Source of the DNA: Candidatus Hermodarchaeota archaeon
GTDB lineage: Archaea > Asgardarchaeota > Hermodarchaeia > Hermodarchaeales > Hermodarchaeaceae
Assembly (NCBI GenBank): GCA_016839805.1
Contig: JAEOTO010000006.1
Span: 72,751 to 136,750, forward strand
DNA length: 64,000 nt
Direction: 5' to 3'
Positions within the stretch are counted from its first letter, which is position 1, and every line of letters begins with the position of its first letter. The translations under genes were made by a program, and so were the position numbers. Shown piece after piece: positions 1 to 64,000 of this stretch. The notes under the pieces were generated by a model. That model was given only the letters and a program-made list of their open reading frames with translations, did no database searches and was not told where the DNA came from.

Positions 1-757
1 GAATACCTAAATCTAATCCTCGGAAGTTGATAATCGTTCCTTGACCAGAGACAATCAAATCCTTTGGGTGAGTTCCAAGAAGAGCTTCGATAGGAAGGTC
101 TGCGCCAGGATTTGCATGCAGATCAGCAAATTCAATGACGCTCATCTCATAACTTCGTGGTTCCACATTAAACCGTTCATTACCCTCCTCTGCAGGAATC
201 TTCAAACTAGAATACTCGCCATGTCGGTCCAAGACAACTATCGGAATTCCTTTCTTCAAGAATTCTTCCATAATCACCGCAGTGGTGTAACTCTTTCCAC
301 TACCCGTTTTTCCAACAATAAATAATCGACCGAGCTGTTTAACAGGTAAACGTACAGGAACTGTATGGTCTGAAAGTTGACCTGCATACACTGACTCCTC
401 AATAGGGATATCGATGCCTAAGGCTGCGCTAACAATTCGTGGGCTGGCCTTATAGACTAACATCTCAGGATTAAAAGGTGTCCGAGGCATCGGACCAACA
501 ACACTACACTGTCCAGTAGTTTTCCCTTTCTCGCGCCATAATTCCTTACAGAGGAGCAAATACTCTTCGCCCTGATGTGTAATTGAGAGAAAATCATTTC
601 GTCCTACTTCTCCCGGCTTCGTTACCTGAATTCTAAGTGTATGTGTCGTCGTTTTACCGATGATTTCAGCGACTGGATCCATTTTCTCAGCCTTGGCTGA
701 TAAGGCTGAAGAGTTCTCGATCTTAGTAGGTGGTTCATCAGGTGGATTTGAAGACAT
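1..757 (-). CDS. HerA-like (DUF87) ATPase, 3' part runs off the window
   Basis: Not in the ORF track. Manual translation from ATG at 757: MSSNPPDEPP...LFIVGKTGSGKSYTTAVIMEE...IVVLDRHGEY, i.e. Walker A plus the HerA-type DxHGEY motif; frame open to base 1; upstream GAGGT SD. Confidence 0.85.
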   Translation of the reverse strand, partial: MSSNPPDEPPTKIENSSALSAKAEKMDPVAEIIGKTTTHTLRIQVTKPGEVGRNDFLSITHQGEEYLLLCKELWREKGKTTGQCSVVGPMPRTPFNPEMLVYKASPRIVSAALGIDIPIEESVYAGQLSDHTVPVRLPVKQLGRLFIVGKTGSGKSYTTAVIMEEFLKKGIPIVVLDRHGEYSSLKIPAEEGNERFNVEPRSYEMSVIEFADLHANPGADLPIEALLGTHPKDLIVSGQGTIINFRGLDLGI

Positions 758-982
758 CAAAATTACCTCATGCGTGTAAAGCCTTTGAAAGCACGCCCTT
801 ATAGACTTCGCGTGCTATGAAAAGCTTCATCTTTTTCGACCATTTTCTCGTAGAGAACCAAATGAGCTTCGCTTCTCCTACATCAATTGCATTAACACCT
901 TGATGACGTAAATTCCTATAGTCAGGTGCAACAGAACACTTTTTTCCTCATTATCCACAGTTCTGTAAGAGGGTTTTTTGCC

Positions 983-1618
983 TTGTCAACAGAGATTCCA
1001 ATCGGGGAACTATCACCTAGCCTTGCCTTTGGGGCCGCCTACTTCTGCATTTCTTCCATTGGTACACGCCTCACAAATATTGCGGAAACCTATACAGAGG
1101 AGGGCTTCTTTGGCACAGCCACAGTGGCCTTCCGTATGCCTAACACTGAGGATCGATTAGAAGTAACACTCCTTGTCGACTCAAAATCTCCCGCTATTCA
1201 ACTTGAACTTAGTGGAGGAGATGAAGAAAAACAACCAGAATACCTAAAGGAAATTGCACAACGCATCACTGAAACCCTGGAACTCTTCAGTAATGTTCCA
1301 GGCGTCAAATTGTCCCATGCCTCTAAAGCTGTCGTTGTTGAACGGAAAATTGACGAGTCACTCAATCAACTCCTTACTGACCCCGATTATCAAAAGGTCT
1401 ATGTTAAAGTCGCTGACGCTCGTGAACGCCTAATTCGTATTGGTGGTGACTTCCAACCCGCTACCCTCGAAATGGGCGCCATCTTGACGCCCCTTGCTGG
1501 CAAAACCGGACCCATACCACCAGAGGCGCATGAAGAGCTCGCTTTGAACCTGCTCCGATGGAAAAAAGAGATTAAGAAAGTCGTAAACCAGCTAACAACA
1601 GAAACGGATGAAGAATAA
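983..1618 (+). CDS. hypothetical protein
   Basis: Long ORF 926-1618; TTG at 983 follows an AGAGGG SD and is the preferred start. No recognised motif. Confidence 0.7.
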   Translation: MSTEIPIGELSPSLAFGAAYFCISSIGTRLTNIAETYTEEGFFGTATVAFRMPNTEDRLEVTLLVDSKSPAIQLELSGGDEEKQPEYLKEIAQRITETLELFSNVPGVKLSHASKAVVVERKIDESLNQLLTDPDYQKVYVKVADARERLIRIGGDFQPATLEMGAILTPLAGKTGPIPPEAHEELALNLLRWKKEIKKVVNQLTTETDEE

Positions 1619-1629
1619 CCCTCACAAGG

Positions 1630-1854
1630 CTATGCGCCATACCGCCACTTTTCCACTTTTTTATCCTTCTTTGTCTGCTTCTTGAATAGCTTGTAGTGTT
1701 TTTGACATAAATAGGTCCGTCGAGCCCGATTATCCTTCAACGATATCCCTGTTGACTGAAGTGCCTCTCTTGCTTTATCAGTGGCGAAGGATCGAACCGC
1801 CTTCTCCTCACATCCTTCCACACTGCAAACTGCGCCCTGCTTCACCTTACCCAT
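1630..1854 (-). CDS. small basic putative Zn-binding archaeal conserved protein
   Basis: MGKVKQGAVCSVEGC...YLCQKHY (C-x4-C...C-x2-H), Lys-rich tail; directly downstream of the 4Fe-4S gene. Confidence 0.7.
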   Translation of the reverse strand: MGKVKQGAVCSVEGCEEKAVRSFATDKAREALQSTGISLKDNRARRTYLCQKHYKLFKKQTKKDKKVEKWRYGA

Positions 1855-1875
1855 TCGACCACACCCCAAGTAGCT

Positions 1876-2982
1876 CTAAGCATACTCCACCTTGATAGCA
1901 TCATGACCACATTTTGCTGTACAATCTAAACACAGAATGCAGTCAGGACTGTAGATTTTTCCAAAAGGACGTTCAATCACATCAATACCTACTGGACATG
2001 CAGTTTTGCATCGTTGTCGATCGCAGGTGGGTCCCAGACATTCAGTGGCTGATCGGGACACGGTGAGGAAACTGAATTGCCCAACAAGGCCCATCATGGC
2101 ACCAACCGGGCAGATCCAACGGCAATAGGGGCGCCGGATAAAGAGAGCAATGAAAATGATAATTGCAAGGAAAATAATTCGAATCCACATAAGAGGGTTC
2201 CAAAAAATGGGTGGGGGATTCCACTGCGTCAGGATTGGAGAGACAATTCCAAATATCCAGAGGTAAGGAAGGATGACGAAGAATGTTCCTGATGGGCTAA
2301 GGACAGCCCAGAAGGCAGTACCGAAGGCTCCAAGAGTGGTCACCAACCCTTGTTCTATTCCAAGAAATGTCGAACTCCCGACCCAAGCTACCATGAATAG
2401 GGTGATGAAAAGGATGATGTATTTAATTCGAGAGAGTTGACGATCAGTATTTTTTGAGGGATATCGAGTTCGAATCGGAGTGAGAGCGAAGAGGTCTTGA
2501 ACAAAACCGAAGGGACAAATCCATCCGCAGAAACTTCGACCTACTAAAATAGGAACAATAAAAATAACGCCGACAGCGATGAAGGGAAACACGCCTGCTT
2601 GACCGATGAATTGAATCATGTCAAAGTACCCAGTTGCGGTGCCTTGTGCTATTCCTTGTGGCATATCAAAAGGCATAGGAATATACCCAAAAATTGGGAT
2701 TAGATACGCGACCCCTGCAAAGATAGTGGAGAACAAGGGGTCGTATCCTAATACAAAAACAATACCTGCATAGAATAATAATAGAAAGGCGATGAGCTGG
2801 ACTACGAATCGAATAATGCGAATGGCAAGCAATTCGTCAAAGGCTTTCTTCACCCAGTAGTGGAGGGTTTTATGTGGACGGCTCTTTTCTAGAAGGATTT
2901 TCTTCCATCGGGTAAATACTCGGCCAATGCGGACCCAGAAGCGTTCTGTTTCCTCTGGTGTTTCGGCTTCGTTTTCGCTCAT
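1876..2982 (-). CDS. membrane 4Fe-4S binding protein (NapH/MauN-like)
   Basis: Two CxxxCP motifs (GRSFCGWICPFG, RPYCRWICPVG), several TM helices, C-terminal ferredoxin (CKTACP, CILCLDCTAKC). Start moved to ATG 2982 after a GAGGAG SD. Confidence 0.85.
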   Translation of the reverse strand: MSENEAETPEETERFWVRIGRVFTRWKKILLEKSRPHKTLHYWVKKAFDELLAIRIIRFVVQLIAFLLLFYAGIVFVLGYDPLFSTIFAGVAYLIPIFGYIPMPFDMPQGIAQGTATGYFDMIQFIGQAGVFPFIAVGVIFIVPILVGRSFCGWICPFGFVQDLFALTPIRTRYPSKNTDRQLSRIKYIILFITLFMVAWVGSSTFLGIEQGLVTTLGAFGTAFWAVLSPSGTFFVILPYLWIFGIVSPILTQWNPPPIFWNPLMWIRIIFLAIIIFIALFIRRPYCRWICPVGAMMGLVGQFSFLTVSRSATECLGPTCDRQRCKTACPVGIDVIERPFGKIYSPDCILCLDCTAKCGHDAIKVEYA

Positions 2983-2995
2983 TTTCTTACTCTCC

Positions 2996-3151
2996 TCAGG
3001 GTAGTAGCGGTTGTGGGAAGTAAGGTGCATATGCATCGGAGAAGACTTGGAGCCATGAGCGAACGATCTCATGTTGCCCGAGACTTAATCCGAAAGCGAG
3101 GGCTGCAAAACCTATGCAGAGGATGGCAATAGCAATGACTCGTCGGTTCAT
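2996..3151 (-). CDS. 51-aa single-TM small protein
   Basis: Not in the ORF track: MNRRVIAIAILCIGFAALAFGLSLGQHEIVRSWLQVFSDAYAPYFPQPLLP*, GAGGT SD, stop codon overlaps the SD of the next gene. Confidence 0.65.
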   Translation of the reverse strand: MNRRVIAIAILCIGFAALAFGLSLGQHEIVRSWLQVFSDAYAPYFPQPLLP

Positions 3152-3245
3152 GAATACTTACCTCTGGTGAGAGGTTCAGAAATGCACTAGCGTATAAAAT
3201 GTTTTGCGTTGGGTCGAGCTTTTCTACTTCACGAGGAAAATTTGG

Positions 3246-3998
3246 TTAGAAATCGCGTAGAACGGTTTCGAAGATTTCGACTTGGTGTCCAAGAACTTTG
3301 GACCGTTTCTCTAATTTTGTTTTCCGAGACTTATAATCCGTTTCTTTGACTTCACCCACAGAGTGACGGGCATCTAAAAGCGATAATTCATCTCGGACTG
3401 CCTTATACTGAGCTTTGAGTAGTGCCAACCATTCACGGGCTATGACGACTTGTTCCTGATATTGAGCATCAGTTTCAGATTGGTTCTTCTTATACTCTTC
3501 CTGGAGCCGTAGATAGACACTTTCACGAACTTTGCCCTCCTCCTTAAGCCCCTCCAGTTTCTCAATCCGATCTTTCCATCGGTGGCGCTCCTTGCCTGCC
3601 TTTTCAAAATTAAATTCTTTGACCTTAGCTTTCAGTTTCTTTTCACGGGCCTTCAAAGCCTTAATCTTCTTTTGCAAAGGTTTGATTTCCTTTTCTAACT
3701 CAGCAATCGACCGATCGCCTTGCTCTAACTCTTTATCGAGCTTTTCTAATTCTTTAAGAAGCTCTGTTTCTTCTTCTTCCAAGCTCATTATTTCAGATCG
3801 AGCTTCCAACTGTCTAAGCACTTCGGCAGGCACTTCAGTAACAGGCTCTCGATCTGGCACCACAGGTACTGCCCGACTAGTAGTCACTGGGCGAGATACC
3901 GGAGTCGACACAGATGGACCTAATTTGGCACCGCAATATTTACAAAACTTCGCTGAATCCTTCACCGATTGCCCGCAGTTAGAACATATACGTGGCAT
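3246..3998 (-). CDS. zinc-ribbon + CdvA-like coiled-coil protein
   Basis: N-terminal CSNCG-x9-CKYCG ribbon; coiled coil with two SHOCT/CdvA-like motifs (LKEEGKVRESVY, ARHSVGEVKETDY). Confidence 0.7.
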   Translation of the reverse strand: MPRICSNCGQSVKDSAKFCKYCGAKLGPSVSTPVSRPVTTSRAVPVVPDREPVTEVPAEVLRQLEARSEIMSLEEEETELLKELEKLDKELEQGDRSIAELEKEIKPLQKKIKALKAREKKLKAKVKEFNFEKAGKERHRWKDRIEKLEGLKEEGKVRESVYLRLQEEYKKNQSETDAQYQEQVVIAREWLALLKAQYKAVRDELSLLDARHSVGEVKETDYKSRKTKLEKRSKVLGHQVEIFETVLRDF

Positions 3999-4143
3999 AC
4001 ACTCACCTGCCGAATCTCTTATAATTTCACACCTAAAATCCTTCGCTAACCCAAATTTTACATTACAAAAAATATCAAAATTTCCGTAAAGTATATGCCC
4101 ACGAAGTTAGCACCACTACATGAACATAAGAGGGACAGGAACG

Positions 4144-5034
4144 ATGCAATTCGATCTGTTTAGCTTCATCCTAACCTATTGGTGGATTATCGTAATCCTC
4201 GTCTTCATCATCATACTCCTTCTCATCGTCCCCTTCATCAAAATCCTCAAAGAGTACGAACGAGCCGTCATCTTCCGCCTCGGACGCGCCGTACCCGGCG
4301 TCAAAGGCCCCGGAGTTGTCATCCTACTACCAATTCTGGACAAAATGGTCAAAGTCGATCTCCGCGAACAATACTTCGAAATCGAACACCAACGCTGTAT
4401 CACCAGTGACAACGCCCCCGTCGACATCGACCTCCTCATCTACCACCGCGTCATCAACGCCCGAGACAGCGTCCTCCGCATCCGCGACTTCAGCGGCGCC
4501 GCCCTCGGCATCAGCCAAACCACCCTACGCGCCGTCGTCGGCGACATCACCCTCGACGACGTCCTCGCCAAACGCGAATACATCAACAGCATACTCCGAG
4601 AAAAACTCGACGAAAACACTGAGCCATGGGGTGTCAAAGTTACTAAGGTGGAAATCCGTGAGATTCTTCCTCCTACGAAGGTAAATGAGGCGATGATCAT
4701 GCAGATGGAAGCCGAGAGGCGACGTCGTGCTATGGTCACGGAGGCTGCGGGTAAACGTGAGGCGACGATTGCTGTTGCTGAGGGTGATAAGCGGTCTGCG
4801 ATTCTGAAAGCTGAGGGTGACAGGGAGGCTTCTATTCTTCGGGCTGAAGGTGAAGCGCTGGCTTTACAGAAGGTCTTCGATGTTGCGAAGGGTATTGATG
4901 AGAAGACAATGACGCTTCAGTACCTGAATACCTTACAGGTTATTGGCGCAAGTGAGAGTACGAAGTATGTGATTCCCATCGAGTTTACCCAGCTCATTTC
5001 GCCGATTCAAAAATTCTTGAAGGCTGTCAAGTAG
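4144..5034 (+). CDS. SPFH/band 7 (stomatin/slipin-like) membrane protein
   Basis: N-terminal TM, EYERAVIFRLG, QTTLRAVVG, WGVKVTKVEI, QMEAERRRRA, AEG repeats. Confidence 0.92.
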   Translation: MQFDLFSFILTYWWIIVILVFIIILLLIVPFIKILKEYERAVIFRLGRAVPGVKGPGVVILLPILDKMVKVDLREQYFEIEHQRCITSDNAPVDIDLLIYHRVINARDSVLRIRDFSGAALGISQTTLRAVVGDITLDDVLAKREYINSILREKLDENTEPWGVKVTKVEIREILPPTKVNEAMIMQMEAERRRRAMVTEAAGKREATIAVAEGDKRSAILKAEGDREASILRAEGEALALQKVFDVAKGIDEKTMTLQYLNTLQVIGASESTKYVIPIEFTQLISPIQKFLKAVK

Positions 5035-5055
5035 GACTGGTTTACGATATTCCCT

Positions 5056-5082
5056 GAGCCAGGTAGACGTTCTACCTGGTTC
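5056..5082. terminator. stem-loop between convergent genes
   Basis: GAGCCAGGTAGA-CGT-TCTACCTGGTTC, 12-bp stem with one G-T pair, between stops at 5034 (+) and 5101 (-). Confidence 0.5.
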
Positions 5083-5100
5083 CTCGTCTCATATTACGTG

Positions 5101-5412
5101 CTATTTGGCCGCGGCTTGAATCTTTTCCTTGGCTGTTTCTCGGGTATCGTTATCCAAGACAGTGGTGTAGGAGTCATAGCCAGGTAGGCCGGTGGTGATT
5201 TCTTCGATGAGGAGCATGAGGGCTTTTTCGGCATCAAGGTCCCGTACTTCAAGGCTGGCATCATCAAAGATGAAACTTGCTTCTTTCCATTTCCCTTCTC
5301 CGATTTGATACATCAAATACAGGTAATCATCAGTCATGAGTATGGCGGATTTGACTTTCCATGCTTCTTCTAAGATTTCGAGAGTTTTGTTGGCGTTCTC
5401 CTCTTTGCTCAT
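5101..5412 (-). CDS. hypothetical acidic protein
   Basis: 103-aa ORF with ATG, protein-like composition, no recognised motif. Confidence 0.7.
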   Translation of the reverse strand: MSKEENANKTLEILEEAWKVKSAILMTDDYLYLMYQIGEGKWKEASFIFDDASLEVRDLDAEKALMLLIEEITTGLPGYDSYTTVLDNDTRETAKEKIQAAAK

Positions 5413-5493
5413 GAGACATCACTTCAGTGTAAGTGTACTTTACATTGGCGCATAAAAATCCGGTGGTAAAAAAGTGGTGGTTCTTACAAGGAT

Positions 5494-6054
5494 TTAGGGT
5501 TTGATCCAGGAGAAAACGAAGTAGCGGATTTTCCCTTTTTCGGTGGAAGTGGCTAGGACAAATCGTTTCCGTACGGAGGTGGCGAGTCGACCAGCACGGA
5601 CAACTTCGATGGCTGAGACTTCATCGGATTTCGCAATTACCTCGACGATGAAAAGCGAATGATCGATACCCGGACCTTGCCGGTAAACTGCAAAATCTGC
5701 TCCAAATTTGAGTCCCGGGCGAACGACGAATCCGCGTTTTCTGAGGTCCTCATACACCTGGTACTTCCGACTGAAATCTTGATGGTGCTCCTCAGCGATG
5801 GCAATTAGTCTCCTTTCGTCTAATGGAGCTTTAGGGTCCTCTATGAATATCTCGATGGTGCCCTTACGAAGTAGGTGAAGAGCTTCGAAGAAGGATAGTT
5901 GGGAGGGGCGGTCGAATTCAGTGGTTTTAGGCTTTCGAATGCCAAGTGGTTTGCCATAGAATCCATTGCTATATAGCTTTGAACCGTCTGCGGGGTCCCA
6001 GACAATGACTTTGTTTTCTACAATTTGGGTTGGAATACGTTGCGTGGCTGGCAT
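5494..6054 (-). CDS. endA: tRNA-intron (splicing) endonuclease, catalytic subunit
   Basis: VYEDLRKRGFVVRPGLKFGADFAVY...GPGIDHS...TSVRK: Tyr/His/Lys triad present. Confidence 0.93.
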   Translation of the reverse strand: MPATQRIPTQIVENKVIVWDPADGSKLYSNGFYGKPLGIRKPKTTEFDRPSQLSFFEALHLLRKGTIEIFIEDPKAPLDERRLIAIAEEHHQDFSRKYQVYEDLRKRGFVVRPGLKFGADFAVYRQGPGIDHSLFIVEVIAKSDEVSAIEVVRAGRLATSVRKRFVLATSTEKGKIRYFVFSWIKP

Positions 6055-6112
6055 TATAAATTACCTGGAATTCGACTGAGGTATTCAGAGGATTGGTGAT
6101 TTAAAAGGAGTC

Positions 6113-6766
6113 CTATGGAATCCGAGCAATTGCGATAATTCTGACTGCGTCAGCAGCATCTTCAGCAGCGTCCGCAATTTCCTCAAGATGTTGTCCTAAA
6201 TCCTTTAGGCGTAATAAGACTTTGATATCAAGATTGGACTGATAGAGGAACTGTCCAAATTTGCGATGAGCAGCATCAGCATCTCGCTCAGCTGAATCAA
6301 CTTCCATGGCCATTTCAACGGCTTTGTCAGAGTTCTGCTTTAAGAACAGAATAGCCTGCCTCATCTTATATACAGCATCAGAAAGCGCATCCAACATCGC
6401 TTTGAAGTGTCCTCGTGTCTTCTTATCAGGTTGAAATTCTTCAAGACCTGAAAGGTCCCAGGCTGAAGCCTCACAAAGATCAGCGATATCGTCAGTTCGC
6501 ATGACTAAACGGAAGTAATCACTTCGTCGGAGCATCGTTTCTGCAACGGATAATTCATCCAAAATTACTCGTTTGATACTGTCAGCTTTCCGTTCCAGTT
6601 TCGCTAGTTTGTTAAAATGGTCACGGTGTCGTCCCTTTTTTCCTTCCATCCAGTCTTCAATCATGACGCGGAGGGCTTTTGCCGCTTGTAGAACAACACC
6701 CGCATGATCTTGAGCAATAGCTATTGCTTTGTATTCAGCACGATTTCCTGCGCGTTCTAAGGTCAC
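6113..6766 (-). CDS. DUF47 / PhoU-like phosphate transport regulator family protein
   Basis: Repeated LERKAD..K / AERDAD / DDIAD..E / EEIAD..ED motifs. Confidence 0.85.
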   Translation of the reverse strand: MTLERAGNRAEYKAIAIAQDHAGVVLQAAKALRVMIEDWMEGKKGRHRDHFNKLAKLERKADSIKRVILDELSVAETMLRRSDYFRLVMRTDDIADLCEASAWDLSGLEEFQPDKKTRGHFKAMLDALSDAVYKMRQAILFLKQNSDKAVEMAMEVDSAERDADAAHRKFGQFLYQSNLDIKVLLRLKDLGQHLEEIADAAEDAADAVRIIAIARIP

Positions 6767-6834
6767 GTTCGTTCAACCTCTCGGCGTGGGTGGGTCAGGT
6801 ACACCTCTATTAAAGCCTATCGTATGCACTTTAT

Positions 6835-7052
6835 CAAAAGTTGTGAGAAGAACCCGTCCGTCAGGGCGGGGAGGAATCGCGGAGTTTAAAAGGCTCGATA
6901 AATAGACACGGGTGAGGTCCCGGTTGGGAGCCGAGAACCAAGGCGTACTTGACCGGGCAATATCGCCGGAACGGTGAGTAGAGCCTGTGGACCAGTCGGC
7001 ACTAGTCGATGGCGTGAAGCAGGAAACCCCCCTTCAGGTCGGGGTAGTTCAC
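6835..7052 (+). mobile_element. non-autonomous IS200/IS605-derived miniature element (no ORF)
   Basis: Left-end hairpin CCCGTCCGTCAGGGCGGG after TTTAT (6830-6834); right end GAAGCAGGAAACCCCCCTTCAGGTCGGGGTAGTTCAC; deleting 6835-7052 restores in-frame TGA TAA for uppP. Confidence 0.85.
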
Positions 7053-7070
7053 CATGGAACTCCGAAAATT
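6950..7070 (+). ncRNA. putative TnpB omegaRNA (reRNA) scaffold plus flank-derived guide; limits approximate
   Basis: GCCTGTGGA...GAAGCAGGAA followed by the terminal hairpin and TCAC resembles TnpB right-end RNAs; internal TTTAAAA near 6885 could be a TATA box. Confidence 0.5.
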
Positions 7071-7900
7071 ATTGTAGGAATCGTGAGAATCAAGACAATG
7101 GCTCCTAAAATGACACAAAAGATCCACCATGGAATACGTACGGCGGAGTATCGAAGTACCGTTAGTACTCCTAAACCAGTGAGAAAAGCTACTATCACCA
7201 TCATTGCGAAAAATGTCCAAGGTAGAACAAAAAGTGCTTCGCCAAAGATGAGGTCAAGAGCCACTACACCAAAAGTCGCGGGAACGGCTAAAATGAAGCT
7301 CAAGCGAAGTGCTTCTTCGCGCTTTACGCCCCGAACTAGTAACCAGGTTAATGTCATTCCCGACCGGCTAATTCCTGGTAACACGGCAATTCCTTGAAGT
7401 AATCCTAACACGAAGGCTTCTCTAAGGGAGATGTCGATTAGTAACAAATCACCCTGAACACCTCGCTGAAAATACAACACCACACCTGTAACAATCAAAA
7501 GGATTCCAACAAAAGCCGTGATCACATTTCCCAAGAAGTATGTTACAAATCCTTGGAGAAAAAAGTACAACGGCAAAGCCACAACAACAGTACCAAGTGT
7601 GCCTACAATTACAAAAACAAAGAGTGGACCAAACAACTTCTTTGAGCTTGTTTTTGTAGTCATTTCTTCCTTTGTTGGAGGTGATATTCGCGCGTATAAC
7701 GGACTAAAAATATCGCGGTGATAAAAGACAATGATTGTGAAAGCTGTACCAAGATGCAACCAGAAGATAAGCGAGAGTGTAAAAGCGGCGTCAAAATGAT
7801 ATATGTTAACAGCAACAAGCAATATCTGCCCCTCACTGCTCACTGGTAGAAACTCAAGCAGACCCTGCATCAGCGCTAGCAAAAGAAGCGGAATAATCAT
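7049..7900 (-). CDS. uppP: undecaprenyl/polyprenyl-diphosphate phosphatase (BacA family)
   Basis: QGLLEFLPVSSEG, HLGT, QGIAVLPGISRSGMT, LSFILAVP motifs; ATG 7900 after AGGTGA. Confidence 0.92.
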   Translation of the reverse strand: MIIPLLLLALMQGLLEFLPVSSEGQILLVAVNIYHFDAAFTLSLIFWLHLGTAFTIIVFYHRDIFSPLYARISPPTKEEMTTKTSSKKLFGPLFVFVIVGTLGTVVVALPLYFFLQGFVTYFLGNVITAFVGILLIVTGVVLYFQRGVQGDLLLIDISLREAFVLGLLQGIAVLPGISRSGMTLTWLLVRGVKREEALRLSFILAVPATFGVVALDLIFGEALFVLPWTFFAMMVIVAFLTGLGVLTVLRYSAVRIPWWIFCVILGAIVLILTIPTIIFGVPW

Positions 7901-8083
7901 ACTCGCCTTCACCTATGCTAGTCACCGATGAGACGAACTTCACCTATAAGGATTATCAGTCAAACCGCGGACCAAAAAGCACACAATCAATCCAAACAGT
8001 TACCCCTTATTGTTCCTTTCTGCTTTTTATTGAAGGCGAATCGCTTAAAACCTGCCGTTGTCAAATTCTTTCGAGGATTGGCA

Positions 8084-8446
8084 GTGGATAACGATCAGAA
8101 GACCCCCTCAATTAAAAATAAGAAATTAACTGTCCTTCGTGAAATCGTACAAGGAGATCTCACCAGACGCGAAATTCTACGGTGTCTTAGCGATGGGATG
8201 TGGCACACAACTTCCGAACTAGCACGGTACGCGCGAAAAACCAATCCTGTCATGGGGCTGGTGACAGTTGGTACCATTCTTAGTCGAATGCGAGAACAAC
8301 TGGGGGAACACTTCTTAGAACAAATGGTCCAGAAAGCGGAAGAAGGCATTACTTCTTGGCGGATTGGTGTGGATTGGCTGGATATTGTTAACGAAGCCCT
8401 TAAAGAAGATGAAACGCCATCGAGTTCATCAATTTTTAACGCTTGA
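8084..8446 (+). CDS. winged-helix-like DNA-binding protein
   Basis: RREILRCLSDGMWHTTSELA...VGTILSRM; GTG 8084 after a GAGG SD. Confidence 0.65.
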   Translation: MDNDQKTPSIKNKKLTVLREIVQGDLTRREILRCLSDGMWHTTSELARYARKTNPVMGLVTVGTILSRMREQLGEHFLEQMVQKAEEGITSWRIGVDWLDIVNEALKEDETPSSSSIFNA

Positions 8447-8577
8447 GCTAACCCTTTTACTTCATTTGGAAAACACAGGGCTTAACACAGCCTCCACTAA
8501 TAATCGGTCTTTTTATCGGTGTAAAACTTAAGTAGGAGCAGTAAGAACGGTTATTTTAGAAAAAAAGGGTGTAGTAA

Positions 8578-8817
8578 ATGCCGAGAGAAAAAACCACTCG
8601 TGTTATTCCGCTTGCTCCCATTGATCGCCTTATCCGGAAAGCCGGTGCCGAACGGGTTAGTGAACATGCAGCTACTGAACTAGGTGAAGTCCTCGAGGAA
8701 CTAGGGATTGATATCGCAACTATAGCGAAAGAACTCTCTGAATTTGCTGGGCGAAAAACCGTTACCCGTAAAGATGTGCGACTTGCCTATAAACAGTGGA
8801 AGAAGACCCGACGCTAA
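8578..8817 (+). CDS. archaeal histone (HMf-type)
   Basis: IPLAPIDRLIRKAGAERVS...AGRKTVTRKDVRLA histone-fold signature. Confidence 0.95.
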   Translation: MPREKTTRVIPLAPIDRLIRKAGAERVSEHAATELGEVLEELGIDIATIAKELSEFAGRKTVTRKDVRLAYKQWKKTRR

Positions 8818-8904
8818 TTCCCTGACTAGACAAGGAACATTCTCAAGACTTTAAATGGGTTCAATAGCACAATCTTAGTCAATATTCTTTTTTAGGTGAA
8901 CATG

Positions 8905-10122
8905 ATGCCAGACAATACATTACGTAATAACCTCGTGACCGAACGCACTAAGACAATTCATTATGCTATTCGTGATGTTGTAGTTGCTGCGAAAAAACTT
9001 GAAGCCAAAGGTCAAAAAATCACGTTTCTAAACATAGGTGATCCTATCGTCTATGACTTTGAAACTCCACACTTCATGATCGAAGCCTTTTGCAAGGCTG
9101 CAAAACAAGGGTTTAATGGATATTCTGCCTCGCAGGGAATCCCTGAGTTCCGTGAGGCTGTTGTTGAAAAGGAGAAACGAATCAACCAGGTCTCAATTCT
9201 CGCGCAAGATGTCATCGCAACTGCTGGAATTTCCGAAGGGATTCAAATGATGATGGCAGCTCTTGTCCACCCTAAATCCGAGGTATTAGTCCCCGGACCA
9301 ACTTATCCACCTTATCTCGCATTTGTCAGGTTCTTTAATGGAAAAGCAGTCACCTATCGTTGTATCGAAACCGAAGGGTGGCGACCAGATATCGAAGATA
9401 TACGCGCCAAAATCTCCGATAAAACTGCTGCCATGGTGCTCATCAATCCTAACAACCCTACTGGCGCGATTTATCCCCCCAAAACCCTCCAAGCTTTCAT
9501 CGATCTTGCTGGCGAATACAGGATTCCCCTTATTTCCGATGAGGTTTATGACCGCTTAACCTATGATCAAACGGCAGCGAGTACGGCTTCTCTAGCGAAG
9601 GATGTCCCTATCATCGGTTTTAATGGACTATCCAAAGTATTTCTTGTTCCTGGATGGCGGATTGGTTACATGTACTTCCATCATCAAAACCAGGAATTGA
9701 ACGAGCTCAAAGAACACATACTCAAACAAGCCCGAATCCGCATTTGCACTAACGCTCCTGCCCAATATGCAGCAGCTACTGCCTTGCACGAATCAGATGC
9801 CTATCTTCAGGATGTATTATCCCGTCTTCGAGAACGCCGAGATCTTGTCTGGAACCGCCTCAACGAAATTAACGGAATTTCTGCAACCAAGCCTGAAGGG
9901 GCTTTCTACATTTTTCCCAGTATCGATTTACAGAAAAGATGGTCAACAGATGAAGCGTTCGTCATGGCCCTGCTAAAAGAAACTGGTGTTTTAGTTGTTC
10001 ATGGTTCAGGCTTTGATCCCATTTTTGGTGCTGGACATTTTCGTTTAGTTTTTCTCGCTCCGCCAACTACACTCAACTCAGCGTTGAATGCCATTCAGCG
10101 GTTCGTTGAAAAAAGTCACTAA
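8905..10122 (+). CDS. class I/II PLP aminotransferase (alanine aminotransferase-like)
   Basis: LNIGDP, INPNNPTG, ISDEVYD, GLSKVFLVPGWRIG, PEGAFY. Confidence 0.9.
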   Translation: MPDNTLRNNLVTERTKTIHYAIRDVVVAAKKLEAKGQKITFLNIGDPIVYDFETPHFMIEAFCKAAKQGFNGYSASQGIPEFREAVVEKEKRINQVSILAQDVIATAGISEGIQMMMAALVHPKSEVLVPGPTYPPYLAFVRFFNGKAVTYRCIETEGWRPDIEDIRAKISDKTAAMVLINPNNPTGAIYPPKTLQAFIDLAGEYRIPLISDEVYDRLTYDQTAASTASLAKDVPIIGFNGLSKVFLVPGWRIGYMYFHHQNQELNELKEHILKQARIRICTNAPAQYAAATALHESDAYLQDVLSRLRERRDLVWNRLNEINGISATKPEGAFYIFPSIDLQKRWSTDEAFVMALLKETGVLVVHGSGFDPIFGAGHFRLVFLAPPTTLNSALNAIQRFVEKSH

Positions 10123-10137
10123 ATATCATACTCGCAT

Positions 10138-10443
10138 TTAAGGGGGTTGTGAGCTGGACTCCGGATCTGATGGTCCAGCTGTATTTATCCTCGCCTCTTG
10201 AACCATCCGACCAATCGCACCAAACATTCGCTCAGGAGAGAATTGTGGCATACTGACATTGTTTTGAATAGCATTGAAAATCTCGTTATGATTCAAGTCT
10301 GTCATCAATGGAGTAGTTGCGATTTCGGTTTTGCCCCGGAAAATCCGTATTGCCCAGCGATCTCCAATACGACCCAGTTCTACAAGATAGGATGTCAGTG
10401 GGAGTAGGTATTTCTGGGTGATAGGTTGGTATTCTTGGGACAT
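10138..10443 (-). CDS. hypothetical protein
   Basis: 101-aa ORF, GAGG SD, no recognised motif. Confidence 0.6.
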   Translation of the reverse strand: MSQEYQPITQKYLLPLTSYLVELGRIGDRWAIRIFRGKTEIATTPLMTDLNHNEIFNAIQNNVSMPQFSPERMFGAIGRMVQEARINTAGPSDPESSSQPP

Positions 10444-10508
10444 GAACTGTCGCCTCTATCTATCGTATCCACCCATATGGGCTAAAAAGCCTTTGTGCAC
10501 TTGTTTTT

Positions 10509-11759
10509 CTAAGACTTAGGTGTTGAACCTTCAACAAGGACTGTCTGTACTGCTTCGGGAAACTCGATAGTGATGTCATTTCGAGTCACCTTTGATAACG
10601 ACTTTTGAAGACGTTTTTGAAGAGTCTTCAGCTGTGAAGAAATCCTTTTGATTTGTTCTTTATTATGAGTTAATTCCGATTTTACATCGCGATGTTCCCA
10701 TTGCGCCCGTTCTAATGACTTTTCTAATTCCCGCCGCTCATCAGAAGACACTGAAGCTTTCAAATCGGTTTTCCGTGACTCAAGATTAGTAAAACGATGC
10801 CGATACTCATCCAATGACCCTTTCTCACATATCTCCTCTTTACGCTCCAACACTTTCCTTTCTAAGCTAGCTTTAAATTTGATTTTACTCCCTTGCAAAG
10901 CTTCTGCCAAGGCCCTCAATCCCGCCTTTAATTTCTCCAAGGATTCTGTATCATTTTGAAAAGCCTGCCACGGATCTGCCGAATATGCATCAGCTCCTTC
11001 ACCTGCTGTTGATGAAATCATCACAGCTCGTCCAGCAGCTTGACTTAATTTCTTGAACGGTTTTTTCAAAAAGTTCAGCTGGTTGGTGACAATCATCCGA
11101 ACGCTGTCAATTTCCTTCCCAATCCCATCAATCTCATCCAGCCCTGAATCCATACGAAACTGCTCAATATCCCCCTTCTGTTCCTCAATCTTTCCTACCT
11201 TTTCCTCCTCCACCTTTTCAAGCTCAGACAATTGCTCTACCAACGACAATAACTGACGAGACCTGTACTCAATCTCCTCTACTTCTCCCCCAATCTGATC
11301 CAATTGCTTCGGTACCTTTTCCTTCTCCCAAATCTTTCGAATCTTCTGGTAACTCTGTCCCACCACCCGAAACTGGTAATCAAACTCTTTGACAATCTTC
11401 TTATGGACTTTTGGCAACCGCGGAATATACCGTCTTCCAGCATCCGTAGCTTCGCGCAAATAGTCCTCTAAATCATCTAACAATTCCTGAACCGACGAAT
11501 AGATAATTTCTTCAGGAATCATCATATCTTCAGCAATACTCTTTAACCGACTTGACAACTTTGCCGCGGCTCCAGGCACTGTCAACTCTCCATCAATTAC
11601 AACTTCTGCTAAAAGTTGATCCGAGGTTTCTACCGTCTTCGCCAAAGCGCCTTCAATCCGATCAGTTTGACGTTTAATGTCCGATCGATAGTTAAAGAGC
11701 AGCTCCTCAGCCCGCTTTTCAAACCATTCCGGTAATTCATATACACCAATCGAAGTCAC
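10509..11759 (-). CDS. coiled-coil hypothetical protein
   Basis: 416 aa, E/K/L-rich heptads, GTG after GAGG. Confidence 0.8.
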   Translation of the reverse strand: MTSIGVYELPEWFEKRAEELLFNYRSDIKRQTDRIEGALAKTVETSDQLLAEVVIDGELTVPGAAAKLSSRLKSIAEDMMIPEEIIYSSVQELLDDLEDYLREATDAGRRYIPRLPKVHKKIVKEFDYQFRVVGQSYQKIRKIWEKEKVPKQLDQIGGEVEEIEYRSRQLLSLVEQLSELEKVEEEKVGKIEEQKGDIEQFRMDSGLDEIDGIGKEIDSVRMIVTNQLNFLKKPFKKLSQAAGRAVMISSTAGEGADAYSADPWQAFQNDTESLEKLKAGLRALAEALQGSKIKFKASLERKVLERKEEICEKGSLDEYRHRFTNLESRKTDLKASVSSDERRELEKSLERAQWEHRDVKSELTHNKEQIKRISSQLKTLQKRLQKSLSKVTRNDITIEFPEAVQTVLVEGSTPKS

Positions 11760-11922
11760 ACTGATATCCTCGCCTCACAAATCAGAAACAAGTATTAAAA
11801 AAACTACCTCAAAGAGAACCTTATACACCCCTACTACACCAAGCAATCCGCCAAAAAGCTTATCAGCGCCCTCCCATAGTCAACAATAGCAGAACCAACG
11901 CATCCTGGGATGTGAGCGGGCA

Positions 11923-12813
11923 ATTATCCATAACGCAATACTTTTCACCATCAGCCCTCGCACAGACGAAGTCGGACTCCAAGCCAACGTCATCTTCCGC
12001 AAACAATACTGGCGCGTCGCCCTCAACGACGACATGATCCGCGAATTCCTCCGCGCCTACAAAGAATTCATGAGCCACGTCCAAAGTACCGACATCCCCA
12101 CCCTCCCCATCCACATCCAAGGCGCCAAATACATCTTCACCAACATCGAAGACCTCCTCCTCGTCTTCATCAGCCACATGCAAGACGAAGACAACCGCGT
12201 CGCCGAAAAAGTCAAAACCGCCCTCCGCATGCTCGTCGGCAAATACGGCACCGAACACATCAAAGAACTCGGCAACAACGACACCGCCGAACCCATCGAA
12301 GACCTCATTGACAACTACATCATGAGCAAACTCAAAGTCAGCCTCGTCGGCGAAGGCGGCGTCGGCAAAACCACCCTCCTCCGCCTCCTCAAAGGCAGCG
12401 CCCCACCCACCGAATACGTCCCCACCATCGCTCTCAGCATCGAACAAATCGAAGCCACCCGCTACGGAACCTACTCAATAATTTTATGGGACTTCGCAGG
12501 ACAAGAGCGGTTTCGCCGGCTCTGGACCATTTATTTCAGGGGCTCAGACATCGTATTCATCATCACCGACTCCACCCTCAACAACGTCATTGCCACAAAA
12601 GAAATCCTAGATGTCATCCGAAAAGACGCACCGGGTGTCCCTGTCTGGGCGATTGCCAACAAACAAGACCTCGAAGGCGCCCTCAGCCCCGAACTCGTCG
12701 AACGCATCCTCGGCATCCCCGCCTTCGGCATGGTCGCCATCGACCAAACCCGCAAAGAAGAAATGCTCCAAATTTTGCTCGATGCCGTCGATCGCTACAT
12801 CGGGACGGAATAA
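11923..12813 (+). CDS. longin-like domain + Arf-like small GTPase fusion
   Basis: G1 GEGGVGKTT, G2 YVPTI, G3 WDFAGQERFR, G4 NKQD. Frame is open upstream of track ATG 12034 to a TAG at 11887; IIHNAILF...KQYW aligns with MIHNVFIM...RQYW of the paralog at 17120, so the start is placed at ATT 11923. Confidence 0.85.
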   Translation: MIHNAILFTISPRTDEVGLQANVIFRKQYWRVALNDDMIREFLRAYKEFMSHVQSTDIPTLPIHIQGAKYIFTNIEDLLLVFISHMQDEDNRVAEKVKTALRMLVGKYGTEHIKELGNNDTAEPIEDLIDNYIMSKLKVSLVGEGGVGKTTLLRLLKGSAPPTEYVPTIALSIEQIEATRYGTYSIILWDFAGQERFRRLWTIYFRGSDIVFIITDSTLNNVIATKEILDVIRKDAPGVPVWAIANKQDLEGALSPELVERILGIPAFGMVAIDQTRKEEMLQILLDAVDRYIGTE

Positions 12814-13003
12814 AGACTATCACTTTAATTCAGACTAGTCACTTGTTTCATGTAATTCTCCCAAGTACTCCGATAGAAATTCTAAGCGCATGTCTTGATC
12901 AGGCTTGGGTCATGGTCTTCCATCGTTGCGTAGGTTAAGCGGTGAACGCTTTTGTGTTGCCTCCTGCCATCAAGTTATAAGTTGGAACTTGAAAGGTAAC
13001 TTT

Positions 13004-13360
13004 GTGACTGATCCGATGATTGTTTATTGTGGTCTTAACTGCAGTGAATGCCCTGCCTTTATTGCTTATCAAACTGATGATGATGCATTACGGAAAGAAA
13101 CGGCGAAAAAGTGGTCAACACCGGATCATCCGGTTTCTGTTGAAGACATAAATTGTATGGGATGCAAATCAACGGAACCTCCTATCCATAGTTTTTGTTC
13201 AAAATGTGAAGTCCGAAGTTGTGCCATTGAACATGAGGTCGAAACTTGTACCCATTGCCCAGAATACTCTTGTGAAAAACTCGATAAAATAATCGAAATG
13301 GTTGGCGATGAAGCAAGAAATCGACTCGAAAACATACGGAAACAGTTGTCTAAATCCTAA
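13004..13360 (+). CDS. DUF3795-like Cys-rich protein
   Basis: YCGLNCSECP, CMGC, CSKCEVRSCA, CTHCPEYSC; GTG 13004 after AAGGT. Confidence 0.85.
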   Translation: MTDPMIVYCGLNCSECPAFIAYQTDDDALRKETAKKWSTPDHPVSVEDINCMGCKSTEPPIHSFCSKCEVRSCAIEHEVETCTHCPEYSCEKLDKIIEMVGDEARNRLENIRKQLSKS

Positions 13361-13504
13361 ATTTGTTACCGAAAAAAACTGCTGAACTATTTGAGAGGAA
13401 GCCTTGTTGTTTGGGTGCTCTTTTTTCGGATTGGTTTATTCGAAATGAATTTTATTGGCTAATAGGTGCGTCTTCTGAATTCGAAACGTGGAGAATGTAT
13501 AAAG

Positions 13505-13921
13505 ATGGAACCAAGTAGGCTGGCTCGTCGGCTTGGAATGGCACTGATTGCCTGGAGTATTACAAGTATTGTTATTGGTTTGGTGTTACTGTTTGTTCCG
13601 ATTAGTGTGCTTCAGGGGATTGGTCTACAAGCATTGCTGTGGGGTATTATTGATGCTATAATCGCGGTGGTGGGGGTCTTCAGGAAGCAGGAGCAATCAG
13701 CGGACAAAGCGACGCGGTTTCTGAGAATTAACGTGTTTTTGGATGTCGGCTATCAGCTTGTGGGAATTCTGTTGATTGTGTTTTTGTGGCAAGATGCGTT
13801 CCTGTTAGGGAATGGGATTGGTATCATAATCCAAGGGGCGTTTTTGTTCGTATTGGATCTGTACTTTTACCGAAAATTTAGAAACATGGACATATCTACG
13901 CCTTCAAATAATGGAATGTGA
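13505..13921 (+). CDS. 4-TM membrane protein (DUF6992-like)
   Basis: WGIIDAIIA, INVFLDVGY, GIIIQGAFLFVLD; four hydrophobic segments. Confidence 0.7.
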   Translation: MEPSRLARRLGMALIAWSITSIVIGLVLLFVPISVLQGIGLQALLWGIIDAIIAVVGVFRKQEQSADKATRFLRINVFLDVGYQLVGILLIVFLWQDAFLLGNGIGIIIQGAFLFVLDLYFYRKFRNMDISTPSNNGM

Positions 13922-14025
13922 TTAAAAAATCCACAGCTTTAGCTCCGTAGTTGAAAAAAATAAGTCTGGAAGACGTCGGGTTGTTCTATTACAGATTTTT
14001 GTGCTAATTGTGACTTAGATTAAGT

Positions 14026-14601
14026 ATGGATAAGTTGTCAGAGCTTCCTGATCGGCTTGAAGCAGAACGCGTAGTAGTTAGGCGTTACCAGCAAGGCGAT
14101 GGCAAAGCGCTGTTCGCCCTTCTTGAACGGAATAATAATCGTGAGTTTCTTCACGCGAATGTGGAGGAGGTTGCCTCGCTTGCCACGGTGAGAGACGCAG
14201 AGACTAAGGTTCAACGGCATATCACTGAATGGGTAGCGCGAGAACGTTTTGTTATGGGAATCTGGTTAAAATCAGATCTGAACTATGTGGGAGAGATATG
14301 GATTGAACCAAAGCGATGGGAGGTTCCCTCCTTTGAACTGGGATGGTTTTTAGATCAAGGTTATCAGGGAAAGGGACTCGCCACTGAAGCAGCCAAGCGG
14401 GCGTTGGGATTCCTGTTTTCTGATTTACATGCCCACAAAGTCATTGTCATTACACGGGATACGAACCAAAGAAGCGCGAAATTAGCTGAGCGTTTAGGAT
14501 TTACAAAAGAGGGACATTTTCGTGAATGCAGAGCAGAAAATGGCATTCACTATGGTCTGGTCTATTATGGACTGCTCAAAACAGAATTTTCCCATGAATA
14601 A
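14026..14601 (+). CDS. GNAT N-acetyltransferase, RimJ/RimL type
   Basis: ELGWFLDQGYQGKGLATEA, NQRSAKLAERLGFTKEG. Confidence 0.9.
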   Translation: MDKLSELPDRLEAERVVVRRYQQGDGKALFALLERNNNREFLHANVEEVASLATVRDAETKVQRHITEWVARERFVMGIWLKSDLNYVGEIWIEPKRWEVPSFELGWFLDQGYQGKGLATEAAKRALGFLFSDLHAHKVIVITRDTNQRSAKLAERLGFTKEGHFRECRAENGIHYGLVYYGLLKTEFSHE

Positions 14602-14702
14602 TACTCCAGTGACAAAGAGTTGACTTCAAACACATTTACGACTTCCGTGTGAATAATTACGTATTTGTAATCACCGACTGCTAGCCCTTATCCTAAAAAG
14701 GA

Positions 14703-15368
14703 ATGGTGAGTAGAATTATTGGGGAGACTCTTTTGTCTATTGGAAATGTTGATGGGCTTATCCAAGAGTGGAGAAGAGATAAAAAGCGGAGGTCTAGGAG
14801 GGGAACGTTTGCTCAGGATCCGAAGGGCTACCAGCAGTTCGTTGCTACAGTAGCGGGTCAATATCTTCCAAAGATCAGAGCTTTCCTTACGTCGGATTAC
14901 CATGATCGAAAAGCGGCTCTTAAGACGTGGAGAGAGCTTATCGCTGAGTTTGGGGAGGATATGAGGATGTTGGATGCATTTGATCCAACTGGTAACACTC
15001 AGTTCTTCGCTGCCATTGTCACTGCTCAGGGAGCCCTGCGAGATAAGGAGGCTAAGAAGGCATTTGAGCAATCGAAAAAAGAGCCTAGTGACGCCTTCGG
15101 GAATCCTGAATTCATCAGCAGTATAGCAGCTTCAATCGACACAATTCTCGATCAGACGTTCCATGCGATGCGGGGGATGATTGGCAAGGATTTACGGCGC
15201 TCATTGATTAGAAAAGCTTCCCAGAAGCTGCATAATACCTTAGCACAAGGATTGGTTGAAGCCATTAATGATCTAACTGCTCTTCTTCTCCCCTCGTTGG
15301 TCATTGTAGAAATGGAATTAGAGAAATTCCACATTAAGAAACTGAAGGTTCCTGAACGGGGTCAGTGA
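14703..15368 (+). CDS. hypothetical helical protein
   Basis: 221-aa ORF, no recognised motif. Confidence 0.7.
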   Translation: MVSRIIGETLLSIGNVDGLIQEWRRDKKRRSRRGTFAQDPKGYQQFVATVAGQYLPKIRAFLTSDYHDRKAALKTWRELIAEFGEDMRMLDAFDPTGNTQFFAAIVTAQGALRDKEAKKAFEQSKKEPSDAFGNPEFISSIAASIDTILDQTFHAMRGMIGKDLRRSLIRKASQKLHNTLAQGLVEAINDLTALLLPSLVIVEMELEKFHIKKLKVPERGQ

Positions 15369-15544
15369 ATAGATTCTAAGTATTTTTCTCCGATCCACTA
15401 TTTGCCGTTTTATTAACATTAACTAGGTAGGTTTATTTTTCATCATAAAACTGAGCGAAGTTAACACTAGGTAGCCGAAACCAATACATACAAATCATGC
15501 TTGAATTGTAACGGATTCCACTTACTACTAGGGTGTGCTTTAAA

Positions 15545-15916
15545 ATACCTCGAGTAATAGATTTTGAAATTCCAGCTGATGATATTGAACGTATTACGCA
15601 GTTTTATACGACAGTGTTTGGCTGGAAGATCGAAAAGTGGCCAGGACCAGTAGATCACTGGTTTTTAATTACCGGTGATGATTCGGAGCTAGGAATTAAT
15701 GGTTCCTTTGCAATGCGTGAGGATTTTCCCGAAGGTACTACTGTGAATGTGATTGGTGTGGATGATGTGGACAAGTATGCAGCGTTAGTGGAGGCGCATG
15801 GGGGTCAATTGGTTGGTGACAAGATTGTGATTCCTGGTGTAGGTTGTTATCGCTATTTCAAAGATACCGAAGGGAATCTAATGGGAATGATGCAATAAGA
15901 TTCTTCTTCAAGATAA
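15545..15916 (+). pseudogene. VOC/glyoxalase-family gene, possibly decaying
   Basis: PRVIDFEIPADD...FGWKIEKW...GING...YFKDTEGN. The expected Met codon is ATA (15545) and TAA at 15896 precedes GAT TCT TCT TCA AGA TAA. Confidence 0.55.
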
Positions 15917-16078
15917 TCAGCCAAAAAGTGACATTTTCGGATTCAGTATCTCGGAATGAATGCACCTAATCCGCTATAAGTGCAAAAACCTTTTCTGCGC
16001 CGTTTCTTAACGTTGGTTGAAGCCAAGACATTGAACTTGATTTGGTCTACACAATTCCAGGCTAGAAGGTGAGTTATC

Positions 16079-17098
16079 ATCCCTCGGGGGCTCGTATTAA
16101 GTCATTGGGATACTAAGGAAGGATTAGAAATTTTAGCGAAATTTCCGACCTCCCTGGACTTCGATGTTGAACATCTATCCATGATGTTTTACAGCTGTGC
16201 CCTAGAAGAGCCTGGAACCGTTTTTCAAGTATTTCCAACTAAAGATGTGACAGAAAGGGCAGCAATCACCTGTACACGGACCATCCGAGATGGAGTCGAA
16301 GACGACTTCTGTATCACCGCGTTGCTCACTTCCGAAGAAGAGGGATCTGCTTATGAAGCAATCCTCAACTCTACTCTAAAACGAATTTTAAATGCGAAAA
16401 GTGATTCTCCCAAACGTTCACGCCGCTATCGACAAATTCTCTCAGATAGCTATCGCAAAATTGAACGGCGGGGTGGTTCACGTGACCGCTCATTGTGTCC
16501 CTACAAATATGAACGACCAGTCAAGGGTGATAAACTCACCTCCTATTGCCGTGTCGTGAAAAAACAATGCTATCTCACCATTTACGAAATGTCGGGTTAT
16601 CCCCAATGTCCCCGGTATATTCGGCGTGAACGGCAAATCCAACTCGCTAATGCCCGACGATTAGTACGTGCTGGCATCAACCGTATTCTCGAAGAATACG
16701 ATCAAGAACGACAAAAGTCTAAAAAGCATAAACCAGGAGCCTGGAGCGAACCGGTTCACGCCATCCTCGAGAGGCTATTCGCCATTCTCTCAGTTTCTCC
16801 TGAAACTGAAAACTACTCCCACCGTATTGTTGAACATGTTGGCAAAGAAGGGTTTTTCCAGGGGCATCCTCGTCCAATTATAGCCGCATCAATTGCTTAT
16901 TATAGTGCCAAACAGACCGGTGATTCCTTACCCGAAAACGATATAATCGAACTTGTGGGATGTTCCCGTACTTCCCTACGTCGAAATTACAGGGAACTCC
17001 GAAACCTCCTCGGTTCGGACGATAAAAAACTCCCGCAGCATAAACGACGTCAGCGTCGCACATCAAGACGAGAAAAAGCCGCTACTCGTGCAGAATAA
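16079..17098 (+). CDS. longin/uDENN-like + Cys cluster + TFIIB-cyclin-like fusion protein
   Basis: Frame open upstream of ATG 16181 to TGA 16070: IPRGLVLSHWDTKEGLEILAKFP matches MPRGLSVCRWDDKVGLRIVGVYP of ORF 18768. C-terminus GHPRPIIAASIAYYSAKQTG...IIELVGCSRTSLRRNYREL resembles the second TFIIB cyclin repeat. Confidence 0.75.
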   Translation: MPRGLVLSHWDTKEGLEILAKFPTSLDFDVEHLSMMFYSCALEEPGTVFQVFPTKDVTERAAITCTRTIRDGVEDDFCITALLTSEEEGSAYEAILNSTLKRILNAKSDSPKRSRRYRQILSDSYRKIERRGGSRDRSLCPYKYERPVKGDKLTSYCRVVKKQCYLTIYEMSGYPQCPRYIRRERQIQLANARRLVRAGINRILEEYDQERQKSKKHKPGAWSEPVHAILERLFAILSVSPETENYSHRIVEHVGKEGFFQGHPRPIIAASIAYYSAKQTGDSLPENDIIELVGCSRTSLRRNYRELRNLLGSDDKKLPQHKRRQRRTSRREKAATRAE

Positions 17099-17119
17099 AA
17101 CACAGGAGAATTAACTCGC

Positions 17120-17989
17120 ATGATTCACAACGTCTTCATCATGACCCGCGAAGGACGCATGGCCTTCCACCGTCAATACTGGTCCGTCGATATCACCACC
17201 GAAGATCGACAAGAATTCGTCGCCACTTACAAACACTTCGAAAAAGACCTCGGAGCCACCGTCGACCTCCCCATACATGTTAAAAACAACAAATTCATCT
17301 ACACCGATGCTGGCACTCACCTCCTCCTCGTTTTCGCCGTTGACATCTCCGACGAAGACGAAAAAATCCGAGAACTCCTCAAAAAAACTCGCGAACTCCT
17401 CATCGACAAATACGGTCACGAAATCGACGCCTACATCCAAAAACCCGCTCCCCTAGGCCAAGCCTTCCAAGGCTTCGAAAAAGAACTCGACAGCGTCATC
17501 GTCACCATGCTCAAAATCTGCCTCCTTGGTCAAGGTGGCGTCGGCAAATCCACCATGCTCAAACTACTAACCGCCGACAGCATCCCCGGCGAATACTACC
17601 CCACCATCGCCGTCGACATCGAAACCCTCCAAGGCGTGCGCTTTGGCCCCTACGAACTCGCCGTCTGGGACTTCGCAGGACAAGACCGCTTCCGCTCCCT
17701 CTGGAACTACTACCTCCGGAACGCAGACGCCGTCTTACTCGTCACCGATTCCACCTTGAAAAATGTCTTAGAAACCCGTGATATTTTAGAAATCGTCCGC
17801 AAGAATGCACCCGCCTGCATTGCCTGGGCCATTGCCAACAAACAAGACCTCCCCGGCGCCCTCGCCCCCAAACTCGTCCAACGCATCCTCGGCGTCCAAG
17901 CCTACGGCCTCGTCGCCATCGACCCTCGCTATCGCGAAACCCTCTACAAAATCATCCTCGGCGCCGTCGCTGAAGCCACCACCGATTAA
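17120..17989 (+). CDS. longin-like domain + Arf-like small GTPase fusion
   Basis: MIHNVFIMTREG longin-type start; GQGGVGKST, YYPTI, WDFAGQDRFR, NKQDL. Confidence 0.9.
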   Translation: MIHNVFIMTREGRMAFHRQYWSVDITTEDRQEFVATYKHFEKDLGATVDLPIHVKNNKFIYTDAGTHLLLVFAVDISDEDEKIRELLKKTRELLIDKYGHEIDAYIQKPAPLGQAFQGFEKELDSVIVTMLKICLLGQGGVGKSTMLKLLTADSIPGEYYPTIAVDIETLQGVRFGPYELAVWDFAGQDRFRSLWNYYLRNADAVLLVTDSTLKNVLETRDILEIVRKNAPACIAWAIANKQDLPGALAPKLVQRILGVQAYGLVAIDPRYRETLYKIILGAVAEATTD

Positions 17990-17997
17990 ACAGTGAA

Positions 17998-18531
17998 TTA
18001 TCCCTTTTTTAGCTGGTTTCGTTTTAATTGGATACCTACCATAGGAATTATGGTGATAGTTCCCATTAAAAGAAATACGGCTGCAGATAAAACATATGGA
18101 GTTAGTAACATCAGGAGGGCTCCGGTCACAAAGACCATTATAATGATCAGCATGGCTGCGATCCAAAACCCCGGGAGTTCATGCTTGGACACATACTGCA
18201 TTCGCCATAACGCCCAAACCAGATGAACCACGGCAAACATGACAAACCACCCTAGAATATAATCCAACCACGGAATCACATCCATCGGTAACCATCCATA
18301 CGCAACCCATGAATACGGGCTCAACAAAATAAAAGCTCCAGATACAAGAGCCCCTCCAATCCATGTAGCTAGAGCCAACGGCACAAACAACCATTTACTC
18401 CACCTTTCCACCTCCCTCCCGCCCAACGTCGGTCGAAGTAACCAATTAACCCACAAAGTAAACCCCCAACTCCCAAGTAAAATACAAACAAATGGAAGAA
18501 AGAACGTTAAACCCGGAATCACATTCAACAT
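17998..18531 (-). CDS. multi-pass membrane protein
   Basis: 177 aa, about 5 hydrophobic segments, AGGAG upstream. Confidence 0.75.
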   Translation of the reverse strand: MLNVIPGLTFFLPFVCILLGSWGFTLWVNWLLRPTLGGREVERWSKWLFVPLALATWIGGALVSGAFILLSPYSWVAYGWLPMDVIPWLDYILGWFVMFAVVHLVWALWRMQYVSKHELPGFWIAAMLIIIMVFVTGALLMLLTPYVLSAAVFLLMGTITIIPMVGIQLKRNQLKKG

Positions 18532-18767
18532 CTCCTGAAACCAATTTCTATTCCTTCATTCAAATATCCGTTGGTGTCGACAATTCAACCTAGTAAAACA
18601 GTTCTTATCCCGTTTAGATAAAGAAAGCAGCAACGAATATACACGAAACGGCAACGACGACAAACAAGTTAAATACGGGAAATCCGATAGTCAAAACGAA
18701 GTGCCAATAGGTCACTTTAAGTAATAAAGCTACAGGAAACTTTTAACCAAACGGGAGGCTAAAAGAA

Positions 18768-20345
18768 TTGCCACGTGGTTTATCAGTCTGCAGGTGGGAC
18801 GATAAAGTTGGCCTGCGTATTGTGGGTGTGTACCCGCGGAACCTAGAGGTTTCTGAGGATGATATGTTACGTGTTTTTACGGCGCACGCTATGGGTAAGC
18901 CGGAAGCTGGTTTTCTCACTATGACTCTTGAAGGAACGAACCTGGCGGTAGCGTCTTTTTACACTGGCATTCTCCGTGGGCGTGATCAGTTTTGTATTAT
19001 GATGTTTATGGATTTGGATGAAGAACCGCGGAGTTTTGAAGAGGGGTTGACGCTTGCGTCGAGTGAGATTGTGGAGAATATTGGTGAGCCGGAGTTTGTT
19101 GAGTATCTGGGTGAAGTGTTTGAGAAGCTGAAGCGGATGGTGGAGCTGTCCGTGGAGCAGCGGCTTGCTAAGGTGTTTGTGGATCAGGAAACGCGGTTGT
19201 TGATGCATAAGTTGGCTCGTGGTGGTATTTCCGCAGAAGAGCTCCGGGAATGGCTTGAGTTACAGACAGGGAAGCATTACCCCGATTTAGGGCTAGTAAC
19301 TCTGCCTTTGTTACGAAGTGGACTAGTGGAAGAGGATTGGATTAACGCGGTGTCAGACAACTGTGTCTTTCTAGTAAACGATTTGTTGGGTGCACGGTTT
19401 CCGCCAGAGCAGGTGATTAAACTTGCTAAAGGTGGCGGGTTAAACAAGGAGCAATACAACGAATTAGAAACGCGTGTGAAGAGTTTCTTTGAGGGTTATC
19501 AGTGGACTGAAGAAGATACGATTATTATTGGTCAGTTGCTGCTAGATCCGGATATTTATGACGTGACGAAGACGTTACGGCGGAAAATTGCGCATAAATC
19601 CGAGTTGGCGGGAGTGGTCGAAAAGGAAGCATCATTGGATAATGTGCTTCGACGTCTAGAGCAGGTACAAGTGATTACGAAATTTGGTGAAAATGCTGTT
19701 GACGTAGCTGCTAACGACGATCCGTTGATTGTGTTAATGGCGGATGTACACTTTGAGTCTTTCTTCCCGGAATTTCTAGTATTGCGTATTCAGGAACGGT
19801 TAGAGGCTAAGGATATTCATCCGGATATTGCGAAGCGGCATCTAGAGTTGCTTAGTGAAATGTATATGCGTATGCGAGAGAAGATGAAAGAACGCAAGAA
19901 GCGAAAGAAGGAAGAGGAAGAAGAGGAACTTCCTGAAATCGAAGCTGAAATGGTTCACCCGCCCGAAGTCGCTGAGGAGGAACCTCTAGAAACCGCTGAA
20001 ATGCCTCCACTTGACGAAAAAGAAGCGAAACGCATTCGAAAAGAGGAGGAGAAAGCACGTAAGGAAGAGGAAAAACGTCTAAAAGTCGAGGAGAAGAAGC
20101 GGAAGAAGGAAGAGGCGCAAAAGAAGAAGGAAGAGGAGAAGCAGAAGAAAGAGGAAGAGAAGCGTCGCAAGGAAGAGGAGAAGCAGAAGAAGGAAGAGGC
20201 GCAAAAGAAGAAGGAAGAGGAGAAGCAGAAGAAAGAGGAAGAGAAGCGTCGCAAGGAAGAGGAGAAGCAGAAGAAAAAGGAAAAAGAGAAGAAGCAAAAA
20301 GAGGAAAAAAAGAAAGAAAAGGAACCTGAAGCTGAGGCTACCTAA
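18768..20345 (+). CDS. uDENN/longin-like protein with E/K-rich single-alpha-helix tail
   Basis: N-terminal RWDDKVG..I...YP motif as in uDENN/NPRL-type longins; possible wHTH segments; C-terminal KKEEEKQ heptads; TTG after GGAGG. Confidence 0.75.
   Translation: MPRGLSVCRWDDKVGLRIVGVYPRNLEVSEDDMLRVFTAHAMGKPEAGFLTMTLEGTNLAVASFYTGILRGRDQFCIMMFMDLDEEPRSFEEGLTLASSEIVENIGEPEFVEYLGEVFEKLKRMVELSVEQRLAKVFVDQETRLLMHKLARGGISAEELREWLELQTGKHYPDLGLVTLPLLRSGLVEEDWINAVSDNCVFLVNDLLGARFPPEQVIKLAKGGGLNKEQYNELETRVKSFFEGYQWTEEDTIIIGQLLLDPDIYDVTKTLRRKIAHKSELAGVVEKEASLDNVLRRLEQVQVITKFGENAVDVAANDDPLIVLMADVHFESFFPEFLVLRIQERLEAKDIHPDIAKRHLELLSEMYMRMREKMKERKKRKKEEEEEELPEIEAEMVHPPEVAEEEPLETAEMPPLDEKEAKRIRKEEEKARKEEEKRLKVEEKKRKKEEAQKKKEEEKQKKEEEKRRKEEEKQKKEEAQKKKEEEKQKKEEEKRRKEEEKQKKKEKEKKQKEEKKKEKEPEAEAT
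20103..20270 (+). repeat. two exact 84-bp tandem copies (KKEEAQK KKEEEKQ KKEEEKR RKEEEKQ)
   Basis: 20103-20186 equals 20187-20270; built from degenerate 21-bp units. Confidence 0.9.
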
Positions 20346-20352
20346 CGCTTTC

Positions 20353-21009
20353 TCAATCCTTCAAACTCCGTTGTTGTTTTGTTGAGAGAATATCACGGGC
20401 CGTTTCCCAAGTTTGCCGGACAACCTCAGGAAATGTATCATGTGTGCTAATCCATTTCGTGAGAAATTGTCGTGTTTTTGGATCGTTTGGGTAGCCACTG
20501 CCAAAATCACCAAATTGCTTATGTAATTCTTTGATACGTTGATCTCTTCGTACTTTTGCGATAATCGAAGCTGCAGCAACAACAGGATAACGACTATCTG
20601 CCTTATGTTCACTGATTACCTTCTTTTTGGTGAATAATTGTGATTGAATCATCCGTCCATAGCGGTCAGCATTAACGTCCGAAGCATCAATGTACGCTGT
20701 GTGCCACTGGAGTTGATTCAGTACCTGCGCCATCCATTGGGCTTCAAGGGTGTTGAGTGTCCGTTTTTGCCGGCGTTGATCATCAATTTCTTGAGCACTA
20801 ATTTCTAATACTTCCACTTGATTCGCAAGGCGTCGTATTTGCTGGTTAAGGGTTTCTCGTCGTCGGGGGGTCAACTGTTTTGAATCTCGAATTCCCCATT
20901 CAATCAGTGCTTCTTCTTGAGATTCTATAATAACAATTCCTGCGATTACTAATGGTCCAATGACTGGACCCCGACCTGCTTCATCAACACCTGCAATTCG
21001 CTGCGACAT
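20353..21009 (-). CDS. rnhB: ribonuclease HII
   Basis: GVDEAGRGPVIGP, DSKQL, HKAD, AASIIAKVRRD, GSGYPND. Confidence 0.97.
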   Translation of the reverse strand: MSQRIAGVDEAGRGPVIGPLVIAGIVIIESQEEALIEWGIRDSKQLTPRRRETLNQQIRRLANQVEVLEISAQEIDDQRRQKRTLNTLEAQWMAQVLNQLQWHTAYIDASDVNADRYGRMIQSQLFTKKKVISEHKADSRYPVVAAASIIAKVRRDQRIKELHKQFGDFGSGYPNDPKTRQFLTKWISTHDTFPEVVRQTWETARDILSTKQQRSLKD

Positions 21010-21089
21010 ACTCAACACCAATTACGCAATATCGATTGCTCCGAAACCATTAACAGGTACGCATTCTTTTAAATTCGTACTTAGATGCT

Positions 21090-21389
21090 TTGCTTGTGAC
21101 TTTCATGGAAGAATGTAAATACGCTGAAATATGGCTCAGTATGTATGAGGGACAATTTCGTGTCTCCAGCCGACTGCCCTCCCATGTTGAAGTTCCATCT
21201 GATTTTCAATGTTTAACACCTGAGGGAGAAAGCATACCCGTTTGTGTTTCACAATTATACTCCTCAATTCACGACGCTAAGGGACGCGCAGCAACTTTAC
21301 AAGATACTCTTCAACAACAAGGCTGTAAGGTCATCTTCTATTTTGAGCTACGTCCACCGATTATCGGAAATCCTCATGGTCCTAGCTAG
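21090..21389 (+). CDS. hypothetical protein
   Basis: 99-aa ORF filling the gap between rnhB and the DedA gene. Confidence 0.5.
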   Translation: MLVTFMEECKYAEIWLSMYEGQFRVSSRLPSHVEVPSDFQCLTPEGESIPVCVSQLYSSIHDAKGRAATLQDTLQQQGCKVIFYFELRPPIIGNPHGPS

Positions 21390-22122
21390 ATTCCCCGGAT
21401 TCTTTCACAGTAGTATTGATTTCATTAACTTTTGCCTGCTTTGCTCGACGACGGATAATAATTCGATAGACCAAGAAAACGACAAAGAAGATAATGAGTA
21501 TGACTAAGATCATAGTTTCAAAGAGGTCTATTAACTCAGCTAAATTAAAGAATGCAATACCAACTACCCACCCTAACACCCCTAAAATCAAACATCGTGG
21601 TAATGCGCCAAGAAAAGTTATGAAAGTAAACCGTTTGATGTCCACTCGAATAGCTCCATAAAGAAGGGAGACGACTGAAAGCGGGATAATCGGTATGGCT
21701 CGTGCCGTAAAAAGATAGATTTCGTCGCGAGAAGATTGTTGCATGCGTTGACGCATATACTCAATTTCATCTATGGAAGTTCCCAAGTATTTCCCATATC
21801 GTTCAATTATAGGATATCCTCCAAAGTAAGCGATTCCATACCCAAAGAAAGAACCAATAGTAACGGCAAATGCGCCAACTAACATCACATTAACAATAAT
21901 GCTAAGAATTGCAGCATAGGGGTCTAATCCGATGGTCAAGATAAACCCCGCTGCCATCATGATAATCGGAGAGGGGATTGGTGCAATGAAGGTCTCTATC
22001 ATAACACCAAGGAACACTCCAAGTGGTCCTAGGGCATGGACCCATGAAATTATTAACCAAATGAGGCCTTCAATCCATGCATCAATAATATGTAGCCAAT
22101 CAAGGATAATGTTCATTATCAA
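21382..22122 (-). CDS. DedA/VTT family membrane protein
   Basis: IETFIAPIPSPIIM..AG, GS..GY.I...GG, ARAIPIIP. Confidence 0.9.
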   Translation of the reverse strand: MIMNIILDWLHIIDAWIEGLIWLIISWVHALGPLGVFLGVMIETFIAPIPSPIIMMAAGFILTIGLDPYAAILSIIVNVMLVGAFAVTIGSFFGYGIAYFGGYPIIERYGKYLGTSIDEIEYMRQRMQQSSRDEIYLFTARAIPIIPLSVVSLLYGAIRVDIKRFTFITFLGALPRCLILGVLGWVVGIAFFNLAELIDLFETMILVILIIFFVVFLVYRIIIRRRAKQAKVNEINTTVKESGESS

Positions 22123-22169
22123 TTACAAAACGCCCCGAAATGACCCATTATCGAAAGATTCTCTACATA

Positions 22170-22508
22170 TCATTCTCCAGGATGAGCACTTGAAATTTCA
22201 TCCCGGGAAGGAAATTCCGAGTCATCAACGAGCACAATTTCTCCATAGCGACCCGCTGAGAGCTCCATTTCTCCCCGAAAAGTTTTCACAAATCCGTTGT
22301 TGATTTCTACCACCACGTCTTCATCAACTTTGTCAATATCATCGTTCCATAGGGATAATTTAATGGTGCCGGTTTCATCTCCCGCCTGAGCAGTGGTTAC
22401 GCGGGCCTTTCCATAGCGTGTCTGCACTTCTCTTACTGGCTCTAGAGAAAGGATGCGTAACCGTATGTCAACGCGACGGGAAGCAGAGGATAATTCATTT
22501 ACTTTCAT
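22170..22508 (-). CDS. ssb: single-OB-fold ssDNA-binding protein (SSB/RPA-like)
   Basis: MKVNEL...GDETGTIKLSLWND...NGFVKTFRGEMELSAGRYG; ATG at 22508. Confidence 0.88.
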   Translation of the reverse strand: MKVNELSSASRRVDIRLRILSLEPVREVQTRYGKARVTTAQAGDETGTIKLSLWNDDIDKVDEDVVVEINNGFVKTFRGEMELSAGRYGEIVLVDDSEFPSRDEISSAHPGE

Positions 22509-22559
22509 TATTCTGGAAACCCTCGTTACAAGATTTATCAAGGATGTACTAATACACAC

Positions 22560-22567
22560 TTTTAAAA
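22560..22567. promoter_or_regulatory. candidate TATA box of ssb, overlapping the predicted TnpB TAM (TTTAA)
   Basis: TTTTAAAA about 52 bp upstream of the ssb start, with purine-rich sequence 5' of it on the minus strand. Confidence 0.4.
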
Positions 22568-23982
22568 CTTGTTTGCAAGTTCTCACTTTTCAAGGCGGGA
22601 TTAAATTGACCCAAGACCAGCAGACTGAAAAACAACGAATACGGTCATATCCTTAGAATGCGCCCGCTGCCACTCACCCGGAAAATTCGCATCTTTCCCA
22701 CACCCCAACAAGAATACGTTCTGTGGGCCCTATCCGAGAAATGCCGTCTTCTCTACAACTTTGCCTTGGTTGAACGACAGCAATATTGGGAAGCCAACCG
22801 GACGAAACCACCCGAGGCGCGCACTTATATAACCTACATAAAGCAGCAAAATGACCTTCCAACCATCAAAGAACAGTATCCCGAATACGCCTGGGTTTAT
22901 TCCAAGGTTCTCCAGATGGTCTTACGACGCTTGGATGCCGACTACAAGTCCTTCTATGCCCGCTGGAACAATGGTGATCACCACGCACGTCCACCCCGTT
23001 TCAAAGGCAAGCAGTATTTCACCACCCTTTGCTACAACCAATCGGGATTTACCATTGACATAGAAAATAAGCGGATCCGCCTCTCCCACAATCACCCCTC
23101 CGGTGTGGAACTCCTATTTGACCTACCATGGCTAACAAAAATTACAGGCAAGGTCAAACAGGTAGAACTCTTTCAGGATCGGCGACGTAGGTGGTTCGTA
23201 GCTATCACTACTGACGAGACGGTACCTGCCTATGTGGACAACGGGTTATACCAAGCAATCGATTTGGGCATCGTTAATCTGGTCACCGCCGTTAACCTCC
23301 ACGGCAAGTTCGTGCAGATTCGGAATCGTCGCCCTGACCGCTATTGGCGGTCAAAGATTCGGGAGGTGCAATCGAAACGCGACCATTGTAAACAATTTAG
23401 CAAAAAATGGTACTGGTATACTGTCAAATTACAAAAGATGCAACGCAAACTGACCAATCAGTTGCGCGACTTCCAACACAAAATCTCTAAGTGCATCGTG
23501 GAAAATACCCGGGCCAATACACTTGTTCTCGGTGCTCTGGACATCAAAGCAATGGCGCGAAAGAAAAAAATCATAGCTAGTCCACGAGTAATTAAGGCCT
23601 ATAGGACTTTGAACCATTCGCTGCAGAATACAGGGTTCTTGGGGCGCTTCGCCGAATTCTTGACCTACAAGGCACAGAAAGTAGGGAAAAGAGTGATAAG
23701 AATTGACGAAGCGTACACCACGAAAACTTGTTGTGTCTGTGGTAAGATCCGAGATCGGCAATTGTCTGAGCGCCGTATTCAGTGCGATTGTGGAACCCCT
23801 CTTGACCGTGACCAGAACGCGGCGGTCAACATCATGGTACGGTTCCTATCGCAGCAACCCCCTGTGAACGGGGAGCCATTACAAACTTTCTTGAATGGCT
23901 TGCATCGACACACAGCCTTACCCCACCTCCACCGGGTAACGGACTCGATGGAAGTTCCTGCATTAATGCAGGGATAGTTCAC
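22566..23982 (+). mobile_element. IS200/IS605-family TnpB-only (IS1341-like) element
   Basis: Degenerate left hairpin (CAAGTTCTCACTTTTCAAGGCGGGATTAAATTG), tnpB, right hairpin GAAGTTCCTGCATTAATGCAGGGATAGTTCAC; no tnpA. Confidence 0.85.
22658..23977 (+). CDS. tnpB: RNA-guided endonuclease TnpB
   Basis: KIRIFPT..Q, PRFK, RuvC-I AIDLG, DEAYTTKTCCVCG...CDCG Zn finger, RuvC-III DRDQNAAVNI. Confidence 0.95.
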   Translation: MRPLPLTRKIRIFPTPQQEYVLWALSEKCRLLYNFALVERQQYWEANRTKPPEARTYITYIKQQNDLPTIKEQYPEYAWVYSKVLQMVLRRLDADYKSFYARWNNGDHHARPPRFKGKQYFTTLCYNQSGFTIDIENKRIRLSHNHPSGVELLFDLPWLTKITGKVKQVELFQDRRRRWFVAITTDETVPAYVDNGLYQAIDLGIVNLVTAVNLHGKFVQIRNRRPDRYWRSKIREVQSKRDHCKQFSKKWYWYTVKLQKMQRKLTNQLRDFQHKISKCIVENTRANTLVLGALDIKAMARKKKIIASPRVIKAYRTLNHSLQNTGFLGRFAEFLTYKAQKVGKRVIRIDEAYTTKTCCVCGKIRDRQLSERRIQCDCGTPLDRDQNAAVNIMVRFLSQQPPVNGEPLQTFLNGLHRHTALPHLHRVTDSMEVPALMQG

Positions 23983-24028
23983 AACTTGTAGGATGGCAAG
24001 TTTTTCTGAAAAGGAAGGGAAACTTTGG

Positions 24029-25756
24029 ATGCCTGTGTCGTCGTCAACGCCTTTTGAAAAACTCGCTAAAGTGTCTGAAGCAATCATGACAACATCAAAA
24101 CGCTTACAGAAGATGGATTTTGCAGGCGATTTCCTTTCTGCGCTTCCTCAAGAAGAGATTGAAGCAGCGGCGCTACTTCTTATTGGGCATCCCTTTCCAC
24201 GAACCAGTCAACGGACGTTAGCACTGGATTGGTCGGCGTTATACCAGATTCTCCAAGAATTGTTACAACCTGCACCTGAATTAATGAATGAACTCTTCGC
24301 CCAGTCAGGTGACATTGGAGAAGTGGTTCATCAATTATTTTTACGATCAGGGAAAATCCGACAAACCCCTCTCTTCACCACACCTCTTATGCTAATGGAG
24401 GTATATGCAACATTCATTGAAATCGCCGATGTTCAGGGATTTGGTTCACGGAAACGAAAAACTGCATTACTTCGATCTCTCTTTACACAAGCGGTCCCAC
24501 TGGAAGCAAAATATCTTGCTAAACTCTTAGTTGGTGATCAACGAATTGGCTTCAGTGAAGGAATGTTAGAAAGTGCAGTCTCACGTAATCTTAACTTGCC
24601 ACTCGAATTAGTCTGTCGCGCTAATATGCTCACAGGAAATATCGGTGAAGTGACACGGATCGCCTATTCACAGGGTGCAAAAGGACTTGAAAAAGTCAGA
24701 TTACGACCGTTTACACCTCTCCTTCCGATGTTAGCCGCACAAGCAGAGGATGTGGAAGATGCACTCCGTACCCATGAGGTGCAATCAGCTTTTGAGATGA
24801 AACTCGATGGTGCTCGTGTTCAGATTCACAGGCAACAAAAGAAGGGTGAATCTCGAATACGCATTTATAGTAGACGCTTAACGGATGTCACCACAAGTTT
24901 ACCTGATCTTATTGATCTTGTGAGAACTCAGGTTACTGTTCAAAGTTGTATCCTTGAAGGTGAAGTTCTGGCGGTGGATCAGGATGGCCGCCCCTTTCCA
25001 TTTCAACATTTAATGAGGAGATTTCGTCGAGTTCGAAATGTTGAGAAAATGGTTGAAGAAATCCCTGTTACTCTTTATCTCTTCGATTTACTTATGCTGA
25101 ATGATGAAGTGCTTATTGATACACCTTACACAAATCGTAGGAAACAGTTAGAAAGAATAAGTGGTACAATACCATTAGTTGAGCAATTAATTCCCTCAAA
25201 TCTTGATCAAGCAAAGGAATTCTTCGAGAAGACAGTACAAATTGGTCATGAAGGTCTCATTGCTAAGCGCTTAGATAGTCTCTATCAACCTGGAATCCGT
25301 GGAAAAGCCTGGTTAAAGGTTAAAAGAAGTATGGAAACTCTGGATCTCATAATTATTGCCGCAGAATGGGGGACGGGTCGTCGACATAAATGGCTTAGCG
25401 ATTATCATTTAGCTGCTCCGGATCCTGAATCAGGTGAATACCATATGCTAGGAAAGACTTTCAAGGGTCTTACTGACGCAGAATTTGAAGACATCACCCA
25501 ACGCTTATTGGAAATAAAAATTGAGCAAACACGTGGTGTTGTAAGGGTTCAGCCCCGGATAGTAGTCGAAGTCGAGTTTGATGAAATTCAGCGGAGTCCC
25601 ACATATAAATCTGGAATGGCCCTTCGATTTGCACGGATTAAACGGCTTCGTTACGATAAAGATCCCACTGATGCTGATACTATTCACCGAGTTCAAGAAC
25701 TGTATGATTCTCAATTTCAACGCAAAGCATTTAGTGATCGTGTTGGACGAACCTAA
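24029..25756 (+). CDS. lig: ATP-dependent DNA ligase
   Basis: EMKLDGARVQIH, EGE, LFDLL, EGLIAK, WLKVK, LRFARIKRLRYDK; ATG 24029 has the better SD (alternative 23993). Confidence 0.96.
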   Translation: MPVSSSTPFEKLAKVSEAIMTTSKRLQKMDFAGDFLSALPQEEIEAAALLLIGHPFPRTSQRTLALDWSALYQILQELLQPAPELMNELFAQSGDIGEVVHQLFLRSGKIRQTPLFTTPLMLMEVYATFIEIADVQGFGSRKRKTALLRSLFTQAVPLEAKYLAKLLVGDQRIGFSEGMLESAVSRNLNLPLELVCRANMLTGNIGEVTRIAYSQGAKGLEKVRLRPFTPLLPMLAAQAEDVEDALRTHEVQSAFEMKLDGARVQIHRQQKKGESRIRIYSRRLTDVTTSLPDLIDLVRTQVTVQSCILEGEVLAVDQDGRPFPFQHLMRRFRRVRNVEKMVEEIPVTLYLFDLLMLNDEVLIDTPYTNRRKQLERISGTIPLVEQLIPSNLDQAKEFFEKTVQIGHEGLIAKRLDSLYQPGIRGKAWLKVKRSMETLDLIIIAAEWGTGRRHKWLSDYHLAAPDPESGEYHMLGKTFKGLTDAEFEDITQRLLEIKIEQTRGVVRVQPRIVVEVEFDEIQRSPTYKSGMALRFARIKRLRYDKDPTDADTIHRVQELYDSQFQRKAFSDRVGRT

Positions 25757-25780
25757 TTCTTCCGCATTTAGGTAAGTGAT

Positions 25781-28700
25781 TTATTTTCGAAGTAAAATCT
25801 CTTCTGAAGCAGAAATCCATCGGGGACCAAGAGTTTGATTGAAAAGCGCTATATAGCTTGGTTGATCACTAACTACAGCCACGGTTTCTCCTTGATTACC
25901 GTAGGTTGGGGCAATTAGGACCTCCTCACCATCTCGCGATCCTCCATAAAATTCCATGTTTGGATTATTCCAGATGCGGATATTACCTTGTTGTAAAAGT
26001 TTACGTGCATTAGTTCGTTGTTTTTCACCATCAAGAGTAGTAATAACATGGATGCGGGTTTGAGGTTGGACTTTACTCAACTCCACAACTGGAACTTCGT
26101 CAAAGGACGGATAAACTAAGGTGATAGTATTACTAACACGGCGAAACATATCCAGGAGATGATTTTGAATTCCCTCACAGGATACAATCCGCCATGTCCG
26201 CTCTGCCTCGGAAGGTTCAAGGCTTAAGAGGGTCTCCCATAAACCAGTTAGGATGTTTTCAGTACTAGTAGCTTGGTTTCGAAGGCGATCCAAAATTGGT
26301 TCAGTTTTTTGTGAAAAAAGCTGTAAAGTGTTGATAGATGTAGTTTCAGCTGTTTTGGCTCGGGTAGTAATTTCCTTAGCAAGGGTTTGGTATTCCGTTT
26401 TCAGTGTTTGACGCTCTTTACTTAACGTTTGACTAATACGTCTTCCCGTCTGCTGAGTCTGAGTTACTAAACTTTCTTTGGCTGTGTCAATAATCTGTTT
26501 CGTGGTGGCGATGAGAGTTTCATTCTTTTGTTGAACATCGATTGAAGCTGATTCTTCAAATGTGTGCATGGTCTCTCTGATATGGCGTAGGCTATCCTGG
26601 ATAGCACGGATTAACCTTGTCTTGGTTAAATCAATGGTTTGTTTAAAGCTTTGGAGAGTTTTTTCAATTTCTTGACCGAATCCAGTCCTGGCTTTAAGAT
26701 TATCTTCTTCAATTACTTGGCTAGTCTCAGAGAGGATTCTATTAAGCTCTGTTTGTGAATCGGTGAACATGGAAGTCAGCTTCTGAATGAGTTGCTCCGA
26801 CGTTGTATTCACCTTGTCACTAATACTAGACAGGTTGGTTTGAATCTGCGTAGCAAATGTACCTGTTTTGGAAGTTAGACTCGTTTGCAGGTTTTGGTTA
26901 ATTTCTGTACTCTTAAATTCAGTTTGGTCTAGAATTTCGTCTAAGGCTGTATCTATTTGTGTATTCGATAGATCTAACGCTTCTTTTCCTTCCTCTGCCT
27001 CCTGAGTCAGTGTTGAAAGTAATTTAGTTTGAGAGGTGTTGATGTATTCAACAAAGTTTTGAAAAGTTGTGGTGACCTCCTTGCTTAGTGAGTTTTGCAT
27101 TTCGTCAATGGCGGTTAGTTTTTGTACCCTATTTACCTCAATTGCCTGTTGCAGTTCAGTATCAATAGTTGCACCTGTAAGCTTGACTTTTTCCACCAGT
27201 TTCGAAGCAACAGTTTGCAGCTGGACTATCTCTTCCTGTAAATTAGTGATGTAGTTCTCAGTTTCTTCTGATAAGGCATTAGTATATGTATCAAGGTGCT
27301 TGTCAATTGCTGCCCGTTGTTCATCGATTTTTTCAGCACAAGTTAGTCCAATTTCCTCAATGATATTCTGGGCTTTCGGGATCTGGTTTTGAGTGAATTC
27401 TTCTAGTTTTGTTTGTATGCCCGTCAGCGTATCGATAACATTGGTACTCTGTTGAAGAATCATGTCATGAATGCTCTTTCTAAGATTTTCTACACGTTCT
27501 TCTTGTTCTTCAAGTTCTCTTTGGAGACTTTCAACAAAACTATCTGCCGTTTCACGAATGGCGGCGAGATTGGCAAGAGTAAGAGATTCAATCTTACCAG
27601 TCATGGTTTCCATTTTCTGGCTTGATGTATTTTTTTGAGCCGTAATGTCGTTACCTAAAACCTCAAGAAGCGTTTGGGTCTCTTGGAGCTGTGCTAGGCA
27701 ATCCTCCTGCATTTCATTAATTCCCTGGATGATTTGTTCATTAAACCCGGTTTTTTCTCGATCAAAGGCCTGGGCAGTTGCTGTAAGAAGATTGTTCGCA
27801 TCATCACTGTAATTAGTAAGGCTGGTCGTTACATTCACGGTTGCTTGATCAACTGCCGTTCCACTGGCTGTACTAAGGGCATTTAGGTTGCTTACAACCG
27901 TATTAGTATATTCATCGATAATTTGGGTAAGAGGAAGCCAGTGTTTGTCTACGAGCGTCTTAGCTTCATTATCGTAAATGTCAATAGTCTCGTTAAGCTT
28001 GGTTTTGAATTTATCAAGGAGAGGTTTGATTTCAGGGGCTTCAGTAGTTAGGTATTCTTGGAGTGTCCTCTGTAATTGGTTTTGTAGGCGGTTCTCAAGA
28101 ATCGTTTGAAAAGCACTTTGGGCTTGGTTTTCTAGTTCTTCACGGTTAATTATCAAAGTATCTTGGTAAGTTTTTATCGCTGAACTAGTAGCGTTTTTCA
28201 GAATCTTAGAAAGAGCAGTTTCCAAGCCTTTAGCATAATTTACTTTGAGGAGCTTCTTGTGGAAAGATTGTGTTTCAGTATTGATACTCTCTCCATATGC
28301 TTTCAATTTATTCCCGAGTAAAGATTGGAACTTCATTAAGGACGATTCAAAATTATTGACCTGACTGTTAAGGTTTTGTGCCAAAGTTTTGGAGAGTAAC
28401 TCTTGAGGAAATTGTGTGAGCTTATCTTGAGTTGATTTAAGAATGGCTGTAATTTGTTTATCACGTAGTGTTTGATTTTTCAACTGCTTGCCGAATTCTA
28501 TCAAAATTGTTTCTAATTCTTGTCTTATTTTAGTTCGTACAACTTTTGACTCTCTTTTTAGAGTTGTTGGGAGTTTTAGTATTTGGCTGGTTGTTGCCTG
28601 AAAGAGTTCGTCAATCTGGCTTTCTCGATTGGTCTGCCGAGTCAGCCTTGCCTTACAGTTACGAAAAATAGCATTAATCTGCGTTTTGAATTCCTTCTCA

Positions 28701-31159
28701 AACTGATCTTTAATTTGAATAGTCTGTTGATTTTGTATTTTGGTAACTTCTTTCCGGGTCTGTGATAACGCCGAGTCTGACTGTTTCTGAAATTGAGTAT
28801 TTTGTGTTGTTATGAAATCTTGAATTGTTGCTGTGATGGCATTCAGCTGTGCCCCCAAGGCTTTGGTCAGTGAAGTATTGATAATTTCAAGCTGTTTGGG
28901 TGTAACATGTTCATTGAGAGTGGATTTCGCGGTAGTCATTGCCTGAGTTTCGAGGATTGCCTGATTTTCATCAATTGTGTTTTGATACTTGTTTAATGCA
29001 GCCAGAGCATATTCAGGTATTACCTCTTGAAGTGAGATTGCTAAACCAGTAATTATTTTCTGATCTCTTTTTATTAGTTGGGTCGAGTGTGACCTAAGTG
29101 CTCGATTAACTGCGTTATTCCGCTTTTTCTGAATTTTTTTGCTTGACAGCGAATAACCTGTGGTTGCTGTATTGATCTTGATTGCCTGCTCTTCTCGCAG
29201 TCGATCCGCTGTGTTTTCTATGCCTTCAGAATATTGTTTAATGATGTTTTGAAGTTGAGTGAATTCCTGGCGTAATTCCGAGCTTGTTTCCTTAGTCATC
29301 TTCTTCAAAGCGGCTTGGAATGCCTGTAATTGTCTCTCAATATCCTTCTGACGCTTAGTAGCTTTCGCGATATTTTCTTGTGCAGCTTGTTTTACTGAGT
29401 CTCTAGTACGATTAATCCGCTCTTCAGCATATTGACCGATTTGCTCTTCCGTAGTTGCTAACGTATTTAGCACAATACCAATTTGTTGTTTAAGCAGATT
29501 TTCGGTCCGTTTACAAAAGGTACGTGTTTGTTCTTCTTGGAGGGCGATTTTGGATTGGAAATCAGAAAGAAAGGCGTTTGCAGTGTTTAGGATAGTAGTT
29601 AATCGTCTTTTCAGACGTGTTCCAACTTGGTTGGCTATGGACTCAAAATTTCCAGGCAGGGTGGTCTTTTGTTTTTTGAGATCTTTAATGAGCGTTTGGC
29701 TGAGAGTATTTAATTCGAGCAGTTGGGCGAGATATGTATCCCGCATTTCAACTCCCAGTCCCTCACTGGCGGCTTCGAGAAGGCGCTCGTGATCGGTTTT
29801 AACTTGTTCTGTAAGTGTGTTCAAATCGGATTGAATTTTAGAAAACTGTGAAAAAGGTAAAGCCGTCGGAGGCCACTGTGAGATGGTACTTTCAACCTCT
29901 TTTTGTAACCGCTTATATTCCTGGCTACCTGTTTCAAGGGACTTTTGTAGATCTTGGATGAGGGTTTCGGTAATTTGGGTTAAATTTTCACGTGCAACTT
30001 TTATTATTGAATCCATATCAGCTGCAATTTTGTCACTGTTCTTTTGCTGTCGCCGGGTCTCTTTCTGAAGGAGCTTCTCAATGCGAGATAACATTTCATC
30101 TATGGATTGCGTTCGTTGTGTCCAGGTTTCACGAATTTGTGATTTGGCGTCCTTATTCTGTTTAAAGAGAATTTGTTTGATTTCCTTTTGAAGTGTGTTG
30201 ATATCCTCTTGCGTTTCTTGAGTGAAAGTTTCGAGGTTGGTGTTAATGGTGGCGGTTGTCTCTTCGGCAATTTCTGAGATTCCTTCTTTTTCTGATGTAA
30301 TTTCAGTTGTTAGGGTTTTAACACTTGAATCGATGTTTCGCTTTTGTAAAGAATTCGCCTCTTCAAGATGTGTTTTAATCTGCTGTGTAAGTGTGTCTGA
30401 CTGATCAAGTAAACGACCGGCAATTGTTGTTAACCATTGTTCAGCTTCTTCTTCATGAGCCTCTAGCCCCTTGTTTACATCTGCTAAGGCAAGATTCTGA
30501 GTCTCATCTATTTGGCTAACTCCTTCTGCAATAGACTTTTTGAGTGATTGTTGAAGAGTAGTGATCGACTTAGAAAATCCATCTACAGTTGAAGTGGATA
30601 GGTTAGTCAAAGATTTCTGCAAATTCTCAGCGACGTTATTCAATACAATATTCGTCGCCATGGCTGCCTCACTTAGGGCTATTCCCTGCCGCTCTAGATT
30701 GTCTACAGCCGTTTTAGTCTGTCTAGTCATTGATTGTAGTTCATGATGAATTTTATCCATTGTCTTATTCTGAAGTTTTTGCAGTTCCTTCCAAGAGGCT
30801 TGAGTCTCTTTTGTGAAGGCTTTTACTTCAGCAGATAATTCCCTGTAGGGTGCATAGGCCTGGTATCGAGTTACAACACCGGGTAAGGGTTTCACGAGCT
30901 CTCTTTTCTTCAGCATTTCAAGGACAGTCTGAACCTTTACAAAAGTAACACCTGAATACCGACTAATTTCATCAGGAGTTAATTGCCTCATAACCAGCAA
31001 AGCGATATAAACACGACTCTGAGACTCGGTGAGCTTAAACCGAGCCCGAACTGCTTTGAATAGATCTGGGGAAATCTCAAAAGCCGTAGGACCTTGGAGA
31101 GGGGCAAATTCTCCGCTTTTAGAAGTGGGGGGTTTGGAATCATCTTTTTGTGGTGTCAT
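25781..31159 (-). CDS. giant TrmB-like wHTH / coiled-coil / PLD-fold-like effector-domain protein
   Basis: FKLTESQSRVYIALL...LTPDEISRYSG...LKKRELV...RYQAYAP (TrmB HTH); about 1500 aa of Q/T/E/K/L heptads; C-terminal RTWRIVS.EGI..HL.DM...RDGEEVLIA. Confidence 0.8.
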   Translation of the reverse strand: MTPQKDDSKPPTSKSGEFAPLQGPTAFEISPDLFKAVRARFKLTESQSRVYIALLVMRQLTPDEISRYSGVTFVKVQTVLEMLKKRELVKPLPGVVTRYQAYAPYRELSAEVKAFTKETQASWKELQKLQNKTMDKIHHELQSMTRQTKTAVDNLERQGIALSEAAMATNIVLNNVAENLQKSLTNLSTSTVDGFSKSITTLQQSLKKSIAEGVSQIDETQNLALADVNKGLEAHEEEAEQWLTTIAGRLLDQSDTLTQQIKTHLEEANSLQKRNIDSSVKTLTTEITSEKEGISEIAEETTATINTNLETFTQETQEDINTLQKEIKQILFKQNKDAKSQIRETWTQRTQSIDEMLSRIEKLLQKETRRQQKNSDKIAADMDSIIKVARENLTQITETLIQDLQKSLETGSQEYKRLQKEVESTISQWPPTALPFSQFSKIQSDLNTLTEQVKTDHERLLEAASEGLGVEMRDTYLAQLLELNTLSQTLIKDLKKQKTTLPGNFESIANQVGTRLKRRLTTILNTANAFLSDFQSKIALQEEQTRTFCKRTENLLKQQIGIVLNTLATTEEQIGQYAEERINRTRDSVKQAAQENIAKATKRQKDIERQLQAFQAALKKMTKETSSELRQEFTQLQNIIKQYSEGIENTADRLREEQAIKINTATTGYSLSSKKIQKKRNNAVNRALRSHSTQLIKRDQKIITGLAISLQEVIPEYALAALNKYQNTIDENQAILETQAMTTAKSTLNEHVTPKQLEIINTSLTKALGAQLNAITATIQDFITTQNTQFQKQSDSALSQTRKEVTKIQNQQTIQIKDQFEKEFKTQINAIFRNCKARLTRQTNRESQIDELFQATTSQILKLPTTLKRESKVVRTKIRQELETILIEFGKQLKNQTLRDKQITAILKSTQDKLTQFPQELLSKTLAQNLNSQVNNFESSLMKFQSLLGNKLKAYGESINTETQSFHKKLLKVNYAKGLETALSKILKNATSSAIKTYQDTLIINREELENQAQSAFQTILENRLQNQLQRTLQEYLTTEAPEIKPLLDKFKTKLNETIDIYDNEAKTLVDKHWLPLTQIIDEYTNTVVSNLNALSTASGTAVDQATVNVTTSLTNYSDDANNLLTATAQAFDREKTGFNEQIIQGINEMQEDCLAQLQETQTLLEVLGNDITAQKNTSSQKMETMTGKIESLTLANLAAIRETADSFVESLQRELEEQEERVENLRKSIHDMILQQSTNVIDTLTGIQTKLEEFTQNQIPKAQNIIEEIGLTCAEKIDEQRAAIDKHLDTYTNALSEETENYITNLQEEIVQLQTVASKLVEKVKLTGATIDTELQQAIEVNRVQKLTAIDEMQNSLSKEVTTTFQNFVEYINTSQTKLLSTLTQEAEEGKEALDLSNTQIDTALDEILDQTEFKSTEINQNLQTSLTSKTGTFATQIQTNLSSISDKVNTTSEQLIQKLTSMFTDSQTELNRILSETSQVIEEDNLKARTGFGQEIEKTLQSFKQTIDLTKTRLIRAIQDSLRHIRETMHTFEESASIDVQQKNETLIATTKQIIDTAKESLVTQTQQTGRRISQTLSKERQTLKTEYQTLAKEITTRAKTAETTSINTLQLFSQKTEPILDRLRNQATSTENILTGLWETLLSLEPSEAERTWRIVSCEGIQNHLLDMFRRVSNTITLVYPSFDEVPVVELSKVQPQTRIHVITTLDGEKQRTNARKLLQQGNIRIWNNPNMEFYGGSRDGEEVLIAPTYGNQGETVAVVSDQPSYIALFNQTLGPRWISASEEILLRK

Positions 31160-31278
31160 ATCTCTTCACCAATCCAATCTCACGGTTACTTACGTAGGAT
31201 TATTTTGGACTTGACTGCTGCGACGCTAATGTTTCTCTTCACCAGCTATAAGGGTGCCGCGTCGAAAGTCAAAGGAAT

Positions 31279-32442
31279 CTAGAATTTTTCCTTGAGTAGT
31301 TGCTCTTGGGCTGCTAAAACACCAGAACCGATTGGCACCTCATATCCTAAGCGTTTCAATACAATTTCGATGATTGCTATAGTTGCAAGCACGTCGCGTT
31401 CAGTACAGACGTTCATATGGTTTGTTCGCCAAATCTTCCCTTTCACTGGTCCTTGTCCACCAGCAATTAGGATTCCTAAATTGCGTACTTGCGCCCGAAA
31501 TTCTTTGTCAGTAATCCCTGAAGGATATTTAACAGCAGTAACGGTATTCGAATAATGAGCTGGGTCTGCTAACAAATCCAGACCCATACCTAGATAACCT
31601 GCACGAGTGATTCGTCCAAGTCGATGATGTCGCTCAATTCGCTGCTCATAACCTTCTTCAAACATGATTATTAAGGATTCACGTAAGCCATACATAAGGC
31701 TGACAGCAGAGGTGAAGGGGGAATCTCCAAATCCGTCATAGCGTTTCTTAGCTTTAAGTAAATCAAGATAATAGGTTGGATTACGTTGTTTACGGGTTTC
31801 TATCTTCTTCCACGCCCGAGATCCGACCCAAATCATACCCAGTCCTGGTGGCACTCCAAGACATTTTTGACTGCCTGTAACAAGCATATCGAAGTTCCAC
31901 TTATCAGGATATACGTAATCTCCTCCAACGGACGTGATACCGTCCACAATAAAAAGCCGATCATAATCTCGGACGATTTGTCCAATTTCCTTGGCAGGAT
32001 TAAGGACTCCTGTTGATGTTTCATTATGGCAGATAGTTACGGCGCGGATACTCTGATCGGATGCCAATGATTCACGTATGGCGTCAGGTTCTGCTGCTTG
32101 ACCATAAGCAAATTCTTGCACCAAAGATTGTGCACCAAATGCTGTGGTGAGTTCCGACCAACGTTCACTAAACTTGCCATTAACCACATTTAGGACTTTT
32201 TCACCAGGTTCAATAGCGTTTGCTGTTGCTGCTTCCATTGCTGCTGTTCCTGAGCCAGCGAAAATCAAGACGTCTTGTTCGGTATGAAGTAATCGTTGTA
32301 AGAGGGCAACCGTTTCTTTATACGTAGTCTGGTACTCCTTGGTTCTATGACCATATAATACTCGGGACATAGCCCGGTATACTCGTGGGTGAACTGGAAC
32401 AGGTCCAGGAATCATCAACGTCGTGAGCTCTTCATCGTACAT
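31279..32442 (-). CDS. class V aminotransferase (serine/alanine-glyoxylate type)
   Basis: LMIPGP, GSGTAAMEA, HNETSTGVLN, VDGITS, GSQKCLGVPPG. Confidence 0.93.
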   Translation of the reverse strand: MYDEELTTLMIPGPVPVHPRVYRAMSRVLYGHRTKEYQTTYKETVALLQRLLHTEQDVLIFAGSGTAAMEAATANAIEPGEKVLNVVNGKFSERWSELTTAFGAQSLVQEFAYGQAAEPDAIRESLASDQSIRAVTICHNETSTGVLNPAKEIGQIVRDYDRLFIVDGITSVGGDYVYPDKWNFDMLVTGSQKCLGVPPGLGMIWVGSRAWKKIETRKQRNPTYYLDLLKAKKRYDGFGDSPFTSAVSLMYGLRESLIIMFEEGYEQRIERHHRLGRITRAGYLGMGLDLLADPAHYSNTVTAVKYPSGITDKEFRAQVRNLGILIAGGQGPVKGKIWRTNHMNVCTERDVLATIAIIEIVLKRLGYEVPIGSGVLAAQEQLLKEKF

Positions 32443-32548
32443 GCTTAAACAGCACCAATTCGTTTTAATGCCCCAGCAGAACTAACAACGCTATAAGCCT
32501 TTGCGTCAGGAAAACGTCCCGAAATATAAGATTCTATCGAACTAGAAA

Positions 32549-34207
32549 TTACGCCGGGAAGTGTCGGTACTTCAAGTACGATAAAGCTTCATAGAAGTAT
32601 TTTCCACCAAAAATACCACTCGTTTTGAGTCCCCCAAGGTGTGGATAAAAGGTATCGAAGTGAAGATGATCTGTATTAATTGCTACACCCGGTGCCTCGA
32701 TTTCATCAAAAAAGCGTTGCCAAATTTCAGGATTTTCACTGTAAACAGAAGTCCGCATCCCATAAGGAGAGTTATTAGCTTGGTTAATAGCCTGATCAAA
32801 TGAATGAACCTTCATAATGGGCAAGACCGGACCAAAAGTCTCTTGATACCACATTTGGCAATCAAGAGGAACCTCACTTAGAACGGTTGGCTTGAAAAAC
32901 AATCCCGCATCATCACGTTCACCATGAACGTTGATACGGTATCCACCGGATTCAATTTTTGCTCCTTTTCTCACTGCCTCCTTTGTCATATCAATTATTT
33001 GATACAGCGCTCGGCTACCCATGATTGGAAGATCTGTCTCTGGATCTACTGGAACTCCGGGTTTCAATTTTTCACTCTGTTCAACTAATGCAAGAATGAA
33101 ATCATTATAAATGGCCTCATGAAGAAAAAGTCGTTTTGCAGCCAGGCAAATCTGTCCGGAACCAAAGAAGCGGGCATGACTAACGAAAGCTGCAACTTTC
33201 TCAATATTCACATCCTTCCAAACTAGGCTCGCTCCACTTCCAGCGAGTTCAGGTACGAAGTGTTTTCCTTGTCTTATCGCTTGAGCCATTAGCTCTAGAC
33301 CAATTTTCGAATCACCGTAATATGTCATTGCATTAAGCGGCGATTCATTGACCATATAATTTGCTATGGGTCGGGCAGGACCGATCACTGCTTGGAAAGC
33401 ACTAATTGGAAAATCTAGAGAGTCCATAGCATCTCGAAGAACATATGCTAATTCCATGTTGGTGAGGGGCATTCGAGTCGGTGTACGTGTTACGTTAGCA
33501 TTTCCAGCATAATATGAACTGAGAATCGCTGTAAATCCTAGACCTAAAGCAGCATTATAAGGTGGGAAAATACCAACTGCGCCAAAAGGGTATCTAGTCA
33601 AAATAGTCCTTTCCCCCTCAACAGAACACAGTATTTCCTTATGCTCTAAACGCTCTGTAATAAAATCCGCCTTTTCTTTACACAGAGTATCAAACGCTTT
33701 CTTGGTCTGCCAATCGAAGAGCTTCACAGGCGTTCCCTCCGCGATAGCAATTTTCTTAAATTCGTCATAATGGTTCCACATGAAATCGCTCAAAGAAAGA
33801 ATGCTTTTCATTCGATCTCCGAGCGTCAACCCTTTTCCATTTTCGAATAATTCGCGATGCATTAAATGACGAATTTTCGCCGCTTCTTCACACGCGATAG
33901 CTGCTTCTTTCACTCCACCAATAGCATATTCAGCAAAAATTAGTTCATCCATTTCATCCTTTGTCGCTTCCGGAAATCCATGTACTCGAATATAATCCTT
34001 CAATAAACGTATTTCCGGTGATTTTTCAGGTAAACCACGAGTGAAGTATCGTGCAGCAAACCGTCTAAGGGAACCCTGTCCACGCAATGCCATGGCAAAT
34101 AGAATTCGTGGATTATTGATCGCTTCATTCATGTCTGGAAATATGCCAGTTCGTCCCTGTTGGGGTTGTGTAATTTTACCTTTAATTAGATGCCCGAAGA
34201 ACCGCAT
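32549..34207 (-). CDS. divergent aldehyde dehydrogenase family protein
   Basis: RYPFGAVG, ELAG, SGQICLA (catalytic Cys), ETFGPVLP, ANNSPYG, GGLKTSG. Confidence 0.88.
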   Translation of the reverse strand: MRFFGHLIKGKITQPQQGRTGIFPDMNEAINNPRILFAMALRGQGSLRRFAARYFTRGLPEKSPEIRLLKDYIRVHGFPEATKDEMDELIFAEYAIGGVKEAAIACEEAAKIRHLMHRELFENGKGLTLGDRMKSILSLSDFMWNHYDEFKKIAIAEGTPVKLFDWQTKKAFDTLCKEKADFITERLEHKEILCSVEGERTILTRYPFGAVGIFPPYNAALGLGFTAILSSYYAGNANVTRTPTRMPLTNMELAYVLRDAMDSLDFPISAFQAVIGPARPIANYMVNESPLNAMTYYGDSKIGLELMAQAIRQGKHFVPELAGSGASLVWKDVNIEKVAAFVSHARFFGSGQICLAAKRLFLHEAIYNDFILALVEQSEKLKPGVPVDPETDLPIMGSRALYQIIDMTKEAVRKGAKIESGGYRINVHGERDDAGLFFKPTVLSEVPLDCQMWYQETFGPVLPIMKVHSFDQAINQANNSPYGMRTSVYSENPEIWQRFFDEIEAPGVAINTDHLHFDTFYPHLGGLKTSGIFGGKYFYEALSYLKYRHFPA

Positions 34208-34391
34208 CGTCTATCACTTCAATTTAATAGTGTTTTTTCTGGTATCTTTGATGTGTTTAAGGGCACTTACTCTTATGCGTATCACTTGGTCAAACACTCT
34301 ATTCTGATAAAAATCACTAAATTATAGAACAAGATCAATCTCTAAAGTCTAAGGGACGCTTCAACTAGACTCCTCGGGTGGAAAATAAGCG

Positions 34392-36422
34392 ATGACTCTC
34401 ATTAATGATGATGAATTAATCTATACACAAGATGAACTCACCTTCCGCCGGCAAATTCGCGAATTTGTAGAGCGTGAGATTAAGCCGATGAAGCTCAAGA
34501 TTGAAACACGCGATTTTAACCATCGGTCCTTTTTCAAGAAACTTGCAGCCGCTGGATTGTCTGGGTTACTCATCCCAGAAGCGTATGGCGGTTCAAACAA
34601 ACCCTTTATGTATCAACTTATTGCAGGTGAAGAACTCTCGACAGTGTCTCCCTCTGCAACGATGATGTTTGGGGCCAGCTGCACTCTAAGTGCGATACCC
34701 ATCTTAAGATTCGGCACCGAGGAACAAAAAAAGAAATACCTTGCTCCATTAGCCAAAGGGGATAAAATCGGGGCTCTAGCTATCACGGAACCCTCTGTGG
34801 GGAGCGATACAGCTGGTATGGAAACTAATGCAGTCTGGAATAGTAAAGACCAATGCTGGGTACTCAATGGTGAAAAACGTTACATTACTAATGGGAGTAT
34901 TGCTGACCAAATTGTTGTCTTCGCGATAACAGATCTCACAGTAGATAGTAAAAGTGGGATGTCTGCGTTTATCATTGAAACCTCATGGAAAGGATTCTCT
35001 GTTGAACGCGATTTCTCATTAATGGGGCGCGGTGGAGTTCACGCTTCTCATATTAAATTTAGAAATATGAAAGTGCCCAAAAACAATCTGTTAGGAAAAG
35101 TCAACCAAGGTTTTCTAATTTTAATGGATGAATTAGATTCTGAACGAATTGGCATTGCCGCAGAAGCATTAGGATGCATGCGACCATCATTTGAAATTGC
35201 AGTTGACTATTCACAGCAACGCATTCAGTTTGATCAACCCATTTCTAGGTTTGAAGGTGTATCATTCAAAATCGCCGATATGGCTACCAAGATGCGTGCC
35301 GCCCGACTACTCGTAGTGACCGCAGCACGAATGATGGACAAAGGGCTTCCTTGTACCAAAGAAGCGACAATGGCGAAACTTTATGCAACTGAAGCATCAG
35401 TCGAAGTCTGTGATTTAGCCATTCAAATCTGCGGAGGGGCAGGTTATGTCAAAGACTTCTTCCCTCTCGAACAATTTTACCGCGACGCCCGACTAGGCAC
35501 CATCGGCGGTGGCACATCAGAAATCATGCGCTTCCTCATCCAACGAGAGGTCTACATTGAACATAAAAGAGCCAAAGCCCAAGAGCACACTCTACCAGAT
35601 ATCGAAACTATTGATTTCGATATGCTCATGACCGCTATCCCCAATGGATTCCGACCCGAACGCGCAGAAGGCATAACAGCCCAGATTCAATTTCTCTTCA
35701 CCAACGAGGATACCTGGTTGCTTTCAATCAAAGACCAAAAATGTACAATCACCAAGAAACGGATCAAGCAGCCTACGATGACCATAGAAACCGATTCAAC
35801 AACATGGAAACGCATTCTACTGGGTCGGCTCGATGCCATGCAAGCAATGACGGCAAAAAAAGTCACTATTGATACCGATAACATGGACTTACTCCTCAGA
35901 TTCGCTCGAATGTTTCGCTTCACTTCCGAAATTCTAACGGGGTATCAAATTACCCATGAACCTTCTAGGAAGACACCAATCAAAGACGCTCCCAAATTTC
36001 AACTCGGTAAAAGCCTTGACGAAATCAAAATAGGTGAAACCGCCAAAGGTTCCATGAAGGTAACCGAAGACCACATTCAGTGGTATGCAAAAATGTCTGG
36101 CGATTATAATCCCCTACACATGGATGACGAGTATGCCGCAACAACTATCTTTGGCCGTCGCATCGCCCATGGTCCCATTGGGGGAGCCTTAGTCGCTCGA
36201 GTAATTGGAATGCAATTACCGGGACTAGGCACTTTAGCCTTCAATATGAAGGTGACATTCACAGCCCCTGTTTACCCCGATGATGAACTCACTGCAACCA
36301 TTGAAGCAACTGAAAAAGTACCTGAGAAGAACCTCCTTCGGCTTAGCTTCACCGTTGAAAATCAAGAGGGACAAGAAGTTATGAATGGTTATGCCAACGT
36401 TCTTCCTCCAATTAATAAATGA
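34392..36422 (+). CDS. acyl-CoA dehydrogenase - SCP2 - MaoC dehydratase fusion
   Basis: ITEPSVGSD, LNGEKRYITNG, R.QF..PI..F, QICGGAGY, YRDAR; SCP2-like F.PERA.G....IQF; MaoC SGDYNPLH...IAHG. Confidence 0.9.
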   Translation: MTLINDDELIYTQDELTFRRQIREFVEREIKPMKLKIETRDFNHRSFFKKLAAAGLSGLLIPEAYGGSNKPFMYQLIAGEELSTVSPSATMMFGASCTLSAIPILRFGTEEQKKKYLAPLAKGDKIGALAITEPSVGSDTAGMETNAVWNSKDQCWVLNGEKRYITNGSIADQIVVFAITDLTVDSKSGMSAFIIETSWKGFSVERDFSLMGRGGVHASHIKFRNMKVPKNNLLGKVNQGFLILMDELDSERIGIAAEALGCMRPSFEIAVDYSQQRIQFDQPISRFEGVSFKIADMATKMRAARLLVVTAARMMDKGLPCTKEATMAKLYATEASVEVCDLAIQICGGAGYVKDFFPLEQFYRDARLGTIGGGTSEIMRFLIQREVYIEHKRAKAQEHTLPDIETIDFDMLMTAIPNGFRPERAEGITAQIQFLFTNEDTWLLSIKDQKCTITKKRIKQPTMTIETDSTTWKRILLGRLDAMQAMTAKKVTIDTDNMDLLLRFARMFRFTSEILTGYQITHEPSRKTPIKDAPKFQLGKSLDEIKIGETAKGSMKVTEDHIQWYAKMSGDYNPLHMDDEYAATTIFGRRIAHGPIGGALVARVIGMQLPGLGTLAFNMKVTFTAPVYPDDELTATIEATEKVPEKNLLRLSFTVENQEGQEVMNGYANVLPPINK

Positions 36423-36574
36423 GAAAGGAAGGGAGCTAGAATTCACAAATTCTCCTCAAGATCCAATACGCCTTATTCCTAGATTCTTCCTTTACCTCAT
36501 CTTTTGCAATGTTTTATCAAGGTAAACTCTAATAGCAATCAAAACGATTGTGATAATAGTTCGGTGCACAATTC

Positions 36575-37648
36575 ATGCCAAAATCCTCAAATTCTAACGA
36601 AATCAAGCCGACTTCAACAAAACCAGAGATCTCAGCAGTATCTCAAGAGAATAGTGCCACTAATACCCTCACAGTTTCGGAAGGTCTTTCAGAAAATGGA
36701 GAACTCTCAACCAGGTTAGAAATGATAAAGCAAGAAATCCAGCAATATTTGGAAACAGACAAAGGTCAACCATTAGTTCTCTATGAAGCAGCTCATCATT
36801 TAATTCAGGGAGGTGGCAAGCATATTCGGTCACTACTAACTCTTCTCTGTTGTGAAGCTGTTAATGGCGACATCGATAAGGCGTTAAAAGCCGCTTTAGC
36901 TGCCGAATTACTACAAACAGCCAGCCTAATTCATGATGACATAATTGATGATGATCAATATCGTCGAGGGGTTCAATCTGTGCACCGACAATATGGGCGA
37001 GACATCGCCCTACTAGCTGGTGACCTGTTAATCGCTCAAGCTGTTCGAGTAATAGCTGAAATTGGAGTACCTGAACTCGTCGTACAAATGGCGATTGGTG
37101 GAGTAAGGATGTGTGAAGGGGAGGCTGCAGATCTCAATATGAATGCGGCAGATCAAATCACTTTCACTGAAAACCACTATTTACGCATGGTTGAGAACAA
37201 AACTGTTGCTTTCATGAAGCAAGCTGCGATAATTGGAGCTTTGGTTGGTGGTGCTACCACTTCCCAAATTCAAGCCCTCACCTCATACGCTGAAGGATTG
37301 GGCTATGTATTTCAACTCCGTGATGATATTCTTGATATCAAAACAACTCCAGAAATCGCTCAAAAGACGACACACTCAGATATTCGACTGAAACGCGGCA
37401 ATCTTCCACTTATTCATGCCCTCGAAGTTGCACAAGAAGCTGAACGAAAACGTTGTCTTGTAGCCTTAGAAGCAGGTGACTTTACTCCAGTTCTTGAGTT
37501 AATCAAAAAAACCAAATCTATTGATTACACTTTTGATGTAGCAAAAAAATTCAATGAAAAAGCCATCAATATGCTTGGAGGGCAGGGATTCAGCAAAGAA
37601 GAATTATTGGTACAACTAGCTAATTATGCTCTTCTACGTAAACATTAA
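36575..37648 (+). CDS. polyprenyl (geranylgeranyl) diphosphate synthase
   Basis: GGKHIR, SLIHDDIIDDDQYRRG, AGDLL, KT, FQLRDDILD. Confidence 0.93.
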   Translation: MPKSSNSNEIKPTSTKPEISAVSQENSATNTLTVSEGLSENGELSTRLEMIKQEIQQYLETDKGQPLVLYEAAHHLIQGGGKHIRSLLTLLCCEAVNGDIDKALKAALAAELLQTASLIHDDIIDDDQYRRGVQSVHRQYGRDIALLAGDLLIAQAVRVIAEIGVPELVVQMAIGGVRMCEGEAADLNMNAADQITFTENHYLRMVENKTVAFMKQAAIIGALVGGATTSQIQALTSYAEGLGYVFQLRDDILDIKTTPEIAQKTTHSDIRLKRGNLPLIHALEVAQEAERKRCLVALEAGDFTPVLELIKKTKSIDYTFDVAKKFNEKAINMLGGQGFSKEELLVQLANYALLRKH

Positions 37649-37700
37649 TTTTCCATAATTAGTTTCATTCATAGAGTCATCATTTCGGGAGCTCCTCGCG

Positions 37701-38909
37701 ATGGTTTATGACGTAATTATCGCAGGGTCAGGACCTGCTGGATCAATGGCTGCGTTTGTCTGTGCTAAAGCAGGTCTTGAAGTGCTCTTAATTGACAAGG
37801 TTCGATTTCCACGGAATAAACCCTGTGGGGGGGCTCTTTCCGTTCGATCTCAACAGGTCTTACAATCTGTAGGAATCTCCTTACCACCTGAAATCATTGA
37901 TCAAGTAATTTCAGGAATTGAATTTATGGGACCAGATTTGAAACCCTTTGTGGCGCGTACTACTCAACCCCTTGCAAAGATTGTCAGGAGATCTCTTTTT
38001 GACGATTATCTAGCGAGGCAAGCAGCTGCCGCAGGAGCCCAATTTATTGATAACTGTCCTGTGGTCCGACTTGAAACATCTACTGATGGAGTTGTGTGTC
38101 ACACAAACCAAGGAAAATTTAGCGGCCAACTTCTCATTGGAGCAGATGGAGCGGCAAGTAGGGTTGCGCGCATAACAGGACTTCGTGGTCCGGAAAAATC
38201 AGATGAAATCGGCATAGCACTTGAGGTAGATGTTCCCTTATCAGACCAAGTCTGGAATACGTTTCTTAATCCATCGATTCTCGTTGTATGGATGCTTAAC
38301 ATCCCTTATGGTTATTTCTGGGCCTTTCCAAGAAAAATGAGTCTTTCATTGGGTCTTGGTGGTATGGCAACCGGGTTCAAAAATATGAGAAATTTACTAA
38401 AAGGGATTGCCCAAATGTTTACTACGCAAAAAGGATTACCATCTTTTGCTCTTCATGGCATTCGAGGGCATATGTTACCCCTCTTTAAACACCAAAGACC
38501 TATTACCTCGAACCGTGTGCTTCTTACAGGGGATGCAGCTGGATTTGTCGATACATTCTCTGGACAAGGAATCTATTATGCCCTGGAAAGTGGCTTGCTC
38601 GCTGCCCAAGCAGTAATTAACGTTATTAAACAGAATCAAGATCCTAGCAAGTCGCTTGATCAGTATTCACAACTGGTGCAACTACGGTTTGGAGAAGAAC
38701 TCCGCTGCAGCTATTCTGTTGCACGTTTTATCCATTCACGTGTCCATGGATTTATACAGACAGGTCGACGTTTGAAATCTTTTGGCAAAGTCATTTTTGA
38801 TTTAGCAAGTGGAAACACCGATTACTATCAAATAATTCATAATCCACTGCGTTTCAGTGTATCATTGTTCGTACATGAACTGCAACACCGAATACATCGA
38901 CGGACATAA
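37701..38909 (+). CDS. geranylgeranyl reductase family FAD oxidoreductase
   Basis: GSGPAGS, PRNKPCGG, GADG..S, GYFWAFP, GDAAG...SGQGI. Confidence 0.9.
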   Translation: MVYDVIIAGSGPAGSMAAFVCAKAGLEVLLIDKVRFPRNKPCGGALSVRSQQVLQSVGISLPPEIIDQVISGIEFMGPDLKPFVARTTQPLAKIVRRSLFDDYLARQAAAAGAQFIDNCPVVRLETSTDGVVCHTNQGKFSGQLLIGADGAASRVARITGLRGPEKSDEIGIALEVDVPLSDQVWNTFLNPSILVVWMLNIPYGYFWAFPRKMSLSLGLGGMATGFKNMRNLLKGIAQMFTTQKGLPSFALHGIRGHMLPLFKHQRPITSNRVLLTGDAAGFVDTFSGQGIYYALESGLLAAQAVINVIKQNQDPSKSLDQYSQLVQLRFGEELRCSYSVARFIHSRVHGFIQTGRRLKSFGKVIFDLASGNTDYYQIIHNPLRFSVSLFVHELQHRIHRRT

Positions 38910-38932
38910 GTGAAGAAGTTCCAAACCATCTA

Positions 38933-40846
38933 TTACGATGGTAATAACCCACGAGTAGAGAGATCTTTAGCAATTTCTTTTAGCCCTAAGGAGTCGAGGG
39001 TCTCCTTTGTTGGGACTCCTGTTGTCAAATCCCAGCCGTATAGGGAATAGTACTCGTCCAGCATAGGTTCTAAATTAACAGTTTGGCCCTTACTAGGACC
39101 ACTGGGAAACGGCTCGTGGGTAAAACGCCGGGGTAATCTATCATCTTTTCGAGTAAGACCTTCACGGACATTGAAGCACCGCTTCAGCGTCACTAACCGT
39201 GCTCCAATCTGCATCAGTTCCTCAACACTACCAAAGGCTGATTCCCCGGTGACCGATGTTAGAAGTTGGGCAAAGTCTTCAATCCAGAAAATTGGTGGCC
39301 ATGAGCAAGTATACCAGCACACAATTAGACTATCACGTATGGTATAGACCTTTTCTGTAACGACCGTAGCAAGGGCCTTGTACGTTTCAACATAGGGGTC
39401 ACAGATGTCCGGTAGTTTGTCCTCACCAAACCGTTCAGCAGCAACATCCTTGTAGGCTAATTGATCCATTGTTACCAAGTTACGTAAATGATCCGCACCA
39501 CGTGCCGCTACTGCGTGCCCTAAAGCCATAGATCGGTGTGCGCGACCATCCTGTCCGGATATTTCCATTCCCTTCACTGTCATGTCATAGGGTTCAGCTT
39601 CACTCCCTATTTGTCTGGCAATACGGTGACTACCTTCTGCCGCCATATCTCCCAATCCGTTGCGTTGTGCGATGGCGTGCATAAGCTGAATTAGCCCATT
39701 ATTATTTCCCCATTGGAGGTCTAATTCCTCTAATTCATCTTCTGAAAGTAAGTCGTGTTCCACCAATTCCATGAGAAATGCTGCAGTGCAGCCTGCACTG
39801 ATTACATCCAATCCATACTCGTTACACAAATGTTGAGCTTGCAGAATGGTTGGGATATCATCTATCCCCACGTTACTCCCCATAGCCATAATGCCCTCGT
39901 ATTCAGGTCCCTCAGTGATGAGGCCCTTATAGGGGCCTTCATCTACTTTGAAGGCTTTTTTACAGGCTAATCGACAAGTTCCACAGGCTCGACTAGTATG
40001 GTAGTAATAATCGTGAAAAGTCTCTGCAGATATCCGATCCCACCCTTCGTATACACCTTCCCGGTGATTATACGTGGGCAGTTCCCCGATGTTCTGCTTC
40101 GTTGCCACCAGGATGGCCGTGCCATATTTACGCATTTCGAGGGCCTGTGGGTTCTCTTGAACTCGTTGGTGGCCTTCTTCCCAGAAGGATTTGAACTGCT
40201 GTGGATCCGCGACATCCACACTGCCGGTTCCGCGTACTAATATGGCTTTTAGATTCTTACTTCCCATAACGGCTCCAAGACCCGTTCGCCCAGCAGCTCG
40301 TGCCCCATCTACCATAATCGCCGAAAACTTCACCAGATTTTCTCCAGCAGGTCCTATAACTGCGACGTGTCCGTGTTGCTGTTCTAACTCCTTTCTAATC
40401 TCCTTTGATGCCCTGAGAGTATTTTGCCCCCAATACGGTTTCCCTGAATGGAACTCAACATTTTGATCCACTACTGAAAGAACTGTGGGTTTTTCCGCTT
40501 GACCTTCAATAATGATGAAATCATATCCTGCATATTTCATCTCAGGCCCAAGGTGTCCACCCACATGGCTCTCCGCCCAAATCCCAGTAAGTGGCGATTT
40601 ACTCACAACAGCCATTCGACCAGCAGTAGGCCATATCGTTCCAGTCGCCGGACCCGTGCAGAAAAACAGTTTGTTGCTCGGTCCCAGTGGATCAATCCCC
40701 TGCGGAATTTCTTGATATAGAAGGTATCCAGCTAAGCCGGTTCCACCAATAAAACGTCGAGCAAGATCCGGCGATGTTGCGTTAATCTGTGTTTGTAGGT
40801 TCGAGAGGTTAATACGCAATATCTTCCCGCTATATCCTTTATACAT
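38933..40846 (-). CDS. aor: tungsten aldehyde:ferredoxin oxidoreductase
   Basis: KSPLTG, GPAGEN, GRTGLGAVMGSKNLKA, CGTCRLAC, EGPEYE, GLDVIS, DDRLPRRF. Confidence 0.93.
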   Translation of the reverse strand: MYKGYSGKILRINLSNLQTQINATSPDLARRFIGGTGLAGYLLYQEIPQGIDPLGPSNKLFFCTGPATGTIWPTAGRMAVVSKSPLTGIWAESHVGGHLGPEMKYAGYDFIIIEGQAEKPTVLSVVDQNVEFHSGKPYWGQNTLRASKEIRKELEQQHGHVAVIGPAGENLVKFSAIMVDGARAAGRTGLGAVMGSKNLKAILVRGTGSVDVADPQQFKSFWEEGHQRVQENPQALEMRKYGTAILVATKQNIGELPTYNHREGVYEGWDRISAETFHDYYYHTSRACGTCRLACKKAFKVDEGPYKGLITEGPEYEGIMAMGSNVGIDDIPTILQAQHLCNEYGLDVISAGCTAAFLMELVEHDLLSEDELEELDLQWGNNNGLIQLMHAIAQRNGLGDMAAEGSHRIARQIGSEAEPYDMTVKGMEISGQDGRAHRSMALGHAVAARGADHLRNLVTMDQLAYKDVAAERFGEDKLPDICDPYVETYKALATVVTEKVYTIRDSLIVCWYTCSWPPIFWIEDFAQLLTSVTGESAFGSVEELMQIGARLVTLKRCFNVREGLTRKDDRLPRRFTHEPFPSGPSKGQTVNLEPMLDEYYSLYGWDLTTGVPTKETLDSLGLKEIAKDLSTRGLLPS

Positions 40847-40847
40847 C

Positions 40848-41387
40848 CTATTTACCCTCCTGTCCTGGTAATGACAGTTCCTTTTGCTGGAGAAAATATT
40901 CCAGCGCCTCCATCATTTCCTCTACGGAAAATTCACCCTCAACCGGCTTTTTAGTAAAAATCAGTGCTTCCGTGGGACAGAACTTTACACATTGCGGATC
41001 TCCATCACAAAGATCACATTTCAACAGCATCTGACTTTTCTCATCAAGGCGAATCGCAAGTTTCTGCTGCGGGTCCACGGCATCCAACCCAATCACACAT
41101 ACGCTCACACACGTTCCGCATTGAATACACAACTCCTGATCCACTACTACTGCATTGGTCTTAATATCACGGGATATCGCCTCTTGCGGGCACGCCTCTA
41201 GACATGGTGCATCAACACATTGCTGACAAACAACAGGAACATCTTGAACCGTCTCATCAAACGACAACACTTGGATCCGCGCTTTGCTCGGCTGAAAAGT
41301 CCCCTCATGTACCTCACTGCAGACCAACTCACAGACACGGCATCCAGTGCACCGACTCGGAATCACAGCAACCCGCACACTTACCAC
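40848..41387 (-). CDS. 4Fe-4S dicluster protein (AOR partner)
   Basis: CTGCRVCELVC, CQQCVDAPCLEACP, CIQCGTCVSVC, KCDLCDGDPQCVKFCP. Confidence 0.92.
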   Translation of the reverse strand: MVSVRVAVIPSRCTGCRVCELVCSEVHEGTFQPSKARIQVLSFDETVQDVPVVCQQCVDAPCLEACPQEAISRDIKTNAVVVDQELCIQCGTCVSVCVIGLDAVDPQQKLAIRLDEKSQMLLKCDLCDGDPQCVKFCPTEALIFTKKPVEGEFSVEEMMEALEYFLQQKELSLPGQEGK

Positions 41388-41556
41388 ATTCCTAAAAAAT
41401 ACCAGCTAGAAGGCTGTAACATGCCAAAAAAACGTTGTGAATCAACCTCGAGATTTTCATCTCAAAGGACTCGTCACCGAACAGTTTTTTAGCGTTTGTC
41501 CCTAAACTCAAAGTTAGAACCATCGGAAGCGTCAAACAGTGGAAGACGAAGGAATC

Positions 41557-42084
41557 ATGCTCAAACTCGTCGTCGCTGGCGAAGGCGGCGTCGGCAAAAC
41601 CACCCTCATCCGAAGATACGTCGAAGGCGTATTCCATGATTCCAAAATGACCGTAGGCGCAGGCTTTGCCGCAAAACGACTAATTATAAATGACGGACAT
41701 GGTCCCACCGCACTAAAGCTCCAGCTATGGGATTTTGGCGGCGAGAAACGCTTCAGGTTTTTGTTGCCGAAGTTTTGTTTGGGCTCACGGGGAGCGATGT
41801 TAGCCTTTGATTTGAACCGGTTTAGTACCTTTCTCAAAATAGACCAGTGGCTAGATTTGATTCGAGAAAATACCGAGGATATTCCAATCGTTTTGATTGG
41901 AATGAAGGCAGACCTTCAGCGGGCTGTGAATCAGAAGGAAGTTATTCAATTTGCGAAAAAGCATGGGTTGAAAGCGTATTTTGAGACGAGTTCTAAGAAT
42001 GATCTGAATGTGACTCCAGCCTTTGAGTATATTGCGAAACAGATGCTGGAGTATGTTCGGAATCGAATATCACAAGCCTCTTAA
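41557..42084 (+). CDS. Rab-like small GTPase
   Basis: GEGGVGKTT, MTVG, LQLWDFGGEKRFR, GMKAD, ETSSK; no C-terminal Cys. Confidence 0.92.
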   Translation: MLKLVVAGEGGVGKTTLIRRYVEGVFHDSKMTVGAGFAAKRLIINDGHGPTALKLQLWDFGGEKRFRFLLPKFCLGSRGAMLAFDLNRFSTFLKIDQWLDLIRENTEDIPIVLIGMKADLQRAVNQKEVIQFAKKHGLKAYFETSSKNDLNVTPAFEYIAKQMLEYVRNRISQAS

Positions 42085-42119
42085 TGGCTTGCGGTATTCT
42101 GATTTTAGGTAATAATCAG

Positions 42120-43448
42120 ATGGGTGAGTACAGCTTGACAGACAAAGTTCTCAAAATGTATGGAAAAACCCATTATGTATCTGAGCTTGCTCCCTCAATG
42201 GAAGGAAAAGTCGTTACACTTACTGGGTGGGTGCATCGGAAGCGGGAACATGGTGGAGTCATCTTTATTATTGTCCGAGATCCTTCGGGGGTCATACAGG
42301 CCGCGGGGCACCGAGAGAAGTTGTCTGCGGCAATCTTTGATGAAATGCAGAAAGTGACCCTGGAATCGTCAATTCTTGTGACAGGGAGCATTGCTGTCGA
42401 TAAACGGGCTCCTTCTGGTATCGAACTAAAAGTAACCCATTTTGAAGTAGTAAATCTCGCAGATTCTGAATGGCCCCTTGATAAGGATGCTGGCGAATCT
42501 TTTCTGTTTGATAAACGCCATCTCTATCTTCGAAGTCCTAGTCAAACATCGATTATGCAAATCAAAGCAGGTATCAGTCGGGCTGCGCACCAGTTCTTTG
42601 ATGGCGAAGGGTTCACTGAAATCTTTCCTCCAATTATGGTAGGGGCCAGTGTGGAAGGTGGGGCGACGCTCTTTCCATTCAAATATTTTGGCGGTACTGC
42701 CTATCTTAGTCAAAGTGCTCAATTGTATGAAGAGGCAGCTATTTGTGGCCTTGAAAAAGTCTATCTTCTTTCTCCCAGTTTTCGGTCCGAAAAACATCGA
42801 ACTCGACGGCATCTCACAGAGTATTGGCATCTGGAAGCTGAGATTCTCTTTGGAGATCATGATGATATCATGGGGGTTCAAGAGCGGCTTGTGCATGCAA
42901 TGGTAATGTATGTAACAAAATATTACCAACGTCAGTTGGATATTCTTGCTGTGAAGGTTCGCGTGCCTAAACTACCCTTTAAAAGAATAACCTATGATTC
43001 AGCTCTGGAGATTGCGGAGCAACAGGGATTCAAGATCACTTGGGGAGAAGATTTAGGTACTGAAGCTGAACGTGCTGTGTCAAAGCAATTCAAAGATCCA
43101 TTCTTTATCACAGGTTATCCAACGGAGGCTCGATCATTCTATCACATGCCTGATCCTGACCGCCAAGAAGTAACTTTGAGTAGTGATCTCATTGCTCCAA
43201 AAGGATATGGAGAATTAACCAGCGGGGGCCAGCGGATTCATGATTTGGACCTACTTCTTAAACGGATAAAGAAGGAGAAACTTGATCCCACAGCATATAA
43301 TTGGTATCTAGAACTCCGGAAATTTGGTTTACCTCCCCATTCTGGTTTTGGCATGGGATTAGAACGCTTCCTTGTCTGGCTTCTGGAGCTCAAACATATC
43401 CGAGAAGCGTGCCTTTTCCCGCGCACACCTAGTCGAATCCATCCCTAA
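42120..43448 (+). CDS. asnS: asparagine--tRNA ligase
   Basis: VEGGATLF, LSQSAQLY, PSFRSEKHRTRRHLTEYWHLE, GELTSGGQR, PHSGFGMGLER; start approximate. Confidence 0.9.
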   Translation: MGEYSLTDKVLKMYGKTHYVSELAPSMEGKVVTLTGWVHRKREHGGVIFIIVRDPSGVIQAAGHREKLSAAIFDEMQKVTLESSILVTGSIAVDKRAPSGIELKVTHFEVVNLADSEWPLDKDAGESFLFDKRHLYLRSPSQTSIMQIKAGISRAAHQFFDGEGFTEIFPPIMVGASVEGGATLFPFKYFGGTAYLSQSAQLYEEAAICGLEKVYLLSPSFRSEKHRTRRHLTEYWHLEAEILFGDHDDIMGVQERLVHAMVMYVTKYYQRQLDILAVKVRVPKLPFKRITYDSALEIAEQQGFKITWGEDLGTEAERAVSKQFKDPFFITGYPTEARSFYHMPDPDRQEVTLSSDLIAPKGYGELTSGGQRIHDLDLLLKRIKKEKLDPTAYNWYLELRKFGLPPHSGFGMGLERFLVWLLELKHIREACLFPRTPSRIHP

Positions 43449-43552
43449 ATTTAATGCGAGCTCAATCTTTAACAAAAGAAAATGAATCCAGGACAAGCTT
43501 TTAGTGAGATTCCTGTTCTAGTAATCAACGCGCGGATATCCTGGTGCCTTAT

Positions 43553-44230
43553 ATGGTAGTACATGCAGTGTGGATTATCGATACTAGCGGAATACCGCTT
43601 TACCATAAGGCATATTCGCCCCTTGAATTTGATCCAACACTCTTTAGTAGTTTCTTTTCTTCATTGGTGCATTTCCAAAATGAATTAATGGGACGGCAAC
43701 TACAGGATATAACCTTTGAAGATATTTCATTCAGCTATATCGTTGATACCGGTCTTGTTTTCCTGGCCTGTGTGAAAAAAGACGCTGTTACAGGAAAATT
43801 GCTGGAAACTTTGCGTGATGTGTTTTTCAGGTTCTTTAAAGATGATTTGATCCTGCTTAGCAGTATGCTTCGAACAAGTCCGAGGGCGCGTGAGTTATTA
43901 CAGCAGTTTGAACTTGAGGTTGATAGACTAGTGGGATACGCACCTCAAAAGGAACCTGTTCCCGTTCGAGTGACGGCACTCCCTCGACTTTTACATAAGG
44001 ACTCGCCGATTCGACAGGATCTTCTAAACCGTTTTGGTATGAATGCGATTCTGGTAATTACCCTCTCTGATGGTCAGCATCGGATTAAAGATATTTCAGA
44101 CGCCTTAGATATTCCTCTCCAAGAAGTAGAAAGTATTGTACGTCATGCAGATCGACGAGGGTACTTGAAAGTCGTTTCAGCCTATAAAACAGATGAACCT
44201 AGTCCTGAATCTTATTTTCCAGAAGAATAA
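43553..44230 (+). CDS. longin-like domain + C-terminal winged helix
   Basis: VHAVWIIDTSGIPLY...DPTLFSSFFSSL..F (longin); DGQHRIKDIS...IVRHADRRGYL (wHTH). Confidence 0.75.
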   Translation: MVVHAVWIIDTSGIPLYHKAYSPLEFDPTLFSSFFSSLVHFQNELMGRQLQDITFEDISFSYIVDTGLVFLACVKKDAVTGKLLETLRDVFFRFFKDDLILLSSMLRTSPRARELLQQFELEVDRLVGYAPQKEPVPVRVTALPRLLHKDSPIRQDLLNRFGMNAILVITLSDGQHRIKDISDALDIPLQEVESIVRHADRRGYLKVVSAYKTDEPSPESYFPEE

Positions 44231-44231
44231 A

Positions 44232-45059
44232 TTACTTCGTTTCTTCATAACTGCGGCGGGGATCCTCAGCTTTGAATTTAGCAAGACATGTTTTTTCATA
44301 GCACTGAGAGCAAGTCTCATCACTTTGTTCCCATCGAGCTCGGAAAAGTGTTAGATAAACGGCTTTAAGCCAGTTTGCTGTCGAATATTCCACAACATCA
44401 TCTAGACCAGCCAATCCCTTCTCAGTAAGGGGGGCTGTTCCCCGCCATACACCAGTATCATCGACTAATACGCCATTAAAATGAAGATGTGAACATAAGC
44501 GAAATTCTATTCCATTGTTGGCTAGGATTCGGAGCGCATCGGCTTGTTTCCATCGTTCTACTCCCTGTATATGACCAGGGGGAGTAGTTAGAATCCGGAT
44601 TCTAACTCCGGCTTCATGTAATTCCTTCAATACTGTAAGCATATTCACCGCGGGTTTTTGTTGTTCTGGGTCGATTAAATCGACGGCATGAAGTTGGTGT
44701 GTAACAATGAGCACACGATATTGGGCCGATTGTAACATCTTTAGTAGTTGTGCAGCGACTGTTGGTCCACGGAGAATCTGAACCTCAGTAACCCCCTCCT
44801 GATCGGGTAAGCCCTCCGTGGTTGCATCTCGTCCCAGATATTTTCGTTTCAATTGTGTTGCGTTATTCGCATATTCTAGACTGCGTTGCATTAGAACTCC
44901 ACGTAATGAAGAGGTATTGGCCCGTTCAGCTAACGTACGAAGCTCTTGCGAGAGTTGAGTGAGAAGTTCAATTGCTTCAGGGATTTTTCCTTCCTCTTCA
45001 AGACGATGAGCTTCACTGGTTCTGATTCCAATTTCGCGGAGCTCTTTATCCAGGGACAA
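44232..45059 (-). CDS. MIT-like domain + degenerate PLD-fold protein
   Basis: EAHRLEEEGKIPEAIELL...RSLEYANNATQLK (MIT-like); AQYRVLIVT, GVRIRILT, HLHFNGVLVDD..VWRGTAPLT (PLD fold, HxK changed to HxN); TTG after GGAGG. Confidence 0.78.
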   Translation of the reverse strand: MSLDKELREIGIRTSEAHRLEEEGKIPEAIELLTQLSQELRTLAERANTSSLRGVLMQRSLEYANNATQLKRKYLGRDATTEGLPDQEGVTEVQILRGPTVAAQLLKMLQSAQYRVLIVTHQLHAVDLIDPEQQKPAVNMLTVLKELHEAGVRIRILTTPPGHIQGVERWKQADALRILANNGIEFRLCSHLHFNGVLVDDTGVWRGTAPLTEKGLAGLDDVVEYSTANWLKAVYLTLFRARWEQSDETCSQCYEKTCLAKFKAEDPRRSYEETK

Positions 45060-45223
45060 ATTTATTCCTCCCAGAATCAAGCCTACGATTCGCTAGGTAT
45101 TCGGGAATTTAATGCTTTGCTTATATGGTTTACAGTAACTGCCGATGAACTTTAAGCCCACTCTGTAGTATGACGAGTGGATGAAACGCGCACTAGCACT
45201 CAGATTATAGGAGGGCAAAGTCA

Positions 45224-46864
45224 ATCCCCCAGGTTCTTCGGAAAAGTTCACCATATTTTGAGGTCAATACGGTCGATGCTGATCTCATTGAGCAACTTAG
45301 TCAAGTCGCTGAACTCCTCACACCCCGTGAAGATGAGAAACCGATTCGATTCAAGTTGATTTTACAAAAAGCCGCAAAACAACCACTCAAAGACCTTCAA
45401 CAGCTCTTTGTGCAGGTAGATTACAAAATATCTCCCAGTCTTCAGAAGGCGATCCTTACCAAACAAGGTGTGACCCGATTCGCGGAACTTCGACTGCGGA
45501 AAAGTGACTTGATTCTTAAACCAACTGGATTCTTAGAACTTGCAGAAATTAAACTAATTTTAACTTACAATCCCAAAGAGCGAATTTTTCACGCCAGAAT
45601 AATGGATTACTACACCATCCACCAATTTTTACAAAATAAAGGATATCCCGTCATTACTCATTTTACACTCAACTTCAGCCTGCCTGGAGAAGTCACTGAC
45701 TCTCTCCAATTGGATATGGTGCTACGAGAATATCAAGAAGAAGCATTACGTCGCTGGGAAGGATCGAAATGCCGTGGGGTTGTTGTACTACCAACGGGTA
45801 GTGGAAAAACGATTGTAGCCTTGGAGGCAATTCGGAAGTTAGCAGAAAAAACACTCATCGTTGTTCCTACACTCGATTTAGTGAGTCAGTGGCGTGAAGA
45901 TCTGCAACTGCTGCTTCATGTTCCCGAAATCGGAATTTTAGGTGGAGGAAAAAAGGTACCTAAACCCATTACAGTCGCTACTTATGATTCTGCCTCATTA
46001 ATGGCTCATCAGTTGACCACCAGCTTCGGGCTTTTAGTCTTTGATGAAGTTCACCATCTTCCTAGCCCCACTTATCGATTAGCTGCAGAACTCTCGTTAG
46101 CACCTCATCGTCTTGGTTTGACAGCTACTCCAGAAAGATATGATGAGTTGCATCATGATTTGGACCGACTTGTGGGTCCTACGGTTTACCGCATAGCTCC
46201 TCAGCTTCTAGAAAAAAATGGTTATCTCGCTCCGTATGCGATTCACCAAATTCAAGTCACACTCAAACCCGAAGAAAAAACTCGATATGATTCTCATATG
46301 CGAATTTTCCGTAACTATACCCGCCGGCTTGATGATATTGAACCTGGTTGGCGATTCGAAACGATTGTAAAACGAACCATATTCGACCCAGAAGCACGGA
46401 AAGCTCTCTCAAATTTAGAGAAAGCTCGACGTGTTGCTCTAGAGGCATCAGCAAAACTCGACCAGATGGAGTCTCTTCTTGAACAATATCGAGACGCAAA
46501 AGTTATCATTTTCTCACGTTACACACGAATCGTAGAAAAGATATCAGATCTTTTTGGTATTCCTTTGATAACTCATAAAACCAAAGTCTCGGAACGCGAA
46601 CGGATCCTATCGAAGTTCAAAGAGGGGACTTTTACTAAAATCGTAACTGGACAGGTTCTGGATGAGGGTGTTGATGTACCGGATGCCTCCGTTGGTATAA
46701 TCATTTCCGGAACGGGTAGCAAACGGGAGTTCATTCAACGCTTGGGACGACTGCTACGTCCTCAAAAAGAACAAGCTATCTTATACGAACTTATCACCGA
46801 ATCAACGCTTGAAGATGGCATTTCTCAGCGAAGACAACTAGAGGATGAAGAAAATACCGATTAG
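45224..46864 (+). CDS. xpb: XPB/Rad25-like SF2 helicase
   Basis: LREYQEEA, LPTGSGKT, FDEVHH, LTATPER, LDEGVDVP, QRLGRLLR. Frame open 44 codons upstream of track start; AGGAGG at 45209 precedes ATC 45224. Confidence 0.88.
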   Translation: MPQVLRKSSPYFEVNTVDADLIEQLSQVAELLTPREDEKPIRFKLILQKAAKQPLKDLQQLFVQVDYKISPSLQKAILTKQGVTRFAELRLRKSDLILKPTGFLELAEIKLILTYNPKERIFHARIMDYYTIHQFLQNKGYPVITHFTLNFSLPGEVTDSLQLDMVLREYQEEALRRWEGSKCRGVVVLPTGSGKTIVALEAIRKLAEKTLIVVPTLDLVSQWREDLQLLLHVPEIGILGGGKKVPKPITVATYDSASLMAHQLTTSFGLLVFDEVHHLPSPTYRLAAELSLAPHRLGLTATPERYDELHHDLDRLVGPTVYRIAPQLLEKNGYLAPYAIHQIQVTLKPEEKTRYDSHMRIFRNYTRRLDDIEPGWRFETIVKRTIFDPEARKALSNLEKARRVALEASAKLDQMESLLEQYRDAKVIIFSRYTRIVEKISDLFGIPLITHKTKVSERERILSKFKEGTFTKIVTGQVLDEGVDVPDASVGIIISGTGSKREFIQRLGRLLRPQKEQAILYELITESTLEDGISQRRQLEDEENTD

Positions 46865-46888
46865 AGGGAAGTCACGTTAATGGCTGAG

Positions 46889-47233
46889 TTAATATCCTCT
46901 ACCCGGTCCCGCCATGATGAAAATTAATCCGATTAAGATTAAGATACCTGCACCCAATGAAATTATTGCAGGAATTAATAGAGTTCCTCCACTGGTTAAA
47001 TAAAACCATCCGACAAACCCGACAGCTACTGCAATGCAAATTCCACCGATAGCTAATTCAGCATAATGAGCTTCCTCACCAAGTGTTCCAGCTAAGAATA
47101 ACCCAGCAAGAAAGAACAGACCAGGAATTGCTGCAAGTTGCCAGACGACTGGGGTCAAAAAGAAGATGACAAATACTTGTAACCAGGCTGCTGCACCAAT
47201 CATGATACCGCCATAAAGAGCTGGACGAGCCAT
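46889..47233 (-). CDS. small 4-TM membrane protein
   Basis: Highly hydrophobic 114-aa ORF, GGTGA SD. Confidence 0.75.
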   Translation of the reverse strand: MARPALYGGIMIGAAAWLQVFVIFFLTPVVWQLAAIPGLFFLAGLFLAGTLGEEAHYAELAIGGICIAVAVGFVGWFYLTSGGTLLIPAIISLGAGILILIGLIFIMAGPGRGY

Positions 47234-47335
47234 AAATATCACCGTTTATATTAGGTGAACTAGACACACAAATCTGACTATTTATCTTTTAGGTAGCAAG
47301 TGTAATAGTAAGTAAGATTTCAAGGAGTTCGGACC

Positions 47336-49276
47336 GTGCCAAAAACTGCTACATCAAAAGGTGCCGCGTCAAAACGCCCGAAGAAAGCAGAACAAAAAGA
47401 AGTACAAACAGAAGTAACCTCCATGAAAACCTGGTCTCGGGTAGCGGTTGATGCGAATTTCTTTATTCTGGCTTTTGCTCAGGATCCATCAACACTGCAT
47501 CGGTTTAAAGAGATTGCTGACCGAGTTGCGTTTAAACTCTATACGTCCCATCAAATTCTAAAAGAATTACGTGGGAAATTGCGACGACAAGTGCAGAAGG
47601 TTGTCGAAATCGTTGAAGTTAGTCAGGTGGATTTAGATGCCTACATTAAAAAGGCGCGTGATATAGTCGATCGGATTCCCCAAGCGCCTGATCTATCCTT
47701 GCTTCTGGTTCTCAAGAAATTAAATGAGAATCGGCTAATTAGTTCAGACTTCCAGTTATTACAAACACTCCGCAATTTGGAGCCTGAAATTGAAGGATTA
47801 ATGGGTAGTGCTTTTCTATTACACCTCCTCGAACGTAGCCATGAACACGAAGAGGATACCGCTTTTCTCGAAACACTGCGAGAAAAAGTGTTACACACAG
47901 AGATTAAGTATAGTATCAATCGACGCAGCATGTATGATCCTACAACGCGTATCAAATTAATTGAGAATCAAGCTTTTCAGGTTGTTCGCTCGTTAAGGGG
48001 ACCCCGGATTGCCGAGGAAGACCTTATCGGCATGACTGACCAAGAGGCACTTGGACTCCGGACGTTTCTACAAGAACTTCGCCGTAATTATGCGAGTTAT
48101 GTGAATAAGATTCAAGAACAAAATTATCGAGAGGCTTTAAACGAAATTGATGAGGCTCGAGAAGAATTGTATAACCATTTGGTCCTTCTTTCTTGGGAAC
48201 TTTCAGCCACATCCCATCGAAGACTTATCCGACGGATTACACCGGACCTAGTCCTTCTGAATTACCTAACGGCTCTTTGTTATTTATATCTGGGTGAGAA
48301 AAATAATTTAGAAAAAGCCAAAGAAGCCATAGAGGAATGTAACCGCATTCTATTAAGCGTTCGACCTGATGCTACCAATTATCGCCGTCTTATGATAATG
48401 ACTCACATGCTTCGCATCACGATCAATCTGCTTATAGAAGATTTCGAATCTGCGACGATGTATTTCACTATTTTTGCCCGTAAAACCCAAGAATGGGGAT
48501 TCGCAAACGAACAGGCTACTGCTCAAGCCCTCTATCTTGCCCTTTTAGTAATCCGTGGAGAAATCACATCAACGGAATTTCCATCAATTACAGACCCTGG
48601 AGAAGTGATCCGTTTTCTGATTGACCTATCCTCCATTTATTTTGCACTTCGACGGTTTGAAGAAGCCTGGAAGTTGCTCTATCAAGTACTTCTTATCATC
48701 CAATATTTTGAATTATTTGAAGTGCTTGAACCTGTTCTCCAACGTTTGATACTTGTCTACTATGCCGAGGGAACCCAAAGGAAGGACGAATTTGAAGAAA
48801 TTGTCTCATCGCTACTCCCTTGGCTTCAGGAGCATGACAGTTCATCTTCTCTAGTTGAAGAATTAAAGGCAGAATTAGCAGAAGAGATGGAACCCCCATC
48901 TGGCTATTTCACAGATACAAGTATTCCATCGGAAAAACTTCATCCCGATTTACAGGAATGGTTTTTTGTAATTGACCGAGTTGACTCAGTCTTTCTAGAG
49001 GGCAGTATCCTAATTTGTCGTAGTCGCAAGCTCATGTGGAATATCGCCTTACTGATTCAGGGGGTTCTCCAAGAAGAAAAAGCGAAATGTGGCGAGCAAG
49101 TTCGGTTGGGCGAAGGAAAATTCAAGGTCGTTGATCCTCCACCTAGTCTAAAAGAGCGCTATCGGATTCTAGCTTTGATTCATTCTGATCCCACTGGGAG
49201 TAGCCGAATCTATGTTCAGGGAGGTCAAGGTCTTCGGTTACTTCAGTTAGGAACCCTCTTAGATGACCAAACCTAA
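47336..49276 (+). CDS. PIN-like domain + TPR-like helical protein
   Basis: VAVDANFFI, ILKEL, PDLSLL, LISSDFQL (PIN acidic residues) followed by helical repeats. Confidence 0.7.
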   Translation: MPKTATSKGAASKRPKKAEQKEVQTEVTSMKTWSRVAVDANFFILAFAQDPSTLHRFKEIADRVAFKLYTSHQILKELRGKLRRQVQKVVEIVEVSQVDLDAYIKKARDIVDRIPQAPDLSLLLVLKKLNENRLISSDFQLLQTLRNLEPEIEGLMGSAFLLHLLERSHEHEEDTAFLETLREKVLHTEIKYSINRRSMYDPTTRIKLIENQAFQVVRSLRGPRIAEEDLIGMTDQEALGLRTFLQELRRNYASYVNKIQEQNYREALNEIDEAREELYNHLVLLSWELSATSHRRLIRRITPDLVLLNYLTALCYLYLGEKNNLEKAKEAIEECNRILLSVRPDATNYRRLMIMTHMLRITINLLIEDFESATMYFTIFARKTQEWGFANEQATAQALYLALLVIRGEITSTEFPSITDPGEVIRFLIDLSSIYFALRRFEEAWKLLYQVLLIIQYFELFEVLEPVLQRLILVYYAEGTQRKDEFEEIVSSLLPWLQEHDSSSSLVEELKAELAEEMEPPSGYFTDTSIPSEKLHPDLQEWFFVIDRVDSVFLEGSILICRSRKLMWNIALLIQGVLQEEKAKCGEQVRLGEGKFKVVDPPPSLKERYRILALIHSDPTGSSRIYVQGGQGLRLLQLGTLLDDQT

Positions 49277-50586
49277 TGGCTATCAGTTCAATGGGGATTG
49301 CAGCATTGGTGTTACGTTTACAGTACATAAAATATCAAATTAAAGGAACACACCTGCTGCCTTATTTTCTAACGACTCCCCTTGATCAATCCCTCCCACA
49401 ACGACTAATTGATTATTTCGAATCTCATATCGATAAAATCCGCGATAACATTGATTTCGAAGAACCCTTAACTTGGGCACCAGATAATCGTGTGGTTCGT
49501 GCACTCACTGCAACTTTGTTAAACCGGTTCTATTCATTCTCCTCGCATCAACTCGAAGACTACCTTGATCAAACTCAACTTACCGCATTGAAACGACAAG
49601 GGATTGCTTCATTAGAGGATTTCCGTCTCTGGTTTTGGCAATATGTACAAGATCACCAAGGAGGATTCTTTGCTCGTGAAAATCGACAAAAAACCTTCAG
49701 CGATGTCAGTGAAAATCTTGGATTATCCCCCAAATCTATTGAATCACTGCTTACTGCACACCGCGAAGAACAAATGCTTTTACAACGGAAAAACTCTCCA
49801 CCATCCGCTGAACAATTAATCGCCGCCTATAATTATGAGGTGTTCGAAACCTTTCTTTATCATTGCGACTCGGTGAATCTTACTGTCAGCGGAACTAGTT
49901 TGGGGACAACAGCTCGATCCCTTCTTAAATATACAAAGCGCTATGGGGTCTTAGTCGAACTAGAATCCGACAACGGTACTATCCGCGCAACTCTTGCAGG
50001 TCCCCAGGTATTTTTTGGTCGTGCAACATCTTTTGGATGGAATATTGCCCAAGTCATAACTCATTTGTTGCAAGAAGCCCCAAGCCTAAAAATTCGTGTC
50101 GAGAAGGTTTCTATTGATGTGATTCTTCGAGATCATCATTATATTGTGCAATTGGACTCAAAATCGATACCCGTGCTACTCCCACGAGGACAGATTCGCG
50201 AAGATATGGCGTTCCTTGATTCTAAAGTGGAGAAACAATTCTATTGGAGTTGGCACAACAACAAATTTCGTGGCTGGGATATCATTCGTGAGCCTGAGGC
50301 ATTCATTTTTGGTTCTTATTTGATTATTCCAGATTTTGCTCTAGTGAAAGGAGAACACCGAGTTCTTGTTGAAATCATCGGCTATTGGCGCGAAGAATAT
50401 ACACAAAAGAAACGTGTTCAGTTAGAACTATTGAAGCAGCACGGTTTGAAACACATGATACTCCTTGTTGATACTAAACATCGCAAATACTTCACAAAGT
50501 CAATTTATCCTGTGGTCTTCTACCGAATAAGAAGTAAACGGTATGAGATTCCATATGGAAAAATCTTGAACGCCCTTCCAGACTAA
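49276..50586 (+). CDS. DUF790 / Bax1-like endonuclease
   Basis: LIAAYN, FLDSKVEKQFY, WDIIREPE, IPDF, VEIIGYW.EEY..KK. Confidence 0.88.
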   Translation: MAISSMGIAALVLRLQYIKYQIKGTHLLPYFLTTPLDQSLPQRLIDYFESHIDKIRDNIDFEEPLTWAPDNRVVRALTATLLNRFYSFSSHQLEDYLDQTQLTALKRQGIASLEDFRLWFWQYVQDHQGGFFARENRQKTFSDVSENLGLSPKSIESLLTAHREEQMLLQRKNSPPSAEQLIAAYNYEVFETFLYHCDSVNLTVSGTSLGTTARSLLKYTKRYGVLVELESDNGTIRATLAGPQVFFGRATSFGWNIAQVITHLLQEAPSLKIRVEKVSIDVILRDHHYIVQLDSKSIPVLLPRGQIREDMAFLDSKVEKQFYWSWHNNKFRGWDIIREPEAFIFGSYLIIPDFALVKGEHRVLVEIIGYWREEYTQKKRVQLELLKQHGLKHMILLVDTKHRKYFTKSIYPVVFYRIRSKRYEIPYGKILNALPD

Positions 50587-50774
50587 ACTCATAAAGCATT
50601 TTAAACGGATGGTTTAAATACATGAACCCGGAACGATTGCTCCAGTCAAACATTGATGGGCTGATGCCTTGGAATTTCCTCACTCCTAACCAATCATTGC
50701 TCGTTCTTAATCCCTACTTATTTAGCTTCCTCAGCCCCTCAAGGTATTCATTCTCTTCTTAGGATGGAGGTCAT

Positions 50775-52316
50775 ATGAAGTACAGATTATCAAAAAAAGC
50801 TCGGCAAATTCTTTCCCATCTTAAAACTACAAAAACCCCCCTTTCTTCTTCATCAATTGCAAAATCTCTGGCTTTACCAGATGAAACGGTCCGGAGTCTC
50901 TTGGAAAGTCTTCGTCAGCAGAAACTCATTGAAGACTACGAAACAACGCAAACCGAATATTATCAATTGACAACTGAGGGGAAGCAATTTGCTACTAAGG
51001 GACTACCAGAGATACGGTTAGTAAAAATATTGACCAAACAAGGGGGAGAAGGTTCTGTTATTTCTGTGGCAAATGATAAGACTCTCGAACTTTCTGAACA
51101 ACAACTAGCCTTAGGTTGGGCGCGCCGAAACGGGTGGATTACTGTTTCGAAACGCGATGGTCAAACATGGATGAAATTGAAAGCGAATGCAGTGAAAGCC
51201 GTTAAACAGCACCTCCTTCAGCGAGCCTTAAATGTCGCTTCCAAGTCTGGAAGACTTCAACAAGAGAATATGAGTATAGATGTGAAAGAATGGACAGCGA
51301 TTCAACGCGATCTTATTAAACGGAGTCTAGCAGAACTTGTCACACATCAAAGTGTTTCTGTAATTATCACCTCCGAAGGAAACCAGGCACTTGAAACATC
51401 ACTGGCCCAAAAAGACTCAATTCAGGATTTATCTCCCGAAATAATCAAATCTGAAGCCTGGAAGGATCAAACTTTTTTGCCATATAATCTCGCTGCCCCA
51501 ACTTCTCGACTTTTTCCAGGGAAAAAACATCCTTATATTGAGTTTATCGATCGCGTGAAACGAATTCTTCTTGGCTTAGGGTTCCAAGAAGCTAAAGGAC
51601 CTCTCGTTGAGGTGGAATTCTGGAACAGCGATGCTCTCTTTATGCCCCAAGACCATGTAGCTCGGGAAGTCCACGATCTCTATCATATTAAAAATCCCAA
51701 GGGACCTGGCAAAATAATTGATCAGTCAGCCTTAGAACATGTAGCTAAGACGCATGAAAATGGCTGGAAGACGGGATCAACTGGATGGCGTTATACCTAT
51801 AGCTTCGACATTGCTCAACAACTTGTTTTACGTAGCCAAACTACTGCGGTTTCTGTTCGTTTTCTATCCAAACATAAGCAAGCTCCATTACGTATGTTCA
51901 GTATTGACCGGAATTTCCGTCCAGAAAAATTTGATGCAACTCACTCTGCTGAATTTCTTCAATGTGAAGGAATTATTGGAGGTGAAGGTCTTACCCTCCG
52001 GGATCTTATGGGTTACCTTCGGGCAATTGCAGAAGGTGTAGGTATTGAACAACTTAAATTCAAACCCGGATTCTTCCCTTTCACCGAACCATCCATTGAA
52101 GGATTCATTTACATACCGGGACTTGGCTGGAAAGAAGCACTTCCAGGGGGAATATTTCGTCCAGAAGTCACTCTTCCTTTTGGTATCGACTTTCCTATTC
52201 TAGCTTGGGGAATCGGTATTGATCGGTTAGCCATGGCGGCATTGGGAATAAATGATATTCGTGAACTGGCTACCCGAAATCTTGGTTGGCTTAGAAAAGT
52301 CTCGATGAGATTCTAA
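50775..52316 (+). CDS. pheS: phenylalanine--tRNA ligase alpha subunit (archaeal type)
   Basis: GLPE, FWNSDALFMPQDHVARE, FRPEKFDATHSAEF, FPFTEPS, AWGIGIDR. Confidence 0.96.
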   Translation: MKYRLSKKARQILSHLKTTKTPLSSSSIAKSLALPDETVRSLLESLRQQKLIEDYETTQTEYYQLTTEGKQFATKGLPEIRLVKILTKQGGEGSVISVANDKTLELSEQQLALGWARRNGWITVSKRDGQTWMKLKANAVKAVKQHLLQRALNVASKSGRLQQENMSIDVKEWTAIQRDLIKRSLAELVTHQSVSVIITSEGNQALETSLAQKDSIQDLSPEIIKSEAWKDQTFLPYNLAAPTSRLFPGKKHPYIEFIDRVKRILLGLGFQEAKGPLVEVEFWNSDALFMPQDHVAREVHDLYHIKNPKGPGKIIDQSALEHVAKTHENGWKTGSTGWRYTYSFDIAQQLVLRSQTTAVSVRFLSKHKQAPLRMFSIDRNFRPEKFDATHSAEFLQCEGIIGGEGLTLRDLMGYLRAIAEGVGIEQLKFKPGFFPFTEPSIEGFIYIPGLGWKEALPGGIFRPEVTLPFGIDFPILAWGIGIDRLAMAALGINDIRELATRNLGWLRKVSMRF

Positions 52317-52329
52317 AGAGGTGAACGTG

Positions 52330-54018
52330 ATGAATGTAGAAGTTAGGATATCAGATCTTCTGGCACTGATCGGAAAGAACCTGTCCCTTGAAGAACTAGA
52401 AGAACACCTCTTCTTACTCAAATGTGAAATTGACAGTCAAATTAATGACGTTGTTATTATCGAAGTAAATCCTGACCGTGTTGACATGCTTTCAACCGAG
52501 GGTATTGCACGGGGACTACGTGGCTTCTTAGAAATTGAAACAGGGGCGCCTTCCTATGTGGTTCGAAAATCTGATTGGCAAGCTATTGTAGATCCATCTG
52601 TAGCACAGGTTCGTCCTTACTTAGCTTGTGGAATCATCCGCGACCTTCAATTAGATGATGACCTAATTGCCGAATTCATGCAACTTCAAGAACGCCTTAC
52701 AGGTACCTTTGGTCGGAATCGAAAGCGAACCAGTATTGGACTTTATGTCTTAGACCTCATTACGCCTCCGATTCATTATCGAACCGAACCTCCAGATGTG
52801 ATCAAGTTTGTTCCGCTTGAATTTCAGACTCCACTAACAGCTAAACAGATTCTCCGTCAACATCCCAAGGGGCAAGAATTTGGGAAAATAATCAAAGATT
52901 TTCCACAATATCCCCTCCTCGTTGATGCAGAGAACCAAGTGCTAAGTTTACCGCCAGTAATTAACAGCAACGATTTGGGTCGACTAGTTGAAACCACAAA
53001 AGACATCTTTGTCGAAGTCACTGGAACTCACAAGTTAACTACAATTCAAACTTTGAACATAATGATCACGGCCCTAGCTGAACGAGGGGGTATTCTTGAG
53101 GATGTTGAGGTGGTGTATCCTAAAGAACGTGAACGGCTTCCGGACCTTTCCTCGACGCATCGCGAACTTTCAATACAGAATATTAACCAGATTATCGGTT
53201 ACGATTTTGATGGAACTACCATCGAGAAAGCGTTAGGACGGATGCGAATAAGTTCCTCGGTTCACGAAGGTGTTGTGAATGTCGAAATTCCTGCATACCG
53301 TGTGGATATCCTTCATGATGTCGATATCGTTGAGGATGTCGCTATCGGTTTTGGATATGACCGTATTGAGGCGACAATTCCCCAGTTGATGACAATTGGA
53401 CATGAGCTTCCAATAACGACTATGTTACGGACTTTTCGTGATTTGATGGTGGGTTTAGGCTATCAAGAAATCCATAATTACATCTTGACGAATACTCGTG
53501 TACTCTTTGAGAAGATGAATCGTTCCAGAAAGGCCGTCGTCGAAATCGCTAATCCCAAATCAATGGAGTACCATATAATGCGAAATAGCCTTCTCCCTGG
53601 ATTATTAGCGTTCCTCGGAGAAAATACTGCTGAAGAGCTACCCCATCACATCTTCGAATTAGGCGATGTAGTTACAGTTGATCTGAACGCTGAGACTTGC
53701 ACTAATACGGTTCCGTATATAGCTGCAGCAACAGTGAATTCTCGAGTTGATATTACATCACTGAAAGCTGAACTTATGACGCTTCTAGGAAACCTTGGAC
53801 TATCTGCCAAAGTGAAAAAAGCCTCTAATGTTTCCTTTATCAAAGGACGTGTAGCGAATTTATTCATAGAGGGCCAGCGACTAGGAGTAATTGGCGAAAT
53901 CCACCCGGCAGTATTGCAGAATTATGGAATAGAAGCACCATGTGTCGCCTTTGAATTCGAAATTCTTGCGGAATGGGTTCCAATAATGAATCGTGGGAGT
54001 TCCCGCCAAAAAGATTAA
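52330..54018 (+). CDS. pheT: phenylalanine--tRNA ligase beta subunit
   Basis: PDRVDMLSTEGIAR, LSLPPVINS, YRVDILHDVDIVEDVAIGFG, GEIHP. Confidence 0.96.
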   Translation: MNVEVRISDLLALIGKNLSLEELEEHLFLLKCEIDSQINDVVIIEVNPDRVDMLSTEGIARGLRGFLEIETGAPSYVVRKSDWQAIVDPSVAQVRPYLACGIIRDLQLDDDLIAEFMQLQERLTGTFGRNRKRTSIGLYVLDLITPPIHYRTEPPDVIKFVPLEFQTPLTAKQILRQHPKGQEFGKIIKDFPQYPLLVDAENQVLSLPPVINSNDLGRLVETTKDIFVEVTGTHKLTTIQTLNIMITALAERGGILEDVEVVYPKERERLPDLSSTHRELSIQNINQIIGYDFDGTTIEKALGRMRISSSVHEGVVNVEIPAYRVDILHDVDIVEDVAIGFGYDRIEATIPQLMTIGHELPITTMLRTFRDLMVGLGYQEIHNYILTNTRVLFEKMNRSRKAVVEIANPKSMEYHIMRNSLLPGLLAFLGENTAEELPHHIFELGDVVTVDLNAETCTNTVPYIAAATVNSRVDITSLKAELMTLLGNLGLSAKVKKASNVSFIKGRVANLFIEGQRLGVIGEIHPAVLQNYGIEAPCVAFEFEILAEWVPIMNRGSSRQKD

Positions 54019-54083
54019 TTTGCTAGACAACTAGAGTAGTCGCTACATGTACGGACACCTTTAGCAATTCGGTTAAGGGTTTC

Positions 54084-54947
54084 ATGTACAAATCTCTCAC
54101 ACCAACGTGGTGTAAAACCTTGGCAAAGCACTCTAATCTACTTTCACGGCTTCTCCAATTAACTGCCCTCATCTTCTTCATCTATGCCCTCTACCGACTT
54201 TATCGGTACTTTACCAACTGGCTAATACCTCCTGAATACATGATTTATGCCATTTTTGCCGCGATTGTCATGGGCGTTGGCATCCTTATCTTCGATGATG
54301 TGTTCAAACCCGGAAAAGATTTCGTTGGCTGGGCATTTCTCATGGGCGTTGGCATTCTCTCACTTCTAACAGGAATCATTTTCATCTTTTTACCCTACTT
54401 CCCGCTTGATCCTCCAAATATATTCACAGGTCCTTTTTGGACGCGCGCCATCTTCTTCATAGTTATGGGACTAGTCATTATTATCGAATCACTTCTTATC
54501 CGTAGAGACGTTGTACCTGGCGAACATGGTGTGAATTCCGACACAATCGGTCCCCTTCTCCTCAAATTCATTGCTATCTTCACGCTTGCCTGGGGCAGTT
54601 ATCAAATGGCCTGGGTTCTTGTTCCCTTCCTTCGCAATGTAACAATCGTCTCAATGTTACCACTTTTCTTCTCAGCACTAGGAAATGTCATGGTCGGCTT
54701 GATACTTCTCATCTATGTTGAAACCCAAAAACGGCAGCCCCTCTTCCGCTTCAGACGACTCCCGCTCTTTCTTAGTTTTCTACTAGTACTGATGATTCTC
54801 CCACTTACTACATTTTACATCTCGATTTACTTTGTTAATCCAACGCTCTTCGATATCCTGATGAATGCTATTGTAGGGTTAGCACTTGGTCTCACCCTCT
54901 TAGCCATATCATTTTACATTGTATACCATCCGACCAAAGCACGCTAG
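54084..54947 (+). CDS. multi-pass membrane protein
   Basis: About 8 hydrophobic segments; start may be TTG 54120. Confidence 0.75.
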   Translation: MYKSLTPTWCKTLAKHSNLLSRLLQLTALIFFIYALYRLYRYFTNWLIPPEYMIYAIFAAIVMGVGILIFDDVFKPGKDFVGWAFLMGVGILSLLTGIIFIFLPYFPLDPPNIFTGPFWTRAIFFIVMGLVIIIESLLIRRDVVPGEHGVNSDTIGPLLLKFIAIFTLAWGSYQMAWVLVPFLRNVTIVSMLPLFFSALGNVMVGLILLIYVETQKRQPLFRFRRLPLFLSFLLVLMILPLTTFYISIYFVNPTLFDILMNAIVGLALGLTLLAISFYIVYHPTKAR

Positions 54948-54966
54948 CTTTGGTCCTTTCCATTCT

Positions 54967-55506
54967 TTATAACCCAAAGCGCGTACAGATCTGTTCGTAT
55001 ACGCGAGTCCGATTTTCAGGAGTAAGAATCAATATTGTGACATCATCACGATTTTTCACGAAGGTTACAAACGGTCCTTTCAGCTTCATTCCAAGTGTTC
55101 CCAAGACAGGTTTAGGTGAATCCAACGCATCAATCACACTTCGCGAGAATTCTGGGACTGCTAATTCCATCTTCCCAATTTCATCAATCACTACCAAATC
55201 AACTGAACGGATAGCTTGATCGATAGCGGTGACTCCAATATCTTGAACCGCCTGCAAATTCACACCATAGCGACCGACCTTCACGGGACTGGAAAAATCA
55301 ACTGCGGCCATCGTCTGTTCTGCCCCTGAAGACACGTCACGAATAAGAAAACCTCTCCTACGACCTGTATCAAATCGGAAGTCTGGTGTACTAATTCCGC
55401 CAACACTTACGCCTTTTTGTCGCGCCTCTTCAATGAAACGATTCACTAGAGTACTCTTACCACAGCCAGGTCGACCTGTAACCAGCACATTAGCCTTGTG
55501 TACCAC
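54967..55506 (-). CDS. nucleoside triphosphatase THEP1 family
   Basis: VTGRPGCGKST, VGRYGV, VVIDEIGKME. Confidence 0.92.
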   Translation of the reverse strand: MVHKANVLVTGRPGCGKSTLVNRFIEEARQKGVSVGGISTPDFRFDTGRRRGFLIRDVSSGAEQTMAAVDFSSPVKVGRYGVNLQAVQDIGVTAIDQAIRSVDLVVIDEIGKMELAVPEFSRSVIDALDSPKPVLGTLGMKLKGPFVTFVKNRDDVTILILTPENRTRVYEQICTRFGL

Positions 55507-56006
55507 TAGTTTTCACCCTGAAAGACGCCCTTATATGAGTCAGTTTCTTGCAACAAACGAAAAAACACGAGATGAAGTAATCGGGCATTTGGTTTAATCA
55601 CAAAGCCATACGGGTTATAAACAGTTAATAATCCACGTGATCGTCCTTCATAACCCGCATCCCAAACAGCTGATTCAATTGTAGCACCGGATCGGAGAAT
55701 AGATGATCTTGGACGGCCAATTGCTATCAGATCTGTGGGAATCCGAAGAGTTTCATTATAGGTTACAATGTATGAACCAGCTTCCAGTTCATACTGCCCG
55801 TTTATTAGAGATAACTCCTCGTACTCTGGAATATAGCGTTCTGTATTAGAGAAGTCAACCGTTCCTGCATCCTTGAAGGTGTACACTTTATGGAGGGTTA
55901 ATTCAACACCATTAGGAGATATTTGCACAGTGGGATCCACCATGTTAGTAACCAATTGGTGCTGAGATATTAACTCAAGAATTGTTTGGCGATCAATGAC
56001 AACCAT
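55506..56006 (-). CDS. dut: archaeal trimeric dUTPase
   Basis: QISPNGVELT, RPRSSILRSG, AVWDAGYEGR, YKGVFQGEN. Confidence 0.88.
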   Translation of the reverse strand: MVVIDRQTILELISQHQLVTNMVDPTVQISPNGVELTLHKVYTFKDAGTVDFSNTERYIPEYEELSLINGQYELEAGSYIVTYNETLRIPTDLIAIGRPRSSILRSGATIESAVWDAGYEGRSRGLLTVYNPYGFVIKPNARLLHLVFFRLLQETDSYKGVFQGEN

Positions 56007-56136
56007 AACCGATACTTTCCTATTACTCGGATGATGGTGATTATCCTTAAAGATGTCTGGTTAAAATCGGTAAAGTATAAAGCAGGATAACAGCACAGAA
56101 AGCACACGCGTTGATCAGTTTTTAGTATGAAGTGAT

Positions 56137-56832
56137 TTGATGGGGGAACCAATTCAATCTGCAAAACAGCCTGAAACGCAATCTATAATCTGCTGCCCTG
56201 TTTGTGGTGAACATCTCCCTGAATCTCCCCGAGAACCTACTGATACCTGCCCAGCCTGTGAATTCGACCTCCGCCTCATCCATTTACCCTCCCAAAGGGA
56301 TATTCCCCCAACAAGTCCAGCATACATCCCTATATTCAGCCTAGTGATATTAGGTCTTCAAACCGTTTTGGGAGGATTATTTGGTGTTCTCTTTCTCTTC
56401 TTTGCAAGCTCTCTCTACGGAATCGCACCCTTTCTGATTGCGGCAATCAATTTGATTTCTATTCCTGTTATTATTGGTTTTATTTTTGTTCTTCGAACTC
56501 AGAAGGCGATTGGCATGGTGAGGATCGCGTTGGTGGTCTTTGGTATTGTGTCACTCCCTTTTGGTGTCTGTGCCATCGCTGCCGCGTTTGGAATTGCTCC
56601 AATTCAACGGTGGTGTAACGTATGTGGCAAAAAAATCGGTTGGTCTGCATACCTTGAATGTCAACAATGTCAGACATCATATCATCGCTGGGGTAAATGC
56701 AGAGGCAAGCGCCTCCAACTAGTTGCTGCTTCACTTGACCCCGAATCATTCACAGAACAACCAGAATACGCTTGTCCCAACTGTTTACAGCCAATGAACC
56801 AACATGATGAAAGAGGAAAAGTCGATGAGTGA
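56137..56832 (+). CDS. zinc-ribbon / 3-TM / C4HC3-like finger membrane protein
   Basis: CPVC..CPAC, three TM helices, CNVC-x11-CQQC-x4-H-x4-C-x24-CPNC. Confidence 0.72.
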   Translation: MMGEPIQSAKQPETQSIICCPVCGEHLPESPREPTDTCPACEFDLRLIHLPSQRDIPPTSPAYIPIFSLVILGLQTVLGGLFGVLFLFFASSLYGIAPFLIAAINLISIPVIIGFIFVLRTQKAIGMVRIALVVFGIVSLPFGVCAIAAAFGIAPIQRWCNVCGKKIGWSAYLECQQCQTSYHRWGKCRGKRLQLVAASLDPESFTEQPEYACPNCLQPMNQHDERGKVDE

Positions 56833-57655
56833 ACGGCAGTATTCTACTCGGTTTTGCCCCTATTGTTGTACAGAAATCTCGGCTCCTACAAGATACTGTG
56901 AGACATGTGGAGCAGAAATCAACTGGTCAATCAGCGACTTCCAAACACCGCCCTATCCTTGGTCCCCTAAATCTACCTACATCGTTACTGTCCTCACCTA
57001 TTCAATCTTTGTTCTCATCTTGATACCAATTATGGTATACTATCTTGTATTCTTTGGCATTCCTATACTTTTTCTGGGAAATATCCTCTTGACGGATCCC
57101 CTCTTCTTTACTTTGCTTCTCCTGAGTGAACTAATCTTCATCTTGATTCCATTAGCGTATGTTACTCGACTGAAAGTGGGACAAGACAAAGTGGGTGTAA
57201 AAACCGGAGGCCCTGTGACATTAACAAAGGATATCCTTTTGGGTCTAGCTGTGGGAATGGCTATGGTCCCATTTGTATTCCTTCTTGCCTTGTATGAGTT
57301 CCTTGGTTCAGGAGGTGGAATACCTAGCCCTCTTCCTGGACCTGATGAAATTTTTTGGTTAGTAATTACGTTCATTGGAATTATCCTAATCGTAGCTCCT
57401 GCTGAGGAGTACTTCTTTCGTGGGTTTATTCAAAACTCCCTAGACGCACATTATGGGAATATCGGAGGGCTTCTAGTAACGTCCATAATTTTTGGGATAA
57501 TTCATGCAAATCCGTTCATTGGAATTATTCAGACAATGCTCGGGTTAATTTTAGGTTTGCTTTTTCAAAGGCGTGGACGCCGACTGGCAGGTCCCATTGC
57601 AGCACACGCCATTTATAATGTTTTAGTAATTTTCGTTCAAACTTTCTTTTTCTAA
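56825..57655 (+). CDS. zinc-ribbon + CPBP (Rce1/Abi, type II CAAX) intramembrane protease
   Basis: CPYC..YCETCG; AEEYFFRG, FGIIH, AHAIYN. Confidence 0.9.
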   Translation: MSERQYSTRFCPYCCTEISAPTRYCETCGAEINWSISDFQTPPYPWSPKSTYIVTVLTYSIFVLILIPIMVYYLVFFGIPILFLGNILLTDPLFFTLLLLSELIFILIPLAYVTRLKVGQDKVGVKTGGPVTLTKDILLGLAVGMAMVPFVFLLALYEFLGSGGGIPSPLPGPDEIFWLVITFIGIILIVAPAEEYFFRGFIQNSLDAHYGNIGGLLVTSIIFGIIHANPFIGIIQTMLGLILGLLFQRRGRRLAGPIAAHAIYNVLVIFVQTFFF

Positions 57656-57667
57656 GTTAAATTTGTG

Positions 57668-60600
57668 TTAAAGGAGGGTAGGAAAGGGATTTCCACAAAG
57701 GCTGTAAGCCAACCAGCTGTGGGGTGAAGGACCTTTGGTAGCCAATTTCCGACGTGTATGAAGCATTGCTACAGCAATAGGATCGCCTTCATACAATTGT
57801 CGGGCTAGTACTTGAGTAAAAGCAGGTTGAAGTTGGGATTCAGGCTGCCAGCGGGTGAATACAATTGAGGGGATCCCCGCTGTGACAAGGTGGCGTAAAA
57901 ACCCTGTCATGCTCAATCCGTCTTCTCGAGCTTCAGGGCGCGTCGCTTCATCTAATATGAGGATTGGTCCACCTTTGAATAACGTCGTTACCCCAATTTC
58001 AATTACTCGAAGACTATCAGGTTGCTGCAAGGCAATTTCACCCTTTCGATGATGAAGCGTGGTTGGAGTAGCAAAGTAAAGCAGTGATCGGGGTTGATCG
58101 ATGTTACTGGAGAGAAGGGCACGAGTAAAATCACGTCCAAAGAGAACGATAGGTTCAGTAACACCTTGATGCGTAGGCACAGAACCAAGAAACGACTTTG
58201 TAATTTCCTCCGCAGAGTGTTTCCGCTTAGCTGGACTTTCTGGATCTAATTTTACTCCAAGGATAACAGATGGTGATCCAGTTTGCGCCAAGGCTTTAGT
58301 TTTAAGGGTGCTTTCAAAGAATTGAAAATCCGGTGTCCACGCCATGGGGTATTTCAATCCCCAATAATCCTTCCCATCAAATACAAGTTCAAAGGGAACA
58401 TTATTGAGAAAATCATCGGTGACAAACTGTAGAAAACCATACGTATGACTTTGGAGGTCTCTTTCTAATAAGCTGGGAATAAGGCTTCGATAGAGAAATG
58501 ATGCAATATCCCGTAAATCTGCAATTGGGGGAAGCTCATTAGCAGTTTTGATATGTTGAAGGGTTTGTACCACAGAAACAAGATCTTGGGGAATTGGTAG
58601 TGTATGTACGGCGTGACGACCGACATGATCAAGAGTTGTGACGATGATTAAATTCCTTTTTGGCAAAACATCGTAATTGATTACAATCCAACGGCGATCT
58701 GCAGGCATCAGGGTTGATAGTTTTTGGAGCATTTTGTAATCAAGGGGAAGCATTCCTCTTCCTGGGTCAGGACAAGCAGCAGCGATGACGTTACGGTTTA
58801 CATTAATTTTTTTCATTGTCTCTTTGAGTTCTGTTTGAAGAGATTCTCGTTGAGATTTATGCTCTTCTTGGGGCGTATCCTTTGGTGATAACTGAGCAAG
58901 CTGCCATCGAAGATTACCTATTTGCGAAAGTAAACTTTTTTCTTCTTGCATTAATTTTTGCAAATCTGGACAGCGCTCAAAACCCAGATTATCAGCTAAA
59001 AATGGATGTAATTTGGCGATTTTTCGAGGACTGGACCAATCAATTAGCTTGTCCATTATGTCTCGGCTTTTTTCTTTCTGATATTGTTGAACTCCAATAT
59101 GAATGGCTTCTTCTAGGGCTTGTTGTTTATGGTCCCATGAGAGCGGCAAGCTGTCAGGTTTAAACTCAGTGGGAATATCCAATTCTTCTCCAACTTGAAT
59201 AGCCAGTTCAATTACTTGGTTTGCGCGGGTGAAATCTTTTGATTCAGCCTGTAATTGTGCTTGTCTTTGAAGGGATTCAAAATACTCTTGTGGATATTCC
59301 CCTTTGCTGAAAATACTGGCAGCTTTCTCGTAATATTCTAGAGCTTTGGGCATATCTTCAGCTTCAATTAAAGGAGCTAATTCAAAGAAGAGCCTGCCTC
59401 GGAGACCTTCATCAATTTGGGGTCCCAAGGTATCAAGAGAGCCGATAAGGGCTTCTTTTTGCAAGCTGGGTTTATTCAAGTAGCGATATGCTTCAGCAAG
59501 TTGGTAATATGCACTACTTCGGTCAAAGCTTGGTTCAGAGCTGAATTCTTTAATCGCCTGGCTCAAATATTGGGCTGCTTCTGTATACTGTTCGTTTTTC
59601 ATGAAAACTAATCCCAGGTTGAGAGCTGCTTCGGCTCGAAGTTCCGTTGGCAGCTGGTCATCGTGGATGGCTTTTTCCAGTACCTCTTTGGTTTGATCTA
59701 TTGATTGTATATCTAGGCTAACCTGAGCAAGGCTTACTGAGAGGGAAGAAGCGAGGAGATTATTTCCTTGGGCTTTCGCGTTTTTTACTGCCTCGTGAAG
59801 AAATGGCAGGTTCTCTTCGAGACGTTGTGCATTCTTTGAAGCGTTTAGAAATAACCTGTATGCCTGGACTTCTAGCTTTTCTTCAGATAGATTTTGCAGC
59901 ATGTTCAGGGCTAATTGGCTTTGCTCTAATGCCTCAGTAAACCGTGCCAATTGGTAAAACATCTCACCCACTTGGAGATAAACGCCGACTTCTTGTTCTG
60001 GAAGTTTGTGTTCTTGGGAATACCTAATTACCTGAGTAAATTCTTGTTCAGCTTGTTTTTGTTTTCCAAGTCTAAGAAGAGCTTTACCTTTCAATATACG
60101 GGTCTGTAAGCTTCGCGCTGGTTCACCAAATTGGGAAAAAAGTTCAATTGCTTTATCAAAAAGACGAAGTGACCTGACATCTTGGACAAGCTGTTCTAAT
60201 ATTTGAGCAACAACGATGGCACTTTCAGCATATGCAACCAAGTTCTTTTCTTTTTCGAAAAATTGGAGTGCTGTTTCTCCATGGGGCAAGGCGGGCTCCG
60301 GTTGGCCACGTTTCAAAAGAACGCGAGCTGTATGGTACTCGGTGAGTGCCAGTCCCATTCTATCTGCGCTACTGGAAAAAACACTTTTGGCTTGTTGGAT
60401 GTGTTTTTCAGCTTCATCAAAATAGCCTTTTGCCAAGAAATTGCTAGCTAACCCTAAATGAGCGTGAGCACTTAGTTCAGCTTGACCTGCCTTATCCCAT
60501 AATTGAATGAGCTGATGTAACGTTGTCTCGGCTTTATCATATTCGTATAGCAATTGAAGAATTCGGGCATACTCTGCAAGAGTTTCACCTTGAAGTTCCT

Positions 60601-61087
60601 GATCATCTAAGTGCGTAGTAATTGCTACTGCTTCAGCAAGTTTGGCTTGACTTTCCCGATTTTTACCCACTCGGACCAAAGCTCTGCTAATATCGATTAG
60701 GAGTACGACACGTGCTCTGCTTTCTTCTCCAGGAACTTGAATTTCAGCAGCCTGATTAAGCGCACGTGTAGCCTCTTCAAAGTAGCCAAGATCCTCCATA
60801 ACCTGTCCCATCGTTAACAGGGCCTCACGGAGAGCAACAAAATCATTAACTTCTCGTAGAATACGAACTGCTTGAGTACAGCTAACCAGAGCCTCCTTCT
60901 TCCGGTTTAAAGCCATCTGGGCTCTAGCCATTTCAGCGCTAGTAATTCCAACTTCGCGTTTTCTACCAACCTTTTTGTATTCAGCCTGTGCTGCCTGCCA
61001 AGCTTTCAAAGCCTCACTATAAGCTTTCTTCGCATAGTAGGTGCGACCGATTTCTAATAATGAATCAGCATCTGGCTGGCTGGACAA
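57668..61087 (-). CDS. TPR-repeat protein with CHAT-like C-terminal domain
   Basis: About 650 aa TPR-like repeats; LYRSLIP, LNNVPFELV, GL...L..AG..S.V.T.W, A.AM...R, P.SWLAY.L.G.P. Confidence 0.85.
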   Translation of the reverse strand: MSSQPDADSLLEIGRTYYAKKAYSEALKAWQAAQAEYKKVGRKREVGITSAEMARAQMALNRKKEALVSCTQAVRILREVNDFVALREALLTMGQVMEDLGYFEEATRALNQAAEIQVPGEESRARVVLLIDISRALVRVGKNRESQAKLAEAVAITTHLDDQELQGETLAEYARILQLLYEYDKAETTLHQLIQLWDKAGQAELSAHAHLGLASNFLAKGYFDEAEKHIQQAKSVFSSSADRMGLALTEYHTARVLLKRGQPEPALPHGETALQFFEKEKNLVAYAESAIVVAQILEQLVQDVRSLRLFDKAIELFSQFGEPARSLQTRILKGKALLRLGKQKQAEQEFTQVIRYSQEHKLPEQEVGVYLQVGEMFYQLARFTEALEQSQLALNMLQNLSEEKLEVQAYRLFLNASKNAQRLEENLPFLHEAVKNAKAQGNNLLASSLSVSLAQVSLDIQSIDQTKEVLEKAIHDDQLPTELRAEAALNLGLVFMKNEQYTEAAQYLSQAIKEFSSEPSFDRSSAYYQLAEAYRYLNKPSLQKEALIGSLDTLGPQIDEGLRGRLFFELAPLIEAEDMPKALEYYEKAASIFSKGEYPQEYFESLQRQAQLQAESKDFTRANQVIELAIQVGEELDIPTEFKPDSLPLSWDHKQQALEEAIHIGVQQYQKEKSRDIMDKLIDWSSPRKIAKLHPFLADNLGFERCPDLQKLMQEEKSLLSQIGNLRWQLAQLSPKDTPQEEHKSQRESLQTELKETMKKINVNRNVIAAACPDPGRGMLPLDYKMLQKLSTLMPADRRWIVINYDVLPKRNLIIVTTLDHVGRHAVHTLPIPQDLVSVVQTLQHIKTANELPPIADLRDIASFLYRSLIPSLLERDLQSHTYGFLQFVTDDFLNNVPFELVFDGKDYWGLKYPMAWTPDFQFFESTLKTKALAQTGSPSVILGVKLDPESPAKRKHSAEEITKSFLGSVPTHQGVTEPIVLFGRDFTRALLSSNIDQPRSLLYFATPTTLHHRKGEIALQQPDSLRVIEIGVTTLFKGGPILILDEATRPEAREDGLSMTGFLRHLVTAGIPSIVFTRWQPESQLQPAFTQVLARQLYEGDPIAVAMLHTRRKLATKGPSPHSWLAYSLCGNPFPTLL

Positions 61088-61343
61088 ATTTCGTTTTCCT
61101 CACCGAAGCCATTGTTTTTAACACACAAAAGCCTAGCCATTAAGCTATCCACACTCGCTTCTTGAAGGCATATTAGTTCTAGAGCTAACCTGAAACCCTT
61201 TAAGAAGCGTTAGCAAAGGTAAATATAAAAACGCGGTTCAAGGTCTTAGTCCCAAAGAATCTTATGAAACGAACTCGTCGTTATGTAATTCCAATGGGAG
61301 ACTTTATCCAAAACTGGGTTCTTGATAAGGATAACGTGATAGG

Positions 61344-62435
61344 ATGAATATTCTACTTGTCTACCCTTATGAGGGAGATCAGCCGGTTCGGAAAATCAAA
61401 CTTAAACGTGCATTAGAGCGGAAAGGACATCGTATTAATGAATTTCTTGTAGCGACCAGTTCAGAACCGGGTATGGGGGTCATTAGACGAATTCAACTTG
61501 TATTTCGAAGTCTAATGACAGCAGTCCAAAAACGAGGATATGACATTATTCATATAATTGAAGGGTGGCCCATGGCACAGTTTCCTTTCCTAATCAGTAA
61601 AACACCCAAAGTCTATGACGTGCGCAGTCATTGGGCATATCTAATTCGGCGAGAACGACCTGGAAGAAAATACCGCATCTGGGCATGGATAATAGAACAA
61701 GTAATGAAATTACTTGTCAGACACTGTGATCACACCACTATCGTAGACCCACAAATCGCCCAATCTGTACTCCAAATGAGGCCACGAAGTTGGAGTTTTT
61801 TACGTAACCTCCCGGAGAAGGACTTCCTTAAGCCCCCCAAAGCCACTCAAATAGAACGACTAGGTATCAGGGGATCACAAAATGGTTTGGTTTTTGGATA
61901 TCTTGGCGCCATTTCACGACAACGTGGCATCAAGGACATGTTACAGGCATGGCAAGAATTCATTGAAAGTCATCCTGCTTGTCGATTGAAAATAGTCGGT
62001 ATTACACAAAGTAATTATCCATTTTTCACAAATCAAATTCAACCATTTCTTCATAAGCTGCAAGACACTGTTGAATTCCACGATCCAATTCATTACAACG
62101 AAGTTCCCCATTTCTATCGCACTATAGATGTTATGCTTGTGACAAGCAAAGACGATCATTACCCCTTGAAGGCCGGGGAAGCAATAGCGGCTGGGAAACC
62201 AATAGTGCTACGAGAAGGACCGATGAGGAAAGCCCTATTTGGGAATAAGGGCGTAGTCTGGTATCCCCGAGTGGAAGATGAAGAACAGGAATGGTTAGCC
62301 ATCAAAGGTGCACTCGAAAAAGTCGTTGTTCATTACGATCAACTCCAAGAAGAAGTACAGCAAATTAAGATACCCACTTGGGAAGATGAAGTCGAACGCC
62401 TTGAAAAAGTCTACAACCGGCTACTAAGACAATAA
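61344..62435 (+). CDS. GT-B (GT4-like) glycosyltransferase
   Basis: FGYLGAISRQRG, LKIVG, YPLKAGEAIAAGKPIV. Confidence 0.85.
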   Translation: MNILLVYPYEGDQPVRKIKLKRALERKGHRINEFLVATSSEPGMGVIRRIQLVFRSLMTAVQKRGYDIIHIIEGWPMAQFPFLISKTPKVYDVRSHWAYLIRRERPGRKYRIWAWIIEQVMKLLVRHCDHTTIVDPQIAQSVLQMRPRSWSFLRNLPEKDFLKPPKATQIERLGIRGSQNGLVFGYLGAISRQRGIKDMLQAWQEFIESHPACRLKIVGITQSNYPFFTNQIQPFLHKLQDTVEFHDPIHYNEVPHFYRTIDVMLVTSKDDHYPLKAGEAIAAGKPIVLREGPMRKALFGNKGVVWYPRVEDEEQEWLAIKGALEKVVVHYDQLQEEVQQIKIPTWEDEVERLEKVYNRLLRQ

Positions 62436-62458
62436 AATTTTATTTTTTATTGTGTCAC

Positions 62459-63727
62459 TTATTTTTCTGGTCGTTGCCATCCCACACCCGCGGTAAAAAG
62501 ATTAACATGGCTTGGTATCAAGTTGCTATCTACTATTGGAGTAATAGTAAAATCACAAACCACCTGACACTTTTTACCTAACATCTTACCGATTTCCGTG
62601 AATTCTTGTTCATCGGTCGTAACAATAACGAGTTCTGCACTCTTTAGAATGTCAGGAAGTGATTTCGTTCGAGGAACATTTGGGTCATAGCTACTTACTG
62701 AGTGTCCAAGTTCCTTTAGAAATTCGATAAGTTCGACTGATTTGGAACCTCGTTCATCGTCAATGCCGGCTTTATAGGCTGTGCCAAGCACTGTGATAGC
62801 CCGGGGCTGATCGAGATACTTTTCTAACACTTTGATGGGAACCCGAGTCCTTTCCGCATTGACATGATCAACTGCACTCAATAATTCTGGGTGGCTACCA
62901 ATTTGTTGACACGATGTTATAAGCGATTTCAAATCTCGAGGAAGACATCCACCCCCAAATGCAAACCCTGCTTTGAGGAATCTACTGCCAATCCGTGGAT
63001 CGTTTCCTATAATATGGAGAATCAAGTTAGCGTCTACGGGCTGTCCTTCAATCTGATTGACTTTCTCACAAAGTCCCCCGACATAATTCGCATAGGATAA
63101 TTTCGTTGAAAGAAAGGCGTTTGCTATGAGTTTTGTTAGTTCAGCAGTTAATGCCGAAACTATGTAGGTGGGTGGAAAAGTTTCGCGAAAAATCTGAAAA
63201 AGCTGAGCATAAAACATCATTACCTTCTGGCCAACTTCGTCATTAGCTCCAAGTATTAGAAATGGAGCCTTGAAGAAGCTATCAACATAGTTGCCCTGAT
63301 TGACCATAATTGGTGAATAACAGTAATCCAGACCACTAGCATCACAAATGGCTTTCAGACGTGAAGATGCGCCATATGGTAAGGTTGACATTACAATTAC
63401 AGTTGTTTGACCATGTTCACCAAGCATCTTTAGAGCCTTTTCTAAGATGTGTGTGGTAAGTTGCTGTTGTTTCTCATCAAAATCTGTATTTACCACCACA
63501 ATAACAAACTCTGAACCAGTAATTTGAGAATAATCCGTAGTCAGAATTAAATTCTCCGTTATCTTTGATTTATATCGTTTAATAAACCGGATCACACTGG
63601 CATCTGCACTGGGGGATTCAAGCGCTTTTGGGTTAATATCCACGCCAATTGCATTAAATCCAGCTGCCGCGAGGATATTTGTCATCGCGTATCCAACGCC
63701 ACCAATTCCAATAACTGACACTTTCAT
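62459..63727 (-). CDS. UDP-glucose/GDP-mannose dehydrogenase family protein
   Basis: VIGIGGVG, AELTKLIANAFLSTK, DPRIG, GFAFGGGCLPRD, AYKAGIDDERGS. Confidence 0.92.
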   Translation of the reverse strand: MKVSVIGIGGVGYAMTNILAAAGFNAIGVDINPKALESPSADASVIRFIKRYKSKITENLILTTDYSQITGSEFVIVVVNTDFDEKQQQLTTHILEKALKMLGEHGQTTVIVMSTLPYGASSRLKAICDASGLDYCYSPIMVNQGNYVDSFFKAPFLILGANDEVGQKVMMFYAQLFQIFRETFPPTYIVSALTAELTKLIANAFLSTKLSYANYVGGLCEKVNQIEGQPVDANLILHIIGNDPRIGSRFLKAGFAFGGGCLPRDLKSLITSCQQIGSHPELLSAVDHVNAERTRVPIKVLEKYLDQPRAITVLGTAYKAGIDDERGSKSVELIEFLKELGHSVSSYDPNVPRTKSLPDILKSAELVIVTTDEQEFTEIGKMLGKKCQVVCDFTITPIVDSNLIPSHVNLFTAGVGWQRPEK

Positions 63728-63736
63728 TCAATCGCC

Positions 63737-64000
63737 TCATCGCTGAGCAAAGACGTGATTTCGATTTATCCATTGGGTTATGTAACCTCTTTGTTTCAAC
63801 CATTTTTGCATTTTCACCCGGAGTTTCTTTAATTCCGGATAACTGCGGTAATGAACCTCGATTAGCCAACTTTGGATTTTATCAATTATGGGGTCAGCAC
63901 CCTTAATGACTTGCCACTCAGCTCCTTCCACATCAACTTTGACAAGGTCAACCACTGGCTCATCTTTGAGCAATTCTGCTAAAGTTGTTGTATCTACCAA
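63737..64000 (-). CDS. FkbM-family methyltransferase, 3' fragment
   Basis: VDLVKVDVEGAEWQVIKG...IEVH; 5' end outside the window. Confidence 0.85.
   Translation of the reverse strand: MVDTTTLAELLKDEPVVDLVKVDVEGAEWQVIKGADPIIDKIQSWLIEVHYRSYPELKKLRVKMQKWLKQRGYITQWINRNHVFAQR

Follow-up and report, generated by a model that had tools for sequence, protein, structure and literature searches.

In the 64,000-nucleotide stretch of Hermodarchaeota DNA analyzed here, which we call the window, the coding sequence of an SPFH gene switches abruptly from an A/C-rich to a G/T-rich composition, and this flip is the strongest member of a set of chiral skew pairs, exerted at the level of the DNA, that extends family-wide in Hermodarchaeota. 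A preliminary description of the sequence had proposed a point-anchored, strand-specific process, and this is the best description of what we observe. We hold with high confidence that the process is anchored at a point, chiral, exerted on the DNA, ongoing and specific to the lineage, and that it occurs at a proven homing site. The features of the region are the following (positions are those of the window).

3999..4143, no strand: upstream spacer, shared with a divergent Zn-ribbon/coiled-coil gene, A/C-rich by composition
4144..5034, + strand: SPFH/Band 7 (stomatin-family) gene, 296 aa, ATG at 4144 (ORF list, Pfam PF01145)
4204..4617, + strand: left tract, A/C-rich with C dominant and G absent, third-position keto (G+T) fraction 0-0.2
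4617..4620, no strand: change point at codons 158/159, protein ...DEN|TEPWG..., placed by maximum likelihood between third positions
4620..5034, + strand: right tract, G/T-rich, third-position keto fraction 0.62-0.95
5101..6054, - strand: 103-aa ORF and the tRNA-splicing endonuclease EndA (Pfam PF01974/PF02778), which hold the fading tail of the right tract

The product of the gene belongs to the Band_7/SPFH family, as it matches PF01145 over residues 34-203 (E=2.6e-32, 112.7 bits against a gathering cut-off of 23.6) and has the hydrophobic N-terminus of a membrane-anchored member. The reading frame is intact and unbroken across the flip. Particularly, the 80 in-frame codons of 4381-4620 end in C (65), A (12) or T (3) and never in G, so that 77 of 80 end in C or A, and the 80 codons of 4621-4860 end in G (33), T (31), A (10) or C (6), so that 64 of 80 end in G or T; these are exactly the counts of the preliminary description. 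Measured over 80 third positions per side, the keto fraction rises from 0.03 to 0.80, a jump (D) of 0.78 that is the largest in the 2.3-Mb, 50-contig assembly, where D has a standard deviation of 0.092. The left tract starts at about 4204 and has a mean GC skew of -0.33 and a mean TA skew of -0.18, and the mean GC skew of the right tract is +0.31 (150-nt windows). First positions in the left tract also avoid T, with Leu written as CTC and Ser as AGC, and we conclude that the composition of this tract is minimized for G+T wherever the protein permits. We had considered that the site might be a conserved homology anchor, and discarded the idea because the flip is not at the conservation maximum of the gene: nucleotide conservation there is only about 1 SD above the gene mean.

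A switch that is sharp to one codon could come from a chimeric assembly, or from a mosaic in which the two halves of the gene were acquired from donors with different codon usage, and contig ends in this assembly are in fact slightly enriched in A/C-rich sequence (37/50 negative, p about 0.01). Nevertheless, we regard an artefact or a mosaic as extremely unlikely. Independent contigs from three other studies, with 95-99% identity, bridge the site (4582-4819, 4561-4724, and 4377-5016), and no loose contig ends were found at 4620 among the contigs of four metagenomes; the contig cover from the source sample X1 ends at 4397 and was left out of the evidence. Both halves have the same nearest relative, G013, at similar distances (0.009 and 0.015 at codon positions 1+2), and the half-to-half distances are correlated. 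Moreover, a mosaic of donors would leave the uniform handedness described below unexplained. The view that a single continuous gene changes its composition midway thus came through the checks for chimeric assembly at 4620 and for different origins of the halves, and the absence of a gene-wide codon optimization or of a fusion, which the preliminary description had asserted, is supported. Its statement that the protein is continuous over the switch is borne out by the Band_7 match and by the orthologues, which are full-length and uninterrupted in 19 relatives.

To follow the flip among relatives we used the orthologues of 14 genomes of the same genus and four of the sister genus, plus metagenome contigs, most of which flip. 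The flip is found at the same codon (~159-170) in about 20 independent MAGs or metagenome contigs from two genera of Hermodarchaeota, and in the 14 orthologues whose signal is strong, which include both genera, the change point falls within codons 139-170 and mostly within 159-168. Its strength varies with the lineage: it is extreme in G000, G013, and three sister-genus genomes, and the flip is missing from the close orthologues L005 and L007, whose protein is conserved. Across lineages, which are not independent of each other, the intensity of the left tract is coupled to that of the right (Spearman -0.65). Species differ from each other at 40-55% of third positions, so the skew cannot be an ancestral state that was frozen; each lineage must maintain it. 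Third-position divergence from the closest relative, G013, is ordinary (0.13-0.14, versus 0.11-0.27 in neighboring genes), as expected from a bias in fixation or at equilibrium and not from a recent burst of mutation. Polarization by parsimony on the G000+G013 branch left too few usable sites, because synonymous sites are saturated between species.

The skew belongs to the DNA strands and not to the codons. The spacer at 3999-4143 (A56 C37 G17 T35) has a keto fraction of 0.36, compared to a genome intergenic mean of 0.496 (SD 0.056), and the genes on the opposite strand downstream show, when read on the + strand, third-position keto fractions of 0.66 (5101-5412) and 0.63 (5494-6054). Across the genome, intergenic composition follows the third-position skew of the flanking genes (r=0.36, p=1e-22, 706 spacers), and the coding-strand skews of neighboring genes are correlated negatively when they lie on opposite strands (r about -0.2) and positively when they share a strand (+0.29). 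At four-fold sites, the most extreme 40-codon A/C blocks contain C.77/A.17/G.02/T.04, and the most extreme G/T blocks are their near-complement (G.64/T.25/A.06/C.05), against A.30/C.23/G.15/T.31 in the remaining genome; four-fold GC in the skewed blocks is therefore raised from 0.38 to 0.7-0.8. The extreme blocks are also shifted at codon positions 1 and 2 and in their amino-acid usage.

These observations bear directly on the possibility of selection on the transcript, in which fast Watson-Crick codons (NNC/NNA) would be followed by slow wobble codons (NNT/NNG) to assist co-translational folding, or in which the C/A and G/U halves of the RNA would pair at long range. The in-gene order of NNC/NNA and then NNT/NNG is the expected one, and the switch keeps its place near the ...TEPWG... 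motif. However, the + strand polarity persists in the spacer and in genes of the opposite strand, codon positions 1 and 2 and the amino acids shift too, and L005 and L007 dispense with the flip despite their conserved protein. Since codon selection and an RNA hairpin explain these facts poorly, we consider selection on the transcript very unlikely. A hairpin between the two halves was also discarded on its own terms, as the predicted fold of 4381-4860 gains no stability over those of shuffled sequences (z=-0.29). The neighbors of the SPFH gene, that is, the Zn-ribbon protein, the 103-aa ORF, and EndA, are ordinary and syntenic. Downstream of the gene some relatives carry a 2-kb insertion, which we examined as a candidate mobile element and which turned out to be a beta-propeller gene.

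The SPFH flip is not an isolated case. Throughout the genome we found about 100 stretches of 300-1650 nt with an absolute keto skew above 0.28, 246 patches with third-position skew, and 21 pairs of A/C and G/T patches; in the window alone there are further flips near 12,772, 18,792, and 41,716, which makes at least four with that of SPFH. Their direction is uniform: ten strong flips go up (A/C to G/T) and none goes down at D>=0.45, the ratio is 11:1 at D>=0.4, and among close patch pairs the A/C-then-G/T order outnumbers the reverse by 9:1. The systematic polarity that the preliminary description had read from one gene, A/C on the left and G/T on the right, therefore extends to the whole genome. 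As it is unchanged by reverse complementation, it represents a true chirality, in which the strand running 5'->3' towards the center is C/A-rich and the strand leaving the center is G/T-rich. The effect has a plateau of ~400-500 bp per side and fades by about 0.5-1.4 kb. Six to seven of the ten sharpest flips are intragenic, and a divergent promoter region accounts for just one; the intragenic ones affect SPFH, secY, an actin fragment, a Ras-like GTPase, a TPP enzyme, a BPL_N protein, and MCM. No common motif was visible at the centers of the ten sharp flips, YGTCWA-N11-TNGRCG included. Most skewed patches have no mobile element nearby, and where 1-3 kb separate an A/C from a G/T patch, the intervening genes are mostly ordinary (ATP synthase c repeats, SRAP, a GTPase, an SMC-like protein, and one LAGLIDADG). 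Separately, some A/C tracts open exactly at gene starts, as in the GTPase genes at 12034 and 17120 of the window, and the weak tendency of contig ends mentioned above shows that some flips elsewhere in the genome coincide with assembly breaks.

The leading strands that leave bacterial origins are G/T-rich, which is the polarity of the flips. A set of local replication starts, either many origins or sites of recombination-dependent replication, would accordingly produce a uniform handedness through the asymmetry of leading and lagging strands, and the geometry of outward 5'->3' synthesis is shared with break repair, so recombination-dependent starts are hard to tell from the explanation that we favor below. 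We still find local replication starts quite improbable. The skew decays in about 0.5-1.4 kb and does not run to a terminus, and there are four flips per 64 kb and dozens per 2.3 Mb. Archaeal origins are marked by ORB-type repeats, an AT-rich unwinding element, usually orc1/cdc6 nearby, and a long-range skew, and a genome has one to few of them. Judged by these marks, the SPFH flip does not look like an archaeal origin: the change point itself has no repeat or palindrome, the search of the site gave no inverted repeats and a single 12-nt direct repeat, and the site is 52% AT with no AT-rich unwinding block. The bidirectional origin invoked in the preliminary description is thus unlikely, given at least four flips per 64 kb, a short-range skew, and no origin features.

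The same description had attributed the skew to deamination of an exposed single strand, and this part of it fits poorly. Deamination of cytosine should mainly enrich T and lower GC, and here GC rises and the four-fold sites move to C (0.77) or to G (0.64). A related possibility is that divergent transcription from the flip point forms R-loops, in which the displaced non-template strand (+ on the right, - on the left) would gain C->T and A->G changes and become G/T-rich. By geometric reasoning, deamination of the displaced strand would give the sign that is observed. Gene borders coincide with the ends of some tracts, and tracts that open at gene starts hint at an added component that is gene-level or linked to transcription. 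In the coding strand, furthermore, extreme A/C-rich blocks are both more frequent (59, versus 20 G/T-rich blocks) and more extreme, which indicates that transcription may modulate the effect. As the source of the flips, however, divergent transcription seems unlikely to us. No TATA-like hexamer is present on either strand in 4450-4800, one of the ten sharp flips coincides with a divergent promoter region and six to seven fall inside genes, neighbors on the opposite strand keep the + strand polarity, and the four-fold sites end at G or C, with a large rise in GC, rather than at T.

Among the flips in this genome, that of MCM provides a link to a known kind of element. The MCM gene (G000:C22:60072-63755, minus strand) carries an intein at residues ~406-937, and its third-position keto fraction on the + strand is 0-15% to the left of the intein, neutral across it, and 80-100% to the right. 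The intein-bearing alleles of G000, G011, and G005 are strongly skewed with the same pattern; among alleles free of the intein, that of G002 has no skew and that of G006 is mildly skewed. Where an allele has an intein at codon 348, the A/C tract goes no further than this codon, and in alleles with two inteins the left flank of the second is A/C-rich even where it consists of sequence of the first. At MCM, in the same genome as the SPFH flip, the signature in the flanks therefore tracks the element at a proven homing site. This arrangement speaks against two of the preceding alternatives too: in the case of local replication starts, because the halves are parted by a compositionally neutral intein, and in that of divergent transcription, because outward promoters would be required at both ends of the intein. 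In other Asgard families, the MCM genes examined (four, two of them with inserts) had no skew, and some lineage-specific factor is consequently needed.

We tentatively propose, with a probability that we put a little short of even, that the anchor is a site where recombination or break repair recurs and where mismatch resolution or repair synthesis treats the two strands unequally. A recombination start site was one of the options listed in the preliminary description and it fits best among them, since the same signature brackets the MCM intein. The tract length of 0.3-1.6 kb also falls in the range of resection and conversion tracts. Under this proposal the anchor would be a recurrent double-strand break or a start of strand exchange, and the asymmetry would arise from the different roles of the strands on each side, retained and 3'-ended on the one hand, and resected and resynthesized, or derived from the donor, on the other. 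Resection in the 5'->3' direction would leave the + strand 3'-ended on the left and the - strand on the right, and these are the strands that turn C/A-rich. In one version, mismatches in the heteroduplex would be resolved with a base-specific bias; in another, repair synthesis would err mostly by G.T mispairs, so that the resynthesized strand would gain G and T, an idea also offered for the repeats known as GRINS (PMC8256042). In mouse cells, the geometry of the break sets a strand-biased resolution of mismatches (Pokusaeva et al., 2022; PMC9001825). A candidate for the first version, which could account for the opposition of keto and amino bases, is the archaeal mismatch endonuclease EndoMS/NucS, which cuts G/T, G/G, and T/T mismatches and hardly A/C, C/C, or A/A (PMC4838380), and NucS/EndoMS is encoded in this genome. 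If the mismatches that it recognizes were resolved to the donor and the others were not, the 3'-ended strand would lose G+T on both sides, and such a loss would match the handedness of the flips. If a fixation bias of this sort acted on standing variation, synonymous sites could become saturated with no need for hypermutation.

Several observations count against the recombination reading. No element was found at SPFH, ten of the 15 intein or LAGLIDADG loci in G000 are unskewed (five have correctly skewed flanks), and no motif common to the flip centers was found. We looked for an allele of the SPFH gene with an insert and found none in 19 relatives, 47 genome loci, and 54 metagenome loci, a survey in which rare alleles could be missed; the 35 longer SPFH homologues are contiguous at codon 160 and owe their extra length only to fusions with NfeD or a hydrolase, and no inserted element, intein, or nuclease gene linked to the SPFH site was found. 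The textbook deamination of cytosine at resected breaks has the opposite sign (PMC6786661), so a less standard step must be assumed, be it biased resolution of the heteroduplex or synthesis errors of the G.T type. NucS itself was discarded as the lineage-specific factor, given that it is also present in Asgard families with unskewed MCM or SPFH, and it could be a component at most. A more specific model, which we consider possible yet doubtful, is that Hermodarchaeota have fixed hotspots of recombination initiation, some of them homing sites of inteins and others, such as SPFH codon ~160, free of elements, and that a keto-specific mismatch system akin to EndoMS/NucS, acting on heteroduplex to either side of the break, would leave the chiral keto/amino footprint at them.

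Whatever its mechanism, the process is a strong evolutionary force: within a few hundred bp of a fixed point, and on one strand only, background mutation is overridden at all free sites. It acts within core genes, among them SPFH, secY, MCM, actin, and small GTPases, of a lineage that is studied for its closeness to eukaryotes. By reshaping codon usage and amino-acid composition, it can lead astray conclusions on gene transfer, expression, and phylogeny that are drawn from codons. The uniform handedness and the link to an intein site are testable clues to recombination and mismatch repair in the mostly uncultured Asgard archaea. If the hotspot model were true, recombination hotspots in these relatives of eukaryotes would be readable directly from sequence.

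The flip shares features with several known systems. The skew switch at bacterial and archaeal origins has the same A/C-to-G/T polarity and the same pairing of G with T; its step, however, persists for hundreds of kb, is of low amplitude, and occurs one to four times per genome, whereas flips of the SPFH type are 1-kb blips that occur by the dozen in a genome and approach saturation. GC-biased gene conversion is similar in being a local fixation bias that is linked to recombination and produces an extreme synonymous composition, but in its classical form it is strand-symmetric, favoring both G and C, and mainly eukaryotic, and here GC goes up with G and C split between the strands (PMC3649680). 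With mismatch resolution that depends on break geometry, the flip has in common that the favored strand depends on the side of the break (PMC9001825). In yeast, strand-coordinated mutation clusters with a single switch form at resected double-strand breaks through APOBEC or damage to ssDNA (Sakofsky et al., 2019; PMC6786661). They are also centered on a point, with opposite strand-specific tracts and one fixed handedness, which in yeast is set by 5'->3' resection on both sides. Yet they arise in single events, strike every codon position, and deplete the top strand of C on its left side (PMC6786661), whereas the left tract of SPFH is saturated with C, i.e., of opposite sign, and the flip has passed through selection, is saturated, and has been kept up over evolutionary time.

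The closest published phenomenon is that of GRINS (Nivina et al., 2021; PMC8256042), repeats with copies of >80% identity that were described from bacteria, mainly from Streptomyces PKS genes. There they are linked to gene conversion and said to be frequent in recombination genes, transposases, and endonucleases, and their mechanism is stated to be unknown. Both GRINS, as described there, and the SPFH tract have intense, positively correlated GC and TA skews in functional coding DNA, strongest at third positions, an abrupt change between G+T-rich and C+A-rich sequence within 1 kb, and a shifted amino-acid usage. The definition of GRINS calls for >500 bp with mean absolute GC and TA skews >0.15 (150-nt windows, 30-nt step; PMC8256042). 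The SPFH gene has the length (891 nt) and the GC skew (mean absolute value 0.29), and a TA skew of 0.150 that is borderline (left half 0.18, right half 0.06). Its GC and TA skews are correlated (Pearson r 0.49, versus 0.11 for the whole window), and its third positions are 96% C/A and then 80% G/T. It lacks the repetition that defines GRINS, as blastn against the whole assembly returned only the gene itself and no copy of >80% DNA identity, so that the tract is single-copy. More generally, hits to paralogous (non-self) sequence were obtained for 8 of the 246 skewed patches and 2 of 246 controls, and the remaining 238 patches are not repeats in the GRINS sense. Single-copy skewed regions are mentioned in passing by the GRINS authors, and uniform handedness, conservation to one codon across genera, bracketing of inteins, and occurrence in Asgard archaea are not reported in the excerpted text (PMC8256042). 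With respect to that text, what is new here is the uniform handedness, the switch codon kept in two genera, the bracketing of the intein, the single-copy state, and the presence in Asgard archaea. Should the hotspot model be true, the same mechanism could explain the GRINS skews of those Actinobacteria that use NucS. The flips extend the unexplained phenomenon of GRINS to single-copy genes and to archaea, and give it a handedness and an anchor point.

In both genera the genes are arranged as polyferredoxin-like gene, Zn-ribbon coiled-coil gene, SPFH, orf103 (an ORF of 103 aa) and EndA (tRNA-splicing endonuclease), apart from the insertion of a beta-propeller (PF09826) gene. This gene, of about 630 aa, lies between SPFH and orf103 in some relatives and is absent from the source genome, G000. 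The pairing of the Zn-ribbon coiled-coil gene with the divergent SPFH gene, from which a 145-nt spacer separates it, is kept in both genera, and no NfeD partner was found beside the SPFH gene.

Window 3246-3998, minus strand: gene for a Zn-ribbon and long coiled-coil protein, divergent from SPFH (4144-5034, plus strand)
L032:6978-8864, L026:1356-3248 and L108:889-2949: beta-propeller (PF09826) insertions in relatives

Further switches on the plus strand from an A/C-rich to a G/T-rich tract were located in the window.

Window 11700-13700: second skew pair, flip near 12771-12774
Window 17120-20345: third skew pair, flip near 18791-18794
Window 41539-42084: fourth mid-gene flip, weaker, within a Ras-family GTPase, near 41715-41718

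The A/C-rich tract of the second pair covers a complete longin/Arf-like GTPase gene (12034-12813), whose G+T fraction at third codon positions (keto3) is 0.13 and whose start codon coincides almost exactly with the left edge of the tract. Over a minus-strand gene in the same region the plus strand is mildly A/C-rich, and the plus-strand genes that follow the flip are G/T-rich. In the third pair, the A/C-rich tract comprises the plus-strand gene 17120-17989 (keto3 0.15) and a neighbouring minus-strand gene, the flip falls in the divergent spacer, and the gene at 18768-20345 (525 aa) is rich in G/T, which reaches 95%. Between the A/C-rich GTPase genes of these two pairs, which start at 12034 and 17120, identity is 70% over 436 nt. 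The fourth flip is directly followed by the WDxxG (switch II) motif.

Skewed tracts were also observed on other contigs of G000.

G000:C21:143107-144999 (locus L159): ATP synthase c subunit, 631 aa
G000:C42:1084-3500 (locus L069): two LAGLIDADG-containing ORFs
G000:C32:39936-40239 (contig end) and G000:C9:1-181 (contig start): contig overlap
G000:C22:60072-63755 (locus L068/L076; relatives L077-L100): MCM with intein

The ATP synthase c subunit consists of eight tandem PF00137 repeats, and its gene is A/C-rich at one end and G/T-rich at the opposite end. The LAGLIDADG ORF pair adjoins the genome's most extreme G/T-rich tract, which is 1.5 kb long and has an all-position keto skew of up to +0.6. 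The start of C9 overlaps the end of C32 at 94% identity, and C32 ends shortly beyond a flip, in G/T-rich sequence that carries an actin fragment. The two contigs are probably neighbours in the genome, the assembly having broken at a skew flip.

Finally, the MCM intein of G000 is inserted after residue ~405. MCM alleles within the genus lack an intein, carry the residue ~405 intein, a different insert in its place or an intein at residue ~348, or have both inteins, and this variety indicates that intein turnover in the MCM of the genus is very active.

Follow-up and report, generated by a model that had tools for sequence, protein, structure and literature searches.

A longin domain joined to a TFB-derived cyclin repeat, encoded beside small-GTPase genes in a Hermodarchaeota genome

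Could an archaeal protein carry the state of a small GTPase to the transcription machinery? The question is raised by one gene, here called X, in a 64,000-nucleotide stretch of Candidatus Hermodarchaeota DNA (the window). A first-pass annotation of the window had read X as a longin/uDENN-TFIIB fusion lying next to a longin-GTPase gene (G1) and a uDENN-like paralogue (N). The features discussed below, including a second longin-GTPase gene (G2), are collected in Table 1.

Table 1. Features at the X locus, with positions in the window.
Feature	Position	Strand	Remarks
G2, second longin-GTPase	11923..12813	+	43% identical to G1; start apparently ATT
Upstream block A, TTCAGTATCTCGGAATGAA	15942..15960	+	almost invariant across 15 genomes within the genus
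Upstream block B, GTGCAAAAACCTTTTCTG	15980..15997	+	core invariant in 15 genomes
Upstream block C, AACNTTGNTTGAAGCCAAG	16009..16027	+	conserved (same comparison as blocks A and B)
Shine-Dalgarno-like element, AGAAGGTGA	16064..16072	+	GGTGA/GGTGT invariant across all orthologous loci
Fusion gene X	16079..17098	+	339 aa plus stop
Inferred start codon of X, ATC	16079..16081	+	near-cognate; ATC/ATT in 20/20 loci
Longin domain	16079..16471	+	X residues 1-131; NPRL2/FLCN/C9orf72 class
Cys4 small domain	16490..16618	+	X residues 138-180; predicted, four invariant Cys
Long basic helix	16610..16717	+	X residues 178-213; joins Cys4 domain to cyclin repeat
Single TFIIB/TFB-type cyclin repeat	16718..17023	+	X residues 214-315; by profiles and structure
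Disordered tail	17024..17095	+	X residues 316-339; Lys/Arg-rich, pLDDT <50
G1, longin-GTPase	17120..17989	+	289 aa; begins 21 nt past the X stop
N, paralogue of X	18768..20345	+	525 aa; NPRL2-like

Frame and start codon of X

The X frame is open from 16073, just past a TGA (16070-72) that lies inside the Shine-Dalgarno-like element and closes the frame upstream, to the stop at 17096-98. Read from the ATC at 16079, the product begins (I/M)PRGLVLSHWDTKEGL. One Asgard family keeps the 339-codon frame in 19 of 19 genomes, and further assemblies have it too. At all 20 orthologous loci the codon preceding the conserved PRGL/PQGL is ATC or ATT, where paralogues of X have ATG or TTG, and 18 of these loci have no in-frame ATG, GTG or TTG after the upstream stop and before this codon. 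The ATC/ATT lies 6 nt past GGTGA/GGTGT in every locus except one (L001), which has an extra codon that puts an ATT at 6 nt from the Shine-Dalgarno element and the ATC preceding Pro at 12 nt. Because 6 nt is the commonest spacing for the genome's canonical starts after GGTG[AT] (76 of 118 cases), it supports ATC/ATT as the start of X, presumably read as Met.

The annotated alternative is a 305-aa 'cyclin family protein' beginning at ATG 16181, the similarity upstream being an untranslated leader or a decayed remnant. It has in its favour that no canonical start codon occurs upstream of this ATG and that gene callers choose internal starts: database members of the X family begin at several internal positions (284-333 aa), and the shortened proteins carry the NCBI name "cyclin family protein", a loss of the N-terminus that the first-pass annotation had anticipated. 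However, the extension of 34 codons omitted by gene callers is open and conserved at the protein level in 20/20 loci. Its pN/pS is 0.35, compared with 0.354 for the downstream X codons, and its variation falls mostly at third positions (0.40 versus 0.08 at second positions); judged by this pattern, it is evolving as coding sequence. In the AlphaFold model, strands b1-b2 and some of helix a1 of the longin come from the extension; the second genus reads AQIFY and so lacks the internal Met, and the ATY sits at the optimal distance from the Shine-Dalgarno element. These comparative sequence data already contradict the 305-aa version, which we regard as highly improbable; the upstream extension of ORF 16181 proposed earlier is borne out.

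Three conserved blocks lie further upstream. Block A, whose sole exact copy in the 2.3-Mb genome is the one at X, would be a gene-specific non-coding element and a candidate promoter, operator or leader. Block B, of which no second copy was found in the rest of the genome, contains ACCUUUU (15988-15994), complementary to the Shine-Dalgarno region of X, and RNAalifold pairs the block with GGAAGGU over 7 bp; because the pairing positions are invariant, covariation support for this pairing is absent. infC (IF3) and other AUU/AUC-start genes offer a parallel: a regulatory gene with a good Shine-Dalgarno element followed by a conserved AUY initiation codon. In infC, the AUY start goes with low or regulated translation, and by analogy the conserved AUY start suggests the same for X. 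Unlike bacterial infC, X is archaeal, and no autoregulatory logic is known for it. In archaea, start codons are discriminated by aIF1 rather than IF3 (PMC6237735).

Domains of the X protein

The structure of X is an AlphaFold model of moderate confidence, whose parts were assigned with fold searches and profiles. Its N-terminus shows the bbabbbaa topology of a longin fold, as had been predicted, and was aligned by VIA-align to a Lokiarchaeal longin (8yqg_B, Z 13.9) and to NPRL2 (8fw5_B, Z 12.6). Foldseek matched it to FLCN, NPRL2/3, Lst4 and DENND1, and the Atlas rows that it matched were NPRL2, C9orf72 and SMCR8; the Pfam NPR2, Folliculin and C9orf72 models did not match X even at E 1. Of the earlier label 'longin/uDENN-TFIIB', the longin and TFIIB parts are borne out, whereas 'uDENN' is better replaced by a longin of the NPRL2/FLCN/C9orf72 class. 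In eukaryotes, N-terminal longins of this same structural class make up the platform that faces the GTPase in the GAP complexes GATOR1 (NPRL2/NPRL3), FLCN-FNIP and C9orf72-SMCR8.

The b1-b2 loop of X carries a WDxxxG motif that C9orf72 also has. W10-D11-x3-G15 of X is spaced like W33-D34...G38 of C9orf72, residues described as essential or as conserved among GAP longins and one class of Asgard longins (PMC12290439). R60 is invariant in the X family and is Leu in N. Unlike the NPRL2/3, FLCN and C9orf72 complexes, X has G-L where GAP longins carry a strict 'GP' motif, and its arginine finger is putative. Its C-terminal half, a Cys4 domain followed by a TFIIB repeat, is absent from the GATOR1, FLCN-FNIP and C9orf72-SMCR8 proteins.

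The four-Cys cluster seen on first pass proved invariant (C140, C157, C164 and C177 in 30 X family members). The Cys4 domain is modelled as short beta-hairpins (pLDDT 63-72) without CxxC knuckles and has no match in Pfam, NCBIfam or Atlas; we infer that it probably binds metal. The C-terminal portion of the helix that follows aligns, in one hhalign solution, to the TFB segment preceding cyclin repeat 1.

Similarity of the C-terminus to TFIIB/TFB, also claimed earlier, is found by sequence and by structure. A phmmer search of 1.8 billion representatives matched, outside the X family, only proteins bearing PF00382 (E 3e-6 to 3e-4). Pfam TFIIB is matched by 24 of 30 members (best E 4.7e-6), the window's own X protein scoring under Pfam's threshold. 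Against TFB repeats, hhalign gave a probability of 98.6% (E 5e-16), and VIA-align scored TFIIB at Z 13.5 and TFB at Z 13.1. The assignment to repeat 2 specifically is split across methods: NCBIfam and a HMMER comparison with the TFBs of this genome prefer repeat 2, hhalign ties (87.0 against 86.3) and structural alignment to eukaryotic TFIIB picks repeat 1. The most conserved segment of X is the HTH recognition helix, G294-L307 (10 of 14 positions invariant), which resembles that of TFB, keeps Arg residues and is followed by the basic tail.

The order of Cys-rich domain, helix and repeat parallels the ribbon, linker and core of TFB/TFIIB. In contrast to these, X has one cyclin repeat rather than two and a recognisable B-reader is missing, and its N-terminal longin also distinguishes it from truncated TFB paralogues. 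Its Cys4 domain is without CxxC knuckles, and PF08271 was not matched. X is not itself a member of the TFB family but derives from a TFB domain. With a single cyclin repeat and lacking a CxxC zinc ribbon, it cannot work as a complete TFB.

GTPase neighbours and the paralogue N

G1, reported earlier as a longin-GTPase gene 21 nt downstream of X on the same strand, lies directly 3' of X in 20/20 loci, and in the second genus it abuts X or overlaps it by 1 nt. Co-transcription of the two genes is very probable. Residues 1-125 of G1 form a sigma-adaptin-like longin (15 of 19 members match Clat_adaptor_s, at best with E 6.2e-5; AP-1 sigma gave E 0.025) and residues 130-289 a GTPase of Arf/Rag/Ras-like type whose P-loop GQGGVGKS, DFAGQ and NKQD motifs are intact (Pfam Arf and Roc, 72 bits each; Arf1 in the PDB, E 3e-18). 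In the second genus, as in L001, G2 lies directly 5' of X. These partner GTPases have N-terminal longins, whereas Rags have C-terminal roadblock domains. In MK-D1, GTPase genes generally lie outside operons with longin genes (Tran et al.), unlike the apparent operon found here. The orthologues of X keep both the extension and the gene neighbourhood (G1 in 20/20 loci), so that none of the three refuting tests set by the first-pass annotation (longin fold, TFIIB-like C-terminus, conserved extension and neighbourhood) went against the idea. Architecture and synteny are solid, and the position of X 5' of a small-GTPase gene suggests, without proving, that GTPase signalling is linked to transcription.

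Comparison by hhalign and profiles detected no similarity between the longins of G1 and X. Because the G1 longin is of a different, sigma-adaptin-like class, homology does not imply a paralogue-type pairing of the two, the longin-longin contact through which, in the first-pass proposal, a small GTPase could control a TFB-derived DNA-binding factor; N is at least as good a partner for X. The alignment of the X N-terminus with ORF 18768, first made by eye, was confirmed by BLASTP (24% identical across 130 aa, E 3e-9) and hhalign (99.4%, E 5.7e-22, 124 columns), both from residue 1 of N, and in at least 13 genomes N is found about 2 kb or less from X on a shared contig. Reading N as uDENN-like failed, as it has no DENN core: its model (pLDDT 88.6) shows a longin (1-126), winged helices at 129-211 and 248-332, then one long helix followed by a repetitive, Lys/Glu-rich tail (~386-525), an NPRL2-like layout along its whole length. 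Foldseek with whole-length N found NPRL2, Npr2 and NPRL3 (E 3e-4 to 8e-4), and VIA-align gave Z 13.4 and 12.4 for the longin and about 8 for a winged helix against ArsR-type wHTH. Paralogues X and N, encoded with small GTPases, echo the heterodimer-plus-GTPase logic of GATOR1, FLCN-FNIP and C9orf72-SMCR8.

TFB diversification is active in this genome, which has no fewer than four or five TFB-like genes. X might be primarily a TFB-derived transcription regulator, a decoy or co-factor binding TBP, BRE or RNAP like truncated TFB paralogues, with a longin that dimerises or senses independently of GTPases and a gene adjacency that reflects co-regulation only. The TFB homology, the additional TFB-like genes and the dissimilarity of the X and G1 longins agree with this. 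We nevertheless find it distinctly unlikely, given G1 directly 3' in every locus (its start abuts or overlaps the X stop in one genus), G2 on the other flank in two lineages, and a longin class known only as a GTPase platform (PMC12290439).

A possible route from GTPase state to transcription

The most likely whole account, to which we give a probability of roughly 0.4, takes X as a real 339-aa protein, started at a near-cognate AUC/AUU at the genome's usual spacing from a strong Shine-Dalgarno element, that relays GTPase state to transcription through its longin and its TFB-derived half. The longin, by itself or paired with N in a heterodimer, would contact the G domain of G1 and/or G2 and serve as a GAP-type regulator or nucleotide-state reader. 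An arginine-supplying GAP for G1 is plausible because its catalytic Gln is retained, as is a P-loop of the Ras type. The TFB-derived half would carry the GTPase state to the transcription machinery; it may bind BRE-like promoter DNA or TBP, or compete with a TFB. Through its weak start codon and conserved leader, X would be kept scarce or regulated. The analysis establishes where X starts, the folds and homologies of its domains and the synteny; binding partners, GAP or effector role, DNA binding and the metal are what we infer.

X may instead be a GTPase-regulator subunit only, an NPRL2-like GAP, GEF or scaffold for G1/G2 with no link to DNA or transcription, its Cys4 domain and cyclin repeat standing in for the winged-helix scaffold of N through protein-protein contacts. 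N indeed has its winged helices at the equivalent position, and the operon partners of X are all GTPase-related. The C-terminal domains of eukaryotic NPRL2/NPRL3 are structural, serving as protein-protein scaffolds, so the HTH-type domain of X need not bind DNA. Cyclin folds are generic protein-binding modules, and cyclins, Rb and ORC6 score Z 9-12 against the X model. However, the sequence similarity of X is specific to TFIIB/TFB repeats rather than to cyclins at large, and it is the recognition helix, with its Arg residues and the basic tail behind it, that is most conserved. We consider this regulator-only role somewhat unlikely, and prefer the relay to transcription.

No paper combining longin, TFIIB and archaea, and no published description of a longin-TFIIB fusion, was found in the searchable literature. 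Asgard NPRL2-like longins fused to varied signalling domains have been reported (Liu et al., 10.1101/2020.10.19.343400), as have longin-GTPase fusions (10.1101/2020.10.19.343400; PMC10933270). The former, and the FLCN/SMCR8-type longins (PMC12290439), come from the same phylum and longin class as X; the fusions of Liu et al. involve two-component signalling domains where X has a TFIIB repeat, and the words TFIIB, cyclin and HTH are absent from that paper. The X fusion is confined to two genera of one family, in a phylum whose genomes show promiscuous domain shuffling (10.1101/2020.10.19.343400). In X, a longin of the GTPase-regulator class is joined to a piece of a TFB, and the proposed mechanism, if true, would tie GTPase signalling to transcription.

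A longin fold joined to a Cys4 domain and one TFB-type cyclin repeat

The architecture and synteny of the longin/TFB fusion locus are established. The fusion gene, here termed X, belongs to a 2.3-Mb genome that is 87% complete (G000; the window is G000:C26:72751-136750), and the locus itself was borne out as the first-pass annotation had described it: a 339-aa frame with longin and TFIIB-type halves, followed by a GTPase gene, G1, 21 nt downstream. The domain boundaries below were taken from an AlphaFold2 model of X built on a 30-sequence alignment (mean pLDDT 77.7).

Features of the fusion locus (window positions) and of the X protein (residues)
Feature	Position	Strand	Description
G2	11923-12813	+	second longin-GTPase, 43% identical to G1
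VOC-like ORF	15533-15898	+	glyoxalase/VOC-like; upstream of X
Block A	15942-15960		conserved non-coding element
Block B	15980-15997		conserved non-coding element
Block C	16009-16027		conserved non-coding element
SD region	16064-16072		Shine-Dalgarno-like site
X	16079-17098	+	longin/TFB fusion, probable ATC start
G1	17120-17989	+	longin-GTPase, 289 aa
Hydrophobic ORF	17998-18531	-	177 aa, apparently multi-pass membrane; between G1 and N
N	18768-20345	+	525 aa, NPRL2-like paralogue of the X longin
N tail	19923-20342	+	about 140 C-terminal residues
TnpB/OrfB-like ORF	22658-23977	+	439 aa, looks like IS200/IS605 family; C-terminal CxxC...CxC cluster
X longin	residues 1-131		longin fold, bbabbbaa (AlphaFold2 model)
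X linker	residues 133-138		disordered, RRGGSRD (model)
X Cys4 domain	residues 140-180		short hairpins with invariant C140, C157, C164 and C177 (model and alignment)
X long helix	residues 178-213		one long helix (model)
X cyclin repeat	residues 223-313		five-helix bundle, single repeat (model)
X tail	remainder		Lys/Arg-rich, disordered (model)

The modelled N-terminal half has the element order b-b-a-b-b-b-a-a and the five-stranded sheet of a longin (E4-11, E15-22, H30-39, E47-52, E61-70, E73-82, H89-105, H113-131). When residues 1-136 were compared with 48,161 chains by VIA-align, the best match was the Lokiarchaeal longin 8yqg_B (Z 13.9, rmsd 3.1, 133 residues aligned), followed by NPRL2 (8fw5_B, Z 12.6) and then by Npr2/3, FNIP2, Lst4, VAMP7 and TRAPP longins. 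With Foldseek and VIA-align the nearest structural neighbours form the GAP-type class, FLCN being also among the top matches, and the ESM Atlas rows for X included NPRL2, C9orf72 and SMCR8 clusters as well as archaeal TFIIB clusters. The Pfam models NPR2, NPR3, Folliculin and C9orf72-like matched neither X nor N at E values up to 1. The longin fold anticipated for this N-terminus was upheld by model and structure searches alike, and its by-eye alignment with ORF 18768 (gene N, which begins MPRGLSVCRWDDKVGL) proved sound: homology between the two N-domains extends to their very first residue (hhalign 99.4%, E 5.7e-22). The term uDENN had to be dropped. A central DENN/dDENN domain is lacking, the longin being followed by winged helices in N and by the Cys4 domain and cyclin repeat in X; structural matches to DENND1 are limited to the longin part.

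Both X and N carry W-D-x-x-x-G in the b1-b2 loop, with the spacing of W33-D34...G38-P39 in C9orf72. WDxKxG, with its W-D pair four residues before Gly as in C9orf72, occurs in 20 of 20 X orthologues, a motif that had itself been written into the regular expression for finding them; in the N family, W10, D11, K13 and G15 are each at least 90% conserved. W33-D34 of C9orf72 is essential according to a 2025 survey, and the GP motif next to W-D is specific to GAP-type longins and common to a class of Asgard longins (PMC12290439). Here the Gly is kept and the Pro lost, the corresponding pairs being G15-L16 in X, G-L in N, and G-A or G-I in the wider family. R60, which never varies in X, and R67, conserved there to at least 90%, are possible candidates for the catalytic arginine finger that GAP-type longins place beside the GP loop; N has Leu at the R60 position.

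The four cysteines of X are spaced C-x16-C-x6-C-x12-C with no CxxC, and the zinc-ribbon model PF08271 did not match X. Hardly any search covered this domain; in the Protein Atlas, feature searches yielded nothing usable for either the complete X protein or residues 132-215. The C-terminal domain (residues 214-315) aligned with human TFIIB (Z 13.5, rmsd 2.2, 101 residues) and P. woesei TFB (Z 13.1, rmsd 1.7, 91 residues), then with yeast TFIIB, Brf1 and cyclins (VIA-align), and Foldseek agreed. When phmmer was run exhaustively against 1.8 billion representatives, the only matches outside the X family were nine proteins with PF00382 (E 3e-6 to 3e-4). PF00382 is matched by 24 of 30 X-family members (best E 4.7e-6), the window's own X not reaching E 0.1, and hhalign of the X domain with a TFB alignment gave 98.6% (E 5e-16). 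These results sustain the TFIIB-like assignment made from the sequence at first reading.

X has one cyclin repeat rather than two in tandem. No part of the protein is better conserved than the HTH recognition helix, G294-L307, which HMMER places opposite ...VTVRNRYKEL of the TFB helix. In the comparison with five TFB-like ORFs of G000, repeat 2 scored 12.6-23.1 bits versus -1.6 to 7.0 bits for repeat 1, and X aligned to positions 224-306 of 312 in NCBIfam PRK00423, which is repeat 2. The two repeats tie in hhalign (87.0 against 86.3), a linker-plus-repeat-1 solution is slightly better when the long helix is included, and structural alignments with eukaryotic TFIIB pick repeat 1. Lacking a second repeat and a CxxC ribbon, X does not qualify as a complete TFB. 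In G000 itself, ORFs that resemble TFB and have a pair of cyclin repeats number at least four or five, at L007 (C26:1-1946), L008 (C21, two ORFs), L009 (C42) and L010 (C27); one of 264 aa, as trimmed to its first Met, lacks the zinc ribbon.

Near-cognate start and conserved upstream blocks of the fusion gene

The X frame is open after the TGA at 16070-16072 and ends at the stop codon at 17096-17098. Its first ATG lies at 16181; 5' of it the frame reads V-I-I-PRGLVLSHWDTKEGLEILAKFPTSLDFDVEHLS without ATG, GTG or TTG, and 339 residues are counted from the ATC at 16079. We compared 20 X loci, comprising the window, 18 other genomes of the family and one metagenome contig (the NCBI assembly L003 repeats L024 and stands outside this set). 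In all 20, ATC or ATT directly precedes a conserved P-R/Q-G-L, and it follows an invariant GGTGA/GGTGT with a spacer of 6 nt, except at L001, where one extra codon places an ATT at 6 nt and the ATC before Pro at 12 nt. At 14 loci the TGA within GGTGA is an in-frame stop three codons 5' of this ATY; the two codons in between are free to vary, ATY alone being kept. At 18 loci no canonical start codon stands in frame between ATY and the stop 5' of it; the exceptions are L014 and L001, in which an ATG abuts the SD region. Paralogues have ATG or TTG at the same position, the N family reading MP[RK]G and a wider family of ~380 aa reading MPVA. The 33 codons after ATY, which gene callers discard, have a pN/pS of 0.35 versus 0.354 for the next 18 codons, and the extension varies by 0.40 at third and 0.08 at second codon positions. 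The internal Met is absent in the second genus.

Because of the ATY conservation, the SD spacing and the coding-type constraint on the extension, we conclude that translation of X begins at 16079 on a near-cognate codon, with Met as the presumed first residue. We also considered a frameshift after initiation at the GTG that lies out of frame within the SD, and rejected it because that frame ends after two codons in GGTGT orthologues. The arrangement may be compared with the P. abyssi aEF1A leader, in which GGUGA is followed by 5 nt and AUG (PMC6237735). Of 233 candidate starts in G000 that stand behind GGTG[AT] and have an in-frame stop close upstream, 118 are ATG, GTG or TTG, and 76 of these 118 have the 6-nt spacer. 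ATC was found there in six cases including X and is no commoner than some ordinary codons; this genome therefore does not make general use of AUY initiation. As the first-pass annotation had noted, gene calling drops the N-terminus: database entries of the X family (284-333 aa) begin at assorted internal positions, and three are named 'cyclin family protein' at NCBI. Automatic annotation thus shortens X and masks its longin domain.

Upstream of the gene, blocks A-C (15942-16027) hardly vary among 15 genomes of the genus. ACCUUUU in block B is complementary to GGAAGGU of the SD region, and RNAalifold on the leader gave this 7-bp pairing, without covariation, and no other. An RNA switch is not claimed on such a helix. 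A scan of 15700-16300 matched no Rfam family, and the blocks have no other copy in the G000 genome, so they are neither a regulon motif nor a generic promoter element; they could be a promoter, an operator or a leader that sequesters the SD. Taken with the weak start, this ~140-nt conserved, locus-specific leader or promoter, including its SD-complementary block, would suggest tight control of X dosage.

A conserved neighbourhood of longin-GTPases and an NPRL2-like paralogue

The GTDB family to which the window belongs spans two genera, and each of its 18 other genomes has a full-length X orthologue; whole-genome searches of 400 Asgard genomes found it in no other family. Longer fused forms of X (598-2000 aa) were not found, which is weak evidence. 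That orthologues would keep both extension and neighbourhood was confirmed at 20 of 20 loci: G1 is directly 3' of X in every one, and in the second genus the two genes abut or share 1 nt. Its G domain is of Arf/Roc/Ras type (Pfam Arf 72.1 bits versus a cut-off of 22.3; Arf1 E 3e-18), with intact GQGGVGKS, DFAGQ and NKQD motifs. For residues 1-125 of G1, a match to the sigma-adaptin longin family was obtained with 15 of 19 members (best E 6.2e-5; AP-1 sigma E 0.025), and hhalign detected no similarity between this N-terminal domain and the longins of X and N.

The second longin-GTPase gene, G2, lies 3.3 kb upstream of X in the window and directly upstream in the second genus and in L001. At the position of the G1 ATG, G2 reads ATT (ATT ATC CAT AAC versus ATG ATT CAC AAC), and further upstream the window offers it no canonical start in frame. 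This ATT is kept in L001 (4989-5876), L025, L027 and L028, 6 nt after GGTGA/GGTGT, and L026 reads ACG ATT. Two genes of the module therefore have apparent AUY starts.

N is far more conserved than X (75-97% versus 52-94% identity within the family) and lies within about 2 kb of it in at least 13 genomes, sometimes with a variable gene in between. Its model (pLDDT 88.6, pTM 0.77) comprises a longin, two winged-helix domains resembling the ArsR type (Z about 8) and a long helix. Over its whole length N has the NPRL2-like layout of longin plus winged-helix C-domain, with Foldseek matches to NPRL2, Npr2 and NPRL3 (9o5a_H, 9h4q_T, 7t3b_C; E 3e-4 to 8e-4) that span about 380-460 columns; a different arrangement of the domains keeps the TM-scores low (0.22-0.25). 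N belongs to a ~365-aa core family widespread in Asgard genomes. Its Lys/Glu-rich tail, internally repetitive with KKEEEKQKKEEEKRRKEEE units, differs in length and sequence among orthologues and is missing from the wider ~380-aa family. The slot between G1 and N is variable, with a CoA-transferase gene in L001 and nothing in L003. Further downstream, the TnpB/OrfB-like ORF lies just 3' of a conserved RNase HII, OB-fold and DNA-ligase neighbourhood.

A candidate relay from GTPase to basal transcription

The interpretation given in the first-pass annotation is partly supported: folds, start and synteny of the X locus hold, and the mechanism itself is a proposal. Asgard longin-GTPase fusions, NPRL2-like longin families and the fusion of that longin to two-component signalling domains have already been described (PMC10933270; 10.1101/2020.10.19.343400). 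The words TFIIB, cyclin and HTH do not occur in 10.1101/2020.10.19.343400, and our literature search found no paper joining longin, TFIIB and archaea, nor a published description of a GATOR1/FLCN-class longin with a TFB repeat.

The best-supported reading has a longin in X that would face a GTPase and a TFB-derived half that would provide the output, after the manner of GATOR1, FLCN and C9orf72 complexes. The longin, possibly paired with N, may face the G domain as a GAP-type regulator or as a reader of its state, and the TFB-derived half may act on promoter DNA, TBP or RNAP. The fusion of the two halves argues for joint action, and the invariant adjacency of X and G1 argues that X acts with G1; a complex prediction run without controls on the X longin (1-135), full G1 and the N longin (1-128) scored 0.21 and 0.00, the mark being 0.32, and counts neither for nor against binding. 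In NPRL2 and NPRL3 the C-terminal domains act as a protein scaffold, so we give substantial weight to the main rival explanation, in which the cyclin repeat of X would likewise be a protein scaffold only. In its most far-reaching form, the GTPase-facing reading makes X a one-polypeptide relay from a GTPase switch to basal transcription: the GATOR1/FLCN-type longin would read or set the nucleotide state of G1, as a co-transcribed Arf/Rag-like partner, and the TFB repeat, acting at BRE/TBP sites in a state-dependent manner, would re-programme promoter use. We put this at little better than one chance in five.

Asgard archaea have many small GTPases and longin/roadblock proteins, and which regulator pairs with which GTPase is largely unknown, since the genes seldom share operons (PMC10933270). 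MK-D1 GTPase genes are generally outside operons with longin genes (Tran et al., PMC10933270), so partners are hard to assign; in contrast, the X locus has a longin gene beside a GTPase gene. X and G1 with nearby N, and with G2 close to or directly upstream of X, form a conserved module that names specific candidate partners. For near-cognate initiation in archaea, the conserved AUC/AUU start of X, apparent also in G2, makes a clear comparative example. If X is a functional relay, G1 would be the first Asgard GTPase paired with its regulators through operon structure, and the relay would amount to a direct archaeal counterpart of the eukaryotic pathway in which a nutrient GTPase acts via a longin GAP on a transcription factor; the lineage closest to eukaryotes would then have GTPase signalling wired straight to its basal transcription machinery.
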